Origin: an uncultured Actinomycetota bacterium
GTDB taxonomy: Bacteria > Actinomycetota > Actinomycetes > DATJPE01
Assembly: GCA_963805505.1 (NCBI GenBank)
Contig: CAWDUP010000004.1
Span: 355,738-419,737, forward strand
Direction of reading: 5' to 3'
DNA length: 64,000 bases
The position numbers and the translations under genes are program-made. Position 1 is the first letter of the stretch. Each line of letters starts with the position of its first letter. Below are positions 1-64,000 of this stretch, piece after piece. The notes beneath the pieces are model-generated. The model saw nothing but the letters and a program-made list of their open reading frames with translations. It was not told where the DNA came from and did not search any database.

Positions 1-129
1 GCTGGCCGGAGATCTGCCGGGCGGCTCCTCATGAAGACCGGGCGCCGATCCCACGTCGACGAGTGGTGCCGAACGGGGCGATCTGGGCGTCTCGACTGAC
101 CCGTTCGATGCCACTCGTCAAGGTCGCGG

Positions 130-315
130 CTAGGCCACCGGAGGCAGCAAGTTGACGAACCAGAGCTTGCAGCCGTGGCCGACCCGATAGATGGCTGAGT
201 AGCCGTCCTTCACGGCCAGCTCGAGTTCTTCGTTCAGCTGCAGGCGGCGCTCCACGGTGTACGCCCAGCCTTCCAGCGGCCCGTCCCCAGCGGTGTACGC
301 AACGCGCATCGGCAC
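130..315 (-). CDS. small hypothetical protein (61 aa)
   Basis: Intact ORF with GC-rich third codon positions and GGAGG about 8 nt upstream of the ATG. No family recognised. Confidence 0.4.
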   Translation of the reverse strand: MPMRVAYTAGDGPLEGWAYTVERRLQLNEELELAVKDGYSAIYRVGHGCKLWFVNLLPPVA

Positions 316-399
316 AGCCTCCAGACGCTCGTGAAAACAGGGACTTCGACCCCGGCGACGGCCGTCTTGAGCCTGCAGCCGAACGGATTCGACCAGGCC

Positions 400-1080
400 C
401 TAGGGCGCGAGCCTTTCGACCGACCAGGGCCGGTCCGCAGCGGCCCGGGTGAAGCGCAGCCGGTCGTGCAACCGGTCGCGCCGCCCCTGCCAGAACTCCA
501 CGGTCACAGGCACCACCCGAAGACCACCCCAACCGGCCGGCAACGGCACCGAATCGGCGTCGGGAAAACGGGCCTGGGCGTCTTTCCAGCGGTTGTCGAG
601 GTCTTCTCGCGAACCCACGACTTGTGACTGGGGGCTCGCCCACGCCCCGAGGCGGGAGCCGTACGGGCGCGAACGCCAGTAGGCCTCGGTCTCCTCCCGG
701 CTGACGTCCTCCACATCTCCGACGACGACGACCTGCCGCTCGAGCAGATACCAGGGGAAGACGAGGGAGACCCGAGGATTGGCCGCGATCTCCTGCCCTT
801 TGCGGGAACCGAGGTTCGTGAAGAAGACGAAGCCACGCTCGTCATAACCCTTGAGCAGAACCGTGCGGGCGCTCGGCCGCCCGTCGGCGGACGCGGTCGC
901 CACAACCATCGCGTTGGGCTCGACCACGCCCTCCTCGAGTGCGGTCGCCAGCCAGCCTTCGAACTGCGACCACGGGTCTGCGGCAAGGTCCTTCTCGCTC
1001 AGACCTGCCGCGCCGTAGGTCCGGCGCAGGGCCTGAACATCGACCTGAGAATGGCTGCCGGAACGGCGCTGGGAACCCAC
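400..1080 (-). CDS. pdxH: pyridoxamine 5'-phosphate oxidase
   Basis: The translation contains PdxH-like blocks: VVATASADGRPSARTVLLKGYDERGFVFFTNLGSRKG, VEFWQGRRDRLHDRLRF. The start is set at the in-frame GTG at 1080; the ORF extends to 1161. Confidence 0.88.
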   Translation of the reverse strand: MGSQRRSGSHSQVDVQALRRTYGAAGLSEKDLAADPWSQFEGWLATALEEGVVEPNAMVVATASADGRPSARTVLLKGYDERGFVFFTNLGSRKGQEIAANPRVSLVFPWYLLERQVVVVGDVEDVSREETEAYWRSRPYGSRLGAWASPQSQVVGSREDLDNRWKDAQARFPDADSVPLPAGWGGLRVVPVTVEFWQGRRDRLHDRLRFTRAAADRPWSVERLAP

Positions 1081-1215
1081 CCGTTCAGCGTGGCACACGT
1101 GAGATGCGGTTGAATCGAGGCCACGCGGGTCCCTTCCAGGTGCCCTCAGACAGTGATGCAACGTAGCGTGGGCGGCCCCAAGGACCGTGGCGCAGCGACG
1201 GAGGAGACGACACGC

Positions 1216-2352
1216 ATGTCAGATTTCGTACCCGGACTCGAGGGCATCATTGCCTTCGAGACCGAGATCGCCGAACCTGACCGCGACGGTGGCTCCTTGC
1301 GGTATCGCGGCGTCGACATCGAGGACTTGGTCGGCCGGGTCTCCTACGGGCAGGTCTGGGGGTTGTTGGTCGACAACGAGTTCAACCCCGGCCTGCCGCC
1401 CGCGGAGCCGTTCCCAATCCCGATCCATTCCGGTGACGTACGCGTCGACGTGCAGTCAGCCATCGCCATGCTCGCTCCTGCCTGGGGCCTGAAGCCATTG
1501 CTGGACATCGATCACGACGAGGCCCGAGAAAACCTGGCGCACGTCTCCGTGATGGCGCTGTCCTTCGTGGCGCAGTCAGCGCGCGGCCTCGGCGAGCCGA
1601 TGGTGCCGCAGGCTCGCATAGACGAGGCCCAGACCATCGTTGAGCGCTTCATGATCCGGTGGCGTGAGGATCCTGATCCCAAGCACGTGGAAGCCGTCGA
1701 CGCCTACTTCGTGTCGGCCGCCGAGCACGGGATGAATGCCTCCACCTTCACTTCCCGGGTGATCGCCTCGACGGGCGCCGATGTCGCAGCTGCCATCTCC
1801 GGGGCCGTGGGGGCCATGAGCGGACCACTGCATGGTGGAGCGCCCTCTCGGGTCCTGGGCATGATCGAGGAGATCGAGCGCCGCGGAGACGCTGGCAGCT
1901 ATGTCCGGGAGTTGCTCGATCGTGGCGACCGACTGATGGGTTTCGGCCACCGGGTCTACCGAGCCGAAGACCCGCGCGCTCGTGTGCTGCGACGTACGGC
2001 CAAACTGCTTGGCGCCCCCCGCTACGAGGTCGCCGAAGCCCTGGAGAAGGCCGCGCTCGAGGAACTGCGCGCCCGGCGCCCCGACCGAGTGCTGGAGACC
2101 AACGTCGAGTTCTGGGCGGCGATCGTGCTGGACTTCGCCGAAGTCCCCGCTCACCTGTTCACCTCGATGTTCACCTGTGCTCGGTTGGCCGGCTGGAGCG
2201 CGCACATCCTCGAGCAGAAGGAAACCGGTCGCCTGATCCGGCCGTCGGCCCGCTATGTAGGGCCAGCGCCGCGCAAGCCCGAGGAGGTCCCCGGCTGGGA
2301 CCCGGTCATGGTGGCACCGTCCGGATACACCCTCGCTCCGCCCACCACGTAG
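1216..2352 (+). CDS. citA: citrate synthase (type II / CitA-like)
   Basis: Has the GFGHRVYRAEDPRA citrate synthase signature, and SARYVGP near the C-terminus. ATG at 1216 follows GGAGGAG. Confidence 0.9.
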   Translation: MSDFVPGLEGIIAFETEIAEPDRDGGSLRYRGVDIEDLVGRVSYGQVWGLLVDNEFNPGLPPAEPFPIPIHSGDVRVDVQSAIAMLAPAWGLKPLLDIDHDEARENLAHVSVMALSFVAQSARGLGEPMVPQARIDEAQTIVERFMIRWREDPDPKHVEAVDAYFVSAAEHGMNASTFTSRVIASTGADVAAAISGAVGAMSGPLHGGAPSRVLGMIEEIERRGDAGSYVRELLDRGDRLMGFGHRVYRAEDPRARVLRRTAKLLGAPRYEVAEALEKAALEELRARRPDRVLETNVEFWAAIVLDFAEVPAHLFTSMFTCARLAGWSAHILEQKETGRLIRPSARYVGPAPRKPEEVPGWDPVMVAPSGYTLAPPTT

Positions 2353-2527
2353 TTCACCGGCCTTCCAGGCGCACGTTCGTGCAGTCGCCCGTGACCTGTG
2401 AGCCGTCGCGCGAGCGCACCGGAGGTGGGATCGGCTGTGGTACTAGTGCCATCGTCCGATGGCGTAAGGCACCGCTTGGCGCGGGTAATGGGGGGCAGCA
2501 CACAATCGCCTGACCCGAGGAGCACCC

Positions 2528-2842
2528 ATGCAGCGCCTGCTCGCCTTCAGCGTCGTCGCCGCAGCAGCAGTCGTAGCGGCCGTGGTTGGGCTCGCCGGAA
2601 ACCCGTCCTTCGCGGAGACAGTCCCGGTGCGCGTGCCAGCACACGCCCACCTCGAGGATGACGCCGGTGGAAAGTCGAACTACCTCGAACCCGGCGACGA
2701 CAAACATGACGAATCAAGGCACACCGAACACGACGACTCAAGACACAATGGGGCCGGCTCCGCACACCATGGAGACGACGACTTCGAGCACCACGGAGGC
2801 GACGACTCTAGACACAGTCGGGAGGGCTCAAGCCACTCGTGA
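2528..2842 (+). CDS. secreted His/Asp-rich small protein (104 aa)
   Basis: GAGGAG lies before the ATG. N-terminal signal peptide (MQRLLAFSVVAAAAVVAAVVGLAGNPSFA). The mature part carries HDESRH / HDDSRH / GDDSRH repeats and 17 His. Its stop overlaps the GTG of the next gene (GTGA at 2839-2842). Confidence 0.6.
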   Translation: MQRLLAFSVVAAAAVVAAVVGLAGNPSFAETVPVRVPAHAHLEDDAGGKSNYLEPGDDKHDESRHTEHDDSRHNGAGSAHHGDDDFEHHGGDDSRHSREGSSHS

Positions 2843-4275
2843 CAGGGACGTCTGAGAGCACGGGATCCGCAGAGACCGCTTCGGCCTCCTCGGCTCTTCC
2901 TCCTCCCCTGCGCCAGGCCACCCCATGGGTCGTAGTGACCGATGGCCCCGGCCGGCCAGCACTTGGTCACCAGCCGGTGCGGATGCGCAGAATCTTCATA
3001 CAGGTCATCGCGGCTGCGGCCGTGGTCTTGGTGGTCGTGGCTGTCGTGGGGGTATTCGCAAGCCGTCGCGTGGCGGAACGGCAGTCGGTGAATGCTGCCG
3101 CCCAGACAACTGACCTGCTTGCCGACTCGGTAGTTCAGCCGGCCATCGAGGACGGCCTCCTGGCCGGTTCGGCAGCCGCGTTCGACAGGCTCGACGGAGC
3201 GGTGCGCTCATCGGTACTCGGCCCGAGGGTGGTGCGGGTCAAGGTCTGGACACCTGAGGGACAGATCATCTACTCCGATGAGCCAAGGATCGTCGGCGAG
3301 ACTTTTGACCTCGGGGAGGAAGAACGCTCGGTTCTGAAGTCGCCGACGACGCACGCCGAGGTCAGCGATCTCACCCGCCCGGAGAACCGCTACGAAACGG
3401 GTCGAGGCAAGCTGCTCGAGGTCTACCGGCCGATCTGGACGCCGAGCGGGCAGCCGCTCTTGTTCGAGACTTACATGCCATACGACTCGGTAACGACAAG
3501 GACCGGTGAGTTGTGGCGCGGGTTCGCCGGGATCACGCTCGCGAGCTTGCTGCTCCTGATCGCGCTCATGCTGCCCATTCTGTGGCGGCTGTTGGACCAG
3601 GTGAACAAGGCCCGAGATCAGCAGGTGGCGCTTCTTGAGCACGCCGTGGACGCATCCTCGGACGAGCGGAGGCGCATCGCGGCGACCCTTCACGACGGGG
3701 TCGTCCAGGAGTTGGCGGCGGCGTCCTTCGCCGTGTCCGGGGCTGCGGAGCGTGCCGCAACAGACGGGAGGCGAGACCTAGGCGAGGTGCTGACAAGCGC
3801 GGCGGCGGCAGTCCGCGGGACTATCGGAGGACTCCGCTCACTCCTTGTCGATATCTACCCGCCGAGCCTGCGCACGGCTGGTCTAGTCGCGGCGCTGACC
3901 GACCTGGCAGGCACCGTGCAGTCCCGGGACATCGACGTCCGCCTGGACGTGCCCGCGGACAACATCACCGGCCTTGATGAACAGCAGGAGCGCCTCGTCT
4001 TCCGGGTGGCGCAGGAGGCGCTGAGAAACACGGCCAGCCACGCCGCAGCCAGTCGCGTCGAGCTCGCGCTCGTCATAGCCGGGGACAAAGTGCTGCTCAC
4101 AGTGTGCGACGACGGGATGGGTTTCGACGTCAACGCCACACTCCGCAGCCCGCCCGAGGGCCACCTGGGATTGAGGGTCATGAGAGATCTCGCCGCACAG
4201 TCCGGCGCCCGACTGGAGGTTTCTTCGGCGCCAGGTGCCGGCACCTGCTGGAAGCTGACGATTCCCCGCCGATGA
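2839..4275 (+). CDS. sensor histidine kinase (HisKA_3 / NarL-partner type)
   Basis: Two TM segments flank a ~150 aa extracytoplasmic domain. H-box ERRRIAATLHDGVVQEL and a HATPase region (DDGMGF, GLRVMRD). The start could instead be ATG 2983 (MRRIFIQ). Confidence 0.85.
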   Translation: MTGTSESTGSAETASASSALPPPLRQATPWVVVTDGPGRPALGHQPVRMRRIFIQVIAAAAVVLVVVAVVGVFASRRVAERQSVNAAAQTTDLLADSVVQPAIEDGLLAGSAAAFDRLDGAVRSSVLGPRVVRVKVWTPEGQIIYSDEPRIVGETFDLGEEERSVLKSPTTHAEVSDLTRPENRYETGRGKLLEVYRPIWTPSGQPLLFETYMPYDSVTTRTGELWRGFAGITLASLLLLIALMLPILWRLLDQVNKARDQQVALLEHAVDASSDERRRIAATLHDGVVQELAAASFAVSGAAERAATDGRRDLGEVLTSAAAAVRGTIGGLRSLLVDIYPPSLRTAGLVAALTDLAGTVQSRDIDVRLDVPADNITGLDEQQERLVFRVAQEALRNTASHAAASRVELALVIAGDKVLLTVCDDGMGFDVNATLRSPPEGHLGLRVMRDLAAQSGARLEVSSAPGAGTCWKLTIPRR

Positions 4276-4907
4276 TCACCATCCTGCTCGCCGACGACCA
4301 CAGCCTGGTGCGCGCCGGGCTCGCTGCACTTCTGGATGGCACCGATGATCTTCGGGTTGTCGGACAGGCGGAGAACGGTCGACGCGCCGTGGAACTCTCC
4401 GGTGATCTCAGACCCGACGTCGTCTTGATGGATCTGTCCATGCCGGTCATGGACGGAGTTGAGGCAACCAGGGAACTGCTTCAAGCCCAGCCGGACAGCA
4501 TCGTTGTCGTGCTCACTTCCTTCTCCGACCATCAGCGGGTCGGCGAGGCGCTGCGTGCGGGTGCAGTCGGCTATCTCCTCAAAGACTGCGACCCGGGGGA
4601 TCTACTGGCCGCTGTCCGCGCTGCAGCACAGGGCCACGCGCCGTTAGACCCGCGAGTTGCCCGAGCCCTCCTTCCCTCGGTCAACGCTGCATCGCCGGCT
4701 GCGGGCATCAGCGCCCGCGAGATGCAGGTCCTTCGTCTTGCCGCCCGCGGACTCGCCAACAAGCAGATCGGCCGGTCGCTTGGCATCAGCGAACGCACCG
4801 TCAAGGCACATCTAGGGAAAGTGTTTCGACACATCGGGGTGAGCGACCGGACGAGCGCAGCGCTGTGGGCACGCGAGCACCTCCCGCCAGAGGACGACGG
4901 GGCCTGA
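4272..4907 (+). CDS. response regulator, NarL/LuxR family
   Basis: Receiver domain (ITILLADDHSLVRAGL ... DVVLMDLSMP) plus a LuxR HTH (REMQVLRLAARGLANKQIGRSLGISERTVKAHL). ATGA overlap with the kinase stop. Confidence 0.9.
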   Translation: MITILLADDHSLVRAGLAALLDGTDDLRVVGQAENGRRAVELSGDLRPDVVLMDLSMPVMDGVEATRELLQAQPDSIVVVLTSFSDHQRVGEALRAGAVGYLLKDCDPGDLLAAVRAAAQGHAPLDPRVARALLPSVNAASPAAGISAREMQVLRLAARGLANKQIGRSLGISERTVKAHLGKVFRHIGVSDRTSAALWAREHLPPEDDGA

Positions 4908-5068
4908 TACCTGGTCGTCGCCCTGAAAGCTGCGAGGACCTCTTCCGGTTCGGCCGACGACGGGTACCTGTGACTGGTCCTACGACCATTGCCCAATGGC
5001 GTACCCGACCCATGTGCCTCGACGCTCATCGAGGAACAGCAGTTTCGGACCAATGAGGGAGCACAACG

Positions 5069-5464
5069 ATGAGCACGAAGAAGATCAACGGAATGGCACT
5101 GGTCGTAACGTTCGCAGCGCTGGCCGTGCCGATCGCGCTTGCCGGACCAGCCCAGGGCAAGGGTTCGGACGCCGTCAGAGCGCAGGGCACCTGCTCCAAC
5201 GGCGCCACATGGAAACTGAAGGCAAAGCACGATGATGCACGGATCGAATGGGAGTTCGAGGTCGACACGAACCGTTCTGGTCAGGTCTGGTCGGCAAAGG
5301 TCACTGACAACGGGAACAAGGTTTTCGCCGGCCGACGAACCACTCACGGTCCGAGCGGTTCCTTCAGCATCGAACGCAGGACGGCTGACCGAGCCGGCAT
5401 CGACACCATCAGGGCGACCGCCACCCGTGGCGGTGCTGTCTGCTCCGCCAAGGTCAAAGTCTGA
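5069..5464 (+). CDS. secreted hypothetical protein (131 aa)
   Basis: GAGGGAG RBS. Signal peptide ending ALAGPAQG. Two Cys in the mature part. No family recognised. Confidence 0.55.
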   Translation: MSTKKINGMALVVTFAALAVPIALAGPAQGKGSDAVRAQGTCSNGATWKLKAKHDDARIEWEFEVDTNRSGQVWSAKVTDNGNKVFAGRRTTHGPSGSFSIERRTADRAGIDTIRATATRGGAVCSAKVKV

Positions 5465-5605
5465 CTCAAAGTCCAGGTCCGGTCCTGGCGGGCATCCCTC
5501 CGCCAGGAACGGTCCGCAGCCGAGCGTGAGCTGCGCAGCTCTACCCGCAGGGCCGGAGCCTAGAACCGGCTCTCGTGTCGTGCCATCCACAATCTTGGAG
5601 AATCC

Positions 5606-6094
5606 GTGACCGATCTCGATGCCCAAGCGACGAACGGAAGTCCACCACGCCTCACCGTGGGAGGCCCGAGTCGCCGAACCGTAATCCTCACCGGAGGCAT
5701 GCTTGCCGCGGCGGCCGCCACCGCCGCTTGCAGCTCGAGTGGCTCGAACATTTCAACGCCCCCGCCGACGGCCACCGGCCCCGCGTCAGCCGACCCAGAT
5801 GCGGGGGCGGCGACAACTGTGCAGACCCGAGATATCCCCGTTGGAAGCGGTGAAATCTTGGCTGATCAGAAGATCGTCATCACGCAGCCGACCGCGGGGA
5901 CGTACAAAGCGTTCACGGCTGTGTGTACCCATCAAGGCTGCACAGTCTCGTCAATCGCCGACGGCGCGATCCAATGCCCGTGTCACGGCAGCCAGTATTC
6001 AATCGCCGACGGCTCGGTGCTCGGCGGTCCAGCGCCACGGCCGCTTGCAGCACTACCCATCACCGTGTCCGGCGCCACCATCACCGTCGGCTAG
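5606..6094 (+). CDS. Tat-exported lipoprotein with Rieske [2Fe-2S] domain
   Basis: Twin-arginine motif SRRTVI followed by lipobox AACSS. Rieske ligands CTHQGC ... CPCHGS. Confidence 0.85.
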   Translation: MTDLDAQATNGSPPRLTVGGPSRRTVILTGGMLAAAAATAACSSSGSNISTPPPTATGPASADPDAGAATTVQTRDIPVGSGEILADQKIVITQPTAGTYKAFTAVCTHQGCTVSSIADGAIQCPCHGSQYSIADGSVLGGPAPRPLAALPITVSGATITVG

Positions 6095-6185
6095 GAAGGC
6101 GCCGCTGCTCAGCGCTCCCAGCTGGTTGATCAGTGATAGGCCGCCAACGCGGTTCGACTCGCTTCTTTGGGTTGTGCCCGGCACC

Positions 6186-6989
6186 ATGCCTGACATGGAC
6201 AAGGCATCTGCCAACCCGCTGGTAGTTGCGTCACCGGCGGCGCCTTCGACGGCGGCGGCGAGATCGAGAGGGGCTAGAGGTGTCTCGTCGACCTTCCTGG
6301 CCGTCGCCGTGGCCCTCGCGGTCGCGTCGTGCAGCCAGCCGACGTCGGCGCCGGCAACATCCGCGATTGGCGACGATGGCGCCGCTACGACGATCGTCAG
6401 TCCAAGCGCCTCCCTCGAACCCGTGACGCCGTGGCCAAGTCCGAAGCCCAGTGACGTAGGAAGACCAGGCTTGCGTTACGAGCTCCTCGACATGTTCCGC
6501 GAGGACCAGCAGGAAAGAACCGGCTACGGTTTGCCGCCGGGCACCAAACTGGGACCGACACATGACGCCACTCGCATGCTGAGACTCAAGGAGATCATCG
6601 CTCGTTTCGGGTGGCCGACCTGGGATCTGGTGGGGCATGACGGCGCCGAAGCCGCCTGGCTGATCGCCCAGCACGCCGACTTCTCCGTGCACTTCCAGAC
6701 CAGGGCCTTGGCCCTGATGACCGAGGCAGTGGCCGACGGTCAAGCAGACGCCACAGACCTGGCATACCTGGAGGATCGGGTCGCGGTGAATCGCGGGAGA
6801 CCCCAGACCTACGGCACGCAGATCCGCTGTGACGGCGGCGAACCACGACCCGCGACACCGCTGGCGGACAGCCATGGCGTGGACGCTGCTCGTGAGTCTG
6901 TCGGCCTCGGGACCTTGGCTGACTATTACGACGAGCTGGCACAGATGTGTGCCGACGAATCCGCAGACGGCAACAGCCCAGCCAATTGA
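6186..6989 (+). CDS. lipoprotein, DUF6624-like
   Basis: Lipobox AVASCSQ. C-terminal block WPTWDLVGHDGAEAAWLIAQHADFS ... AYLEDRVAVNRGRPQTYGTQ. The family name is from memory. The upstream part of the track ORF (5703-6185) overlaps the Rieske gene and is rejected. Confidence 0.6.
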   Translation: MPDMDKASANPLVVASPAAPSTAAARSRGARGVSSTFLAVAVALAVASCSQPTSAPATSAIGDDGAATTIVSPSASLEPVTPWPSPKPSDVGRPGLRYELLDMFREDQQERTGYGLPPGTKLGPTHDATRMLRLKEIIARFGWPTWDLVGHDGAEAAWLIAQHADFSVHFQTRALALMTEAVADGQADATDLAYLEDRVAVNRGRPQTYGTQIRCDGGEPRPATPLADSHGVDAARESVGLGTLADYYDELAQMCADESADGNSPAN

Positions 6990-7168
6990 GGGGCACCTCC
7001 ATTTCGCGCTAGGTGCGAGGCATTCCTCATCGAACGAACCAAGGGAGCCCCACCATCGGGTGGGGGTAGGTCGCGGCCGACGAGGCGTGCGAAAGCCTTT
7101 GCTCGCATCCCAGCCATACTCAAGGCTGATCAGCCAGGCGCCCTTCGACGCGATAGGGGATTCAACGC

Positions 7169-7549
7169 ATGACCCGTGACATCGTGTTCACTTCCACTGC
7201 TGCGGCACCGCCGCCGACCTACAGTCAGGCCGTCAAAGCCGCGGGGCTGATCTTCGTCTCCGGGACGGCCCCTGCCGATCCAGCCACGGGCGCGCTCGTG
7301 GGCGAGACCATTCAGGAGCAGACGCGGCAATGCCTGACCAACGTCAGCGCCATTCTCGAAGCGGCCGGCAGTTCGTTGGACCGCGTCGTCAGCGCCACCG
7401 TCGTGCTAGCCGATGAGGACGACTTTGCTGGCATGAATGAAGAGTGGCTGCGCTGGTTCCCGTCGGATCCGCCGGCGCGTCAGGGCGCGAAGCTACCGGC
7501 GCGAGTGCCCGGCCTCAAGGTGTCCATCGCGGCGATCGCCGAAGCCTGA
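7169..7549 (+). CDS. RidA/YjgF family reactive-intermediate deaminase
   Basis: 126 aa with the typical blocks YSQAVKAAGLIFVSG and EQTRQCLTNVSAILEAAGSSLDRVV. Confidence 0.85.
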   Translation: MTRDIVFTSTAAAPPPTYSQAVKAAGLIFVSGTAPADPATGALVGETIQEQTRQCLTNVSAILEAAGSSLDRVVSATVVLADEDDFAGMNEEWLRWFPSDPPARQGAKLPARVPGLKVSIAAIAEA

Positions 7550-7561
7550 GTGCAACCTGGC

Positions 7562-9515
<1,954 letters not shown>

Positions 9516-9533
9516 GCCGTCGGTTGGTTGCGC

Positions 9534-10649
9534 CTAGCTCGAGTGCGAGCGCCTGCGCCGTACGGCGGCTGCCCACGCGAGCCCTCCACCGAGGAGCAGG
9601 CCGGCGGCTCCTACCCAGAGAATCGACCAGCCGGAACTACCTTCCCGCGCGGGAGCGAGAGCGTCGTCGGGGGGAGCCTCACCACTCGTCGGTGCCGGTT
9701 TCGGTGAAATTGACGGCGACTCAAGCTCAGTCGCGGGCACGGGCACCCGCCAGACCGCACTCCGCTCGCCCTCACTCCCGACGAGCACCGCAGAACCATC
9801 GAGCTGCCAGGTCAGGGACTCCCCCTGGGGCTGCAAGGGAAGCGCCAGGCGGGTTGCCTTCTTCCCGATGCCCGGCGCCACGGTCGCGCCCAGGTAGCCC
9901 CGCAGCGCCACTCGCCCATCCGGCGCGAACGCGCCGTCCGTCAGCAGCGGGCCGGCCGAGGCGACCCGCGTCAACTGGTTGACCTGGCCAGCCCGCAAGC
10001 TCGCAGGTGCCTGATAGATCGCCGCACCCTGAACCCGCTTCGAGACCACATAGAGCCGGCCACTCCTCGGATCAACCAGCAAGGTCTCGGCGTCGCGTGG
10101 TCCGTCGGGGTAACGAAGGTCGTAGGCCGTCCAGGCGGCCACTTGGTCCTCGGCGACGGTCGGCTCAGCTACCCGATAGACCCGGATCGTTGGCCATACC
10201 GAGTTGTTGTCACCGATGTCTGCGGCCCAAAGCCAGCTCCTGCCACCTGGCCGAGGCCCCACCGACACGGCCTCCCAGTCGCGGTTGGCCGCCCCGTCAA
10301 GTCGCACGGTCAGCGCCGTACGCCCATCCGGACCTACGCCGTAGACCTCCGGCTCTCCTCCGCTGTCGTTGACCGTCCAGAGGACGCCAGGCAGGCTTCG
10401 ACTGGCCGCGAGCCCGCTGGACTCCTGGATCCGCGGATCACGAATAGTGAGCTGCTTGGTCGTCGCCTGCTGCGACGCCTCGGTTGCATTCGCGGGCGGC
10501 ACAGCGGGCATGACGAGCAACCCGACGCCCAGCGCGACAACGGCTGGCCAAGGTCCGCGCCTCGAGCGACTCAACGGTCGCGAGCCGCGGCGAGAACCGG
10601 AGCGAGCTCGGGTTCGAGCAGGTCCTGAAGGCGGGGTCTGACAGCCCAC
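9534..10649 (-). CDS. secreted beta-propeller-like protein with C-terminal TM anchor
   Basis: Signal-like N-terminus. ESSGLA...WTVNDSGG motif (SdiA-regulated / phytase-like propeller flavour). C-terminal hydrophobic helix plus RRRRSHSS tail. The start is uncertain because the ORF overlaps the upstream gene by 79 nt. Confidence 0.55.
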   Translation of the reverse strand: MGCQTPPSGPARTRARSGSRRGSRPLSRSRRGPWPAVVALGVGLLVMPAVPPANATEASQQATTKQLTIRDPRIQESSGLAASRSLPGVLWTVNDSGGEPEVYGVGPDGRTALTVRLDGAANRDWEAVSVGPRPGGRSWLWAADIGDNNSVWPTIRVYRVAEPTVAEDQVAAWTAYDLRYPDGPRDAETLLVDPRSGRLYVVSKRVQGAAIYQAPASLRAGQVNQLTRVASAGPLLTDGAFAPDGRVALRGYLGATVAPGIGKKATRLALPLQPQGESLTWQLDGSAVLVGSEGERSAVWRVPVPATELESPSISPKPAPTSGEAPPDDALAPAREGSSGWSILWVGAAGLLLGGGLAWAAAVRRRRSHSS

Positions 10650-11761
10650 TTCTCCGTGAGCTCGAGGTAGTCCCTGGCCCGTGATGGATCGAAGGGCGCC
10701 TCGGTTCGGACCGCTCTGATCAGGGTGTTGCGGGGAGTGTGCCGCGACCCGATGAACTCGATCACCTCGACCCGATAACCGAGCAACCGCAGCACTTCTG
10801 CCCGAAGCGCATCGGTCAGCACGTCGGCAAATCGCTCCCTTAAGATGCCCTGCCGGGTCAGCATCGCGTACGGCTCCGGCGGCATCGCGCGAGCCAGCTG
10901 GGCCTGCAGGTCATGGTGGCAGCACGGCGCCGCCAGAATGATCGGCGCCCGCCACCGGACGGCTCGCGCCAACGCGTCGTCGGTGGCCGTGTCACACGCG
11001 TGCAGTGCGAGGACGAGCTGCAAGGTGGCTGTCCCCAGATCGAGCGCCGCGTCGATGATCGTCGATTCGACGAAGCTGACGTCGCTGGCCCAACCGAGCC
11101 GGTCGGCGGCAGCCTGGTTGTGCTCGCGCGCCTGGGCCTTGATGTCCACCCCGACCACCCGGGTGGGCCGGTCGCGGTTGACCGTCAGGTGCCGGTAGGT
11201 CGCCAACGTCAAGGCGGCGTTGCCGCAACCCAGATCGACCACTCCCAGCGGACGGTCGCTCGCGGGGGGCACCACAGGGTCGAGTGCGCGCAAGAACGCC
11301 TCAACCTGTCGCCGCTTGTCGGCATCGGCGGAGACGACGTCGAAAACGGGATCTCCCGCCGAAAGGAGATGACCGGCGGCTCGGTCATGCGCGGTCTGCT
11401 GCGTTCGCTCGGCCGCGGACCGGTGAACCTGAGCTTCTCCCTTCTTGGTCACTCGAAGCTGCACGGTCTGGTCGAGCGTCTCGACGTGCCAGTTGCCGTA
11501 CGCCTCCGCCAACAGTTCATCCACGACGACCTCAGCCTCGGGGCCGTACGCCAGATGCTGGGTCGTCGTCTGTACGCCGTCCCAGGACGCGATCAGCAGC
11601 CGGCGCCCCTTCTTCAGTTCCACCGGTCGAATCTCGACGCGGGCGGCAACCGGCCGCGGAAAACCCTTGCGTCGGCCGGCGCCGACCGCACGCACCAACG
11701 CAGCCGGATCCAGGATGGACGTGCGGATGGCGGCAAGCGCGGGCAGCAGTGGTTCCGGCAT
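10571..11761 (-). CDS. SAM-dependent methyltransferase
   Basis: Motif I VVDLGCGNAALTL, VGVDI, and a conserved N-terminal extension. Confidence 0.8.
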   Translation of the reverse strand: MPEPLLPALAAIRTSILDPAALVRAVGAGRRKGFPRPVAARVEIRPVELKKGRRLLIASWDGVQTTTQHLAYGPEAEVVVDELLAEAYGNWHVETLDQTVQLRVTKKGEAQVHRSAAERTQQTAHDRAAGHLLSAGDPVFDVVSADADKRRQVEAFLRALDPVVPPASDRPLGVVDLGCGNAALTLATYRHLTVNRDRPTRVVGVDIKAQAREHNQAAADRLGWASDVSFVESTIIDAALDLGTATLQLVLALHACDTATDDALARAVRWRAPIILAAPCCHHDLQAQLARAMPPEPYAMLTRQGILRERFADVLTDALRAEVLRLLGYRVEVIEFIGSRHTPRNTLIRAVRTEAPFDPSRARDYLELTEKWAVRPRLQDLLEPELAPVLAAARDR

Positions 11762-11945
11762 GGATTCAGGGTCGAGTCAGGTGAGTAGGGCGCCGAGTGC
11801 AACCAGGAGGACCAAGAACGCCAAGGCTGCAGGCACCAGCCACCGTCGTGTCCTTGGATCCATGCAGTCGAGCGTACGCGGGCCGAGCATCCCCACCGCT
11901 GACCCAAGCGGACACCGATCGGGACAACGTCAATAGGCTGCGTCC

Positions 11946-12179
11946 ATGCCCAGTCACGAACCTCCGGAGGCGCCGCACGCAGACGCCGTCCTCCCGGTGC
12001 TGGTCGGCACTGGTTTGTGGGCAGCGGCGCTGCTGATCGGGCTCGTCATCCAGGCTGACCCTCCGTGGGTGCAGATCAGTGCAGTGGGCCTCGGCCTCGG
12101 AGTGCTCGGTTCTGTCTTCGTCCTCCGGCGCCGTGCGGCCTATCGCCGGGTGGGCAAGACGGCTTCCGGACAGGGCTGA
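11946..12179 (+). CDS. small two-TM membrane protein (DUF2530-like)
   Basis: 77 aa with two hydrophobic helices. It sits next to the DUF3027 gene, as is usual in actinobacteria. Confidence 0.65.
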   Translation: MPSHEPPEAPHADAVLPVLVGTGLWAAALLIGLVIQADPPWVQISAVGLGLGVLGSVFVLRRRAAYRRVGKTASGQG

Positions 12180-12187
12180 CGGACGGC

Positions 12188-12952
12188 TCAGGAGTGTCCG
12201 AGGTCGTCGTAGCCAAGGTCATCGACGATCGGCGCGGGCAACCCAGCCGGCTGCCTCAGCCGCCGGCTCTCGGCTGACCCCTCGGAGTGTGCGCCGCAGC
12301 CGTGGTCGAACGAGACCGCGTGGCCGTCGCTCGGTGAGTACAGGTTCGCGCAGATCCCGAAGGCCTGCCCCAGAACGCCACCGATGTGCACGAGGAAGCC
12401 GCAGCTGTCACAGGTGCCAGGTGCCTGCTCGGCCAGCGGGACGTAGGGTCCTCCGGCACCGTTCAGCCAACGATCCGCTGCCTCTTCACGACCCTCGGCC
12501 GACAAGATCCTCCGCCGCCCCAGCCCGAGGTCGCGGGCCACGAAGACCACGTCCTCATCGGGTTCCTCCTGACCCAGGGCGGACCACCCGGGAGCGAGCC
12601 GCGGGTCGTCATCGGCGGTCGGCAAGATGTCGCCGACGCCGACGTCGCCAGGCTCGAGCCGCTCCGCCCAAGGCACCCACGCCGGAGCAAGCAGCGCGTC
12701 CGGTCCAGGTAGGTGGACGACCTCGTCGATGGTCACGACTCGTCCGCGAGGCACTCGTGCGACCGTCACCGCCCAACGCCATCCGACGTAGCCGGGCAGC
12801 AGGCTCTCGAACAGATGCGTGACAACGCGCTCGGCTGCAGCATCCGCCGACAAGTGCTCTCCGACGGCCGCGTCGCCGACCAGCTCCACCGCAGCCGCCC
12901 GCGCCTGGTCTACTACCGCGGCCCCGGCCGCATCGAGGGTCAGCGTTGCCAC
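12188..12952 (-). CDS. DUF3027 domain protein
   Basis: C-terminal Cys/His block CDSCGFLVHIGG...FGICANLYSPSDGHAVSFDHGCGAHSE. It lies immediately downstream of a csp gene. Confidence 0.8.
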   Translation of the reverse strand: MATLTLDAAGAAVVDQARAAAVELVGDAAVGEHLSADAAAERVVTHLFESLLPGYVGWRWAVTVARVPRGRVVTIDEVVHLPGPDALLAPAWVPWAERLEPGDVGVGDILPTADDDPRLAPGWSALGQEEPDEDVVFVARDLGLGRRRILSAEGREEAADRWLNGAGGPYVPLAEQAPGTCDSCGFLVHIGGVLGQAFGICANLYSPSDGHAVSFDHGCGAHSEGSAESRRLRQPAGLPAPIVDDLGYDDLGHS

Positions 12953-12956
12953 GCGA

Positions 12957-13334
12957 TCATCCGTCCATCTGGTCGGCGACGGCGCGCAACATCTTCGAGA
13001 CCTTGGTCGTGTCAGCTGGGTATCGTCCGCGTCGCAGTCCGTTGCCGACGCCGTCGAGCACCTTGATCAGATCCTCCACGATCACGGCCATGTCCTCAGC
13101 CGGACGGCGCTTGGCCTTCGCGACGGACGGGATCGGGTCGAGCAGCCGTACGGACAGCGCTTGCTCTCCCTTCTTGCCCTCTGCCACCCCGAACTCGACG
13201 CGTGCGCCGGTCGGCAGCGCCTCTAGCCCGTCGGGCAGGGCAGAGGCGTGGACGAACACATCACCGCCGTCATCACGGGAAAGGAAGCCGAAGCCCTTCT
13301 CGGTGTCGAAGAACTTGACCTGGCCGGTGGGCAC
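12957..13334 (-). CDS. cold-shock domain protein with C-terminal extension (125 aa)
   Basis: GQVKFFDTEKGFGFLSRDDGGDVFVH contains the RNP1/RNP2 motifs. Confidence 0.9.
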   Translation of the reverse strand: MPTGQVKFFDTEKGFGFLSRDDGGDVFVHASALPDGLEALPTGARVEFGVAEGKKGEQALSVRLLDPIPSVAKAKRRPAEDMAVIVEDLIKVLDGVGNGLRRGRYPADTTKVSKMLRAVADQMDG

Positions 13335-13454
13335 GAGAATCTCCTGGAGCGGTGCGGTGAAGGTGGTTGCATCGACCCCGGGCGGTCTCGCCGGAGCGCT
13401 GCACGATGACTGGGACCACCTAGCGTAGCCGGGTCATGGCCCGCGACGCGTCGT

Positions 13455-14690
13455 TCATTTGTCCGGCGCCGCCTCCACCAGGTCGACGCTCACGTCGTGC
13501 CCGGCGCAAACGGTCGCCGGTTTGTCCCACGTCACCAAGTCCCACAGGCGCGACGCCTCCCGGATCTGTGCCTTCGTCAAACCGGCATCGCGCAGCGGGG
13601 ACAGAGCTCCCAGCTGGTCGGCGCTGCGGATGGCCGCCCCACGTCGCTCGTGATCAGCATCGTCGGCCTGGATGCCGGTGACGATGTGTCGAACGGCCAG
13701 GCGGTCAGCCACCGGGCGCAGCACCTCGAGGAGCTCCGCCTTGCAGAAATAGCAGCGGCCCGGCTCGCCGGTGACGTCCGGCGTTCCAGTCGTCTCGAAC
13801 GATCGCGGGGCGAGGTGGCGTACGCCGAGATCGTGAGCGATGTCCCGAGCCAGCTCAAGCTCTCCTGGGGCCATCGACTCCGACACCACGGTGGCTGCGA
13901 CCACGTGCATCGGTCCTAGCGCTCGTACGGCGGCCGCCAGCACGAAAGCCGAATCGGCACCCCCACTGAACGCCACTACCGCCGAGTCGAGCGCTGCGAA
14001 CTCCAGCTCCAGCGCCTCCAGCCGGCTGCGGAGCAGGTGCTGGTCCAGCCAGCCCGGGAATTCCAGCAAGGAGTCGAGCACGACATCGGCGCCGGCGTCC
14101 GTCAGCTCGGCGCTGGTCGTTGCTCCGGTGGTGACCCCGACCGCGTGTGCGCCCGCCTGCCTGGCAGCAGCCACGTCCGCCGAATGATCGCCGACATAGA
14201 TCCCCGCCCGGTGGTCGTTCAGGGCGGAAACCTTGCCCTCGGCCCAGCGCCAGCCCTCCAGCACATCCACCCCCAGACCAAGGTGGTCGAGGTGCAGGGC
14301 GGCGTTCGGGCCGTACTTGGCGGTGACGACCAGGGTGCTCCCCCCAGCCGCCCGGACCGCAGCCAGCGCTTCCCCTGCACCCGCCAAGGCGGGCGTCGCC
14401 TCGATAGCCAGACCCGGGTAGAGCTCCCTGAACCGATCCGCCATTGCTGGCACCAGCTCCGGCGCGAACCAGTTGGCCAGCTCGGTGTTCAAGGGCGGAC
14501 CAAGCCGGGTCAGCACGAGCGGGACATCGATGTGTGTCCCCGTCTCGGCGGCGAGCGCTTCCAGGACCGCTCCGATCCCCGGTCTGGAGTCGATCAGGGT
14601 CATGTCCAGGTCGAAACCGACGACCAACGGGGTGGAGGGCACGGGAATGAGAGTACTGACGCGAGCGGGTAACGTCGTTCGGATGACCAC
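13455..14690 (-). CDS. fusion protein: HAD-family phosphatase domain + PP-loop ATPase (LarE/TIGR00268-like)
   Basis: N-terminal HAD motifs (VGFDLDMTLIDS, VVTAK, YVGDHSADV). C-terminal PP-loop AFSGGADSAFV, CYFCK, and LTKAQIRE...WDKPATVC. GTG at 14690 is the nearest in-frame start upstream of the DxD motif. Confidence 0.72.
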   Translation of the reverse strand: MVIRTTLPARVSTLIPVPSTPLVVGFDLDMTLIDSRPGIGAVLEALAAETGTHIDVPLVLTRLGPPLNTELANWFAPELVPAMADRFRELYPGLAIEATPALAGAGEALAAVRAAGGSTLVVTAKYGPNAALHLDHLGLGVDVLEGWRWAEGKVSALNDHRAGIYVGDHSADVAAARQAGAHAVGVTTGATTSAELTDAGADVVLDSLLEFPGWLDQHLLRSRLEALELEFAALDSAVVAFSGGADSAFVLAAAVRALGPMHVVAATVVSESMAPGELELARDIAHDLGVRHLAPRSFETTGTPDVTGEPGRCYFCKAELLEVLRPVADRLAVRHIVTGIQADDADHERRGAAIRSADQLGALSPLRDAGLTKAQIREASRLWDLVTWDKPATVCAGHDVSVDLVEAAPDK

Positions 14691-17043
14691 GGTCCAGCCC
14701 TCGCGCAGTCTGGCCGACGCGCTGCGTGCGTGGACCGACGAGCAGTTCGTCAGCCTGCTGCGCGCCAGGCCCGACCTGGTCGCACCAGTTCCGCACGACA
14801 TGGCCTCGCTGGCTGCTCGCGCCAGTTCGATCCCGTCCGTGTCCCGGGCCCTGGACCAGTTCGATCAGTTCGATCTCGACGTCCTGGAGGCGGCAGCCGT
14901 ACTCCAGGAGCAGATCGACATCGAATCGCTGTCTGCAGCGCTCCCAGGAGTCGAGCAGGCTGCACTCGAAGAGGCGCTCGCGCGGATGCGGGGTCTGGCT
15001 GTGCTGTACGGCCCCGAGGGCGACGAACGGCTGGTGCGCGGCGCCATCGACGCGCTTGGTCCGACCATCAGCGGACTAGGTCCGGCCATGGCGGCCTCGC
15101 ACGCCGAGGTGTCAGCGCTGGCCTCGGATCCTGCGAAGCTCCGGGACACCCTCGCTGAGGGGCCGGAAGGCGCAACGGCCGCTCTGGATCAGCTGGTCTG
15201 GGGGCCACCGCACGGTCGTCTGGACAATGCGCGGCGCCTGGTCAAGGACCCGGCGCAAGCGAAGACTCCCGTGGAGTGGCTGCTGGCCCACTCGTTCCTG
15301 GTTGCTGTCGGCCCAGACACCGTCGTCCTGCCCCGCGAGGTGGCCCTGGTGCTGCGCAACGGCGTGGTCCGCCGCGATGCCTCACCACGGCCGCCGACCC
15401 TGACCGGTGAACCGCGCGAGCACGTCGAGGCCTCAGCGGCCGGACAGGCCTTTGGCGCTGTTCGCCTGGTCGAGACCCTTCTGGAGGCCTGGGGGCTGGA
15501 CTCACCCCCCGTGCTGCGCGCCGGCGGCCTGGGAGTCCGTGAGCTGAAACGCGCGGCTGGGCTGCTCGACGTGGATGAGACGACCGCGGCCAGCGTCATC
15601 GAGGTCGCGCACGCGGCTGGGCTCCTCGCAGCAGACGGAGAGCTCGATGAGGCCTTCGCGCCCACCCCCGGCTACGACCTGTGGCTGGCCCAAGAGACCG
15701 CCGATCGCTGGAGCCAGCTGGCCGCAGCGTGGCTGGCGTCACCGCGCGCCGCTGGGCTGGTCGGGAGCCGCGACACCCGCGACAAGACTCGCGCGGCCCT
15801 CGGCCCAGACCTCGAGCGGCCCGCCGCCCCCGATCTGCGTGCAGCGGTCCTGACGTTGCTGGCTGACCTTCCCGAAGGCCACGCACCAGGCCCCGGCGAG
15901 CTGAAGAAGCGAATGGACTGGAGCCATCCGCGGCGCGGCGGCCCAGCCCGCCATGACCTCATCGACTGGACTCTGGCCGAGGCGGAGCTGTTGGGCATCA
16001 CCGGGCGGGGCGCCCTCTCCCGCCCCGGTCGCGTCCTCCTCACGAAGGGGGCCGACGAGGCCGCTGACGTGTTGGCACCCCTGCTCCCGACGCCGCTCGA
16101 CCACGTGCTGATCCAGGCCGACCTGACCGCGGTGGCACCCGGACCACTGGAGTCGGCGCTGGCAGGGGAGCTGGCCTTGGTCGCCGATGTCGAGTCGACA
16201 GGCGGGGCGACGGTCTTTCGCTTCACCCCCGAATCGGTGCGACGCGCACTGGACGCCGGGCGCAGCGCCGCCGATCTCCATGCGATGCTCGCTGCGCGGT
16301 CCAGGACTCCCGTGCCGCAGCCGCTGACCTATCTGATCGATGACGTCGCGCGACGGCACGGCCGGATTCGAGTCGGCGTGGCATCGTCCTACATCCGTTG
16401 TGACGACGTGGCCCTGCTCGACGAGATGCTCGCGGATCGTCGTTCGTCCACGCTCCGCATGCGACGACTGGCGCCGACTGTGGTGGCCGCTCAGGCGCCA
16501 CCCGACCAGGTGCTTGCCGGGCTGCGCTCGATGGGCCTGGCGCCGGCGGCAGAGGCACCCGACGGGACCGTCGTCGTGCGTCGCCCGGACAGTCGGCGTA
16601 CGCCTCCACGGCAGCGGCCCCCCCGGCTGGCCGTGCGGCAGGCCTTGCCGGGCGAGAAGCTGCTGACAGCAGCCGTACGCGCGATCCGAGCGGGCGAGCG
16701 GGCCTCCACCGCTCCTCGTGGACGCACCGTGGGGTCGCCGCTCGGTGGCGTGCTCCCGAGCAGAACGACGGCAGAGACGCTGTCCCTTCTCGGATCTGCC
16801 GTTGCGGCCGAGCGCCCGCTGTGGATCGGCTACGTCGATCCGCACGGAGGCGTGACCGAGCGCGTCGTCGATCCGCTTCGGCTGGCCGGCGGCTATCTCA
16901 CGGCTTTCGACCACCGCAAGCAGGAGGTCCACACCTTCGCGGTTCACCGAATCAGCGGGGTGGCCGAACTCACCGAGGACGACGCCGTCGCCGGTTCAGG
17001 AGACAATGGACGACCTGCATCCAGCCCGGAAGGCGTCGCGTGA
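14683..17043 (+). CDS. helicase-associated (Helicase_C_3-type) protein, partner of XPB
   Basis: ~786 aa Ala/Leu-rich protein. C-terminal WYL-like block PLWIGYVDPHGGVTERVVDPLRL...HTFAVHRI. Its stop overlaps the XPB start (GTGA at 17040-17043). Confidence 0.72.
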   Translation: MTTVQPSRSLADALRAWTDEQFVSLLRARPDLVAPVPHDMASLAARASSIPSVSRALDQFDQFDLDVLEAAAVLQEQIDIESLSAALPGVEQAALEEALARMRGLAVLYGPEGDERLVRGAIDALGPTISGLGPAMAASHAEVSALASDPAKLRDTLAEGPEGATAALDQLVWGPPHGRLDNARRLVKDPAQAKTPVEWLLAHSFLVAVGPDTVVLPREVALVLRNGVVRRDASPRPPTLTGEPREHVEASAAGQAFGAVRLVETLLEAWGLDSPPVLRAGGLGVRELKRAAGLLDVDETTAASVIEVAHAAGLLAADGELDEAFAPTPGYDLWLAQETADRWSQLAAAWLASPRAAGLVGSRDTRDKTRAALGPDLERPAAPDLRAAVLTLLADLPEGHAPGPGELKKRMDWSHPRRGGPARHDLIDWTLAEAELLGITGRGALSRPGRVLLTKGADEAADVLAPLLPTPLDHVLIQADLTAVAPGPLESALAGELALVADVESTGGATVFRFTPESVRRALDAGRSAADLHAMLAARSRTPVPQPLTYLIDDVARRHGRIRVGVASSYIRCDDVALLDEMLADRRSSTLRMRRLAPTVVAAQAPPDQVLAGLRSMGLAPAAEAPDGTVVVRRPDSRRTPPRQRPPRLAVRQALPGEKLLTAAVRAIRAGERASTAPRGRTVGSPLGGVLPSRTTAETLSLLGSAVAAERPLWIGYVDPHGGVTERVVDPLRLAGGYLTAFDHRKQEVHTFAVHRISGVAELTEDDAVAGSGDNGRPASSPEGVA

Positions 17044-18692
17044 CCGACGGACCCCTGATCGTCCAGTCCGACAAGACCTTGCTGCTCGAGATCGACCACG
17101 AGCAGGCGGCGGCCTGCCGACGCGCGATCGCACCCTTCGCCGAGCTCGAACGCTCCCCCGAGCATGTCCACACCTACCGGATCACTCCGCTCGGTCTCTG
17201 GAACGCCCGAGCGGCCGGACACGACGCCGAGCAGGTCGTCAACGCCCTGCTGACGTTCAGCCGCTACGCCGTCCCCCACGCGCTGCTCGTGGACGTCGCC
17301 GAGACCATGGCTCGCTACGGCCGGCTGAGGCTGCTCAAGCACCCCGTCCACGGCCTGGTGCTGGAAGCCACTGACCGGCCGGTGCTGGAGGAGGTCATCC
17401 GTTCGGCGAAGATGCGGCCTCTGCTCGGCGAACGTATCGACCCCGACACCGTGGTCGTTCATCCGAGCGAGCGAGGGACCGTCAAGCAGGTCCTGCTCAA
17501 ACTGGGCTGGCCGGCCGAGGACCTGGCCGGCTACGTCGACGGTGAGGCGCACCCGATCGACCTGGTCGAGGACGACTGGACCCTTCGCGCCTACCAGCAC
17601 GAAGCCGTCGAGGGCTTCTGGCACGGCGGGTCCGGGGTCGTGGTCTTGCCGTGCGGCGCAGGGAAGACTCTGGTCGGGGCCGCCGCGATGGCTCGGGCCG
17701 GGGCCACCACCTTGATCCTGGTGACCAACACCGTGTCGGCCAGGCAGTGGAAGCACGAGCTGATCAAGCGCACCAGTCTCACCGAGGACGAGATCGGCGA
17801 ATACTCGGGCTCTCGCAAGGAGATCCGTCCGGTCACCATCGCGACCTACCAGATCATGACCACCCGCCGAAAGGGCGTCTACGCCCACCTCGAGCTCTTC
17901 GACGAGCGCGACTGGGGGCTGATCATCTATGACGAGGTGCACCTGCTTCCGGCTCCGATCTTCCGGTTCACGGCCGACATCCAGTCCCGCAGGAGGTTGG
18001 GGCTCACCGCCACGCTGGTCCGCGAGGACGGGCGCGAGGGCGATGTGTTCTCCCTCATCGGGCCCAAGCGCTACGACGCGCCCTGGAAAGACATCGAGGC
18101 GCAGGGCTGGATCGCACCCGCCGACTGCGTCGAGGTTCGGGTGACTCTCACCGACCACGAGCGGCTGGCCTATGCCACCGCCGAGCCGGAGGAGCGGTAC
18201 CGGCTGTGCGCCACTGCACGGTCGAAGACTGCCACCGTCGAGGCGCTCGTGAAGCGCCATGAAGGCGAGCGCGTGCTCGTCATCGGGCAATACCTCGACC
18301 AGCTCGACGACCTTGGCGAACGCCTGGACGCCCCCGTACTCAAGGGGGAGACCACGGTGAAGGAGCGAGAACGTCTCTTCGAGGCGTTCCGCACCGGCGA
18401 GATCCCGACGTTGGTGGTGAGCAAGGTGGCCAACTTCTCGATCGACCTTCCCGAGGCGGCGGTGGCCATCCAGGTGTCCGGCACGTTCGGGTCTCGTCAG
18501 GAGGAGGCGCAGCGACTCGGCCGGGTGCTTCGGCCCAAGGCCGACGGCCGTACCGCCCGGTTCTACACCGTCGTCTCCCGCGATACCCAGGACCAGGACT
18601 ACGCGGCGCACCGACAGCGCTTCCTCGCCGAGCAGGGCTACGCCTACCGCATCGTCGACGCCCACGAGCTCGACACCCTCGACGCCGACTGA
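17040..18692 (+). CDS. XPB/ERCC3-type DNA helicase
   Basis: SF2 motifs: VVLPCGAGKT (I), IYDEVH (II), GLTAT (III), and the C-terminal helicase domain FGSRQEEAQRLGRVLR. Confidence 0.9.
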   Translation: MTDGPLIVQSDKTLLLEIDHEQAAACRRAIAPFAELERSPEHVHTYRITPLGLWNARAAGHDAEQVVNALLTFSRYAVPHALLVDVAETMARYGRLRLLKHPVHGLVLEATDRPVLEEVIRSAKMRPLLGERIDPDTVVVHPSERGTVKQVLLKLGWPAEDLAGYVDGEAHPIDLVEDDWTLRAYQHEAVEGFWHGGSGVVVLPCGAGKTLVGAAAMARAGATTLILVTNTVSARQWKHELIKRTSLTEDEIGEYSGSRKEIRPVTIATYQIMTTRRKGVYAHLELFDERDWGLIIYDEVHLLPAPIFRFTADIQSRRRLGLTATLVREDGREGDVFSLIGPKRYDAPWKDIEAQGWIAPADCVEVRVTLTDHERLAYATAEPEERYRLCATARSKTATVEALVKRHEGERVLVIGQYLDQLDDLGERLDAPVLKGETTVKERERLFEAFRTGEIPTLVVSKVANFSIDLPEAAVAIQVSGTFGSRQEEAQRLGRVLRPKADGRTARFYTVVSRDTQDQDYAAHRQRFLAEQGYAYRIVDAHELDTLDAD

Positions 18693-18708
18693 CCTCCCCC
18701 CCACCCCC

Positions 18709-18813
18709 GCTTCACCCAGCGGGGCGCCCTTGTGGGAGCCGGCGATGCCCCCGATGTCCGCTTTTGGGGGGTATTTCGGTGGGTGAAGGAGGACGCTCCG
18801 GTGGGTGAAGCGC
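18709..18813. repeat. dispersed inverted-repeat element, copy 1
   Basis: GCTTCACCCAGCGGGGCGCCC at the left end and the reverse complement of GCGCTTCACCCACCGGAGCGTCC at the right end. It is preceded by a C-rich tract, and an extra internal TGGGTGAAGG lies at 18780-18789. Homologous to 38583-38676. Confidence 0.5.
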
Positions 18814-18850
18814 AGATGTGGCCGGGGTTGGTGATGGTAGACCGGAGGAC

Positions 18851-19486
18851 ATGCAGCCCCACCAGCTCGCCCCGGCGTGGATCGAGGTCTGCCGAGTCGT
18901 CGTGGCGCGCGACGACGTCGCCGGTGCGGGAGCGCGGCTCTTGGAGGCCTACGCGCAGCCGAGCCGCAGCTATCACGACCTGCGCCACCTGATGGAGGTG
19001 CTCACTCACATCGATGCCCTCGAGGGGGTGGCCCCGGATCCGGCTGCCGTCCGGCTGGCGGCGTGGTTCCACGACGCGGTCTACGACCCCGAGCGGGCTG
19101 ACAATGAGGACCGCAGCGCCGACCTCGCGATCCGTGAGCTGTCCGGCCTGCAGGTTGCGGCAGGGGTCGTGGAGGACGTGGCCCGCCTCGTCCGGCTCAC
19201 CGCGCACCACGACCCGCACCCGGACGACCGAGACGGGGCTGTCTTGTGCGACGCAGATCTGGCCGTGCTCGGACGTGACCCCGAGGGCTACGCCTCCTAC
19301 GCCGCGGCGGTGCGCCAGGAGTACGCCTTCGTCGACGACGCGGCCTTCCGAAGCGGCCGCACGGCGGTCCTGCAAGGCCTGTTGGACCGGCCCACCATCT
19401 ATCGAACAGCCGAAGGCCTGGCCCGATGGGAGAGCGCCGCGCGCCGCAACCTCACCAACGAGCTAACCCGTCTCGCGTCGCGGTGA
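18851..19486 (+). CDS. HD-domain metal-dependent phosphohydrolase (COG4339-like)
   Basis: SYHDLRHLMEVL and AAWFHDAVYDP motifs. ATG at 18851 follows GGAGGA. Confidence 0.7.
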   Translation: MQPHQLAPAWIEVCRVVVARDDVAGAGARLLEAYAQPSRSYHDLRHLMEVLTHIDALEGVAPDPAAVRLAAWFHDAVYDPERADNEDRSADLAIRELSGLQVAAGVVEDVARLVRLTAHHDPHPDDRDGAVLCDADLAVLGRDPEGYASYAAAVRQEYAFVDDAAFRSGRTAVLQGLLDRPTIYRTAEGLARWESAARRNLTNELTRLASR

Positions 19487-19765
19487 GGGCGGTGGCCGGT
19501 GCTTGGGACGGCGCAGTCCGGCCGCCGTGATGCGTCGGACGAGATCCTTGCTGGACACCTCGACGGCTCCGGCGGCAACCACGGCATCCCGGTGGGAACC
19601 GGGCACGTCGTAGTGATCTCGATCGAAGCCCCGCTCGGGGATGCCGACCCGGGCCGCGAAGGCGTGCAGCTCCTCGAACGACTCGTCGCTGACCAGGTGG
19701 CACCACATCCGCCCACGCCCTGCCCAGGTCGCCGCGTCAACCAGAATCGTCACGTCATCAGACAT
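19463..19765 (-). CDS. DUF4031 domain protein
   Basis: 100 aa with WCHLVSD...ELHAFAARVGIPERGFDRDHYDVP. Confidence 0.75.
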   Translation of the reverse strand: MSDDVTILVDAATWAGRGRMWCHLVSDESFEELHAFAARVGIPERGFDRDHYDVPGSHRDAVVAAGAVEVSSKDLVRRITAAGLRRPKHRPPPSPRRETG

Positions 19766-19828
19766 TAGGCGCTGCTAGCCTCACCCGGCTCCCACCCGTC
19801 GCGAACGCTGATCGGAGGCCGCTGCGCC

Positions 19829-21856
19829 ATGCCCGAGGACCGCACGCCCAGCGGCGTCGCCGATCCCGACACGACGCTCCGGCAGGAGCAGGCCTTCTTG
19901 GCCAAAGCCCGCGATGACCTGGCAACGATGCGCGAGCGGGTGCTGGCTCTCGAGGCGGTCGGGGGCGACGCGATCTCCGACGGCTACCTCGCCGCCACGC
20001 TCGAACAACGCGCCCGCGCCCTCGTCGACAACCCGGACGTCCCACTGTTCTTCGGCCGCATCGATACCGGGTCGGGGCGATGGCACATCGGTCGGCGGCA
20101 CGTCCAAGACCAGGTTGGCGAGCCGGTCGTCGTCGACTGGCGGGCCGACGTCTCACTCGCCTTCTATCGCGCCACCAGAACCGAACCGATGGGCGTGGGG
20201 CTGCGCCGCCGCTACGGCTTCGAAGGTGGCCGACTCACCGCGTACGAGGACGAACACCTCACCGACTCCAGCGAGACCGCCCGACGCAGCGCGATCCTGG
20301 CCGGGGAGATCGAACGTCCCCGGACCGGGCCGATGCGCGACATCGTCGCGACCATCCAGCCCGAGCAGGACGCGCTGGTCCGTGCTGACCTCGACGAGTC
20401 ACTGTGCATTCAAGGGGCGCCCGGCACCGGGAAGACAGCCGTCGGGCTGCACCGGATCGCCTTCCTGGTCTACACCTTCCGCGAGCGACTACGCCGAAGC
20501 GGGGTGCTGGTCATCGGCCCCAACCGGGCCTTCCTCTCCTACATCGCCCAGGTGCTCCCCGCGCTCGGCGAGTACGAGGTGGAACAAACCACCGTGGAGC
20601 AGCTCACCGGCGTAGATCGGCTGCGCCTTCGCGCCGACGAGTCGGCTGAGGTGGCGCAGCTCAAGGGTGACGCCCGGATGGCAACGGTCCTGCGCCGGGC
20701 GGTCTGGTCCCACGTGCGACCACCCACCGAAGCGCTGGTCGTGACCCTCGGATCCAGGCGCTGGCGAGTCCCGACCTCGCAGGCGGCGAGGGCCGTCGAT
20801 GCGCTACGCGAACGAGACGTGCGGTACGGCGCCGGCCGAGCGGTTCTGGGGCAGCGGCTGGCCCACGAAGTGCTCGTCGCCATGGAACGGCAAGGGATGG
20901 TCACAGACGACCGTGACCAGGACCGAGTAGCCCGCACCAGGGACATGAAGGCGTACGTCGACACGATCTGGCCCCGCCTGGACGCGACCAAGCTGGTGAT
21001 GCGGCTGCTGGGCGAGGAGGGGCTGCTCGAGGACAGCGCCCAGGGCGTCCTGACCCCGGAGGAGATCACTGCCCTGCGTTGGGCCAAACCTGCGCGCGGC
21101 CCGGCCTCGGCTCGTTGGGCACCGGCCGACACGGTGCTCATCGACGAGGTGGCTGACCTGATCGAGCGCACTCCGAGCCTTGGCCACGTCGTGCTCGACG
21201 AAGCGCAGGACCTTTCACCCATGCAGCTGCGGGCGGTGGGGCGGCGTGCCAGCACCGGCTCGATCACGGTGCTCGGCGATCTGGCTCAGGGCACGACGAC
21301 CTGGGCGGCAACCAGCTGGCCCGAAGCGTTGGCGCATCTCGGGCATCCGCGCGCGCAGATAGCCGACCTGACCAGAGGCTTTCGGGTCCCCGCAGCGGTT
21401 ATCGACTTCGCCGCTCGGCTGTTGCCACACCTCGATGTCCAGCTCGACCCACCCACATCGGTACGCGACGACCCAGGGATGCTCCAGGTCGTACCTGCTC
21501 AGTCACTGTCCGAGTCAGTGGTCGCGGCGTGCCAAGCAGTCCTGGGCGAGCCGGGGTCGGTCGGAGTGATCTGCGCTGACGCTGTGGTCAGCGACGTCGC
21601 TGGTTGGCTGGTGGATGCGGCACTCGCGCCCGTAGTCCTGGGCGAGGAGATGACCTACGCCGCGGATCTCACGGTCGTGCCCGCCACGCTGGCCAAGGGC
21701 CTTGAGTTCGACCATGTGGTCGTCGTCGAACCAGCGGCGATCGCGACAGCCGAGCCGCGCGGCCTCAACCGCCTCTACGTCGTCCTGACCCGCGCCGTAT
21801 CCAGCCTGACCGTCGTCCACGAACACCCGCTGCCCCCCGAGCTCGCATCGGGCTAG
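19829..21856 (+). CDS. helD: HelD-type UvrD-like helicase (RNA polymerase-associated)
   Basis: Walker A IQGAPGTGKTAVGLHR, VLDEAQDLSP, and C-terminal GLEFDHVVVV. The N-terminal coiled region is typical of HelD. Confidence 0.82.
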   Translation: MPEDRTPSGVADPDTTLRQEQAFLAKARDDLATMRERVLALEAVGGDAISDGYLAATLEQRARALVDNPDVPLFFGRIDTGSGRWHIGRRHVQDQVGEPVVVDWRADVSLAFYRATRTEPMGVGLRRRYGFEGGRLTAYEDEHLTDSSETARRSAILAGEIERPRTGPMRDIVATIQPEQDALVRADLDESLCIQGAPGTGKTAVGLHRIAFLVYTFRERLRRSGVLVIGPNRAFLSYIAQVLPALGEYEVEQTTVEQLTGVDRLRLRADESAEVAQLKGDARMATVLRRAVWSHVRPPTEALVVTLGSRRWRVPTSQAARAVDALRERDVRYGAGRAVLGQRLAHEVLVAMERQGMVTDDRDQDRVARTRDMKAYVDTIWPRLDATKLVMRLLGEEGLLEDSAQGVLTPEEITALRWAKPARGPASARWAPADTVLIDEVADLIERTPSLGHVVLDEAQDLSPMQLRAVGRRASTGSITVLGDLAQGTTTWAATSWPEALAHLGHPRAQIADLTRGFRVPAAVIDFAARLLPHLDVQLDPPTSVRDDPGMLQVVPAQSLSESVVAACQAVLGEPGSVGVICADAVVSDVAGWLVDAALAPVVLGEEMTYAADLTVVPATLAKGLEFDHVVVVEPAAIATAEPRGLNRLYVVLTRAVSSLTVVHEHPLPPELASG

Positions 21857-23281
21857 TCAGCTGGAGGCAGCCGGCTGGCCGCGAAGAGCGATCGCGAAGG
21901 TCTCCAGGTTGGCGACGAAGCGGGCGACGTCTTCGTCGGTGTGCTGGACCGACATGGTCCACTGCTCGCACTTGCCCCACGGCGGCAAGAACACGTGGCC
22001 GTTGTGCTGGAAGAGCCAGTGGGCGTTTCCCCATTGGTCGTCATAGCCGAGGAAGTCACGGTAGTCGTTGAGGCGATTGGTGAAAATCACTGCGCCCTTG
22101 GTCCCGAAGGACTGCACGTAGCCAGGCAGGTTGTAGCGCCTCAGCACGTCCTCGCAGCCGGCCACCTGTGCTGTCCGGAGTCGGTCGAACTCGACGTACG
22201 CCTCCGGCGTCAGGACGTCTTCGAGCATGGCCCGGGCCGCCGCCATCGTCAGCGGGTTGCCGTTGAACGTCCCCACCTGCTCGTAGGTCCGATTGGCGAC
22301 CAGCTCCATGATCTCGGGCACTGCACCAACCGCCCCGCAGGGCAGCCCACCCCCCATGGCCTTCGCGAGGCACACGATGTCCGGCGTTACTCCAGACAGC
22401 TCGATCGCCCCACCGAAGGCAACCCCGAAACCGGTCTTCACCTCGTCGAAGGTGAGGTAGGCACCATGAGCGTGCAGCAGCTCCTTCAGGGACTGCAGGT
22501 AGCCGGGCGGCGGGGGGATCATGCCGATGTTCATCATGATCGGTTCCACGATCATCCCCGCGATCTCGCCGGGGTTCTCGATCAGGACCCGCTCGACCGC
22601 CTCGAGGTTTCCGAAGGGCACGATGATCGTGAGGTCTGCCACGGCCTGCGGGATCGAGGCCGCGGCGCGCACCGACTTGGGACGATCCACGGGACCGACC
22701 TGGTCGTCCTCCGGATAGACCGACACCTGAGCAGAGTCGTGGTGCCCGTGATAGCTGCCCTCGACTTTGATCACCTTGTCGCGGCCGGTCGCGATGCGCA
22801 TCAGATGGAAGGCGTCCATGGTCGACTCGGTGCCCGAGTTGTTGTAGCGCCACAACGGGATGCCGTAACGGCGGGTCAGCTCACGAGACACTGGGATGAC
22901 GTCTTCGGTGGGCTGGGCGAAGTGCGTCCCGAGCTTGACCCGCTTGGTCACGGCTTCGACGATCGCGGGATGGGCATGGCCGGCCAGGCCAACGCCGAAG
23001 CCACCGTGGAAGTCGGAGTACTCGAACCCGTCGACGTCCCAAACCCGTGATCCGGTCCCGTGGCTGACCCAGATCGCCGCCGGCGGTGCGTCCTGCCAGG
23101 ACGAGGCGACTCCGCCAGCCAGCGAGGCACGGGCCTCCTCCCGCAACGCCTGTGAGACGGCCGTCCGCTCGAGCAGGGCGGCCTCCTGCTCCTCGATCAG
23201 CACGTCCATCCGCGCGAGGTCGGCCGCCCCGGTGTGCTCCTGGACTGGGACCTCGAAGGTCGAAGCGTCTGTGAGCGTCAC
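21857..23281 (-). CDS. class-III (omega) aminotransferase
   Basis: GSRVWDVDG, NSGTEST, DEVKTGFG, and CLAKAMGGGLP with the PLP lysine. The GTG start overlaps the upstream stop (GTGA at 23278-23281). Confidence 0.85.
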   Translation of the reverse strand: MTLTDASTFEVPVQEHTGAADLARMDVLIEEQEAALLERTAVSQALREEARASLAGGVASSWQDAPPAAIWVSHGTGSRVWDVDGFEYSDFHGGFGVGLAGHAHPAIVEAVTKRVKLGTHFAQPTEDVIPVSRELTRRYGIPLWRYNNSGTESTMDAFHLMRIATGRDKVIKVEGSYHGHHDSAQVSVYPEDDQVGPVDRPKSVRAAASIPQAVADLTIIVPFGNLEAVERVLIENPGEIAGMIVEPIMMNIGMIPPPPGYLQSLKELLHAHGAYLTFDEVKTGFGVAFGGAIELSGVTPDIVCLAKAMGGGLPCGAVGAVPEIMELVANRTYEQVGTFNGNPLTMAAARAMLEDVLTPEAYVEFDRLRTAQVAGCEDVLRRYNLPGYVQSFGTKGAVIFTNRLNDYRDFLGYDDQWGNAHWLFQHNGHVFLPPWGKCEQWTMSVQHTDEDVARFVANLETFAIALRGQPAASS

Positions 23282-24507
23282 TGTCGGGCTCCTTCCTGGG
23301 CGGCCAGGGAGCGTTGCGAAACCGGCGGTGGCTCGGCAGAGATCGGCGTGCCGTCCCGATAGGCGCGGGCCACCTGCTGGGTGAAGGCTTGCACGACGAT
23401 CTCGTGGAAGCTGGAGAACGGACCAGGGACGAACGACCGCGCAGTCACCCCGCGCTGAACCGACTCGCACGCGGTCCAGTCCTGCCGGTTGGTGAGATCC
23501 CAGAAGTCCACGGCGTAGGAGGGGTCGAAGTCTGGCAACGCGAAGGCCTCGGCGGGGAACAGCCACTGGCACTCCACCTTGGTACGGCCAGGGGATACCG
23601 GCTCCATGCGGTGAGTCATCACGTAGTCAGGGTGCAGGCTCACCAGCAGATTCGGGGTCACCTGCAGGTAGATGACGTCGCGAAGCCGTTCTGAGGGCAC
23701 GCTCGGGATCGGCACCCCGTGCGACGCACCGTCGAGGGACATCGTCTCCTTGCCCTCGATCAGCTCCATGTCTCCACCGATCCAGGACCCTTGCCCCAGC
23801 ATCGAGTCGCCAGACGTGGGGGACGAGACGCGGCACAGCTCGGGGTGGATCGATGAGCAGTGGAAGCACTCGTGGTAGTTCTCCACGATCAGCTTCCAGT
23901 TCGCCTCGAGCTCGTAGGAGTGCGTCGCAGCCACCGTGAGCGAGTCACAGCTGTAGCGGTCGAAGATCTCGTCCAGCCCCTCGAAGTGCTCAGCCAACGG
24001 GGCAGCGTCGCCGGAGAGATTGACCATCACGAAGCCTTGCCACTCCTCGATCCGGACCGGGTTCAGCGAGAACGGACTGCGATCGGGGACGTCGTCCCGG
24101 TGCAGCGGCGGGACCCCCTTGAGCTCGCCCTCGAAGCCGTACACCCAAGCGTGGTAGGGGCACACGATCGCCTTGCCGGTCGTGGCCCCTCCGCACGGAA
24201 GCAGCTCGTGACCGCGGTGGCGGCAGGAGTTCGAAAAGCCGCGCAGCACCCCGTCGCTCCCCCGCACCAGCAGAACACCCTCGTCGCCGACGGCGATGGC
24301 CCGCTGCTGCCCGAGCTCGGCCAGCGCGTCGGCCCGGCCGGCACAGACCCAGCCACGGCGGAAGAAGAAGTCGCGCTCCCAGGTGAGGACCTCGGCATCG
24401 ACGTACGCCTCGCGTGGAAGCATGGTGCCGCTCGACTCGAGGTCGAGCACGGTCGCAAGCCGGTCAGCCGCGATCGGCGCGGGGCTTGCTACGGGGGCGC
24501 TGCTCAT
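23278..24507 (-). CDS. Rieske non-heme iron oxygenase, alpha-subunit type
   Basis: Rieske ligands CRHRGH...CPYHAW. Mononuclear iron block ENYHECFHCSSIHP. Confidence 0.85.
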   Translation of the reverse strand: MSSAPVASPAPIAADRLATVLDLESSGTMLPREAYVDAEVLTWERDFFFRRGWVCAGRADALAELGQQRAIAVGDEGVLLVRGSDGVLRGFSNSCRHRGHELLPCGGATTGKAIVCPYHAWVYGFEGELKGVPPLHRDDVPDRSPFSLNPVRIEEWQGFVMVNLSGDAAPLAEHFEGLDEIFDRYSCDSLTVAATHSYELEANWKLIVENYHECFHCSSIHPELCRVSSPTSGDSMLGQGSWIGGDMELIEGKETMSLDGASHGVPIPSVPSERLRDVIYLQVTPNLLVSLHPDYVMTHRMEPVSPGRTKVECQWLFPAEAFALPDFDPSYAVDFWDLTNRQDWTACESVQRGVTARSFVPGPFSSFHEIVVQAFTQQVARAYRDGTPISAEPPPVSQRSLAAQEGARQ

Positions 24508-24521
24508 CGATTTCCTTCCCT

Positions 24522-26165
24522 TCAGGCAGAACGGCGGAAGCGACGACGCTTGCGGTCACTGAGCATCTTCGAGCTACAGAGATACCCGGCGATCCCGGTC
24601 ACTCCACCTCCGCCATGGGTGGCCGAGGAACACTGGTAGAGCCCATCGATCGGCGTCGTGTAGTCGCTGTAACCGGGCGCCGGACGCATGTGGAACAGCT
24701 GTTCGGGGGTGAGCTCCCCGTGGAAGATGTTCCCACCGATGAGCCCGTACTCGTGCTCCATCTCATAAGGCCCGATGACCTGTCGGTGCAGCACCTGCTT
24801 CTTGAAGCCGGGTGCCAGCTTGTCGTAGAGGTCGATGACCCGATCAGCGTAGGCCGCAAGCTCCTCTGGGTGCGACTCGTCGCTCCACGTGTGTGGCACC
24901 CACTGGGTGAACATGGACATGACGTTGGTGCCGTCCGGGCACAGCGTCCGGTCCACCGTCGACGGGATCACCGTGTCACTGAAGGGCGCTGTTGCCGCCT
25001 TGCCGGAGCGAGCCTCCTGGAACGCGGTCTCGACGTATTCGAGGGAGTCACACAGCTCGAGCACACCTGTGTAGTCCTCGGGCGCCAGGTCGGGCGCCGA
25101 GGCGAACTTCGGCAGGCCTTCGATGGCCAGGTTGATCTTCACCGTGCCGCTGCGGGACTTCCACCGCTCGATGTCCTCGACGAAGTCGGACGGAAGATCG
25201 CGCCGATCGAGCTGGCGAAGGAAGGTGATCTGGGGATGGGTCGCCGCCACGACCAGGTCTGCCTTGATCTCGGTCCCGTCGGCCAGTGCGACCCCTACCG
25301 CTTTGCCGCCCTGCACCAAGATCCGCTCGACGGGCGCGTTGGTCCGGATCTCGGCGCCGAAGGCGCGTGCGCTGCTCGCGATCGACGCGGACACCGCTCC
25401 CATCCCGCCGACGGGATACCCCCAGGAACCCATGGTGCCGCTCATGGATCCGTCACCGACGTCGCCGATGGAGTGGTGCAGCATGACGTACGCCGTACCG
25501 GGCTCGCAGGGTCCGGCCCAGGTGCCGATCACGCCGTTGATGGCCATCATCCCTTTGACCTCGGGCGACTCGAACCAGTCGTCGAGCAGGTCGGCGATGC
25601 TCATAGTGAACAAGCGCGTGGTGTCTCCCACCTTGCGTACGTCGAGGCCACGCATGCCCCAGGCCAGCCTGAGCTGGTCGAGGAGGTCGCCGGGTCGCTT
25701 GGAGCCCACCTTGGGGGGGCTCTTCATGAGCAGCGGCGACAAGACGTCGGCGATGCCCTTCAGCCACGCCTCGTACTTCGGGAACGCGTCAGCGTCCTTG
25801 GCGGAGAACTTGCTGAGCTCCTTGTGGTCGTTGGCGTGGTCGCCGTTGAGCAGCATCGACCGACCGTCGGGGAAGGGGATGAAGCTCGGCCCCATCGGGA
25901 TGACGTGATAGCCGTGCTCGGGCAGGCGCAGCTCCCGCAGGATCTGCCCGGGCATCAGGCTCATGACATAGGACAGCGCGGTGATCTTGAACTCCGGTCC
26001 CCAGGGAGTCTCGGTCGTCGCTGCACCGCCGAGGTTGCCTCTTGCTTCCAGGACGAGTGGCTTCAGCCCGGCCCGCGCCAGATACGCCGCCGTGACCAGT
26101 CCGTTGTGCCCTCCTCCGACGATGATCGCGTCATAACTGCCGCGTGCGGTGCCCGTGCCGGTCAC
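24522..26165 (-). CDS. FAD-dependent oxidoreductase, phytoene-desaturase/amine-oxidase superfamily
   Basis: Dinucleotide fold YDAIIVGGGHNGLVTAAYLARAG. ~545 aa. GTG at 26165 follows GAAGGGA. The longer ORF (to 26216) would run into the operator site. Confidence 0.85.
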   Translation of the reverse strand: MTGTGTARGSYDAIIVGGGHNGLVTAAYLARAGLKPLVLEARGNLGGAATTETPWGPEFKITALSYVMSLMPGQILRELRLPEHGYHVIPMGPSFIPFPDGRSMLLNGDHANDHKELSKFSAKDADAFPKYEAWLKGIADVLSPLLMKSPPKVGSKRPGDLLDQLRLAWGMRGLDVRKVGDTTRLFTMSIADLLDDWFESPEVKGMMAINGVIGTWAGPCEPGTAYVMLHHSIGDVGDGSMSGTMGSWGYPVGGMGAVSASIASSARAFGAEIRTNAPVERILVQGGKAVGVALADGTEIKADLVVAATHPQITFLRQLDRRDLPSDFVEDIERWKSRSGTVKINLAIEGLPKFASAPDLAPEDYTGVLELCDSLEYVETAFQEARSGKAATAPFSDTVIPSTVDRTLCPDGTNVMSMFTQWVPHTWSDESHPEELAAYADRVIDLYDKLAPGFKKQVLHRQVIGPYEMEHEYGLIGGNIFHGELTPEQLFHMRPAPGYSDYTTPIDGLYQCSSATHGGGGVTGIAGYLCSSKMLSDRKRRRFRRSA

Positions 26166-26221
26166 GAGAGTTCCCTTCGTTGGCGCGGCCTCACGCCCCG
26201 AGGCTCGCTGGAGCACAGCCT

Positions 26222-26241
26222 AACTGAACGACCAGTCAGTT
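26222..26241. promoter_or_regulatory. palindromic operator candidate, site 1 (AACTGAACGACCAGTCAGTT)
   Basis: It lies in the 95-nt gap between the MFS-cNMP stop and the oxidoreductase start. 17/20 identical to site 3. Confidence 0.5.
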
Positions 26242-26260
26242 TGGCAAGCGGGAACGCGCG

Positions 26261-27958
26261 TCAGTAGGTCGGGATCCGTCGAGCGATCAGATCGTCCGCG
26301 CGTCCGGACACCTCGCTGTCGCCAGTGACGGCGGAGAGGAAGTCATCCCTCTCGAGGTAGAGCAGGACGCAGTCCTCATCCGCAGTGACCGTCGCTGTCC
26401 GTGGCACATCACGCAGCAGCGCGATCTCGCCGAACGGATCACCGGGGCCGGCTGTCGACAGGGTCTCGCCGGCAAAACTAGCTGTCACCCGGCCGGTCTC
26501 GACGACGTAGAAGCGGTCACCGGGCTCGCCTTCACCGATGATGACCTCGCCAGCGGGCACCTCGCGGCGGCCCAGCTGTTGGGCCACGAGCTCCAGCGAC
26601 TTCGGTTCAAGCGGTGAGAACAGCGGCACTCTGCGCAGCACCGCCAGTCCTTCCGGCTCGCCGAGCGTCTTGTCCAAGCGGCGCAGGCGGACCATCGCAG
26701 GGGTCACGATGATCGCGATGAACAGGGCCAGCACCGCAAGGGACCAGCGAAGCCCCCACAGATGGACCATCACCGGCATCGCGACCGAACCCAGGGCCAT
26801 CGCTGTGATCAAACCGGTCTCCAGCGCGCCGAAGACCCGCCCCATCACCTGATCATCGGCCAGCCGCTGAATGATGGTCGACGCGTTGACGTCGACGATG
26901 GGGTTGGCGAACCCGATGATGAACATCGCTAGGAACGCGGCCCAGAGCTCTGGCCAGATCGCGGCGAGCAGGAGTGGCAGCGCCCAGAAGATGACGCCGA
27001 AGCCGAAGTCCGTGGCCAGCTTGCGGGCTGATGCGCGACCGATGGCGACGAGGCCACCCAGGACCGCGCCGACGCCGAGCACGCTGTCGAGATAGCCGAC
27101 GCCCTTCGGACCGAAGTCGGTCATCTGAACGGCGATCTCCACGCTGAACACGATCGACGCACCGGCCACGATCGTCTGGGCGCAGTAGACGAGCGTGACC
27201 AACAGCAGGTCCCGGTTGCGCGCGATGACCTTGAAGCCTGCCATGGACTCGGAGATGAACCCGCCTTCGTCGGCATCCTCGCCACGGCCGGAATCAGCGG
27301 CGCCATCAGCCCCCTCGTCCGCAGCCTTGACCTCAACCTCGGCGACAGGTGGCACCCGAATGCGCGAAACGATCCCCGCCGACCAGAGGAAGGTCGCCGC
27401 GTTGAAGACGAGGACGGCCGGCACCGAGAAGGCGGTGATCAGGATGCCGCCGAGGGCCGGTCCGACGAAGAAGGCCAGGCTTTCGATCGTGCTGGCCGTC
27501 CCGTTGGCGGCGGTGAGCTCCTCCGGGCGCGAGACCAGTTTCGGAAGCAGCGCCGCCACAGCCGGTCGGAACGGGGCGGCGACCAGCGAGGTCAGCGTGG
27601 CCAACACGAAGACGAAGCCAGCTGGGGCGTCCCCCCAGATGAGCAGCGCCGACCCCAACACCATGAGGCCCCGAAGCAGATCTGTCGTGACCATCACGGC
27701 TTTGCGCGAATACCTGTCGACGATGGCCGAGGCGAACGGAGTCACGACGGCCATCAGCAGCAGCCGAACGGTTCCCCAGATGCCGACCGCGGTGACACCA
27801 CCGACGTCATAGGCCCACACCACGATCGCCGTCGCATAGGCCCAGTCGCCGATCGCGGAGCCTGCGAAGGCCATGTTGATTCGGCGAAGACCGGGATTCT
27901 TGAAGACCGTCGAGAGCGAGGAGCCGGTCTCGCTCAGCGCCGAACCAACTTTGGACAT
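26261..27958 (-). CDS. MFS transporter fused to a C-terminal cyclic-nucleotide-binding domain
   Basis: ~12 hydrophobic helices, then a cNMP domain: PLFSPLEPKSLELVAQ...GDRFYVVETG...GDPFGEIALLRDVPRTATV. ATG at 27958 follows GGGGGAG. The rest of the 984-aa track ORF is antisense to the next gene. Confidence 0.85.
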   Translation of the reverse strand: MSKVGSALSETGSSLSTVFKNPGLRRINMAFAGSAIGDWAYATAIVVWAYDVGGVTAVGIWGTVRLLLMAVVTPFASAIVDRYSRKAVMVTTDLLRGLMVLGSALLIWGDAPAGFVFVLATLTSLVAAPFRPAVAALLPKLVSRPEELTAANGTASTIESLAFFVGPALGGILITAFSVPAVLVFNAATFLWSAGIVSRIRVPPVAEVEVKAADEGADGAADSGRGEDADEGGFISESMAGFKVIARNRDLLLVTLVYCAQTIVAGASIVFSVEIAVQMTDFGPKGVGYLDSVLGVGAVLGGLVAIGRASARKLATDFGFGVIFWALPLLLAAIWPELWAAFLAMFIIGFANPIVDVNASTIIQRLADDQVMGRVFGALETGLITAMALGSVAMPVMVHLWGLRWSLAVLALFIAIIVTPAMVRLRRLDKTLGEPEGLAVLRRVPLFSPLEPKSLELVAQQLGRREVPAGEVIIGEGEPGDRFYVVETGRVTASFAGETLSTAGPGDPFGEIALLRDVPRTATVTADEDCVLLYLERDDFLSAVTGDSEVSGRADDLIARRIPTY

Positions 27959-28074
27959 GCACTCCCCCACTGCCGAGCCCGCGACCGCTACGCGAGACGA
28001 TGCGGGCTCGAACCTAGTGGTCTGGTCAGGTGTGCACCGTGCTTCCTCGATATTCACTTCTACACTGACCGAGT

Positions 28075-28094
28075 GTCTGACTGTCTGTTCAGTC
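28075..28094. promoter_or_regulatory. palindromic operator candidate, site 2 (minus strand GACTGAACAGACAGTCAGAC)
   Basis: 14/20 match to site 1. It is nested in the inverted repeat CACTGAC-N21-GTCAGTG (28064-28098) and ends 20 nt upstream of the acyl-CoA dehydrogenase GTG. Confidence 0.4.
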
Positions 28095-28114
28095 AGTGAG
28101 CCGAAAGGACCGCC

Positions 28115-29326
28115 GTGGACTTTGCCTACTCCCCAGAGCTCGCCGACCTGTCCGAGCGTGCGACCCGGCTGGTCGCGGCGATCGAGCCGTTCGAGCTGAG
28201 CTGCGAGCTCGAGAACGGCCTGGACGAGCAGGCGCACGAGACGATCGCCGACGCCGTACGGGCGCAGTCGCTGCACGCGATCAACATGCCTGCTGAGTGG
28301 GGTGGGCAGGGACTCACGCTGCTCGAACAGGTCGTGGTGCAGGAGCGGCTCGGTCGGTTGACCAACGCCCTGTGGGACTGCGTGTGGCGCCCCGCGAACG
28401 CACTCAAGGCGTGCAGCGACCAGCAGCGCGAGCGGTGGTTGCTGCCAGCGATCCAGGGGCGGCGCCGAGACGCCGTGGCGATCACTGAGGAGTTGGCCGG
28501 CAGTGACCCGCTGGCCATGCGAACGACCGCGCGGCGAGACGGGGATGACTGGGTGATCGATGGGGTCAAGTGGTTCGTGACCGTGGGGGACGTGGCCGAC
28601 TTCCTGCTCGTCCTCGCGCTCGCGGGCGAGAACCGGGACGCCACCATGTTCCTTGTCGACAAGGACACGCCGGGCGTCTCGATCGCCCGCACCCCGCGCT
28701 ACATGCATACGTTCGTCTACGAGCACCCCGAGTTCGTCCTGGACGGCGTCCGCGTCAGTGACGACCAGCGCCTGGGCGGCATCGGGCAGGGCTACGAGCT
28801 GACGCGGGACTGGTTCACCGAGGAGCGGCTGATGATCGGGGCCCGCACGATCGGCGCCGCTGAGCGAGCTCTGCAGGAGGCCACTGCGTGGGCGACGACA
28901 CGCGAACAAGGCGGCACGACGATCGCAAATCACCAGCTCATCCAAGGAATGCTCGCCGACTGCGCCGTCGACATCGCGACCAATCGGGCGCTCGTCCACC
29001 AGGTCGCCTGGGAGGCGAGTCGGGGAATGGACCGTAAGACGCTGCACGCCAAGGCTGCGCTGGTGAAGCTCGCTGCTTCCGAAGCGGCAGGGCGCGTCGT
29101 GGACCGATGCGTCCAGATCTTCGGGGGGCGTGGCTACCTGCGCGAATACCCGGTCGAGCGGCTCTACCGCGAGCTTCGCGTGGATCGGATCTGGGAGGGC
29201 ACCTCCGAGGTGCAACGCCTGATCATCGCCAACGAGATCGTCAAGCGCGGTACGGACACTCTGCTCTCCTTCACCAGGACGCCGACCACGCGCGACGATC
29301 AGCCTCCGAACAGGCCTGCACCCTGA
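28115..29326 (+). CDS. acyl-CoA dehydrogenase family flavoprotein
   Basis: Typical ACAD C-terminus: QIFGGRGYLREYPVERLYRELRVDRIWEGTSEVQRLIIA. Confidence 0.88.
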   Translation: MDFAYSPELADLSERATRLVAAIEPFELSCELENGLDEQAHETIADAVRAQSLHAINMPAEWGGQGLTLLEQVVVQERLGRLTNALWDCVWRPANALKACSDQQRERWLLPAIQGRRRDAVAITEELAGSDPLAMRTTARRDGDDWVIDGVKWFVTVGDVADFLLVLALAGENRDATMFLVDKDTPGVSIARTPRYMHTFVYEHPEFVLDGVRVSDDQRLGGIGQGYELTRDWFTEERLMIGARTIGAAERALQEATAWATTREQGGTTIANHQLIQGMLADCAVDIATNRALVHQVAWEASRGMDRKTLHAKAALVKLAASEAAGRVVDRCVQIFGGRGYLREYPVERLYRELRVDRIWEGTSEVQRLIIANEIVKRGTDTLLSFTRTPTTRDDQPPNRPAP

Positions 29327-29446
29327 GGTGGCTCAGACCACAGACTCATCACGATTTGGACCGCTTGAACCACAGGTCGAGCACCGTGACTGACAATGGT
29401 CCGCGAAGCCTGACCCTTGTCATCTACGCCTGATCTCGACACACTT

Positions 29447-29466
29447 AACTGAACAACCAGTCAGGA
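29447..29466. promoter_or_regulatory. palindromic operator candidate, site 3 (AACTGAACAACCAGTCAGGA)
   Basis: About 65 nt upstream of the ABC substrate-binding gene. 17/20 identical to site 1. Confidence 0.5.
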
Positions 29467-29530
29467 GAGCCACGTCGAACACGGAGATCCGACAGACCGT
29501 TCGCACCCTCAATGGCCCAGGAGAACCGGC

Positions 29531-30826
29531 ATGCCGATGGAACGCAAGTCAACCGACCGAGCGCCACAGTGGCGGCCCCAGTTGGCCCGCCGCGACGTCC
29601 TCCGGCTCGGAGGCTTGGCCGCCGCTGGCCTGACGGCCGGACCGCTGTTGGCCGCCTGCTCGCGGGACAGCAACAACACCGCTAGCGCCGGCGGAACCGG
29701 CGCCTCGGGAGGCACCGGCGACGGTCCCTACCCGCTCGCGCGCCCGGATGCGCCGGTCACCTTGCCGATCTTCGACGACAATCCAGCGATTGCCAGCGGG
29801 CAACAGATCGAGAAGGTCGCCGCGCTGCGCATCCTCAACTACGCCGACTACATCGCCCCCAAGGTGAAGAAGCAGTTCGGGGAGAAGTACGGCGTTGAGC
29901 TGCAGGTCACGCCGTACAACAACTACGACGAGATGCTCACCAAGCTCACCGCACCGGGTGCAGCGTTCGACGTCGTCTTTCCTGGGCCCAGCTACCTGAG
30001 CCGGATGGTCTACGGCAAGTTGCTGCAGCCGCTGCAACATTCCTACGTTCCTAACCTGAAGAACGTCTGGCCGGAATACGAGGACCCGTGGTACGACCAG
30101 GGGTCGCAATACACAGTCCCCTACACCGTCTACACCAGCGGAATCGGCTATCGAGCGGATCGCGTCACCGACCCCTCTGAGGGTTACAAGATGCTCTGGA
30201 ACAGCGCCTACTCCGGCAAGATGGGTGTTCTCGACGATGCCGGCGAGGCTCTTGCCATGGCGATGCTGGCGTGGGACATCACCCGTGACATCAACACGGC
30301 TGACCCCGCGCTCGTCGACGCGGCCCAGGCCAAGCTCGACGACCTGATCCCGCTCGGCGTGAAGGTCGACATCACCCAGTACGAGACCATCGCGAGCGGC
30401 AAGTTCACCGTTCACCAAGCGTGGTCCGGAGACATGATCGCCGCTCGGTGGTACCTGCCGAAGGGCGTGAGCACCGACGTGCTCGGCTACTGGGTCCCTG
30501 AGGCCAACACCGACCGAGTGATCGGGAACGACAACATCGCGATTCCCAAGTCCTCGCCCTCGCCCGTCCTGGCGCACACGTTCATCAACGAGCTGCTCGA
30601 CAACGATGTGTCCGAGCTGAACTTCAGCTGGAACGGCTACCAGCCACCCCTGACGAAGCTGACCGCCGACTATCTCATCGAGCAGGACTACATCAAGTCG
30701 AACATGATGCCCGCGGTGGTCGTCCCTGCAGACTTCGCCTCCGAGCTGCAGTTCTTCGAGCGGCCGCCAGCGGTGGAGAACATGTGGCTGGCTGCGTTCC
30801 AGGCGTTCCAGAGTGGCGGAAGCTGA
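29531..30826 (+). CDS. ABC transporter substrate-binding lipoprotein, PotD/PotF (polyamine-type) family
   Basis: RRDVLRLGGLAAAGL...LLAACS is a Tat-like signal plus lipobox. The size and the adjacent PotB/PotC-type permeases fit. Confidence 0.8.
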   Translation: MPMERKSTDRAPQWRPQLARRDVLRLGGLAAAGLTAGPLLAACSRDSNNTASAGGTGASGGTGDGPYPLARPDAPVTLPIFDDNPAIASGQQIEKVAALRILNYADYIAPKVKKQFGEKYGVELQVTPYNNYDEMLTKLTAPGAAFDVVFPGPSYLSRMVYGKLLQPLQHSYVPNLKNVWPEYEDPWYDQGSQYTVPYTVYTSGIGYRADRVTDPSEGYKMLWNSAYSGKMGVLDDAGEALAMAMLAWDITRDINTADPALVDAAQAKLDDLIPLGVKVDITQYETIASGKFTVHQAWSGDMIAARWYLPKGVSTDVLGYWVPEANTDRVIGNDNIAIPKSSPSPVLAHTFINELLDNDVSELNFSWNGYQPPLTKLTADYLIEQDYIKSNMMPAVVVPADFASELQFFERPPAVENMWLAAFQAFQSGGS

Positions 30827-31730
30827 GACCATAGCGGGGGGGCGACGCGACGCCTCGACCCGCTTTCTCTGGCCGATCCTGGCGCTTCCGGGAACGGTCT
30901 GGCTCATCTTGCTGTTCCTGGTGCCGTTCTACGGGATCATGGCGGTCGCCTTCTCCAGCCAGCTGGACCTCCTCGGCCAGCCCATCCCCGAATGGAATCC
31001 GGCCTACTGGGACTTCACCGTCATGCAGCAGGTCTTCAGCCAGTCGGTGGACGGCATCTATCGGTCGGCATGGGAACACACGTTCATCTACTGCCTCATC
31101 GCCATGTCCGTGTGTGTTCTGGTCGGCTACCCGGTCGCCTATTACGTCGCACGCCTCGCGGGCGGCAACCGCGGCCTGCTGCTCGCTCTGATCCTGGCTC
31201 CGTGGTGGATCAACTACCTCACGCGGATGCTCGCCTGGGTCGGGATCCTCGGAGACGACGGCTACGCCAATGACATCGTCACCAAGTTCGGGTTCGCCAA
31301 GGTCGACTGGCTGGGCGGGCAGTGGTACGTCGTTGTCGCTGGTCTTGTCTACGGATACCTGCCGTTCTTCATCGTCCCGCTCTACGCGTTCCTCGACCGC
31401 ATCGATCAGCGCCTGATCGAGGCCTCGCGCGATCTGGGCGCCAATGGCTTTCGTACCTTCTTCCGCGTGACCTTGCCGCTGAGCCGCGTCGGGCTGATCA
31501 CCTCGCTCGTCATCACTGCCCTTCCGATGTTCGGCGACTACTACACGAACACCCTGGTCTCGAACTCTCCAACCACGGTCATGATCGGCAACTCCATCGA
31601 GAGGTCGATCCAGAGCGGCTTCTCGAGGTCACAGGGAGCCAGCCTGGTCCTCCTGCTGTCGGCCGTTCTCCTCGTGTTCATGGCCTACTACTTGATGATG
31701 ACCATACGAACATCACGGGCGGATCGATGA
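30813..31730 (+). CDS. ABC transporter permease (PotB-like)
   Basis: Six TM helices. EAA loop IEASRDLGANGFRTFFRVTLPL. Confidence 0.85.
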   Translation: MAEAETIAGGRRDASTRFLWPILALPGTVWLILLFLVPFYGIMAVAFSSQLDLLGQPIPEWNPAYWDFTVMQQVFSQSVDGIYRSAWEHTFIYCLIAMSVCVLVGYPVAYYVARLAGGNRGLLLALILAPWWINYLTRMLAWVGILGDDGYANDIVTKFGFAKVDWLGGQWYVVVAGLVYGYLPFFIVPLYAFLDRIDQRLIEASRDLGANGFRTFFRVTLPLSRVGLITSLVITALPMFGDYYTNTLVSNSPTTVMIGNSIERSIQSGFSRSQGASLVLLLSAVLLVFMAYYLMMTIRTSRADR

Positions 31731-32713
31731 CGACCATCGGGATCGACGCACCTGACGCCTCGAAGGCCTGGGACGAAAGCGGACGCTACGTTCCACCACC
31801 GCAGTCGGCGAAGCCGACCAAGAAGGGGTTCGTTCCACCCTGGCGAAACCCGTGGCGCCGGCCGTACGTGCTGGCGACGATCACGTGGGTCTACGTGGCG
31901 TGGAGCCTCGTGCCGGTTCTCATTGCCATCCAGTTCTCGTTCAACGACTCGCGGTCGCGAAGCTCGTGGAACGGTTTCACGACCGACTGGTACTGCTGCG
32001 GCGGCCCCGACTCCATCGCCGCGGGCGCCTCGGTTGCCGAAGACCCGGCGCTGCTGCTCTCCCTGAAGAACAGCCTGATCATCGGCGTGCTGGCCACGCT
32101 CATATCCGTGCCGATCGGCACTGCGCTGGCGCTCGGTTTGACCCGCTGGCGCTCGCGGACCAGCAATGCAGCCAACGGCATCTCGCTGTTCCCCCTCGTC
32201 ACCCCCGAACTTGTTCTCGGATCGGCGCTCTACCTGGTGATCACGAACCTCTATGTGGGGATCGGTCTCGGGCGTACGGCGCTGCTGCTGGGCCACATCA
32301 CGTTCTCAATCTCCTTCATCCTGGTGATCGTGCGTGGTCGACTGGTCAGCATCGGACCAGAGTTCGAGACTGCAGCTCAAGACCTCGGCGCCACTCGGAT
32401 GCAGGCGATTCGCACCATCCTGCTTCCCCTTCTCGTCCCCGCCATCTTCGCCTCAGCGATGATCACGTTCGCCGCATCGCTCGACGACTTCGTGGTCAGC
32501 AACTTCCTGTATGGCGATGCGAGCAACATCACCGTCCCGGTGCTGCTGTACAGCGCGGTCAAAGCAGCGCCCTCCCCGGCGCTCAACGCCCTGGCCACGA
32601 TCTTGCTGGTGGGCACGATGACCGCCTTGGTGCTCGCCTACATCGTCTTGCGCTTGCGGCGAAGGGGCGAGGGAGGCTCAGCTCTCGACGACCTGGCCGG
32701 CATCGAGATGTAG
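31727..32713 (+). CDS. ABC transporter permease (PotC-like)
   Basis: ATGA overlap with the previous permease. EAA loop AAQDLGATRMQAIRTILLPL. Confidence 0.85.
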   Translation: MTTIGIDAPDASKAWDESGRYVPPPQSAKPTKKGFVPPWRNPWRRPYVLATITWVYVAWSLVPVLIAIQFSFNDSRSRSSWNGFTTDWYCCGGPDSIAAGASVAEDPALLLSLKNSLIIGVLATLISVPIGTALALGLTRWRSRTSNAANGISLFPLVTPELVLGSALYLVITNLYVGIGLGRTALLLGHITFSISFILVIVRGRLVSIGPEFETAAQDLGATRMQAIRTILLPLLVPAIFASAMITFAASLDDFVVSNFLYGDASNITVPVLLYSAVKAAPSPALNALATILLVGTMTALVLAYIVLRLRRRGEGGSALDDLAGIEM

Positions 32714-32755
32714 CTTCCGTCTGATGGCGGACCAAGGGACGGCTAGAGCCCCGGC

Positions 32756-33901
32756 TCAGCCAGCTGCGGCCACCGGGCCGCTGTCGCTCCACGCGTGGTC
32801 CTCGGAGTGCTCGAGCACCCGCAGGGAGTCAGCGAGCATGCGCACGCGACACGGGTCACCGGAGCTCCATGGCTCCTCGTGCACTGCGTTGGTCACGAGG
32901 GACTGCACGGAGGATCCATCGGGAAGCCGGACGAAGACCTGCGAGGTGGAACCCAGGTAGACGACGCGTTCGACCATCCCCGGCAGCCGGTTGTCGCCGG
33001 TGGCGTCACCCTCCTCCAGATGGAGGCTCTCCGGCCTGATGACAGCACGACCCGGCCCCGGTGGGAAGCGCTCCGGGATCTGGGCGTCAAGGGTGAACTC
33101 GCCCAGGCGTACCCGGCCCGTTCCTCCGCTGCCGGACTCGACCGTGATATCAAGCAGGTTGGCGACTCCGAGGAAGTCGGCGACGAACTCGCTGCGCGGG
33201 AACTGGTAGATGTCGCGCGGAGAGCCGAGCTGCATGATGCGCCCAAGGCTCATGACCGCCAGCCGGTCCGACATCTCCAGGGCTTCTTCCTGGTCGTGGG
33301 TGACAAAGACGAACGTGATGCCGACCTCGCGCTGAAGGCTGGTGAGCTGAGCGCGCAACGAATGGCGGAGCTTGGCATCCAGTGCACCGAGCGGCTCGTC
33401 GAGCAGCAGCACAGATGGCTCGAGGACGAGGGCGCGCGCGAGTGCCACCCGCTGCTGCTGACCTCCAGAGAGCTGGGAAGGGCGGCGCTTGGCGTAGCTC
33501 GACATCTCCACGAGCTCGAGTGCGGCGTCCACCTTGGGCTTGCGCTCGTCCTTGCCGACGTCGGCCCAGCGCAGCCCGTACTCGACGTTCTTCCACACGT
33601 CCATGTGCGGGAACAGCGCGTAGCTCTGGAAGACGGTGTTCACCGGTCGCTTGTGCGGTGGGGTCTGCGCCACATCGGTGCCATCGATCAAGATCTGGCC
33701 GTCCGTGGGCTGCTCGAAGCCGGCCAGCATCCGCAGGGTGGTCGTCTTGCCGCAGCCCGAAGGCCCGAGCAGGGAGAAGAACTCGCCGGAGGCGATGTCG
33801 AGGTCGATCCCGTCCACCGCGATGGATCCGCCCTCGAACTCCTTGCGGAGCCCCCGAATCGAGATCGATCCGCCGCCATCCCCCTGCTCTTGGTCAGTCA
33901 T
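32756..33901 (-). CDS. ABC transporter ATP-binding protein (PotA-like)
   Basis: Walker A LLGPSGCGKTT, signature LSGGQQQRVALARAL, Walker B LLLDEP, and a C-terminal TOBE-like domain. It is convergent with the permease genes. Confidence 0.9.
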   Translation of the reverse strand: MTDQEQGDGGGSISIRGLRKEFEGGSIAVDGIDLDIASGEFFSLLGPSGCGKTTTLRMLAGFEQPTDGQILIDGTDVAQTPPHKRPVNTVFQSYALFPHMDVWKNVEYGLRWADVGKDERKPKVDAALELVEMSSYAKRRPSQLSGGQQQRVALARALVLEPSVLLLDEPLGALDAKLRHSLRAQLTSLQREVGITFVFVTHDQEEALEMSDRLAVMSLGRIMQLGSPRDIYQFPRSEFVADFLGVANLLDITVESGSGGTGRVRLGEFTLDAQIPERFPPGPGRAVIRPESLHLEEGDATGDNRLPGMVERVVYLGSTSQVFVRLPDGSSVQSLVTNAVHEEPWSSGDPCRVRMLADSLRVLEHSEDHAWSDSGPVAAAG

Positions 33902-33981
33902 GGTCACGAGTCTAGGTGTGCTCGGCATCGCGCGCGCCGACAATGCCGAGGATTCAAACCGACACTCGATACTGTGCCCTG

Positions 33982-34389
33982 GTGGGCGAACAGGGCACGC
34001 CGGAGGGAGGCGCGGCCGCCCCGCTGGACGCCGCGCTCGGGCTCACCCGGGCCGCCGACGAAGGCAACCGTGTGGTCTTGCGGCTCGACCCGTCTGACCT
34101 GGCCGTCGGCGCCACCGACCCGGTGACCTATCTGCACGGTGGAGCGTTGGCGACCTGCGTCGACACGGCCGCCTGGGAGGCGGTCGTGAAGGACAGCGCC
34201 GAGAACTGGGTGGTGGCCGACCTGCGTATCGACTTTCTTCGGTTGGCCCGGGCCGAGCCGCACCGAGTCTCCGCGGTCGCTCGAAGGGTCGGTCGGTCAC
34301 AGGCCGTGGCCGACGTCGAAATCGCATCGTGGGACGACCCCGGACGTGTGGTGGCCCTCGGCCGAGTCGCCCTGACCAGGGTCGGTTGA
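33982..34389 (+). CDS. PaaI-family hotdog thioesterase
   Basis: LHGGALATCVDTAAWEAV core. The start is uncertain (GTG 33982 or ATG 33943). Confidence 0.65.
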   Translation: MGEQGTPEGGAAAPLDAALGLTRAADEGNRVVLRLDPSDLAVGATDPVTYLHGGALATCVDTAAWEAVVKDSAENWVVADLRIDFLRLARAEPHRVSAVARRVGRSQAVADVEIASWDDPGRVVALGRVALTRVG

Positions 34390-34390
34390 G

Positions 34391-36313
34391 TCAGCCGACG
34401 GTGAAGGTCTCGGGCGCCGAGCAGTCGCTGACGTTGCCTGCGGCATCCTCGGCCTCGGCGCTGACGGAGTACGTCTCCGGGGTCAGCGGACCGAGCGCGA
34501 TGCCGGCCCCGCTGAAGACGCCTGCTGTCACCGATCCCACGGCCGGACCGGTGCAGTTGGAGCTGAGATAGACCGTCACCGTGCTGCCGGGTTCGGCCGT
34601 ACCCTTGGCGAGCGGGTCTTGATCTGGACCGTCGGGGATCGGGTCGATCATTGGCGCATCCGGGGCCGTGGTGTCGACCTCGAAAGCGAACGGGTCGGAG
34701 CAGTCCCCGACATTGCCTGCCCCGTCGGTCGCCCGCGCGACCACCTGGTGTTGGCCATCGGCCAGGTTGGGGAGCCCACTGATCCCTGGTCCGGCAAAGG
34801 TTGCGGCCGAGCCCGCCGCATCTGCAACGCCCGCGCAATTCGCCCCGACCCATACCTGCACCTGAGAGCCGGCTTCCGCCGTACCCCTGACCAGCGGTGC
34901 GGAATCAGTCGTGGGTGACCCGCCGACGATGCCCAGTCCGGTCGGCTTGTCCGGGCCGATGGTGTCGATCACCAGCGGTAGCTCGCTGCAGGAGCTCACG
35001 TTCCCGGCAGCGTCAGTCGCGTTGAAGCGGATCGTGTGGGGCACATCGGGTGTCAGCGGCCCCACTGAGACACCGTCGGCAAGCTCGGCCGGTGTGAAGG
35101 TGCCGATGGGAGTCGCGGAACAATTGGTGTCGACGAACACCTTGACCTGGGACCCCGCCTCAGCGTGGCCCGTGACCTTCGGCGAAGGGTCTTGGGTCGG
35201 ACTGGTCGGCACCGATGCCAAAGCGTCGGGGGCGGCTGGGGCGATGTCGTCATGGACGTAGGTGAATGGGTCGGAGCAGGCAGTGTCCGCGCCACCAACG
35301 GTGTTGGTGGCGCGCACCGACACGACGTTCGTGGTGTTGGCCGTCATCGGGACCGTCACTCCGGTGCCGCCGAACGTCGCCGCCCCGCCTGAGGCGATCG
35401 GGGCACCGGCGCATGAGCCGTTGGCGAAGAACTCGACCGTCGATTCCGCAGGAGCAATCCCGATGAGCTTGGGATTCAGCACCGGGCTGGGGCTCACCGG
35501 GTCGGAGGACAGGATCTGCGGCTGCAGCGGACCATCGTCGTCGAGCAGGGTCATGGATGTGGGGTGCGATGGCAGCTTGACGTGGGAAGGCTTCGACCAG
35601 GCGATCGTGAAGGTCTCGTTGGGCTCATCCTTTGCGTCAGCAAAGACGTCGAGCTTGATCTTCTTGGTCGTTTGCCCTCGCTTGAAGTTGAGGACCGCGC
35701 TTCCGCCGCCGAGATCAGTGCCCAGCGCGGCAGAGCCACCGATGAGGGTGTAGCGCGCTGAAATGTGCTTACCGCTTGGTGCCGACAGGGTGACGGTGAT
35801 GCGCCTCGTGACCGGCAGAGACGACGTGCCCTCGATCAGCGTCGATGTGGATACTTTCAGCTTGGGCCGTGGATCGTCGTCGCGGATGGTCGCGGTGGCA
35901 TTGGGTTTGGTGATCTTGACCCCGCCGGACGCCTTGCTCAGGTGAACCCGGAAGGTCTCCTTGAACTCGTCGAGCGCATCCGCGGTCACCCGGACGAACA
36001 GCACTGTCGAGGTGGCGCCTTTGGGGATGCTCGCCCTGGTGCCCTTGCGCACTCGCTTGAAGTCGCCGGCCGACGCCGAGGCCGTTCCCGACTTGGTCTG
36101 CCAGGAGAAGCTGATCTTCTTGGGGGCCGGCTTCGACAGCCGTACCGCAAACGCCACCAGCCCCTGACCACCGGTGCCCTCAACCAGGGTCGCGTCGTAG
36201 ACCCGCAGCTTCAGGGTCGCCGCGGAGGCCGGCGGCGCTGCGACGACAACCATGGCCAGGCCGAGCGTTACCGCGACGAGGGCCACCCACAGGCGGCGTA
36301 CTGCTCGCGGCAC
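34391..36313 (-). CDS. secreted protein with Calx-beta domains and four Cys-pair Ig-like repeats
   Basis: Signal peptide ending APPASA. Calx-beta-like blocks (YDATLVEGTGGQG...TATIRDDD, repeated). These are followed by four ~90-aa repeats of the pattern GTAEAGS.V.V....C.......AA.F...G.......ATDAAGNVS.CS. Confidence 0.8.
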   Translation of the reverse strand: MPRAVRRLWVALVAVTLGLAMVVVAAPPASAATLKLRVYDATLVEGTGGQGLVAFAVRLSKPAPKKISFSWQTKSGTASASAGDFKRVRKGTRASIPKGATSTVLFVRVTADALDEFKETFRVHLSKASGGVKITKPNATATIRDDDPRPKLKVSTSTLIEGTSSLPVTRRITVTLSAPSGKHISARYTLIGGSAALGTDLGGGSAVLNFKRGQTTKKIKLDVFADAKDEPNETFTIAWSKPSHVKLPSHPTSMTLLDDDGPLQPQILSSDPVSPSPVLNPKLIGIAPAESTVEFFANGSCAGAPIASGGAATFGGTGVTVPMTANTTNVVSVRATNTVGGADTACSDPFTYVHDDIAPAAPDALASVPTSPTQDPSPKVTGHAEAGSQVKVFVDTNCSATPIGTFTPAELADGVSVGPLTPDVPHTIRFNATDAAGNVSSCSELPLVIDTIGPDKPTGLGIVGGSPTTDSAPLVRGTAEAGSQVQVWVGANCAGVADAAGSAATFAGPGISGLPNLADGQHQVVARATDGAGNVGDCSDPFAFEVDTTAPDAPMIDPIPDGPDQDPLAKGTAEPGSTVTVYLSSNCTGPAVGSVTAGVFSGAGIALGPLTPETYSVSAEAEDAAGNVSDCSAPETFTVG

Positions 36314-36474
36314 GGTTGGACTCCCCCGACGGGACGAATCTGCAGGCTGATCTGCTGACGTGCACCCACGATGCCAGACCAGCGCTGCTTCTCGAAACCG
36401 GCGAGTGGTCCGTCGCGGATGGGCCGATCGGGTGACCCGTGACCGGCAGCTCCAACCGCCCGAGCCAAATGCAG

Positions 36475-36504
36475 GAAGGGCGGCCCCCGTGTCGGGGACC
36501 GCCC

Positions 36505-36507
<3 letters not shown>
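36475..36507 (-). terminator. strong hairpin, probable groEL2 terminator
   Basis: GAAGGGCGGCCCCCG-TGT-CGGGGACCGCCCTTC forms a 14-bp stem with one mismatch. There is no clear U-tract, which is common in high-GC actinobacteria. Confidence 0.6.
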
Positions 36508-38516
<2,009 letters not shown>

Positions 38517-38523
38517 CCCATTA

Positions 38524-38550
38524 TTAGCACTCTCGGGCGCCGAGTGACAA
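38524..38550. promoter_or_regulatory. CIRCE (HrcA operator), copy 2
   Basis: TTAGCACTC-N9-GAGTGACAA, 7 nt from copy 1 and upstream of groEL2. Confidence 0.8.
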
Positions 38551-38582
38551 CCCGACCCGGCCCCGACCCCCACCCCCCTCCC

Positions 38583-38676
38583 GCGCTTCACCCACCGGAG
38601 TGCCCCTCCAAGCTTCGGGAAAACGCCACAAAAGGGACAAAGTGACGAGCGGAAGGGTATGTCTGATGGGTGAAGC
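38583..38676. repeat. dispersed inverted-repeat element, copy 2
   Basis: GCGCTTCACCCACCGGAGTGCCC ... TGGGTGAAGC. The first 18 nt are identical to the reverse complement of the right end of copy 1. It is preceded by the C-rich tract CCCCGACCCCCACCCCCCTCCC. Confidence 0.5.
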
Positions 38677-38687
38677 AAGTTGGTTGG

Positions 38688-38891
38688 TCAGGAGATGATT
38701 CGGACGTCCTCGGCCTGCGGCCCCTTCTGACCCTGAGTGATTTCGAGCTCGACGCGCTGATCGGCCTCCAGGGTCCGGAATCCCTCGGTCTGGATCACGC
38801 TGTAGTGGACGAAGACGTCCTGACCGCCGTCCACGGCGATGAAGCCGTAGCCCTTCTCGCCGTTGAACCACTTGACCGTGCCTTGGGCCAT
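38688..38891 (-). CDS. cspA: cold-shock protein CspA (67 aa)
   Basis: [34 protein letters not shown]... Confidence 0.92.
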
Positions 38892-38991
38892 GCCGCGCTC
38901 CTGATCGGTGTTGGTACGTCGCCGCTCTGCATCAACGTCCACGAGAGTAGTGCGCCCGGCAGTAGAGCGCCCCGTCCGGACGGGACCAGGG

Positions 38992-39726
38992 TCACGTGAG
39001 CACCGGTTGCGGCGGTAAGTCGAACTCGTCGTTGCTCATGCGAAGGAGGGCGACGGACGCTCCCGCAAAGCCCACCGCGGCCACGGTCAGGCCCGCGGCG
39101 ATCAGCACGTTGTTCACGCTGAAGAACGGATGCGTGAAGGTCCCGAAGATCAAGGCGATGCCCATCCACGCCGGAGCGGCCTTGCTGCGCCACAAGGCGA
39201 AGCCCAGCAGCGGAAGGCCGATCAGGATCGCGATGATGAAGCCCAAGGACGCAAGCTGCTGGATCGGGTTGGATTCCATCGCATCCTCCAACGCGGAGAT
39301 GGCCGATACGTCCAGCCCGTGCTGGGCTATGGCGAGGGCGTCGTCATCACCTCCGCGCAACAAGGCGACGGCGGACAGGAGACCACCGGCTCCAAGGACG
39401 AAGCCGACCGTCGTCAGGCGGGGAGCACCGCGGCGGGTCACCCAGGCCACAGCCACGATCGCCGGGACGATGAGCACGACGAACGCTGCGTCAAACCATT
39501 GCAGCACCTCCATCCGCTGCTGATGAGCCGCGAAGGCGGTCACTCCATCGGCCAACGAGACGTCGCCCTTGCCCGGGTAGAGCAGGTAGTTCACCGCCTT
39601 GGCCAACATGGGCAGCGGGGCGACAACGGCGAGCAGGATCCGCCAGAAACCGCGCCAGTCGTGGACAGCTGCGGCCCCCGGCAGATCGGCTGAGGAAGCG
39701 GTGCGGCCTGAGGAGCTGATAGTCAT
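38992..39726 (-). CDS. integral membrane protein, unknown function
   Basis: ~6 hydrophobic helices. ATG at 39726 chosen. Confidence 0.55.
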
Positions 39727-39883
39727 GTGAACCTCCCGGTCAGCGGTGATCTGTCGGAGGTCAACCGTCTGTCGCCCGAAGGCATTCGTCATGGGAGGAG
39801 CAGCCCAACTTCCCCTGACGAACCTGGGCCAGATAGGTGCCTGTACCTATGTCCAGCACCGCCGAGCGAGACCACAATGAGCC

Positions 39884-41848
39884 ATGGTCGCTGCGCCGCG
39901 TGGGCCGATCACCGTGCTGGCGGTGACGGTCGTCGTGTGCTTCGCGGCCTGGATGGCCTGGTTCATCGGCGGCCACACGTTCGCGGATGCTTTCGACTCA
40001 TATCTGCTGTCGAACACCGCGCTAGGCGTCACGTTCACAGCCTTCGGTGTGCTCGTCCTGGCCCATCGGCCCAAGCACACGGTTGGCCGGCTGTTCATCG
40101 CCTTCGGTGCCTGCTACGCAGCGAGCGTCGCCTGCTTGGGACTCGTCTCTGGCGCCCTCCCCTTGTCGGCAGGCGTGGAGCGGTGGATCACCGTCGTCGG
40201 CATCACCGTCTGGATCCCCGCGCCTTTGGTGGTCCTCCCGCTGATCCTCCAGCTGTTCCCTGACGGGCGACCACTTTCCTCTCGCTGGCGCCCTTTCGTT
40301 GCCGTCACCCTGGCCCTCACCGCGACTGCACCACTCCTGGCCCTGGCACCCGGATCGATCGAAGACGAGCCGATCACCGATCCCAGTCCGCTGCTGCCTG
40401 CCCGTGCCGGCGAGGTGGTCCAGGCAGTCCTACCGTTCTTCACTGCTCTAGCCGCGGCCACCCTGCTGGTCAGCCTCGGCTCGCTAGCCCTCCGGGCGCG
40501 GAGATCGATCGGAGTCGAGCGGCTGCAGGTCATGTGGCTGCTCTGGGCGGTCGCCGTATTCGTCGTGCTCAACGCCCAACGCCTGGTCACCACCGACGGG
40601 CCGATCCTGTTCGTGCTGACCCTGGCACTGATCCCTGCGGCCGGCACGGTGGCCATCGTGCGATACCACCTGTACGACATCCGCCTCATCGTCAACCGTT
40701 CTGCGGTCTACGGGATCCTCACGGGAGGGGTCGTCCTGGCCTACCTCTCACTTGTGGCCGTCACGGCAGCGCTGGTCGGGGATCACACGCGAGCGGGAGC
40801 CTTGCTGGCGACCGGCTTGGTCGCTGTCGCATTCGCCCCTGCGCGGGCACGCGTGCAGGCACGCGTCGACCGCCTCATGTACGGCCGCCGACGCGACCCG
40901 GCGCAAGCTGCCGCGACCGTTGTGGTCCGCCTGGGGGACGGCCTTGACGGGGTCCTGCGGGCGACGTGCGAAGCGTTGGCACTTCCCTACGCCGCCGTTA
41001 GCTCGAACGGACGCATCGTCGCTTCGCACGGCGTGCTCCCGGACCTTCGACACACGTTTGCGCTAGACGCACCCGAAGGCTCCGGGGCAGACCTGCTCGT
41101 GGGCCTGCGCGTCGGCGAGACGCGACTGTCCGGCTCAGACGAAAGAGCCCTGGATCTGTTGAGAGCCCCCATCTCGGTCGCTTGGCAAGCCATGGTGCTG
41201 TCCGAGGATCTCCTTGACTCCCGCGCGCGCATCGTTGCGAGCCGCGAGGAGGAGAGACGCCGCCTGCGCCGAGATCTCCACGATGCCCTCGGCGGTTCGC
41301 TCACCGCGGTGAGCCTCAAGGTCGACGCAGCGCTCAACCTGAGAATGACTGACCCTGGGGGGTCCGCGGAGCTGTTGACGGGAGTACGGGCCGATCTGAC
41401 CGGAGTCATCGATGACATCCGTCGACTCGTGAACGCCTTGCGCCCTCAACCCCTGGACGACCTCGGCCTCGTCGGGGCACTTCGGCAACGCGCCGATCAC
41501 GCCTGGAGCCGAGAAGACGGCACGTTCCTCGTCACCATCGACGCACCCGAGCCGATGCCGGCGATGCCGGCAGCCGTGGAGGTGGCGGCTTACCGGATCG
41601 CGTCGGAGGCGGTGACGAACACCATGCGACACGCACAGGCTCGCCGCTGCGCCATCACCATGCGTGTGGACGGCGACCTCTACCTCGAGGTCAGAGACGA
41701 TGGGGCGGACTGCACCAAGCCATGGCAGGTCGGCGTCGGTCTGACGTCAATGGCCGAGCGGGCGACCGAGCTTGGCGGGCGGCTGGTGGCCGGTCCGACG
41801 GACCACGGCGGCCGGGTCCACGCGGTATTGCCTCTGGAGCCGGCATGA
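39884..41848 (+). CDS. multi-TM sensor histidine kinase (HisKA_3)
   Basis: ~9 N-terminal TM helices. H-box EERRRLRRDLHDALGGSL. HATPase region (RDDGAD, GVGLTSMAERA). Confidence 0.85.
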   Translation: MVAAPRGPITVLAVTVVVCFAAWMAWFIGGHTFADAFDSYLLSNTALGVTFTAFGVLVLAHRPKHTVGRLFIAFGACYAASVACLGLVSGALPLSAGVERWITVVGITVWIPAPLVVLPLILQLFPDGRPLSSRWRPFVAVTLALTATAPLLALAPGSIEDEPITDPSPLLPARAGEVVQAVLPFFTALAAATLLVSLGSLALRARRSIGVERLQVMWLLWAVAVFVVLNAQRLVTTDGPILFVLTLALIPAAGTVAIVRYHLYDIRLIVNRSAVYGILTGGVVLAYLSLVAVTAALVGDHTRAGALLATGLVAVAFAPARARVQARVDRLMYGRRRDPAQAAATVVVRLGDGLDGVLRATCEALALPYAAVSSNGRIVASHGVLPDLRHTFALDAPEGSGADLLVGLRVGETRLSGSDERALDLLRAPISVAWQAMVLSEDLLDSRARIVASREEERRRLRRDLHDALGGSLTAVSLKVDAALNLRMTDPGGSAELLTGVRADLTGVIDDIRRLVNALRPQPLDDLGLVGALRQRADHAWSREDGTFLVTIDAPEPMPAMPAAVEVAAYRIASEAVTNTMRHAQARRCAITMRVDGDLYLEVRDDGADCTKPWQVGVGLTSMAERATELGGRLVAGPTDHGGRVHAVLPLEPA

Positions 41849-42558
41849 CCGTCGAGCAGTCCCCTGCTGCGTCACCGCCTGCGGAATCACTGACCGAAGA
41901 CACGCCAATTCGGCTCCTCATCGTGGACGACCACCCCCTCATGAGGGACGCGCTGCGCGCATTGATGAGCTCACTTCCCGACTTCGTGGTCGTCGGCGAG
42001 GCCAGCGACGGACTGACCGCACCGAGGGAGGTGCAGCTGACCCGGCCCGACGTCGTCATCATGGATCTGCATCTACCGGGCGCCAGCGGCATTGACGCCA
42101 CCCGAGCCATCAGAGAGCGTTCCCCGAGCACGAAAGTCCTTGTGCTGACCATGCTCGAGGACGACGACTCGGTCTTCGCAGCCATGCGCGCGGGGGCAGC
42201 GGGCTACGTGGTCAAAGGTGCGCAACAGGACGAGATCGTCCGGTCCATTCGGTCGGTCGCTGCTGGCCAGGCAGTATTCGGCCCAGCCATCGCCGGTCGC
42301 ATGAAGGACTTCTTTGCGCGCGGCTCCGCCAGCTCCAGCCCCAACGCGCCCTTCCCAGAGCTGACCCCTCGCGAACGCGAGATCCTCGACCTCGTCGCCC
42401 AGGGCCGATCAAACTCATCGATTGCGCACACACTGGTGATCAGCACCAAGACGGTCAGCAACCACATCTCCGCCATCTTCGCGAAGCTGGCCGTGGCGGA
42501 TCGCTCCGAGGCCATCGTTCGGGCCCGCCAGGCCGGCCTCGGAGGCACGACGGACTGA
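41845..42558 (+). CDS. response regulator, NarL/LuxR family
   Basis: ATGA overlap with the kinase. IRLLIVDDHPLMRDAL...DVVIMDLHLPG plus the LuxR HTH REREILDLVAQGRSNSSIAHTLVISTKTVSNHI. Confidence 0.9.
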   Translation: MTVEQSPAASPPAESLTEDTPIRLLIVDDHPLMRDALRALMSSLPDFVVVGEASDGLTAPREVQLTRPDVVIMDLHLPGASGIDATRAIRERSPSTKVLVLTMLEDDDSVFAAMRAGAAGYVVKGAQQDEIVRSIRSVAAGQAVFGPAIAGRMKDFFARGSASSSPNAPFPELTPREREILDLVAQGRSNSSIAHTLVISTKTVSNHISAIFAKLAVADRSEAIVRARQAGLGGTTD

Positions 42559-42574
42559 GTGCCCGATCGAAGAT

Positions 42575-42850
42575 TCAGCCTCCGGCAACAGCAGGGATGA
42601 CCGAGACCGAACACCCGTCGGGAGTCGCCGTCCCGAGTCCCTCGGCGAACCGTACGTCGTCATCGTTGACGTAGACGTTGACGAAGCGCCTCAGCTTGCC
42701 CTCGTCGTCGAGAACGCGAGCCCCGATCCCGGGGTGGGCATCGTCCAGCGCCGCAACGACCTCCGCGACGGTGCCACCCTCGACAGACACCTCTGCCGCG
42801 CCGCCGGTGTACTGGCGCAAGATCGTGGGAATCCGAACGGTGACGCTCAT
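42575..42850 (-). CDS. MoaD/ThiS-family sulfur-carrier protein ending in Gly-Gly (CysO/MetO-like)
   Basis: 91 aa with IPTILRQYTGG...VNVYVNDDDVRF...VSVIPAVAGG-stop. Its start overlaps the stop of the upstream PLP enzyme (TGATG). Confidence 0.8.
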   Translation of the reverse strand: MSVTVRIPTILRQYTGGAAEVSVEGGTVAEVVAALDDAHPGIGARVLDDEGKLRRFVNVYVNDDDVRFAEGLGTATPDGCSVSVIPAVAGG

Positions 42851-44130
42851 CAGGACACAACCTCTCGGAAGGCTTCCAGGGAAGGACTGATCGTCGCAGA
42901 CGGTCCGACCACCGAAGCGACCGCATCGAGGGTCTTGAGGCCGTCTCCCGTATTCAGGATGACGGTCTCCGCTGCAGGGTCCAAGGCCCCTTCCGCCAGC
43001 AGGGCACGCAGGACGGCCACGGTGACACCGCCCGCGGTCTCCGCGAAAATCCCTTCGGTTTCCGCCAACAACCGGATGCCTTCGATCACCTGCTGGTCCG
43101 AGACGTCGCCGACGGCGCCACCGGTACGTCGTACGACGTCTAGGGCGTACGGACCGTCAGCGGGGTTGCCGATCGCCAACGACTTGGCGATCGTCTGGGG
43201 GCGCACAGGACTGACGACGTCGTGGCCCGCCCGCCATGCCTGGGCCACGGGTGAGCATCCGGTGGCTTGCGCGCCGAACACCCGGTATGGCGTGTCCTCC
43301 ACCAGCCCTAGCTTTGCCCACTCCCTAAAGGCCTTGTCGACCTTGGTCAGCAATGAGCCAGACGCGACCGGCGCCACGATCTGTTCCGGCAGCCGCCAGC
43401 CGAGCGCCTCGGCCACTTCGTAGCCGACCGTCTTGGAGCCCTCGGCGTAGTAGGGCCTGAGGTTCACGTTGACGAAGCCCCAGTCCGCCTTGTCCGGCTC
43501 TCCGGCGATCTCCGAGCACAACCGGTTGACGTCGTCATACGTCCCGTCGACTGCCACCAGCGTGCCGCCGTACACCGCCGTGGTCAGGACCTTGCCCGCC
43601 TCGAGGTCGGAGGGGATGACCACCACGGAACGCAGCCCGGCCCGGGCGGCTGCAGCTGCCACGGCATTGGCCAGGTTGCCGGTGGAGGCACAAGCGATAG
43701 TGCGTATTGCGAGCGGGCGAGCCGCCGCGAGGGCAACGGCGACAACTCTGTCCTTGAACGAGTGCGTGGGGTTACCGCTGTCGTCCTTGACCCACAACGC
43801 CTTCATGCCGAGAGCGCGAGCAAGGTTGTCGGCCCGCACCAGCTGGGTGCACCCGGGCGCCAGATTGGGGAGACCGGCAACGCCTTCTGGCACCGGGAGG
43901 AGATCGCGGTAGCGCCAGATCGAGTGCGGACCCGCCTCGATCCGCTCGCGGATCGCGAAGCCCTGCCCCAGGTCGTAGGCGACCTCCAGCGGCCCGAAGC
44001 AGTCCTCGCAGGCATACCGAGCCCCGAGGGCGTACGTGCGTCCGCACTCGCGGCAGGTCAATCCGACGGCTGAGCCCAACGAACCGGGAGGCAGATCGGT
44101 CCGGGCAGTGGAATCGATGGATGCGGTCAC
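42850..44130 (-). CDS. threonine-synthase-family PLP enzyme with N-terminal zinc ribbon (MetM-like candidate)
   Basis: CRECG...CEDCFGPLEV ribbon. PLP lysine block NPTHSFKDRV. GNLANAVAA. ~427 aa from GTG 44130, which lies 17 nt after the riboswitch P1 stem. Confidence 0.85.
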   Translation of the reverse strand: MTASIDSTARTDLPPGSLGSAVGLTCRECGRTYALGARYACEDCFGPLEVAYDLGQGFAIRERIEAGPHSIWRYRDLLPVPEGVAGLPNLAPGCTQLVRADNLARALGMKALWVKDDSGNPTHSFKDRVVAVALAAARPLAIRTIACASTGNLANAVAAAAARAGLRSVVVIPSDLEAGKVLTTAVYGGTLVAVDGTYDDVNRLCSEIAGEPDKADWGFVNVNLRPYYAEGSKTVGYEVAEALGWRLPEQIVAPVASGSLLTKVDKAFREWAKLGLVEDTPYRVFGAQATGCSPVAQAWRAGHDVVSPVRPQTIAKSLAIGNPADGPYALDVVRRTGGAVGDVSDQQVIEGIRLLAETEGIFAETAGGVTVAVLRALLAEGALDPAAETVILNTGDGLKTLDAVASVVGPSATISPSLEAFREVVS

Positions 44131-44143
44131 GCGAGAAGCCTTT

Positions 44144-44295
44144 CTTCTCATCTTCCCCGGCGAAACGCACCGGGACGGACGTGGCACCTGTCGTTCCCCG
44201 CGATCTGACTGCATTCAGACGACTGCGCTGTGCGGGTGCGATGGTTGCCGGGGCTTCGTCGGGCCGTGTCCCTCTGCCCCTCTGGATGAGCGGTA
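44144..44295 (-). promoter_or_regulatory. SAM-I (S-box) riboswitch
   Basis: The minus strand reads CUCAUCCAGAGGGGCAGAGGGACACGGCCCGACGAAGCCCCGGCAACC...CAGGUGCCACGUCCGUCCC...GGGGAAGAUGAG. It has the P1 stem CUCAUC/GAUGAG and the conserved S-box core blocks. Confidence 0.85.
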
Positions 44296-44438
44296 TGAAG
44301 TTGTCGCGCGACGCCTGATGTGCCAGGTGAGCCGTACGTGTTGGAGACTGTAGCGAAAGCCACCGCAGCCATCCGATGACCGTCCGGCTGGCGAGACAGC
44401 ACTAGCAGGCCATCACCGGCACAGTTCAGGAGGCGTTC

Positions 44439-45410
44439 GTGCGGCCCGACGTGACCCGCTGGTTTGCCCGGCGAACCTCGGTCGCCGCCGACTGGCCGGT
44501 GACAAACCTGCTCGCCGCCAAGGCGAGCACGTCGATCAGCGTCGTTCTGCCGGCGCTGGACGAGGAAGCGACCGTCGCATCCATCGTGGACGCCATCGTC
44601 ACCGACCTTGCCAGCGGTCCTGACCCCCTCGTAGACGAGGTCGTCGTCATGGACAGCGGCAGCAGCGACCGTACGGCAGCGGTCGCGGCCGCGGCCGGTG
44701 CGCGCATCGTGCGCGGAGACAGCGTGCTGCCTCAGCTTCCCCATGTCATCGGCAAGGGTGAGGCCCTCTGGCGATCGCTGGCCGCGACGAGCGGCGACAT
44801 CGTGGTGTTCGTCGACGCCGATCTCGAGTCCTTCTCGGCCAACGTGGTCACGGGGTTGCTCGGTCCATTGCTCACCGACTCGAGCGTCGAGCTGGTCAAG
44901 GGCTTCTACGACCGCCCCCTGCGCGACGGCGACTCGCTGCTGACCAACGGAGGGGGACGCGTGACGGAACTCGTCGCAAGGCCGATCCTCAACCTGCACT
45001 GGCCAGAACTGGCGGGTGTGGTGCAGCCGCTGGTCGGCGAGTACGCCGCCCGTCGGCCGCTGCTCGAGGCACTGCCGTTCCCCACCGGCTACGGCATCGA
45101 GCTGGCGATGCTCGTTGACACCCTGGAGTCGGTCGGGCTCGATGCCATCGCCCAGGTCGATCTCGGGGTTCGCCATCACCAACACCAGAGCGAACATTCG
45201 CTGGGTCGCATGGCGGCTCAGATCTGGCAGGCAGCGCTGCACCGACTCGATCCCGACGGACACACGTGGCGCAGCCACGCGCTTGGCGCAACGCTGGCGC
45301 AGTTCGAGAGGGTCGACGGCGCCTACGTCGCGACGAGCCACGACGTCTCGGTCACCGAACGGCCGCCGATGTCGCAGCTGCGCCGCGAACTGGCCCGTCG
45401 AGCGTCTTGA
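44439..45410 (+). CDS. gpgS: glucosyl-3-phosphoglycerate synthase
   Basis: GT81-type blocks ISVVLPALDEE, VVVMDSGSSDRT, GKGEALWRSL, VFVDADL. GTG follows AGGAGG. Confidence 0.82.
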   Translation: MRPDVTRWFARRTSVAADWPVTNLLAAKASTSISVVLPALDEEATVASIVDAIVTDLASGPDPLVDEVVVMDSGSSDRTAAVAAAAGARIVRGDSVLPQLPHVIGKGEALWRSLAATSGDIVVFVDADLESFSANVVTGLLGPLLTDSSVELVKGFYDRPLRDGDSLLTNGGGRVTELVARPILNLHWPELAGVVQPLVGEYAARRPLLEALPFPTGYGIELAMLVDTLESVGLDAIAQVDLGVRHHQHQSEHSLGRMAAQIWQAALHRLDPDGHTWRSHALGATLAQFERVDGAYVATSHDVSVTERPPMSQLRRELARRAS

Positions 45411-45429
45411 CCTGAGCGGCGGGTCGGCT

Positions 45430-45849
45430 GTGAGTCAGTTGCCACGCAAGATCAGAGCACGCCAGGTCGTTAACGCAGTCAACCTCTCGACCCTGTTAGG
45501 TCTCGTGGCGGCTCGGGCGGGCGGGGCTCGACTCGAACCTGGGCCGGACGGGCTGGTCCTGGCCCACGGCTACCGCCACCGACTGCCGCGGGCTGCCGCT
45601 TTCACCGTGGGCAACGTGATCATCACCAAGCACCCGGCGGGCTACCTCACCGGTCGACCGGCGCTGCTTCGACACGAAGGAAGGCACAGCGACCAGTGGG
45701 CCTGCTGGGTCGGACTGCCCTTTCTGGCCGCATACGGCGTCGCGGCTGGTTGGTCGAAGCTTCGCACCGGTAGCCCCGCGCTGGGCAACACCTTCGAGCG
45801 ACGAGCCGGACTCGTCGACGGTGGCTACCTACCTGAGGGGGCACGCTGA
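45430..45849 (+). CDS. hypothetical membrane-associated protein
   Basis: Coding-like segment of the longer track ORF from GTG 45430. It has two hydrophobic stretches. No family recognised. Confidence 0.45.
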   Translation: MSQLPRKIRARQVVNAVNLSTLLGLVAARAGGARLEPGPDGLVLAHGYRHRLPRAAAFTVGNVIITKHPAGYLTGRPALLRHEGRHSDQWACWVGLPFLAAYGVAAGWSKLRTGSPALGNTFERRAGLVDGGYLPEGAR

Positions 45850-45857
45850 AACGGTGA

Positions 45858-46700
45858 TCACCGGTCGAGGCTCGCCAGCACCCAGGTGAGGAGCGACACG
45901 ACGCCGGCCGGCCCCTCCACAACCAGATCAGCGGCTTCGCCCACCGCGGCCGCCTCTGCCGACTCGGCGGCGACGGTCAGCCCCGTGCACTGACCCGAGG
46001 CGCGCAACGCGTCGACCGCGGCGAAGGCGGCAAGGTCTCCGAGGTCATCACCGACGAAGACCACAGTTTCAACCGCGTGATCCGCGACCAGCCCGCGCAG
46101 CGCCGTGCCCTTGTCGGAACCTGCGGTGCGGAGCTCCACGACGTAGCGGCCGGGTTCGACCGTCAGGTCGTACGTCTTCGCGATGGCCGTGAGCTCGGGA
46201 ACAACGACGGCGATGGCGGAGTCTGGGTCCGCGCTCTGGCGGCTGTGCACGGCAACGGCCGAGCCCTTCTCCTCAACCATCAGACCGGGAATGCCGACGG
46301 ACAGCAGCAGCTGTTTCACTGCCTCGACTGCTCCCCCGGGCAACGGCTCGGGGGCTTCCAGGAGCTCGCCACCGACCCAGCGCTGTGCGCCGTAGGCGCC
46401 CAGGACGATCAGCCCGGGTACGCGCTCGAGACCCCCGAGCTCAGCAGCTGTCAGTGCCGGGCGGCCGGTGATGACCGCCGCGGCAGCCAGTTGCGGTGCC
46501 AGCGCGGCCAACGCTTCGACGGCCCCCGGTGCGGGGACTGCCTTGGTGGGGTCGTCGACGATCGGGGCCAGGGTGCCGTCGTAGTCACAGGCCACGAGGG
46601 TCCGCTCCGGGTGCGCCAGCCAGCCGGCCAAGCCGCGCCGGCCGGGGGCGGAGGACGGGACCGGAGGCTCGGCCGTGCCGTCAGCGTGCGGCGAGGTCAC
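45858..46700 (-). CDS. otsB: trehalose-phosphate phosphatase (HAD-IIB)
   Basis: LVACDYDGTLAPIVDDP motif I. TGR...; GSDKG; VFVGDDLGD. Confidence 0.78.
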   Translation of the reverse strand: MTSPHADGTAEPPVPSSAPGRRGLAGWLAHPERTLVACDYDGTLAPIVDDPTKAVPAPGAVEALAALAPQLAAAAVITGRPALTAAELGGLERVPGLIVLGAYGAQRWVGGELLEAPEPLPGGAVEAVKQLLLSVGIPGLMVEEKGSAVAVHSRQSADPDSAIAVVVPELTAIAKTYDLTVEPGRYVVELRTAGSDKGTALRGLVADHAVETVVFVGDDLGDLAAFAAVDALRASGQCTGLTVAAESAEAAAVGEAADLVVEGPAGVVSLLTWVLASLDR

Positions 46701-46715
46701 AACTGTTACTTCAAC

Positions 46716-47405
46716 TCAGCCGGGAGCGCTGGTGAGGATGACCGTCAGCCGATCAGCGCGCATGCCGGAGACGCGCGGCAGCACGCGGTTGACGCCGAGG
46801 TCGCGAGCGAGCAGCTTGGCCTCGGACGAGTGCCCTGGCGCGTAGTAGACCGTGGTGGACACGACGTTGCCCCGCCAATTGCCGACTCCTGCGATGGTCC
46901 AGCCCTTCGCCTTGAGACTCGCACCGGTTCGCGCAGCCAGGCCGGTGATCGAGGTCTGGTTGAGAACCACGACCGGCGTCTCGCGCGTCACGGTCGGCGT
47001 CTTCGTCTTCGAGGGCTTGGGTGATGACGTCGGCTTGGCGGACTTGGTCCCCTCGGGGGACTTCGACGGCTTCTTCGACTTGCTCGGACTCGGCGAATCC
47101 GTCGGCGACGCGCTCGGCGTGACCGTCGGAGGCGCGGCCTGGGTCGGCGAGGTCTGGGGCAGCCCGGTCACCGTGGTGTCGGCCAGCGCGTCCGGCGATG
47201 AAGCGGCGGTCACCCAGCCGTAGACCCCGACACCGACAGCCACGACAGCGACCGCGACGACCACCACCGGGAGAAGGGTCGACGCCGCCGAACGCTGCGC
47301 GCGGTGGCTGCCGGCTCGAGGTGTGCCGGGAGTGGTCCCGGGTTCGGGGGTCGGGTGTCCGGCGCCGCCCGGTGGCAGCGCCGGATCAGAAGGGCCTTCG
47401 CTCAC
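46716..47405 (-). CDS. LytR_C domain membrane protein
   Basis: N-terminal TM, a Pro/Ser/Thr-rich linker, and the C-terminal block VVVLNQTSITGLAAR...YYAPG...LARDLG. Confidence 0.75.
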   Translation of the reverse strand: MSEGPSDPALPPGGAGHPTPEPGTTPGTPRAGSHRAQRSAASTLLPVVVVAVAVVAVGVGVYGWVTAASSPDALADTTVTGLPQTSPTQAAPPTVTPSASPTDSPSPSKSKKPSKSPEGTKSAKPTSSPKPSKTKTPTVTRETPVVVLNQTSITGLAARTGASLKAKGWTIAGVGNWRGNVVSTTVYYAPGHSSEAKLLARDLGVNRVLPRVSGMRADRLTVILTSAPG

Positions 47406-47704
47406 GCCTCGATGCCGAGGCGACGCGCAGAACGTGCGCGCTGGCGGGCCGTGCGAAGGCGCCGCAACCGCTTGACCAGCATGGGGTCGTGGGCGAGCGC
47501 GGCCGGATCATCGATGAGGGTGTTCAGCACCTGGTAGTAGCGGGTGGCGGACAGGTCGAACAGCTCACGGACCGCCTGCTCCTTCGCGCCGGCGTACTTC
47601 CACCACTGTCGCTCGAAGGCGAGGATCTGCTCGGCGCGCTCGTCGAGAGGACTTGGCTCCGCCTGCTCCCCGGCCCGGGTGGTCGGAACGAACGCCGCGT
47701 CCAT
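47402..47704 (-). CDS. DUF3263 domain protein
   Basis: ILAFERQWWKYAGAKEQAVRELFDLSATRYYQVLNTLID. 4-nt overlap with the downstream LytR_C gene. Confidence 0.8.
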   Translation of the reverse strand: MDAAFVPTTRAGEQAEPSPLDERAEQILAFERQWWKYAGAKEQAVRELFDLSATRYYQVLNTLIDDPAALAHDPMLVKRLRRLRTARQRARSARRLGIEA

Positions 47705-47854
47705 CGCTGGCTCCTCGATGTGTCTGCTGGATAGGTGTCGAGCGGGTCATCACGTGTGTGCGGCCCGGGCTTCCCCTCCCGAGCCGCAGGGCCATCGTAC
47801 GACCCAAACCACAGCCATGTCATTCACCCGGCCGAACAGAGTCTCCGGCAGCGA

Positions 47855-49258
47855 TCACCCCTCCGGGCTCGCCGATCCTGGGTGACTCAGCGTGACCAGC
47901 GCCTTCTCTCGCAGACGAGCCAGTCGGTCGTTGTCAGCTCCGTCGAAGCCCTGTTCCGCGATGGTCGCCGTGAGTCGCTCCAGCTGGGCACGTAGGACGT
48001 CCCGATCGGCAGCCCGCGTCGCACACCAGCCGACTTGACCGAGTAGGCGGCTCAGCTCCGCCAGCACGTCAGGGTCGGACCGGCCGTACCGAAGCGGTGC
48101 ACCCACGGCCAGCTCCAGCAGCGCGGCGAAGTCCGGCCGAGCCAGGATCACCCGTGCCCGGCCGTTCTGGTCACGCAAGGTGACCGCGCCGAGCTGGCGG
48201 CCGAGAAGTTCGGCGAGCAGCGCCGCGCTGTGACCAAGGGCGTGCACGGCCGTCGTCGGATCGTTGACCCCAGGTGAGAGGGCCCGAGACGCGACATCGG
48301 TGATCTGCCGCAGGCCGTAGGCCACATCCTGGGCTGCCGTCCGCTCGGGGCCGGTCGAGACGGCGTCGACGACCATGTCCTGCACCCTCGTCCGAGACTC
48401 AGCTGTCAAGACCCCGCTCGAGGCGCGGCGGACCCGTCCGATCGGGGTACCTTCCACCAGCAGGCTCCCGGGTTCCTGGTCCAGCACGAGCACGGCGTCA
48501 ACGTCGGTGGCCACGTCGAGAAGTGCCCCCTCGTCGACGGACGTGAAGAATCCCGAGCCTCCGGCCAGGACAGAAAGCCATCGCTCGTCGTCAGAGCGAT
48601 CGGGGTCGTCGATCCTCGGCGCCGCATCGTCAGACTGAGCGTCGTCGTCGGCAGCGCGCGCGACGAGCACCCGATCGATGGTGTCCTCGGCCTCGGCGCG
48701 GACCCGAGAGAGCATCGTCTCGACGCGGATCTCGCGTACCAGGTGCGACAGGAAGAACACCAGCATCAAGACGCTGGCGACCGTGAGGACGTACGCCCCC
48801 GTCACGGCGACCTGCGGAACGACCTCTGCCTGATCAGGCCCGTCGGAGCGAATGGCGCGCAGCACCGTGAGTGAGTAGACGAACGTGGCCAGGAACAACG
48901 CCAGCGTCACATGGACGAAGCCATCGCGAGTGAAGGTGCGGAGCAATCGGGGAGAGTATTGACTGCTGGCCAGCTGCAAAGTCACGACGGTCAGCGAGAA
49001 CGTCAGCGACGTGACGGTGATCAGCGACCCGGAGATCGCGGCGAGCACCGACCGAGCCGCGTCGGCCCCACCGCCGAAGAGCCGGTCGGTGAGCGCGGTC
49101 GGGAACGCGCCGGTCGTGTCGAGGCGGGTCAGGAGTACAGCGAGGCCGACGGCGAGGACCACACCGATCGCCGGGAGCGGCCACAGCTGGGTGCGTACCG
49201 CATCGACGACCACGGAGTAGCGGCGCCATACCCCTGACGACTGACGTGAAGAGCTCAT
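47855..49258 (-). CDS. DUF2254-like membrane protein
   Basis: N-terminal LWPLPAIGVVLAVGLAVLL plus three more TM helices and a large soluble C-terminal domain. ATG at 49258. Confidence 0.7.
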   Translation of the reverse strand: MSSSRQSSGVWRRYSVVVDAVRTQLWPLPAIGVVLAVGLAVLLTRLDTTGAFPTALTDRLFGGGADAARSVLAAISGSLITVTSLTFSLTVVTLQLASSQYSPRLLRTFTRDGFVHVTLALFLATFVYSLTVLRAIRSDGPDQAEVVPQVAVTGAYVLTVASVLMLVFFLSHLVREIRVETMLSRVRAEAEDTIDRVLVARAADDDAQSDDAAPRIDDPDRSDDERWLSVLAGGSGFFTSVDEGALLDVATDVDAVLVLDQEPGSLLVEGTPIGRVRRASSGVLTAESRTRVQDMVVDAVSTGPERTAAQDVAYGLRQITDVASRALSPGVNDPTTAVHALGHSAALLAELLGRQLGAVTLRDQNGRARVILARPDFAALLELAVGAPLRYGRSDPDVLAELSRLLGQVGWCATRAADRDVLRAQLERLTATIAEQGFDGADNDRLARLREKALVTLSHPGSASPEG

Positions 49259-49335
49259 CCCCCGATCCTTCCGTACCCGCGCACGAGACCTGCCTGCTAC
49301 CACCGTGGGTGCGCACCTAGGCCTAGCCTCCTGTC

Positions 49336-49683
49336 ATGACCTGCCATGCCATCGATGCCTCAACGGTCGGCCTCTCCGACGCACCCCTGCAGCCGGAGCA
49401 GGTGAGATCCGGCGCCCCCCGGGTGGCTGCTGTCGCCCTTCGCGACACCGGCGACCTTGAGGTCGGTGTGTGGGAGCACACGGTCGGAGTGTCCACCGAT
49501 GTCGAGGCGGATGAGGTGTTCGTCGTGCTCACCGGGCGAGCGACGGTCGACGTCGCCGGCGGGCCGAGCCTGGAGCTGCGCCCCGGCGTCGTCGGATTCC
49601 TCGACTCCGGAGCCGAGACGACGTGGACGGTCCACGAGACGCTCCGCAAGGTGTACGTCGCGCCCGCGATGCTCCCCAGCTGA
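49336..49683 (+). CDS. cupin domain protein (EutQ/DUF861-like)
   Basis: 115 aa with GVWEHTVGVSTDVEADEVFVVLTGRATV. Confidence 0.65.
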   Translation: MTCHAIDASTVGLSDAPLQPEQVRSGAPRVAAVALRDTGDLEVGVWEHTVGVSTDVEADEVFVVLTGRATVDVAGGPSLELRPGVVGFLDSGAETTWTVHETLRKVYVAPAMLPS

Positions 49684-49741
49684 TCGCCGTCAGCAGACAG
49701 GCGGGGGCGGTGGACGATGGCGATAGACGGACGCCTCGCTG

Positions 49742-51262
49742 CTAGCCGGTGACGGAGTACGCCACCGAGCCGAAGCCCGCGCCAGCCTGGACAGCGCCGC
49801 CCATCTCCGGACTCTCGGCGGTGAAAACGAGGTCCTTGCCGGTGGACAGACCCATCGTGGCGGCACCGGACTTGAACGGGAAGAACGCCACGACCCCTGC
49901 GTCGGTCACGCCGTGGGCGTCCTTGCCCGGCACACCAACCACGGCTCCGCTGACCGAGAAGGCCACGCTGGACCCGAAATGATCAGCTGTCGCAACCGCG
50001 CCTGTGACGCCTTTGGTCTGCTGGCTCAGTGACTGTTCGCGCGATCCCGAGAGCTTGAAGCTCGCCGAGCTCGCAGTCATCCGGTGGATGATCCCTGCGT
50101 CCTTGGTCGAGCCCACGTCCTCGCCCGGGGCACCGATCAGCAGCACTACATCGAAGGCGCTCAGAGCCGCTCCGAAACGATCGCCGTTCTCAGGCTTGTC
50201 GTCCACGCGCCCCGAAGAACCCTTTGTCCCCTGGTGGAAGACGCCCCAGGACTTGTCCGGATAGGCCGCCTCGATGAGACCGGCGTCCTTGTGCTTGCCG
50301 ACGTTCTCGTGGGGCACGCCCACGACGGGGACCCGGCCGGCAGCGGAGGCGGAGACGTACCCGCTCAGCACCTCGCCGAACTGATCGCCCTTCTCGACAT
50401 GGTCGGGCACACCCTTGGTGTCCTGAGTGATCGACGCGACGCCGCCGGCGGTGCCCGGCAGCTTCGACGCAGTTCCGGGCAGGTCGGTGACCATGCCGGC
50501 GTTCTTCACCGTGCCGACGTCCTCACCCGGCGCCCCCACCCACAATGAGTAGGCATTGCGGCCCGGGCCGAGAGCCTTGCCGAACTGGTCTCCGCTCTCG
50601 GCCTTGCCGGGCACCGGCCCGCCGCCCTGGTAGTAGACCTTCGCGCCGGAGCCCCACGCGCCCACCTTGACGACGTGCACCTTCCCGGCGTTCTTCTTGG
50701 TTCCGATGTCCTCGTTCGGCACACCGATCGCCAACCAGCGCACGAACAGGTCTCCGCCGAAGAACAGCGAGGATCCGAAGCCGTCCCCTGGTTCGGGCGA
50801 GTCACCGATCGTGGCGCCTTGAGTCAGGACGGTGATGCTGTCGGCGATGATCCCGTCCTTGTCCACGAGGAACACGTAGACGCGTCCCTCCCCGCCGTTC
50901 GAACCCGGCGCACCCACAGCGACGACCGAGCAGCCCGACTCGCCGGAGCTGAGCGTGTCGTCGAATCCCCAGGACACAGCGGCCCCGAACTTGTTGCCGG
51001 CAGCCGGCGTGCCACCAAGGTCGCTCTCGTCGATGGTGACATCGGCCGCATCGCCCAGCGAGGACCCGTTCGGTTCGAACAGCAGCGTCAGGGTGCCGGC
51101 ATCGACCTCGCCGCCCACCTCTGCCTTGGGCGTTCCGAGCGCCACATCGACTTGCCCGTTGCACTCCACGTCCACCGCTGCAGGTGCTGCAGAGGGGAAC
51201 AAGGCGAGCGCGAGACTGAGCACGGGCAGGGCAACGAGCAGCCGCGGACGCACGAAGGTCAT
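49742..51262 (-). CDS. secreted FG-GAP repeat protein
   Basis: Signal peptide ending PSAAPA. Repeated GD.FG..L...D motifs (GNKFGAAV, GDGFGSSL, GDQFGKAL, GDQFGEVL, GDRFGAAL, ADHFGSSV). Confidence 0.8.
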   Translation of the reverse strand: MTFVRPRLLVALPVLSLALALFPSAAPAAVDVECNGQVDVALGTPKAEVGGEVDAGTLTLLFEPNGSSLGDAADVTIDESDLGGTPAAGNKFGAAVSWGFDDTLSSGESGCSVVAVGAPGSNGGEGRVYVFLVDKDGIIADSITVLTQGATIGDSPEPGDGFGSSLFFGGDLFVRWLAIGVPNEDIGTKKNAGKVHVVKVGAWGSGAKVYYQGGGPVPGKAESGDQFGKALGPGRNAYSLWVGAPGEDVGTVKNAGMVTDLPGTASKLPGTAGGVASITQDTKGVPDHVEKGDQFGEVLSGYVSASAAGRVPVVGVPHENVGKHKDAGLIEAAYPDKSWGVFHQGTKGSSGRVDDKPENGDRFGAALSAFDVVLLIGAPGEDVGSTKDAGIIHRMTASSASFKLSGSREQSLSQQTKGVTGAVATADHFGSSVAFSVSGAVVGVPGKDAHGVTDAGVVAFFPFKSGAATMGLSTGKDLVFTAESPEMGGAVQAGAGFGSVAYSVTG

Positions 51263-51335
51263 GGCTACTTGGTCGGCCGTCGCGCCCCCGATCCTTGAGC
51301 CGAGAGGCGGGAAGACTGCCTGCAGCGGGCGCGAT

Positions 51336-52535
51336 CTAGTCCGAGGGAGCGACCTCAGGCCCGGCATGTTCCTGCCCAGCACCCAGGAGCTTTCGCCGCT
51401 GCAGCTCGACGGCAAGAATTGGGAAGACGAGCACCGAGACCACTCCTGCTCCCACGATGCTGGCCTGGGCGGCCTCGGTCATCCGTCCGTTGTCGACGCC
51501 GATCTGGGTCAGCGCGACGAGCAACGGGAGCGTGGTCGACGTGAGGAACACCATCTGCCAACGTTCGGTCCGACCCAGGTGCGAGCGATACCAGAGCAGC
51601 GAAGGCAACCCCCTCAGAGCAAGCAGGAGGGCAAGCACCACGAGCAGCGGAACCGGGTTCTCGACGATCGAGTTGATATCGAGGGTCATCCCGGAGTAGA
51701 CGAAGAAGATCGGGATGAACAACCCGTAGGCCACGGCATCAAGCTTGACCTCGAGGAGCTCGATCTCCCCCGGCGACCAGGCCCGGAGGATGACCCCGGC
51801 GACGAACGCGCCGAGCACGTTGTCGAAGCCGAAGTCGGTCGACAGCAGCAAGAAGCCGAACAGAACGGCGATCGCGATCCGCAGCGTCGTCTGGGAGGTC
51901 TCGTGCTCGCGCTGCAAGATGATCTCGCCGATCCTGGTGCCATCCACCAGGCGCTGGGTCCGCATCGCCAGCACCGTAAGACCCAAGAAGACGACCAGGG
52001 CGAGAACCTCCTTCGCGGATCCGGAGGACCCCAGCAGGATCGCCATCGCCAGGATCGGGCCAAGCTCGCCAACGGCCCCGGCGCTGAAGACGTATCGCCC
52101 GAAGGACCCGCCGAGCATGTTGTTGTCCCGCAAGATCGGCAGCAACGTCCCCAGAGCCGTGGTCGTCAAAGCGATGGCGACGACGACAGGAGAGGTGATG
52201 ACATCGAGCCGATAGACGATGCCGAAGAAGATCAGCCCAGCGAGCAGGCTGACGGCCCAGGCAACCATCGCCAGGCGGCCTTCCTTGGCCGCCAAGAGTC
52301 TGGGGTCGAGCTCGTATCCCGCGAGCAGGAACAAGAACCCGAGTCCCAGGGTGGAGAACGCGCTGATGGGTGCGGGATCAGCCAGCCCCAGGATTTCTGG
52401 ACCCACGATCACGCCGGCCACGAGCAGTAGGACGACCTGGGGCAACCGCACCCGGCCGGGCAGCAGGTCAACGATGATCGGCGCCAGCGCGGCGACGACC
52501 ACCACGACGACGAGCGAGGCGAATCCTGGCGGCAC
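51336..52535 (-). CDS. cation:proton antiporter (CPA2/Kef-type)
   Basis: ~12 TM helices. N-terminal LAPIIVDLLPGRVRLPQVVLLLVAGVIVGP. Confidence 0.82.
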   Translation of the reverse strand: MPPGFASLVVVVVVAALAPIIVDLLPGRVRLPQVVLLLVAGVIVGPEILGLADPAPISAFSTLGLGFLFLLAGYELDPRLLAAKEGRLAMVAWAVSLLAGLIFFGIVYRLDVITSPVVVAIALTTTALGTLLPILRDNNMLGGSFGRYVFSAGAVGELGPILAMAILLGSSGSAKEVLALVVFLGLTVLAMRTQRLVDGTRIGEIILQREHETSQTTLRIAIAVLFGFLLLSTDFGFDNVLGAFVAGVILRAWSPGEIELLEVKLDAVAYGLFIPIFFVYSGMTLDINSIVENPVPLLVVLALLLALRGLPSLLWYRSHLGRTERWQMVFLTSTTLPLLVALTQIGVDNGRMTEAAQASIVGAGVVSVLVFPILAVELQRRKLLGAGQEHAGPEVAPSD

Positions 52536-52629
52536 GGCCCTACCCTGTCAGTCCCGAACATGCAATGGTCGCGAGTCAGCGAGTCGCCCCGATGCCGCGG
52601 TCACCCGCGCGACCCGGCAGGCTGAGCGG

Positions 52630-53670
52630 ATGACCCAGCAGTCCGACGTTCTCTCCGAGCCCGCCCCCCGCGTGGACGACGCATGGTGCAAGCGGGTGCT
52701 CGCGCAGACGTACGGTCTCGAGGCGACCGTCGCAGTCCTGCGCAGCGAGCGTGACCACAACGTCCTCGTGACGGAGAAGTCGGGTCGACGCTTCGTGCTG
52801 AAGATTTCCAACTCGGCCGAGGATCCGCCGGTCATCGACATGGAGAACGCCGCGATGCAGCACGTTGCCCGAGTGGACCCGGCCCTGGCGATCCCTCGGC
52901 TGGTGCTCACGAGCGACGGTCGCACCGTCACGGTTGAAACAGCCCCCGACGGGCGTACCCATCTGGTTCGAGTGGTCACCTTGCTCCCGGGGACGGCGGC
53001 CGACATCACCGACCTCCCCGACGGGTTCGCCAGCCAGCTGGGCGATTGGTCCGCCCGGCTGGGTGCAGCGTTGGACGGCTTCGAGCACCCGGCCGCCCAT
53101 CGGAGGATCGAGTGGGACCCGCGACGCGTCGCCGACCTCGCTGGGCATGTGAATTCGTTGCCCCGAGAGCGAAGAGACCAGGTCACCGGTCTCGTGCAGC
53201 GCGTGAGCCGAAACCCTGAACGCCTGGTCTCCTTGCCTGCGGGCGTCCAGCACGCCGACCTGACCATGAGCAACGTGCTCGTGGACGAGACCGCCATCAC
53301 CGGGATCATCGACTTCGGCGACATGCACCACACACAACGGGTGGCCGATGTCGCCATCACCTTGGCTTCGCTGCTGCGAGTCGTAGCGATGACTGATGGA
53401 GACCTGTGGCTGGAGGCGGGCGACTTCCTGGCCGCCCATCAGCACCACTCGGCCCTCGGCACGGACGAGTGGGCGGTGCTCGGGGAACTCGTCCTCGCAC
53501 GGCTCACCGCCACCGTATTGATCTCCGCGTGGCGCGCCCCCGCCAACCCGGACAACGTCGACTACCTGACGGGACTCGACGAAGGCAGCTGGCGCTGCCT
53601 GGACGTCCTGGGCCGGCTGGAGGTGTCCGAGCTGACTGATCAGCTCCACCGAGCCGGTTCGCGGCAGTGA
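52630..53670 (+). CDS. aminoglycoside/homoserine-kinase-type phosphotransferase (APH family)
   Basis: Brenner motif VQHADLTMSNVLV and IIDFGD. ATG at 52630 is in frame within the longer ORF. Confidence 0.78.
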   Translation: MTQQSDVLSEPAPRVDDAWCKRVLAQTYGLEATVAVLRSERDHNVLVTEKSGRRFVLKISNSAEDPPVIDMENAAMQHVARVDPALAIPRLVLTSDGRTVTVETAPDGRTHLVRVVTLLPGTAADITDLPDGFASQLGDWSARLGAALDGFEHPAAHRRIEWDPRRVADLAGHVNSLPRERRDQVTGLVQRVSRNPERLVSLPAGVQHADLTMSNVLVDETAITGIIDFGDMHHTQRVADVAITLASLLRVVAMTDGDLWLEAGDFLAAHQHHSALGTDEWAVLGELVLARLTATVLISAWRAPANPDNVDYLTGLDEGSWRCLDVLGRLEVSELTDQLHRAGSRQ

Positions 53671-53703
53671 GGATCCCGTGCCCTCAGCAGGGACACGGGA
53701 TCC
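53671..53703. terminator. bidirectional hairpin terminator
   Basis: GGATCCCGTGCCCT-CAGC-AGGGACACGGGATCC forms a 14-bp stem with one bulge. It lies between convergent genes. Confidence 0.65.
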
Positions 53704-53715
53704 GCACGGTCACCG

Positions 53716-54105
53716 CTAGTGGACAGCCTGCCCGCTTCCGGTCACGACCGCTTGGCCGGCGCCGTGGGCGTTGGCTGCGGCGTCAGCCGCGGTTGAGGTC
53801 GCACCTGCCACGCTGGGGCTGGTCAGCGATCCACCGGTGCCGGTTCGCAGACCCGCGCCCGACCCATGGACGGACTCGGCAGCGTCCGGGGTGACTGCAG
53901 CGTTGCTTGTCTTGAATGGCACGAAGGTCTCCTGCCCGCTCTGGTTCACGGCGTAGCCGATACCGACGGCTGCCAACACGAGCACAGCGGCGGCGGCAGC
54001 CGAGTACCAGAACAGTCGGTTCGATCGCTGAGAGGCAGGCGAGGTTCCGGTGCGGGTGCTGACCGACGGGTTCAGGTCCGCGGCCCGGGTTGTGGTGATG
54101 GTCAT
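53716..54105 (-). CDS. small single-TM protein with Gly/Ser/Ala-rich ectodomain
   Basis: AAGGAG before ATG 54105. TM helix WYSAAAAAVLVLAAVGIGYAV. Confidence 0.5.
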   Translation of the reverse strand: MTITTTRAADLNPSVSTRTGTSPASQRSNRLFWYSAAAAAVLVLAAVGIGYAVNQSGQETFVPFKTSNAAVTPDAAESVHGSGAGLRTGTGGSLTSPSVAGATSTAADAAANAHGAGQAVVTGSGQAVH

Positions 54106-54303
54106 GATCTGCTCCTTGGCGTCTGGGGGGCCATGGCCCCGGCCACCGTCTGGTGGCGCGACCAGAACCTCGCGCAATGCCCTTGAAGCCCGCTGGCACG
54201 CCGAAGGGCGACCTCCCGGGTTTGCTGCAAGCCCTCCGCAAGCGCCGAATCTGGGGATTTCTCCCGTCGCGGCTGTCCCCGACGGCTTCCTACGCTCGCT
54301 TCC

Positions 54304-57300
54304 ATGGAGATCTGGGTGCTCGGAACGCTCGAAATCAGCCACGACGGTCGCGCGGTGGAGGTGCGCGGTCCGCTGCCACGTCGCCTCCTAGCGGTCCTGG
54401 CACTTACTCCTGGACGTGAGGTGAGCACAGACCGGCTGGTGGAGGCGCTGTGGGGCGAGTCGCCGCCGTCCGCTGCGCCGGCCACGCTGCAGTCGCATGT
54501 GGCCAGGTTGAGGCGTGACCTCCCGGTGGCTGATGCCGTCAGGACTGGGCGTCACGGCTACCGGCTGGACGTCGCCGAGGATGATGTGGACGCCGTCGTC
54601 CTCGAGCAAAGGGTCAGGGACGGGGGCCATGCGCTGATCCAGGGACGGCTCGACGACGCCAGCGAGATCCTCGGCCAGGCCTTGGAGCTGTGGCGCGGAG
54701 CGCCGTACGCCGAATTCACCGGTTGTGAACCGCTAGAAGCAGAAGCCGAGCGTCTCGGGCATCTGCGGCTTGACGCCCTCGAGCGACGCATCACCGCGGA
54801 CCTCGGACGGCCGGGGGTGGCGCCGCCGGTCGCCGAGCTGGAAGCGCTCGTGCGCTGGCACCCGATGCGGGAGTCGTTCTGGGCGCTGCTGATGGGCGCG
54901 TACTACCGGGCCGGACGCCAGGCCGACGCGCTCGCCGCCTACCAGCGGGCCCGTGCCGTCCTGTCTGACGAGCTCGGGGTGGACCCCGGCCCTCAACTGC
55001 AGGAGATGGAACGGATGGTGCTGGCCCAGGACCCGTGTCTGGATACCGTGAGCGTCTCGCAATTCTTGCCCACGCGTAGGGCCGACCGGCCCTACGCTGA
55101 CGGCGTGGCTCTCGTCGAGAGGGCATCGCTCGTCGAATCCCTCCAGGGACTCCACGACGAGGCCCGGAGCGGTTCAGGGCGGTTGGTGCTCCTGCATGGC
55201 GAGACGGGTGCGGGGAAGTCGGCGCTGGTTCGGGAATGGAGCGTTTCAGCCGCCGAGCGCACCCCGGTCTTGTGGGGTGCCTGCGACCCGCTGTCATCTC
55301 CGCGGGCCCTCGGCCCCCTTGTCGATATCGCCCCGCTCCTGGATTCGACCGTGGCAGAGATGCTGCGTTCGGGAGAGCGCAGCGGTTTGTTCGAGGCAGC
55401 GCTGACCGCTCTCGACGAAATAGGCCCTGCGGTCCTCGTCATCGAGGATGTGCACTGGGCCGATGCCTCGACGTACGACTTCGTCCGCTTCGTGGCTCGC
55501 CGGATCGACCGGAGTTGTCTGCTCGTCGTCGTGACCTACCGCGACGAGAACCTCGAGCCCTCCGACCCGCTACGCGTCATGCTGGGAGACATTGCTTCCC
55601 TCGGGGGCGTCCGACGCCTCGGCGTCCCGTTGCTCAGCGAGGCAGCCGTCGCCGAGCTCGCCGCTGGCAGCGGCATCGATGCTGTCGACCTGCACGCCGA
55701 GACCGATGGGAATGCCTTCTTCGTCACCGAGGTGCTGGCCTCGGGCGGTGAGCAGCTGCCCTCGTCGGTGCAGGAGGCGGTCCTGTCTCGCGTCCATCGC
55801 CTCTCGCCGCAGGCCCGGCTGGCCCTGCAGGCGGCGGCAGTCGTGGGTGCGCGCATCGAGCCGTCTCTCATTCATGCGCTGCCTGATGTCCCAACCGAGG
55901 GTCTCGACGAGTGCGTGACCTCAGGAATGCTGCGCTACGACGCTCCGACGTACGGCTTCCGCCACGAGCTCGTCCGCCAAGCGGTGCTCTCGGGAATCAC
56001 CCCGGCCCGGCTTGGCGCGTTGCACTGGCAGGTGCTCGACCGGCTGCGCACGCTCCCGATCGTGCCCCGCCCGCTCGCACGGCTCGCCGATCATGCGGCC
56101 CAGGCCGGCGACGGTCCGGCCGTTCTCGAGTTCGCGATCGAGGCCGGAGACTTGGCGGCGAGCCTCGGGTCGCACCGCGAGGCAGCATTCCAGTACGGCC
56201 GGGCCATGCCGTACGCCGATCTGCTCGACACCGAGGCGAGGATCTCGCTGCTCGGGCGACGCGCCTACGAATGCCAGGTGGCAGACCAGCACGAACAGGC
56301 GATTGCGGCCTGGGACCAGCAGGTTCTGCTGCTGCGCGCGGAAGGGCGCAACCTCGAGCTCGTAGACGCTCTGCTCGGCCTCGACGAGTCGTTCTACACA
56401 ATCGGTGACAACAGTCACGGGACGGAGTTCGATCGATGAGGCTTTTGACGCTTCTCGACGGCACAGGCCCCAGCCCGCAGCCTCGCGCGAACACTGCGCT
56501 ACCGCGGTGCACATCACCTTCGCGCGTCGGAGAATGTCCCGAGGCGATCACCTGGCTCGAGAAGGCGCTCGACATGCGCCCGCGACGTCGGCGCCAGGGA
56601 CGTCGAAGCGAGGGCTCTAGCGAGCCTCGGAGTGACCATCTGGTGATCGGTGAAGTCCAGCAAGCCAACGAGGAGGTGAACCAGGGACTGCAGATGGCGC
56701 TGAATCTCGGTGAGGAGGACATGGCCGGGAACATCTTCCAAGCGGTCGCGTATATCCCCTGGATGCAGTTCGACTTCGCGGAGGCGCACGCCCGGATGGA
56801 GGAAGCGGTGCGTTACACCGCGGATCACGACCTCCACGGTCACCTGATGTGCGCGCTCGGCGTCCGTGATCACGATGAAGCTGGACCTTGGCCGGTGGGA
56901 CGAGGCGATGAGCGAGGTCCGAACGACCTGCTCTACGTTCGGAACACGGGCCGGGCCAGCCGAATCGAACCCCTCATGGCCATCGGACTTGCTGGGGGCG
57001 CGGCGCGGCGACCGGGACGACGTCTGGGACTACCTCGACGAGGCAGACGAATACATCGTCGAAGACCCAAAGCCTCGGATACCAGGGTACGGTCGCGCTG
57101 GCGCGCGGTGAGGCCCATCTGCTGGAGGGCGACAACGAAGCAGTGCGCGCCGCGGCGTTCCACTGGTACGAGGAGTCGGTTCGCCTCCAGGACGAGGAAA
57201 TGATGGCCGACCTGACACTGCTCGTATGGCGGGCGGGCCTCATCGACCTCCCTCCCCAGGGACTGCGTGAGCCCGAGATCTGGTCGCTCACCGGCCGGCA

Positions 57301-57710
57301 CCGAGAGGCTGCCGAACTTCTGGACCAAGGCCGGCGCCCCCTACCGAGCGGCGTGGGCCCTGCTCGACAGCGACGACGAACTTGATCTCCGCGAGGCGCG
57401 GGCGATGTTCGACCGGCTTGGTGCCGCCGTCCTGGTGGAACGCTCGGACAACAAGCTGCGGTCGATCGGCGCCAAGGTCCCACGGGGGCCTCGCTCGAGC
57501 ACCAGGGCCAACATCGGTGGTCTCACCGACCGCGAGGTCGACGTCCTGGAACTGCTGGACGAGGGCTTGCGCAACGCCGAGATCGCCGAGCGGCTCCACC
57601 TGTCGGAAAAGACGGTCGGCCACCACGTGTCGGCCATCCTCGCCAAGCTGGAGGTGTCGTCCCGCCTGGAAGCCGTCCGTCGAGCGCGCGATCTCACCGC
57701 CGTCGGCTGA
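54304..57710 (+). pseudogene. SARP(BTAD)-AAA/NB-ARC-TPR-LuxR large regulator with a frameshift-disrupted TPR region
   Basis: Intact frame 54304-56439 (winged-helix/BTAD LLAVLAL...RLVEALW, Walker A LHGETGAGKSAL). Sensible TPR-like peptides then alternate between all three frames from 56440 to ~57310. The LuxR HTH ORF 57267-57710 is intact ([36 protein letters not shown]). Confidence 0.6.
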
Positions 57711-57740
57711 CGATTCGCTGCGGTCAAGCCGTCGCTGCCG

Positions 57741-58193
57741 TCAATCCGTTGCTGACTTCACCAAGGCGACGACCTTCTTCTCCACCGCCGGGCTCCACCT
57801 GAGCAACGCGAACGAGGTTGTCCACATGTCTCCGTCGTCGAGAGTGGCTGCCTCCTCGAAGCCCAGCGTGGCGTAGCGAGAATTGAACTTTCCGGCATCC
57901 TTGAAGAAGACGACGACCTTGCCGTCGGTGTTCGCGTAGGCGGGCATGCCGTACCACGTCTTGGGTGAAAGGTCCGGTGCCGTCCCGGTCACGGCCTTGT
58001 GGACGTTCTCGGCGAGCACCCGGTCTTCCTCCGCCATCTTCTCGATGGCGTCCAGGACCGCCTGAAGACCGTCGGCCTTCTTGGCGCCCTTCTTGCCCTC
58101 GGCCCGCAGCTCGGCCGCGCGCTCCTTCATGGCAGCGCGTTCCGCAGCGCTGAAGCCTCCCGATGCCGTGGACTTCTTCGCAGCCATCTGCAC
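57741..58193 (-). CDS. DUF1801 (YdhG-like) domain protein
   Basis: WYGMPAYANTDGKVVVFFKDAGKFNSRYATLGF. Confidence 0.75.
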   Translation of the reverse strand: MQMAAKKSTASGGFSAAERAAMKERAAELRAEGKKGAKKADGLQAVLDAIEKMAEEDRVLAENVHKAVTGTAPDLSPKTWYGMPAYANTDGKVVVFFKDAGKFNSRYATLGFEEAATLDDGDMWTTSFALLRWSPAVEKKVVALVKSATD

Positions 58194-58335
58194 AGTCTCC
58201 TCTCGATGTCGGGTTGGCGTTGTGCCAACCTGCCTTCCGCAAGGCTAGGCACCGGCCGGCCGGCAGGCTTCTCGATTCCTGACCAACTCAGGCACTCCCA
58301 AGCGCCCAAGCCGGTGGCGTGGCCGGCGACCGGCG

Positions 58336-59115
58336 CTACGAGGTCCGGTGGGCCACGGCGAAGACACGACGGAAGGGAAGCAGCACAGTTCCGTCCGGGC
58401 GGACGGGGTAGGCCTCGGCGAGACGCTCCTTGTAGGCCACTTCGAACGACTCGCGCAGCCGGTCAGGAAGTGCTTGCAGGGTCGGCCGTGCGCCGGTTCC
58501 CGAGACCCATGAGAAGACCGGGTCGGGTCCGGACAAGACATGGGTGTACGTCGTCTCCCATACCTCGACCGCCACGCCTTCGACGGCGGCCAGCACGTCG
58601 TAGTAGACCGCCGGATCGTGGGCGGCCGGGGTTGCTGCCCCGGCTGTGTAGTCGGCATACGGGGATTCCGCGGCCAGGTCTCGGCGGATGGCATGACTCG
58701 GCTCGTCGAAGTTGCCCGGCACCTGGAACGCGAGCCAACCGAAGTCAGCCAGTGCGCTCAGCATCTGCGGCAGCAGGTCCAGGTGGTCAGGCACCCACTG
58801 AAGGGTGGCGTTGGAGATCAGGACGTCAACGGGGCGTCGGGGCACCCATGCTCGAAGGTCTTCGGCCACGTACTCGACGCGCTGACCGAGACTGCGCGCG
58901 CGCGTGATCATCTCCGTGCTGTTGTCCACACCCAAGATCCGTGCACCGGGCCAGCGCTCCGCCAGCAGGCCGGTGAGGTTGCCCGGCCCGCATCCGAGAT
59001 CGACGACCTCGGACGGGCTCTTCGCCGCAATCCGGGCGAGGAGGTCGGCGAAGGGTCGGGCTCGCTCGAGACCGAAGGTGAGATAGCGGTCGGGGTCCCA
59101 GGCGGGCAGAGTCAC
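58336..59115 (-). CDS. tam: trans-aconitate 2-methyltransferase
   Basis: WDPDRYLTFGLERARPFADLL, VVDLGCGPGNLT, NATLQWVPDH. Confidence 0.82.
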   Translation of the reverse strand: MTLPAWDPDRYLTFGLERARPFADLLARIAAKSPSEVVDLGCGPGNLTGLLAERWPGARILGVDNSTEMITRARSLGQRVEYVAEDLRAWVPRRPVDVLISNATLQWVPDHLDLLPQMLSALADFGWLAFQVPGNFDEPSHAIRRDLAAESPYADYTAGAATPAAHDPAVYYDVLAAVEGVAVEVWETTYTHVLSGPDPVFSWVSGTGARPTLQALPDRLRESFEVAYKERLAEAYPVRPDGTVLLPFRRVFAVAHRTS

Positions 59116-59175
59116 TGACGGCTCCCTCGGCGTACCACTACAGCATCAACCTTCTCCCCCAACCAAGCCCCGCTG

Positions 59176-59251
59176 TGGGGCCGACGAGGGGACTTGAACC
59201 CCTAACCGCCCGATTACAAGTCGGGTGCGCTACCAATTGCGCCACGTCGGC
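59176..59251 (-). tRNA. tRNA-Thr (anticodon UGU)
   Basis: Cloverleaf read by hand: acceptor GCCGACG/CGTCGGC, D stem GCGC/GCGC, anticodon stem CCCGA/TCGGG with loop CUUGUAA, T arm AGGGG-UUCAAGU-CCCCU, and an encoded CCA. Confidence 0.9.
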
Positions 59252-59413
59252 AACGGCCGGTGCGGACCGATGTACGGCCCCGAAGCCGTCGTCGAGTGTA
59301 TGCGGAGCGGCGGTCCCGCCAGCCGCACCTGCGACCCTCACCGGAGCAGCGGCGCCTCGGGACGCCGCAGGGGTGGCGAGACTGCGCTCGTCGTCCTACG
59401 CGACACTGCGGGG

Positions 59414-60454
59414 ATGACGACTCTTCCCTCCGGCCTACCTGGCGGCCCGCCCTCCACTGACTCACCAATCCGTTGGGGCGTGATCGGGACAGGCTGGATC
59501 GCAACCACCTTCGTGCGCGATCTCGCCCTGCTCGCCGACGCGAAGGTGGCCGCCGTGGGCTCTCGTCGTCAGGAGTCGGCCGACGCCTTCGCCGACGTGC
59601 ATGGGATTGCCAAGCGGCATTCCTCCTATGCCGACCTGGTGACCGATCCCGAGGTGGACGTGGTCTACGTGTCCACGCCACATCCCGCGCACCATGCTGC
59701 GGCTCGGTTGGCGATCGACGCCGGCAAAGCCGTTCTTGTCGAGAAGCCGTTCACTCTCAATGCCAACGAAGCCAAGGACCTGGTAGCCGCGGCCCGCCAC
59801 CGAGGCACCTTCCTGATGGAGGCCATGTGGACCCGCTTCCTCCCGCACGTCGTGGCGATCCGCGAGCTCGTGTCCAGCGGCGGGATCGGTGAACTGGTCA
59901 GCGTCGTCGCCGACCACGGCCAATGGTTTCCGGAGAACGCCGACCACCGACTGTTTGCACCCGAGCTCGGTGGTGGGGCGCTGCTCGACCTCGGCGTCTA
60001 CCCGATCTCGTTCGTGTCGCTGTTCCTGGGTGCCCCGACGCGAGTTCTTGCGACCAGTTCACCCGCCTTCACCGGCGTCGATGCCCATACCTCGGTGCTC
60101 CTCGAACATGCCGACGGCACCCACGGTGTCGTCCACACGACCCTGTCCGCCAGCACCGCGACCACCGCCGTCATCAACGCAACCGAAGGACGCATCGAGG
60201 TATCAGGACCGTTCTACAGACCGAACAGCTATCGGCTCCACACCCGCGGCTCCACCTCCGACGGCGAACTCGTCGACATACCCGTCGACGGTCACGGTCT
60301 GCGATTCCAGGCAGCGGAAGTGGGTCGCTGCCTGCGCGCCGGGCTGACGGAGAGCCCCGACATGCCGCTGGACGAGTCGGTCTCGATCATGGAAACCCTG
60401 GACGAGGTACGTCGCCAGATCGGACTCACCTATCCCGCGGAAGCACTCGCCTAG
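59414..60454 (+). CDS. Gfo/Idh/MocA family oxidoreductase
   Basis: IRWGVIGTGWIATTF Rossmann start, and EKPFTLN. Confidence 0.85.
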   Translation: MTTLPSGLPGGPPSTDSPIRWGVIGTGWIATTFVRDLALLADAKVAAVGSRRQESADAFADVHGIAKRHSSYADLVTDPEVDVVYVSTPHPAHHAAARLAIDAGKAVLVEKPFTLNANEAKDLVAAARHRGTFLMEAMWTRFLPHVVAIRELVSSGGIGELVSVVADHGQWFPENADHRLFAPELGGGALLDLGVYPISFVSLFLGAPTRVLATSSPAFTGVDAHTSVLLEHADGTHGVVHTTLSASTATTAVINATEGRIEVSGPFYRPNSYRLHTRGSTSDGELVDIPVDGHGLRFQAAEVGRCLRAGLTESPDMPLDESVSIMETLDEVRRQIGLTYPAEALA

Positions 60455-60468
60455 GCGCGGCTGACCGG

Positions 60469-61824
60469 TCAGGCCATCGTGTCGAGAATCCCGGTGATGT
60501 CCGCGACCGTCGTACGGGGATTGACGATGGCAAACCGGGTGACGGTCTCCCCCTCGTGCGTTGTCGGGGTCACGAAGGCGAAGTTCGCCGCCATCAGGCG
60601 GTCTGACCAGTCGTAGTACTGCTTGGCCGTCCAGCCCAGCCGACGGAAGACGACGACCGATAGGTCCGGTTCGCGCAGCAGCTCCACGTAGGACCTCGTT
60701 CTGATCTCCTCGGCCGCCGATCTCGCCACGGCAAGGGTCACCTCGATGGCTTCGGAGTACGCCCGCGTCCCATGCGCAGCCAAGGAGAACCACAACGGCA
60801 ACCCTCGAGCACGGCGGGAGAGGTGATAGGCGTAGTCAGACGGATTCCACTCACCATCGCCATCGGTGATGACGTCGAGATAGCCCGCCTTCTGGGTGTG
60901 GGCCGCCTTGCCCAGCTCGGGGTCACGGTAGATCAGCGCGCACGCGTCGAACGGTGCGAACAGCCACTTGTGCGGGTCGACGATGAATGAGTCCGCCCGC
61001 TCGATGCCCGAGAACAGCTCCCGTGTCGAGGCAGCCGCCAGTGCGGCGACGCCGTACGCCCCGTCGACGTGCATCCAAAGCCCGCGCTCTGCAGCGACCT
61101 CGGCGACGCCCGACAGGTCGTCGATGATCCCGAAGTTGGTCGTCCCGCCGGTGGCCACCACCGCGAAGACGTCGTCCTCCTCATGGGCGGCCAGCGTCTG
61201 CTCGAGATTCGTCCCGGTCAGTCTTCCTCGCTCATCAACGGGCACGGTGAGCAGGTCGATGTCCATCACCGAGGCCGCGTGGGCGATCGACGAATGCGCC
61301 TCCGCGCTGCAGGCCGCTACCCAGCGAGCGGGTGGCTCGGCCGTTCGACGTGCCCGCGCGGTGTGCCGGGCCGCCACCAAGGCCGAGAGGTTGCCCAAGG
61401 TGCCTCCCTGCACGAAAGCGCCGCCGGCCTCGGGCGGGAAACCGGCCAGGTCGGCGATCCATCGCAGCGCTTGATTTTCCGCGTAGACCGCACCGGCGCC
61501 CTCGAGCCACGAGCCGCCATAGATGGACGACGCTCCGACGACCAGGTCGAACAACGTGGCCGCTTCGGTGGGCGCTGCCGGGATGAACGACAAGTAGCGC
61601 GGGTGGTCGACCGAGATGCAGGCTTTCGACAGCACGTCATCGAACAACCGAAGCGCCGCCTCACCGCCAAGGCCATCCTCGGTGATGGTCTGACCGGCGG
61701 TCTCCAGGAGTTCACTCAGCGGGCGGGGCCCGTCCAGCGGCACCGGATCCAACTGGAGTCTGCGGTGTGCGTAGTCGAGGATGGCCTTGCCGAGCTCTTC
61801 GGTCTCCTGGTCATAGCGATGCAC
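60469..61824 (-). CDS. PLP-dependent amino-acid decarboxylase (group II)
   Basis: HVDGAYG and SFIVDPHKWLFAPFDAC, which carries the PLP lysine. Confidence 0.85.
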   Translation of the reverse strand: MHRYDQETEELGKAILDYAHRRLQLDPVPLDGPRPLSELLETAGQTITEDGLGGEAALRLFDDVLSKACISVDHPRYLSFIPAAPTEAATLFDLVVGASSIYGGSWLEGAGAVYAENQALRWIADLAGFPPEAGGAFVQGGTLGNLSALVAARHTARARRTAEPPARWVAACSAEAHSSIAHAASVMDIDLLTVPVDERGRLTGTNLEQTLAAHEEDDVFAVVATGGTTNFGIIDDLSGVAEVAAERGLWMHVDGAYGVAALAAASTRELFSGIERADSFIVDPHKWLFAPFDACALIYRDPELGKAAHTQKAGYLDVITDGDGEWNPSDYAYHLSRRARGLPLWFSLAAHGTRAYSEAIEVTLAVARSAAEEIRTRSYVELLREPDLSVVVFRRLGWTAKQYYDWSDRLMAANFAFVTPTTHEGETVTRFAIVNPRTTVADITGILDTMA

Positions 61825-61890
61825 GCTCGGAGCATAGGGCCGACGGACTCAGAGGGCCGACCCCAACGGACCGGTTCGCGTCCGAAGCGC

Positions 61891-62958
61891 TCAGATCCGG
61901 CTACGCGCTTGCTGGCGGCGCGGCTTGAAGGCTCCGGGCCGCGACACCTTGGCCGCTCCGGTCGAGCCTCGAACGATGAGCTCGGGACGGAAGACGTACT
62001 CCGCGTGCGGCGCCGGAGTCCCATTGATCTCGTCGAGCAGCGCCCGCACAGCCGCCGCGCCCATCGCCTCGACGGACTGGTGCACCGTCGTGAGCGGTGG
62101 GTCGGTGAAGGCGATCAGCGGGCTGTCGTCGTAGCCGACGACTGAGACGTCCGAGGGCACGTCCAGGCCGCGACGTCGCACAGCGCGTACGGCTCCGAGC
62201 GCCATCAGGTCCGAGCCGCAGACGATCGCCGTACACCCCGCGTCCAGCAGCGTCGTCGTCGCGGCATCGCCGCCCTCCACCGAGAAGAACCCATGGGCCA
62301 CCAGCGTTGCCGCCCGGTCTGGTGGTACTCCGAGCACCGAGTAGAGCGAGGAGACGAACCCGCGACGCTTGCGCTGGACCGGGACGTAGTGATCCGGTCC
62401 GACCGCCAACCCGATCCGGCTGTGTCCGAGCTCTGCTAGGTGGGTCACCGCCAGCTCCATGGCCACCACGTCGTCGTCGGACACGAATGGCGCGTCCAAG
62501 CCTTCCGCGTAGCCGTTGATGAAGACGACGGGCAGCCGCTTGTCGACCAAGCTTCGGTAACGCACCCGGGAAGCGAGGGTGTCAGCGTGCATGCCCGACA
62601 CGAAGACGATTCCGCTCACTCCGCGCTCGAGGAGCATCTCGACATAGTCGTCCTCGCTTGCTCCGCCGGGAGACTGGGTGCACAGCACGGGTGTGTAGCC
62701 ATGGCGGGCCAGACCCGACTCGATCACGCTGGCGAACGCCGGAAAGATCGGATTGGCCAACTCAGGAACGATCAACCCGACCAGACCGGCACTGCGGGTA
62801 CGCAACTTGGCGGGCCGTTCGTAGCCGAGCACGTCCAAGGCGGTCAGCACCGTGCGCCGAGTCTGATCAGCGACACCCGGCCGACCGTTGAGCACCCGGC
62901 TGACCGTGGCCTCCGACACCCCGGCCTGAACGGCGATGTCGGACAACCTGGCCTTCAT
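61891..62958 (-). CDS. LacI family transcriptional regulator
   Basis: N-terminal HTH LSDIAVQAGVSEATVSRVLNGRPGV plus a periplasmic-binding-fold core. Confidence 0.9.
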   Translation of the reverse strand: MKARLSDIAVQAGVSEATVSRVLNGRPGVADQTRRTVLTALDVLGYERPAKLRTRSAGLVGLIVPELANPIFPAFASVIESGLARHGYTPVLCTQSPGGASEDDYVEMLLERGVSGIVFVSGMHADTLASRVRYRSLVDKRLPVVFINGYAEGLDAPFVSDDDVVAMELAVTHLAELGHSRIGLAVGPDHYVPVQRKRRGFVSSLYSVLGVPPDRAATLVAHGFFSVEGGDAATTTLLDAGCTAIVCGSDLMALGAVRAVRRRGLDVPSDVSVVGYDDSPLIAFTDPPLTTVHQSVEAMGAAAVRALLDEINGTPAPHAEYVFRPELIVRGSTGAAKVSRPGAFKPRRQQARSRI

Positions 62959-63102
62959 GACCGCCCACCGTAGTCAGCGAGAGTGCCCACACCCGCGGCC
63001 GAGGTGCCCTAGGCTGCTGCCGCGGACGTCTCCCGACGTCTGTGTGCACCTTCCACAGTGGATCGTCCGGCACGTTCCTGCCGGTGAAGGGCTGGATCAA
63101 CG

Positions 63103-64000
63103 ATGGCAACGATCACATTCGACAAGGCATCGCGTCTCTACCCAGGCTCAACTCACCCCGCGGTCGACGCCCTTGAGCTACACGTCGAAGATGGCGAGTT
63201 CCTCGTCCTCGTCGGCCCATCCGGGTGCGGCAAGTCCACGTCCCTTCGGATGTTGGCCGGCCTGGAGGAAGTGACCGACGGCGCCATCTTCATCGGCGAG
63301 CGCGACGTCACCAATCTGGCGCCCAAGGACCGCGACATCGCGATGGTGTTCCAGAACTACGCCCTCTATCCGCACATGTCCGTCGCCGAGAACATGGGCT
63401 TCGCGCTCAAGATCGCCGGGACCCCCAAGTCGGAAATTCAGAAGCGCGTCGCCGACGCTGCCGCTCTGCTCGATCTCGAGTCCTATCTGGACCGCAAGCC
63501 CAAGGCCTTGTCGGGTGGCCAACGCCAACGCGTCGCGATGGGGCGAGCGATCGTCCGCGAGCCGCAGGTGTTCTTGATGGATGAGCCGCTCTCCAACCTC
63601 GACGCCAAGCTACGTGTGCAGACCCGCACCCAGATCGCCGCCTTGCAACGACGGCTGGGAATCACCACCGTCTACGTCACCCACGATCAGGTTGAGGCCA
63701 TGACGATGGGTGACCGGGTGGCCGTCCTCAAGGACGGCGTTCTTCAGCAGTGCGACAGCCCTCGCGTCATGTACGAAAACCCGGCGAACGTTTTCGTGGC
63801 CGGTTTCATCGGGTCACCGCAGATGAACCTCGTCGAGGCGCGCATCGTTGACGGTGGCGTTCAGGTGGCTGGCCGGGTCGCGCAGATCGACCGGGAGAAG
63901 GTTGCTGCCGCCACCGCCGAGGGAGCCAAGACACTGACCCTGGGCTTCCGCCCAGAAGACCTGGAGGTCACCGACGGGGAAACCGGTTTGCCGGTGCAGG
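63103..64000 (+). CDS. sugar ABC transporter ATP-binding protein (MsiK/UgpC/MalK-type), 3' partial
   Basis: Read directly from the sequence: [15 protein letters not shown]...[20 protein letters not shown]...[14 protein letters not shown]...[11 protein letters not shown]. The ORF runs off the window end. Confidence 0.9.

Follow-up and report, generated by a model that had tools for sequence, protein, structure and literature searches.

A probable MetM/MetO operon for homocysteine synthesis under a SAM-I riboswitch in an uncultured actinobacterium

The window analysed here, a 64-kb stretch of DNA from an uncultured actinobacterium, carries on its minus strand a SAM-I (S-box) riboswitch aptamer, a gene for an enzyme of the threonine synthase (ThrC) family and a gene for a small sulfur carrier (Table 1). 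The aptamer matches the Rfam model RF00162 (SAM) over the whole four-helix model (positions 1-108 of 108), scoring 72.1 bits against a gathering threshold of 44.4 (E 6e-15). This agrees with the initial annotation, which had recognised the element from conserved S-box blocks that are indeed present in the sequence and from a P1 helix in which CUCAUC (44290-44285) pairs with GAUGAG (44152-44147). The P3 element contains a 44-nt insertion. The locus was compared with 80 actinobacterial genome loci encoding an enzyme 66-75% identical to that of the window, drawn from Streptomyces, Streptosporangiales, Kribbella and other Nocardioidaceae, Nakamurella, Nanopelagicales, Acidothermales and Sporichthyaceae. 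A SAM-I core motif lies directly upstream of the metM-like gene in 79 of the 80, the sole exception being L031, where Rfam gave no match either. Orthologous leaders yielded full-length Rfam matches of 67-78 bits in all eight related loci tested.

Table 1. Features of the riboswitch-controlled locus and its neighbours, in window positions.
Feature	Position	Strand	Basis
Candidate -10 promoter hexamer TACAGT	44347..44352	-	read from sequence; weak candidate
Conserved 5' leader element ACAACUUCAUACCG, directly 5' of P1	44291..44304	-	motif counts
SAM-I (S-box) riboswitch aptamer, predicted SAM sensor	44145..44292	-	Rfam RF00162
Hairpin GAGAAG-AAAGG-CUUCUC	44133..44149	-	local fold, shuffles
metM-like gene, 426-aa ThrC-family PLP enzyme	42850..44130	-	Pfam, TIGR, orthologs
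metO-like gene, 91-aa ThiS/MoaD-fold sulfur carrier ending AVAGG	42575..42850	-	Pfam ThiS
LuxR-type response regulator, convergent with metM-metO	41722-42558	+	
Histidine kinase, partner of the LuxR-type response regulator	39884-41848	+	
GT2 glycosyltransferase, divergent	44439-45410	+	
cspA	38688-38942	-	
groEL	36756-38426	-	

The first gene encodes a fold-type-II PLP enzyme (Pfam PALP, E 8e-69) that groups within the ThrC branch of the family, not with CysK/CysM; a cysteine synthase A model gave only 38 bits. The initial annotation had identified both the family and a Cys4 ribbon, and these stand; its length of 427 aa does not, as the protein has 426 residues plus the stop codon. The four N-terminal ribbon cysteines (C26, C29, C41 and C44) are conserved without exception across 12 relatives, and the CxxC...CxxC pattern is present in 80/80 related loci. 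The same holds for SFKDR, which contains the Schiff-base lysine (K126) and aligns with the lysine motif of ThrC. An AlphaFold model built from a 12-sequence alignment (pLDDT 68.6), used for fold assignment only, had ThrC structures as its top Foldseek matches. The enzyme has many relatives: each of the 8000 candidates that were scored passed E 1e-20, with top matches 73-91% identical, and the nearest named relatives are those of Motilibacter and Vallicoccus. Identity within the riboswitch-linked clade spans 66-91%.

The second gene starts within the stop codon of the first, the two sharing a TGATG overlap at 42852-42848, and its product matches Pfam ThiS with E 7e-15, which confirms the overlapping MoaD/ThiS-fold protein of the initial annotation. 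The closest solved relative of the carrier is Mycobacterium tuberculosis CysO (3dwg_C, E 7e-27); another near one is the ThiS/MoaD-family partner chain of 4n6e, which we take to be the BexX-CysO complex. A role as a molybdopterin MoaD was considered and rejected, as the protein scores 37.7 with the MoaD-specific TIGR01687, below the cut-off of 49.5, and the 64 kb contain no recognisable MoaE. A carrier ortholog lies immediately downstream of the enzyme gene in 70 of the 80 related loci, and 55 of these 70 carriers end in GG, 12 in GGC, one in GGQ and one in GGAR, the remaining one lying at a contig end. With Gly-Gly already as its last residues, the window carrier requires no trimming at this end, as the initial annotation had pointed out when it stated that no protease is required for maturation. 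By analogy with CysO and HcyS, a JAMM hydrolase may still be needed for product release. With the riboswitch in 79/80 and the carrier in 70/80 related loci, the riboswitch-enzyme-carrier trio recurs beyond chance.

Pfam scans of GC3-supported ORFs over the full 64 kb found no ThiF/MoeZ-type E1, in keeping with the earlier remark that no E1-like activating enzyme is encoded nearby, and likewise no JAMM/Mec protease, homoserine kinase, homoserine dehydrogenase, MetX/MetY, second ThrC or MoaE. Beyond the immediate neighbours, otsB and genes for a LytR_C and a DUF3263 protein lie on one side of the locus, and cspA and groEL on the other. The order DUF3263-LytR_C-otsB-(otsA or GT2)-[enzyme-carrier]-cspA-groEL is kept in the three relatives examined, namely a 91%-identical relative, Thermomonospora curvata and Motilibacter rhizosphaerae. 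Because the same gene order recurs in these organisms, the locus occupies a conserved core-genome position and is not part of an island or a biosynthetic cluster.

The locus thus combines the SAM riboswitch, ThrC-fold enzyme and adjacent GG-ending carrier of the MetM/MetO system, and we consider it, with a probability of about 0.88, a MetM/MetO operon ortholog governed by a SAM-I riboswitch. As summarised by papers that cite it (PMC12172450; bioRxiv 10.1101/2024.10.14.618325), Hasebe et al. 2024 (Appl Environ Microbiol 90:e01247-24) described a SAM riboswitch-metM-metO locus in Streptomyces albulus, which is the report to which the initial annotation had alluded. In GapMind 2026 (bioRxiv 10.1101/2024.10.14.618325), MetM is given as a MetO-thiocarboxylate-dependent homocysteine synthase using O-phosphohomoserine, MetO as the sulfur carrier, MoeZ as the MetO sulfur ligase and Mec as the [MetO]-L-cysteine hydrolase required for MetO maturation. 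According to PMC12172450, a SAM riboswitch lies upstream of metM in S. albulus, and MetM prevents methionine auxotrophy. More than 20 Streptomyces orthologs from loci of the riboswitch-metM-metO layout share 66-69% identity with the window enzyme, which favours the MetM/MetO-type homocysteine synthesis proposed in the initial annotation. At 90% identity these orthologs cluster in groups of 1810 and 1369 members, and no S. albulus member appeared when the clusters of ten of them were looked up; a link of orthology to the characterised MetM of S. albulus is suggested by way of Streptomyces congeners. A literature search for an earlier link between S-boxes and threonine synthase in Streptomyces found nothing relevant.

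As far as the published summaries describe it, the S. albulus system shares with the window the order of a SAM riboswitch, a ThrC-like enzyme and a ThiS-fold carrier, the annotation of the enzyme as threonine synthase, and a locus that lacks genes for MoeZ (the E1) and Mec, which would be encoded elsewhere, both being absent from the 64 kb of the window. The window differs in coming from another actinobacterial lineage, in the GG rather than GGC terminus found in 12/70 sampled carriers, nine of which are from Streptomyces or the related Actinacidiphila, and in the two-component system inserted between metO and cspA. These GGC termini, found mainly in Streptomyces, account for the Mec maturation step given by GapMind.

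The published chemistry would apply to the window as follows, assuming that the ortholog catalyses the same reaction. A homoserine kinase encoded elsewhere would make O-phospho-L-homoserine, from which MetM, a PLP enzyme of threonine synthase descent, would eliminate phosphate. The C-terminal thiocarboxylate of MetO would then supply the sulfur that the enzyme adds to the gamma carbon, yielding homocysteine, which would be methylated to methionine and converted into SAM. The carrier would be charged by a MoeZ-type E1/rhodanese, also encoded elsewhere, with no C-terminal trimming required.

Control of the operon is probably exerted at translation initiation. A scan for intrinsic terminators between 42300 and 44600 found no terminator-like site, and only 16 nt separate P1 from the GTG start codon at 44130, its first base being the 17th nucleotide after P1, as the initial annotation had counted. 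The start codon lies 8-22 nt past P1 in 78 of 79 relatives, the exception (L017) reflecting a doubtful call of the helix arm, and the purine-rich Shine-Dalgarno (SD) sequence begins 0-4 nt past P1, adjoining the helix in nearly all relatives. Translational control is the best reading because there is neither a terminator nor room for a transcriptional platform. The short hairpin reported in the initial annotation is real, with GAGAAG at 44149-44144, the SD-like loop AAAGG at 44143-44139 and CUUCUC at 44138-44133. It has a free energy of -7.3 kcal/mol (z = -2.9 against shuffled leaders), and its GAGAAG arm overlaps the last three bases of P1, the GAG of the 3' arm. Two strands can pair with this same GAG and compete for it: the last CUC of the hairpin and the CUC with which the P1 5' arm begins. 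A P1-competing hairpin, counted when two or more bases of the P1 3' arm pair with the pyrimidine tract 3' of the SD, appeared in the local minimum-energy fold of 42 of 55 distinct leaders (mean z-score -1.3), and its pairs vary in a compensatory manner, with GAGAAG/CUUCUC in the window, GAGG/CCUC in most leaders and GAUGAG/CUCGUC in some. The arrangement of hairpin and P1 is that of a strand-exchange design.

In our working model, abundant SAM would bind the aptamer and lock P1, so that the end of the folded aptamer would come to lie 3 nt from the SD-like AAAGG and 16 nt from the GTG, blocking 30S loading. The block would be steric, with the ligand-locked four-way junction, possibly stacked on a residual AAG/CUU stem, hindering the 30S subunit. 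Without SAM, the 3' strand of P1 would move into the GAGAAG/CUUCUC hairpin, which is weak and would leave the SD exposed in its loop. The metO gene would be translated after metM by translational coupling at TGATG.

Simple sequestration of the SD by P1 was rejected as the means of control. When SD and start-codon accessibility was compared in 80 leaders with P1 enforced or with its 5' arm blocked, the mean unpaired probability was 0.54 and 0.44, respectively, and the expected change (lower accessibility with P1) was seen in only 11/80 leaders. Since the folding models show no drop in accessibility, the switching mechanism is not explained by secondary structure alone, and the translational control proposed in the initial annotation is plausible from the geometry but not accounted for by simple folding models. 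The same result, together with the lack of an intrinsic terminator, leaves room for factor-dependent routes, in which the two genes would have the functions given above and the riboswitch would promote Rho-dependent termination or mRNA decay instead of blocking initiation. We regard this as a secondary, rather unlikely explanation, given the gap of just 16 nt between P1 and start codon, the SD that adjoins P1 in nearly all relatives and the short-gap geometry typical of translational switches; effects of Rho could, moreover, be secondary to lost translation. Returning to control at initiation, the 16-nt expression platform could represent an undescribed mode of translational SAM-I switching, a doubtful proposal in which a hairpin loop would hold the SD and a CUC would imitate the 5' arm of P1 in strand exchange with its 3' strand. 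Initiation might be occluded through coaxial stacking on the ligand-locked P1, or the conserved leader might be bound by a second input. The Xanthomonas SAM-I_Xcc riboswitch likewise places a SAM-I aptamer over methionine synthesis with control at initiation, as we infer for the window, but it has three additional hairpins (P5-P7) and explicit anti-SD and anti-AUG strands (PMC7270179), in contrast to the 16-nt platform described here.

The name 'threonine synthase' borne by every named match of the enzyme raises the question of whether the gene simply encodes a threonine synthase, or a ThrC that doubles as a deaminase, next to an unrelated MoaD/ThiS protein. The enzyme does score 272 bits with TIGR00260 (thrC), above the cut-off of 167, and its top structural matches are ThrC; its score with NF006050 is likewise 272, below the cut-off of 303. 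A Microcystis homolog, 51.6% identical, has threonine synthase and deaminase activity in vitro (PMC12172450). GapMind 2026 describes MetM as 'often misannotated' as threonine synthase and calls this a common misannotation (bioRxiv 10.1101/2024.10.14.618325). Upstream of the gene lies a SAM riboswitch and no threonine signal, in 79/80 loci, and the GG-ending carrier gene overlaps the enzyme gene in the window and is adjacent to it in 70/80 loci, with no moaE found nearby in the 64-kb Pfam scans. The canonical threonine synthases of known structure (PDB 2d1f, 1uim, 2zsj and 6cgq) resemble the window enzyme in fold, in the SFKDR lysine motif and presumably in the substrate, O-phosphohomoserine, but they are just 34-38% identical to it (34% for that of M. 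tuberculosis) and have no partner carrier. Their alignments begin at query residue 68 or later, and the N-terminal Cys4 ribbon is thus absent from them. Loop motifs differ as well: STGNLA[NGH], which reads STGNLAN in the window, is found in 80/80 loci in place of the STGNT[SA]A of the three solved ThrCs compared, and a VNVNxRPYY-type motif (77/80 loci) and GNPADGPY (79/80) are further signatures of the clade. The residues that hold the substrate phosphate in Thermus thermophilus ThrC presumably lie in these loops, and a remodelled phosphate site would fit a changed reaction outcome. A threonine synthase is thus highly improbable here, and the role in methionine rather than threonine metabolism that the initial annotation favoured gains support from the SAM-I core in 79/80 loci and the low identity to ThrC. 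That the MetM/MetO-like pair instead makes another thio-compound, be it cysteine from O-phosphoserine as with CysM/CysO or a thio-sugar or natural product as with BexX/CysO, is suggested by the nearest solved relatives of the carrier (M. tuberculosis CysO, 3dwg, and the partner chain of 4n6e) and is the least probable reading, since the enzyme lies in the ThrC and not the CysK/CysM branch (38 bits with cysteine synthase A), SAM-I control points to methionine, and the genes sit at a conserved core-genome site beside cspA-groEL with no biosynthetic cluster.

Two other thiocarboxylate-dependent pathways invite comparison with the MetM/MetO-type operon. In M. tuberculosis, a CysM/CysO/Mec/MoeZ pathway, said to have been described by Burns and colleagues in 2005, reportedly converts O-phosphoserine into cysteine with CysM, an enzyme of the cysteine synthase branch. 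As proposed for the window, the PLP enzyme uses an O-phospho amino acid and receives its sulfur from a protein thiocarboxylate, and CysO is homologous to the window carrier; the CysM/CysO pathway is not known to have a SAM riboswitch. Wolinella succinogenes reportedly has a thiocarboxylate-dependent methionine pathway composed of HcyS, HcyF, HcyD and MetY, attributed to the 2011 work of Krishnamoorthy and Begley. There, too, the sulfur of homocysteine comes from a ThiS-like thiocarboxylate, but O-acetylhomoserine is the substrate and MetY, an O-acetylhomoserine sulfhydrylase with another PLP fold type, the enzyme.

The locus very probably belongs to an already known system, which the initial annotation had read correctly, and an uncultured actinobacterium would thus have the recently described methionine route from O-phosphohomoserine and a protein thiocarboxylate. 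Its recurrence in the 80 related loci makes this route a core-genome feature conserved in many orders of Actinomycetota. The practical value lies in corrected annotation and in pathway reconstruction for methionine prototrophy, as the named entries still read 'threonine synthase'. Any novelty of the locus would lie in the minimal expression platform and the conserved leader element (44304-44291). By chance, 0.04 copies of the degenerate form of this element, ACAACTNNAWA, would be expected in the window, which contains one. The 1.14 Mb of related loci hold 35 copies, of which 34 lie upstream of metM: 32 are no more than 400 nt away, and the other two form part of a repeat array upstream of metM in L007. 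Within the sequence sampled, the ACAACU..AUA 5' leader is specific to metM leaders. Inspection of related leaders by eye found no consistent complementarity or covariation between ACAACUUCAUACCG and the SD region, the start codon or the aptamer, nor any that would extend P1. The candidate -10 hexamer TACAGT is a weak one and was not among the reports of a consensus sigma-70 scan of the window; TACAGT/TAGAGT hexamers recur 5' of the leader in many related loci.

Most of the riboswitch-linked metM genes, which encode a ThrC-like PLP enzyme, share a conserved leader that begins with ACAACU and directly precedes helix P1 of the SAM-I aptamer. The window has it, as do most of the 80 related actinobacterial loci (L001-L080), there too on the 5' side of P1, and of the 35 copies of its motif in 1.14 Mb of sampled related sequence, 34 lie in metM leaders. 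Neither a pairing partner nor covariation was seen for it among these leaders. In loci without an extra hairpin, a TACAGT/TAGAGT box is located ~7 nt before the leader, and given this spacing the leader may mark the start of transcription. Read from the sequence, a perfect palindrome adjoins the leader in the window, and it could be an operator or a chance occurrence in GC-rich DNA.

Features of the window and of related metM loci
Feature	Position or loci	Strand	Remarks
Conserved leader ACAACU-NN-AUA-NNN	window 44291-44304	-	abuts riboswitch P1 on its 5' side
10-nt palindrome GTCGCGCGAC	window 44303-44312	-	
Insertion between metO and cspA	window 38992-42558		
tRNA-Thr	window 59176-59251	-	anticodon TGT
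msiK RNA motif	window 63041-63101	+	Rfam RF01747, 50.3 bits
Tandem repeat	L007 7512-7855		77-nt unit, 4.5 copies, 99% identity
Second carrier-like ORF	L046 31-300		GG end
GGC carriers	L020, L026, L029, L046, L047, L051, L054, L057, L058, L064, L071, L072, L076		
Other carrier ends	L048; L052; L001		GGQ; GGAR; long extension

The ACAACU leader is absent from L023, L027, L028, L032, L037, L038, L059, L062-L065, L068, L073, L079 and L080 (Nocardioidaceae/Kribbella). Inspection by eye of the region from about -70 to -10 before P1 revealed inverted repeats of the GAGAC-N5-GTCTC type together with a TAGGCT-like box shortly before P1 in several Nocardioidaceae/Kribbella loci, which suggests that a protein operator may be superimposed on the riboswitch. 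Of the 80 loci, L031 alone has an enzyme gene that no SAM-I core precedes.

Extra copies of the leader also occur together with parts of the aptamer. In L007 (Actinomadura mexicana), each unit of a tandem array combines the ACAACU leader with the 5' strands of P1 and P2 and then runs on into unrelated sequence; the real aptamer sits downstream of the array. One or two extra partial copies each are present in three related species (L011, L034 and L071) and in L018. The copies in all five loci are truncated pseudo-aptamers.

The sulfur carrier MetO, usually encoded next to metM, varies at its C-terminus. A count of 70 carriers gave 12 with a GGC end; L026 has the same end but falls outside this count, as its BLAST match stops early. 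GGC ends occur mainly in Streptomyces, and the carriers of most other lineages end in GG. This division of GGC and GG ends by lineage fits a trimming by the hydrolase Mec that would be required in only some taxa. L046 encodes, ~9 kb upstream of metM, a second carrier-like protein that is 56% identical to MetO of the window and may be a CysO paralog. No MetO-like ORF was found in the flanks of the riboswitch-linked enzyme genes of L002, L016, L025, L030 and L050, and either the carrier must be encoded elsewhere or another sulfur source is used. The enzyme gene of L016 is followed by an ORF of roughly 66 aa and one of 564 aa where relatives carry cspA and groEL, and L025 and L050 have a similar small ORF.

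Unlike in T. curvata and Motilibacter, where cspA comes straight after metO, the two genes are separated in the window by an insertion that encodes a response regulator of the LuxR type and a histidine kinase (HisKA_3) and also holds a 266-aa ORF that matches nothing in Pfam. A 91%-identical relative shares this insertion. Elsewhere in the window, a MalK-like ABC ATPase gene starts at 63103, directly downstream of the msiK RNA motif.
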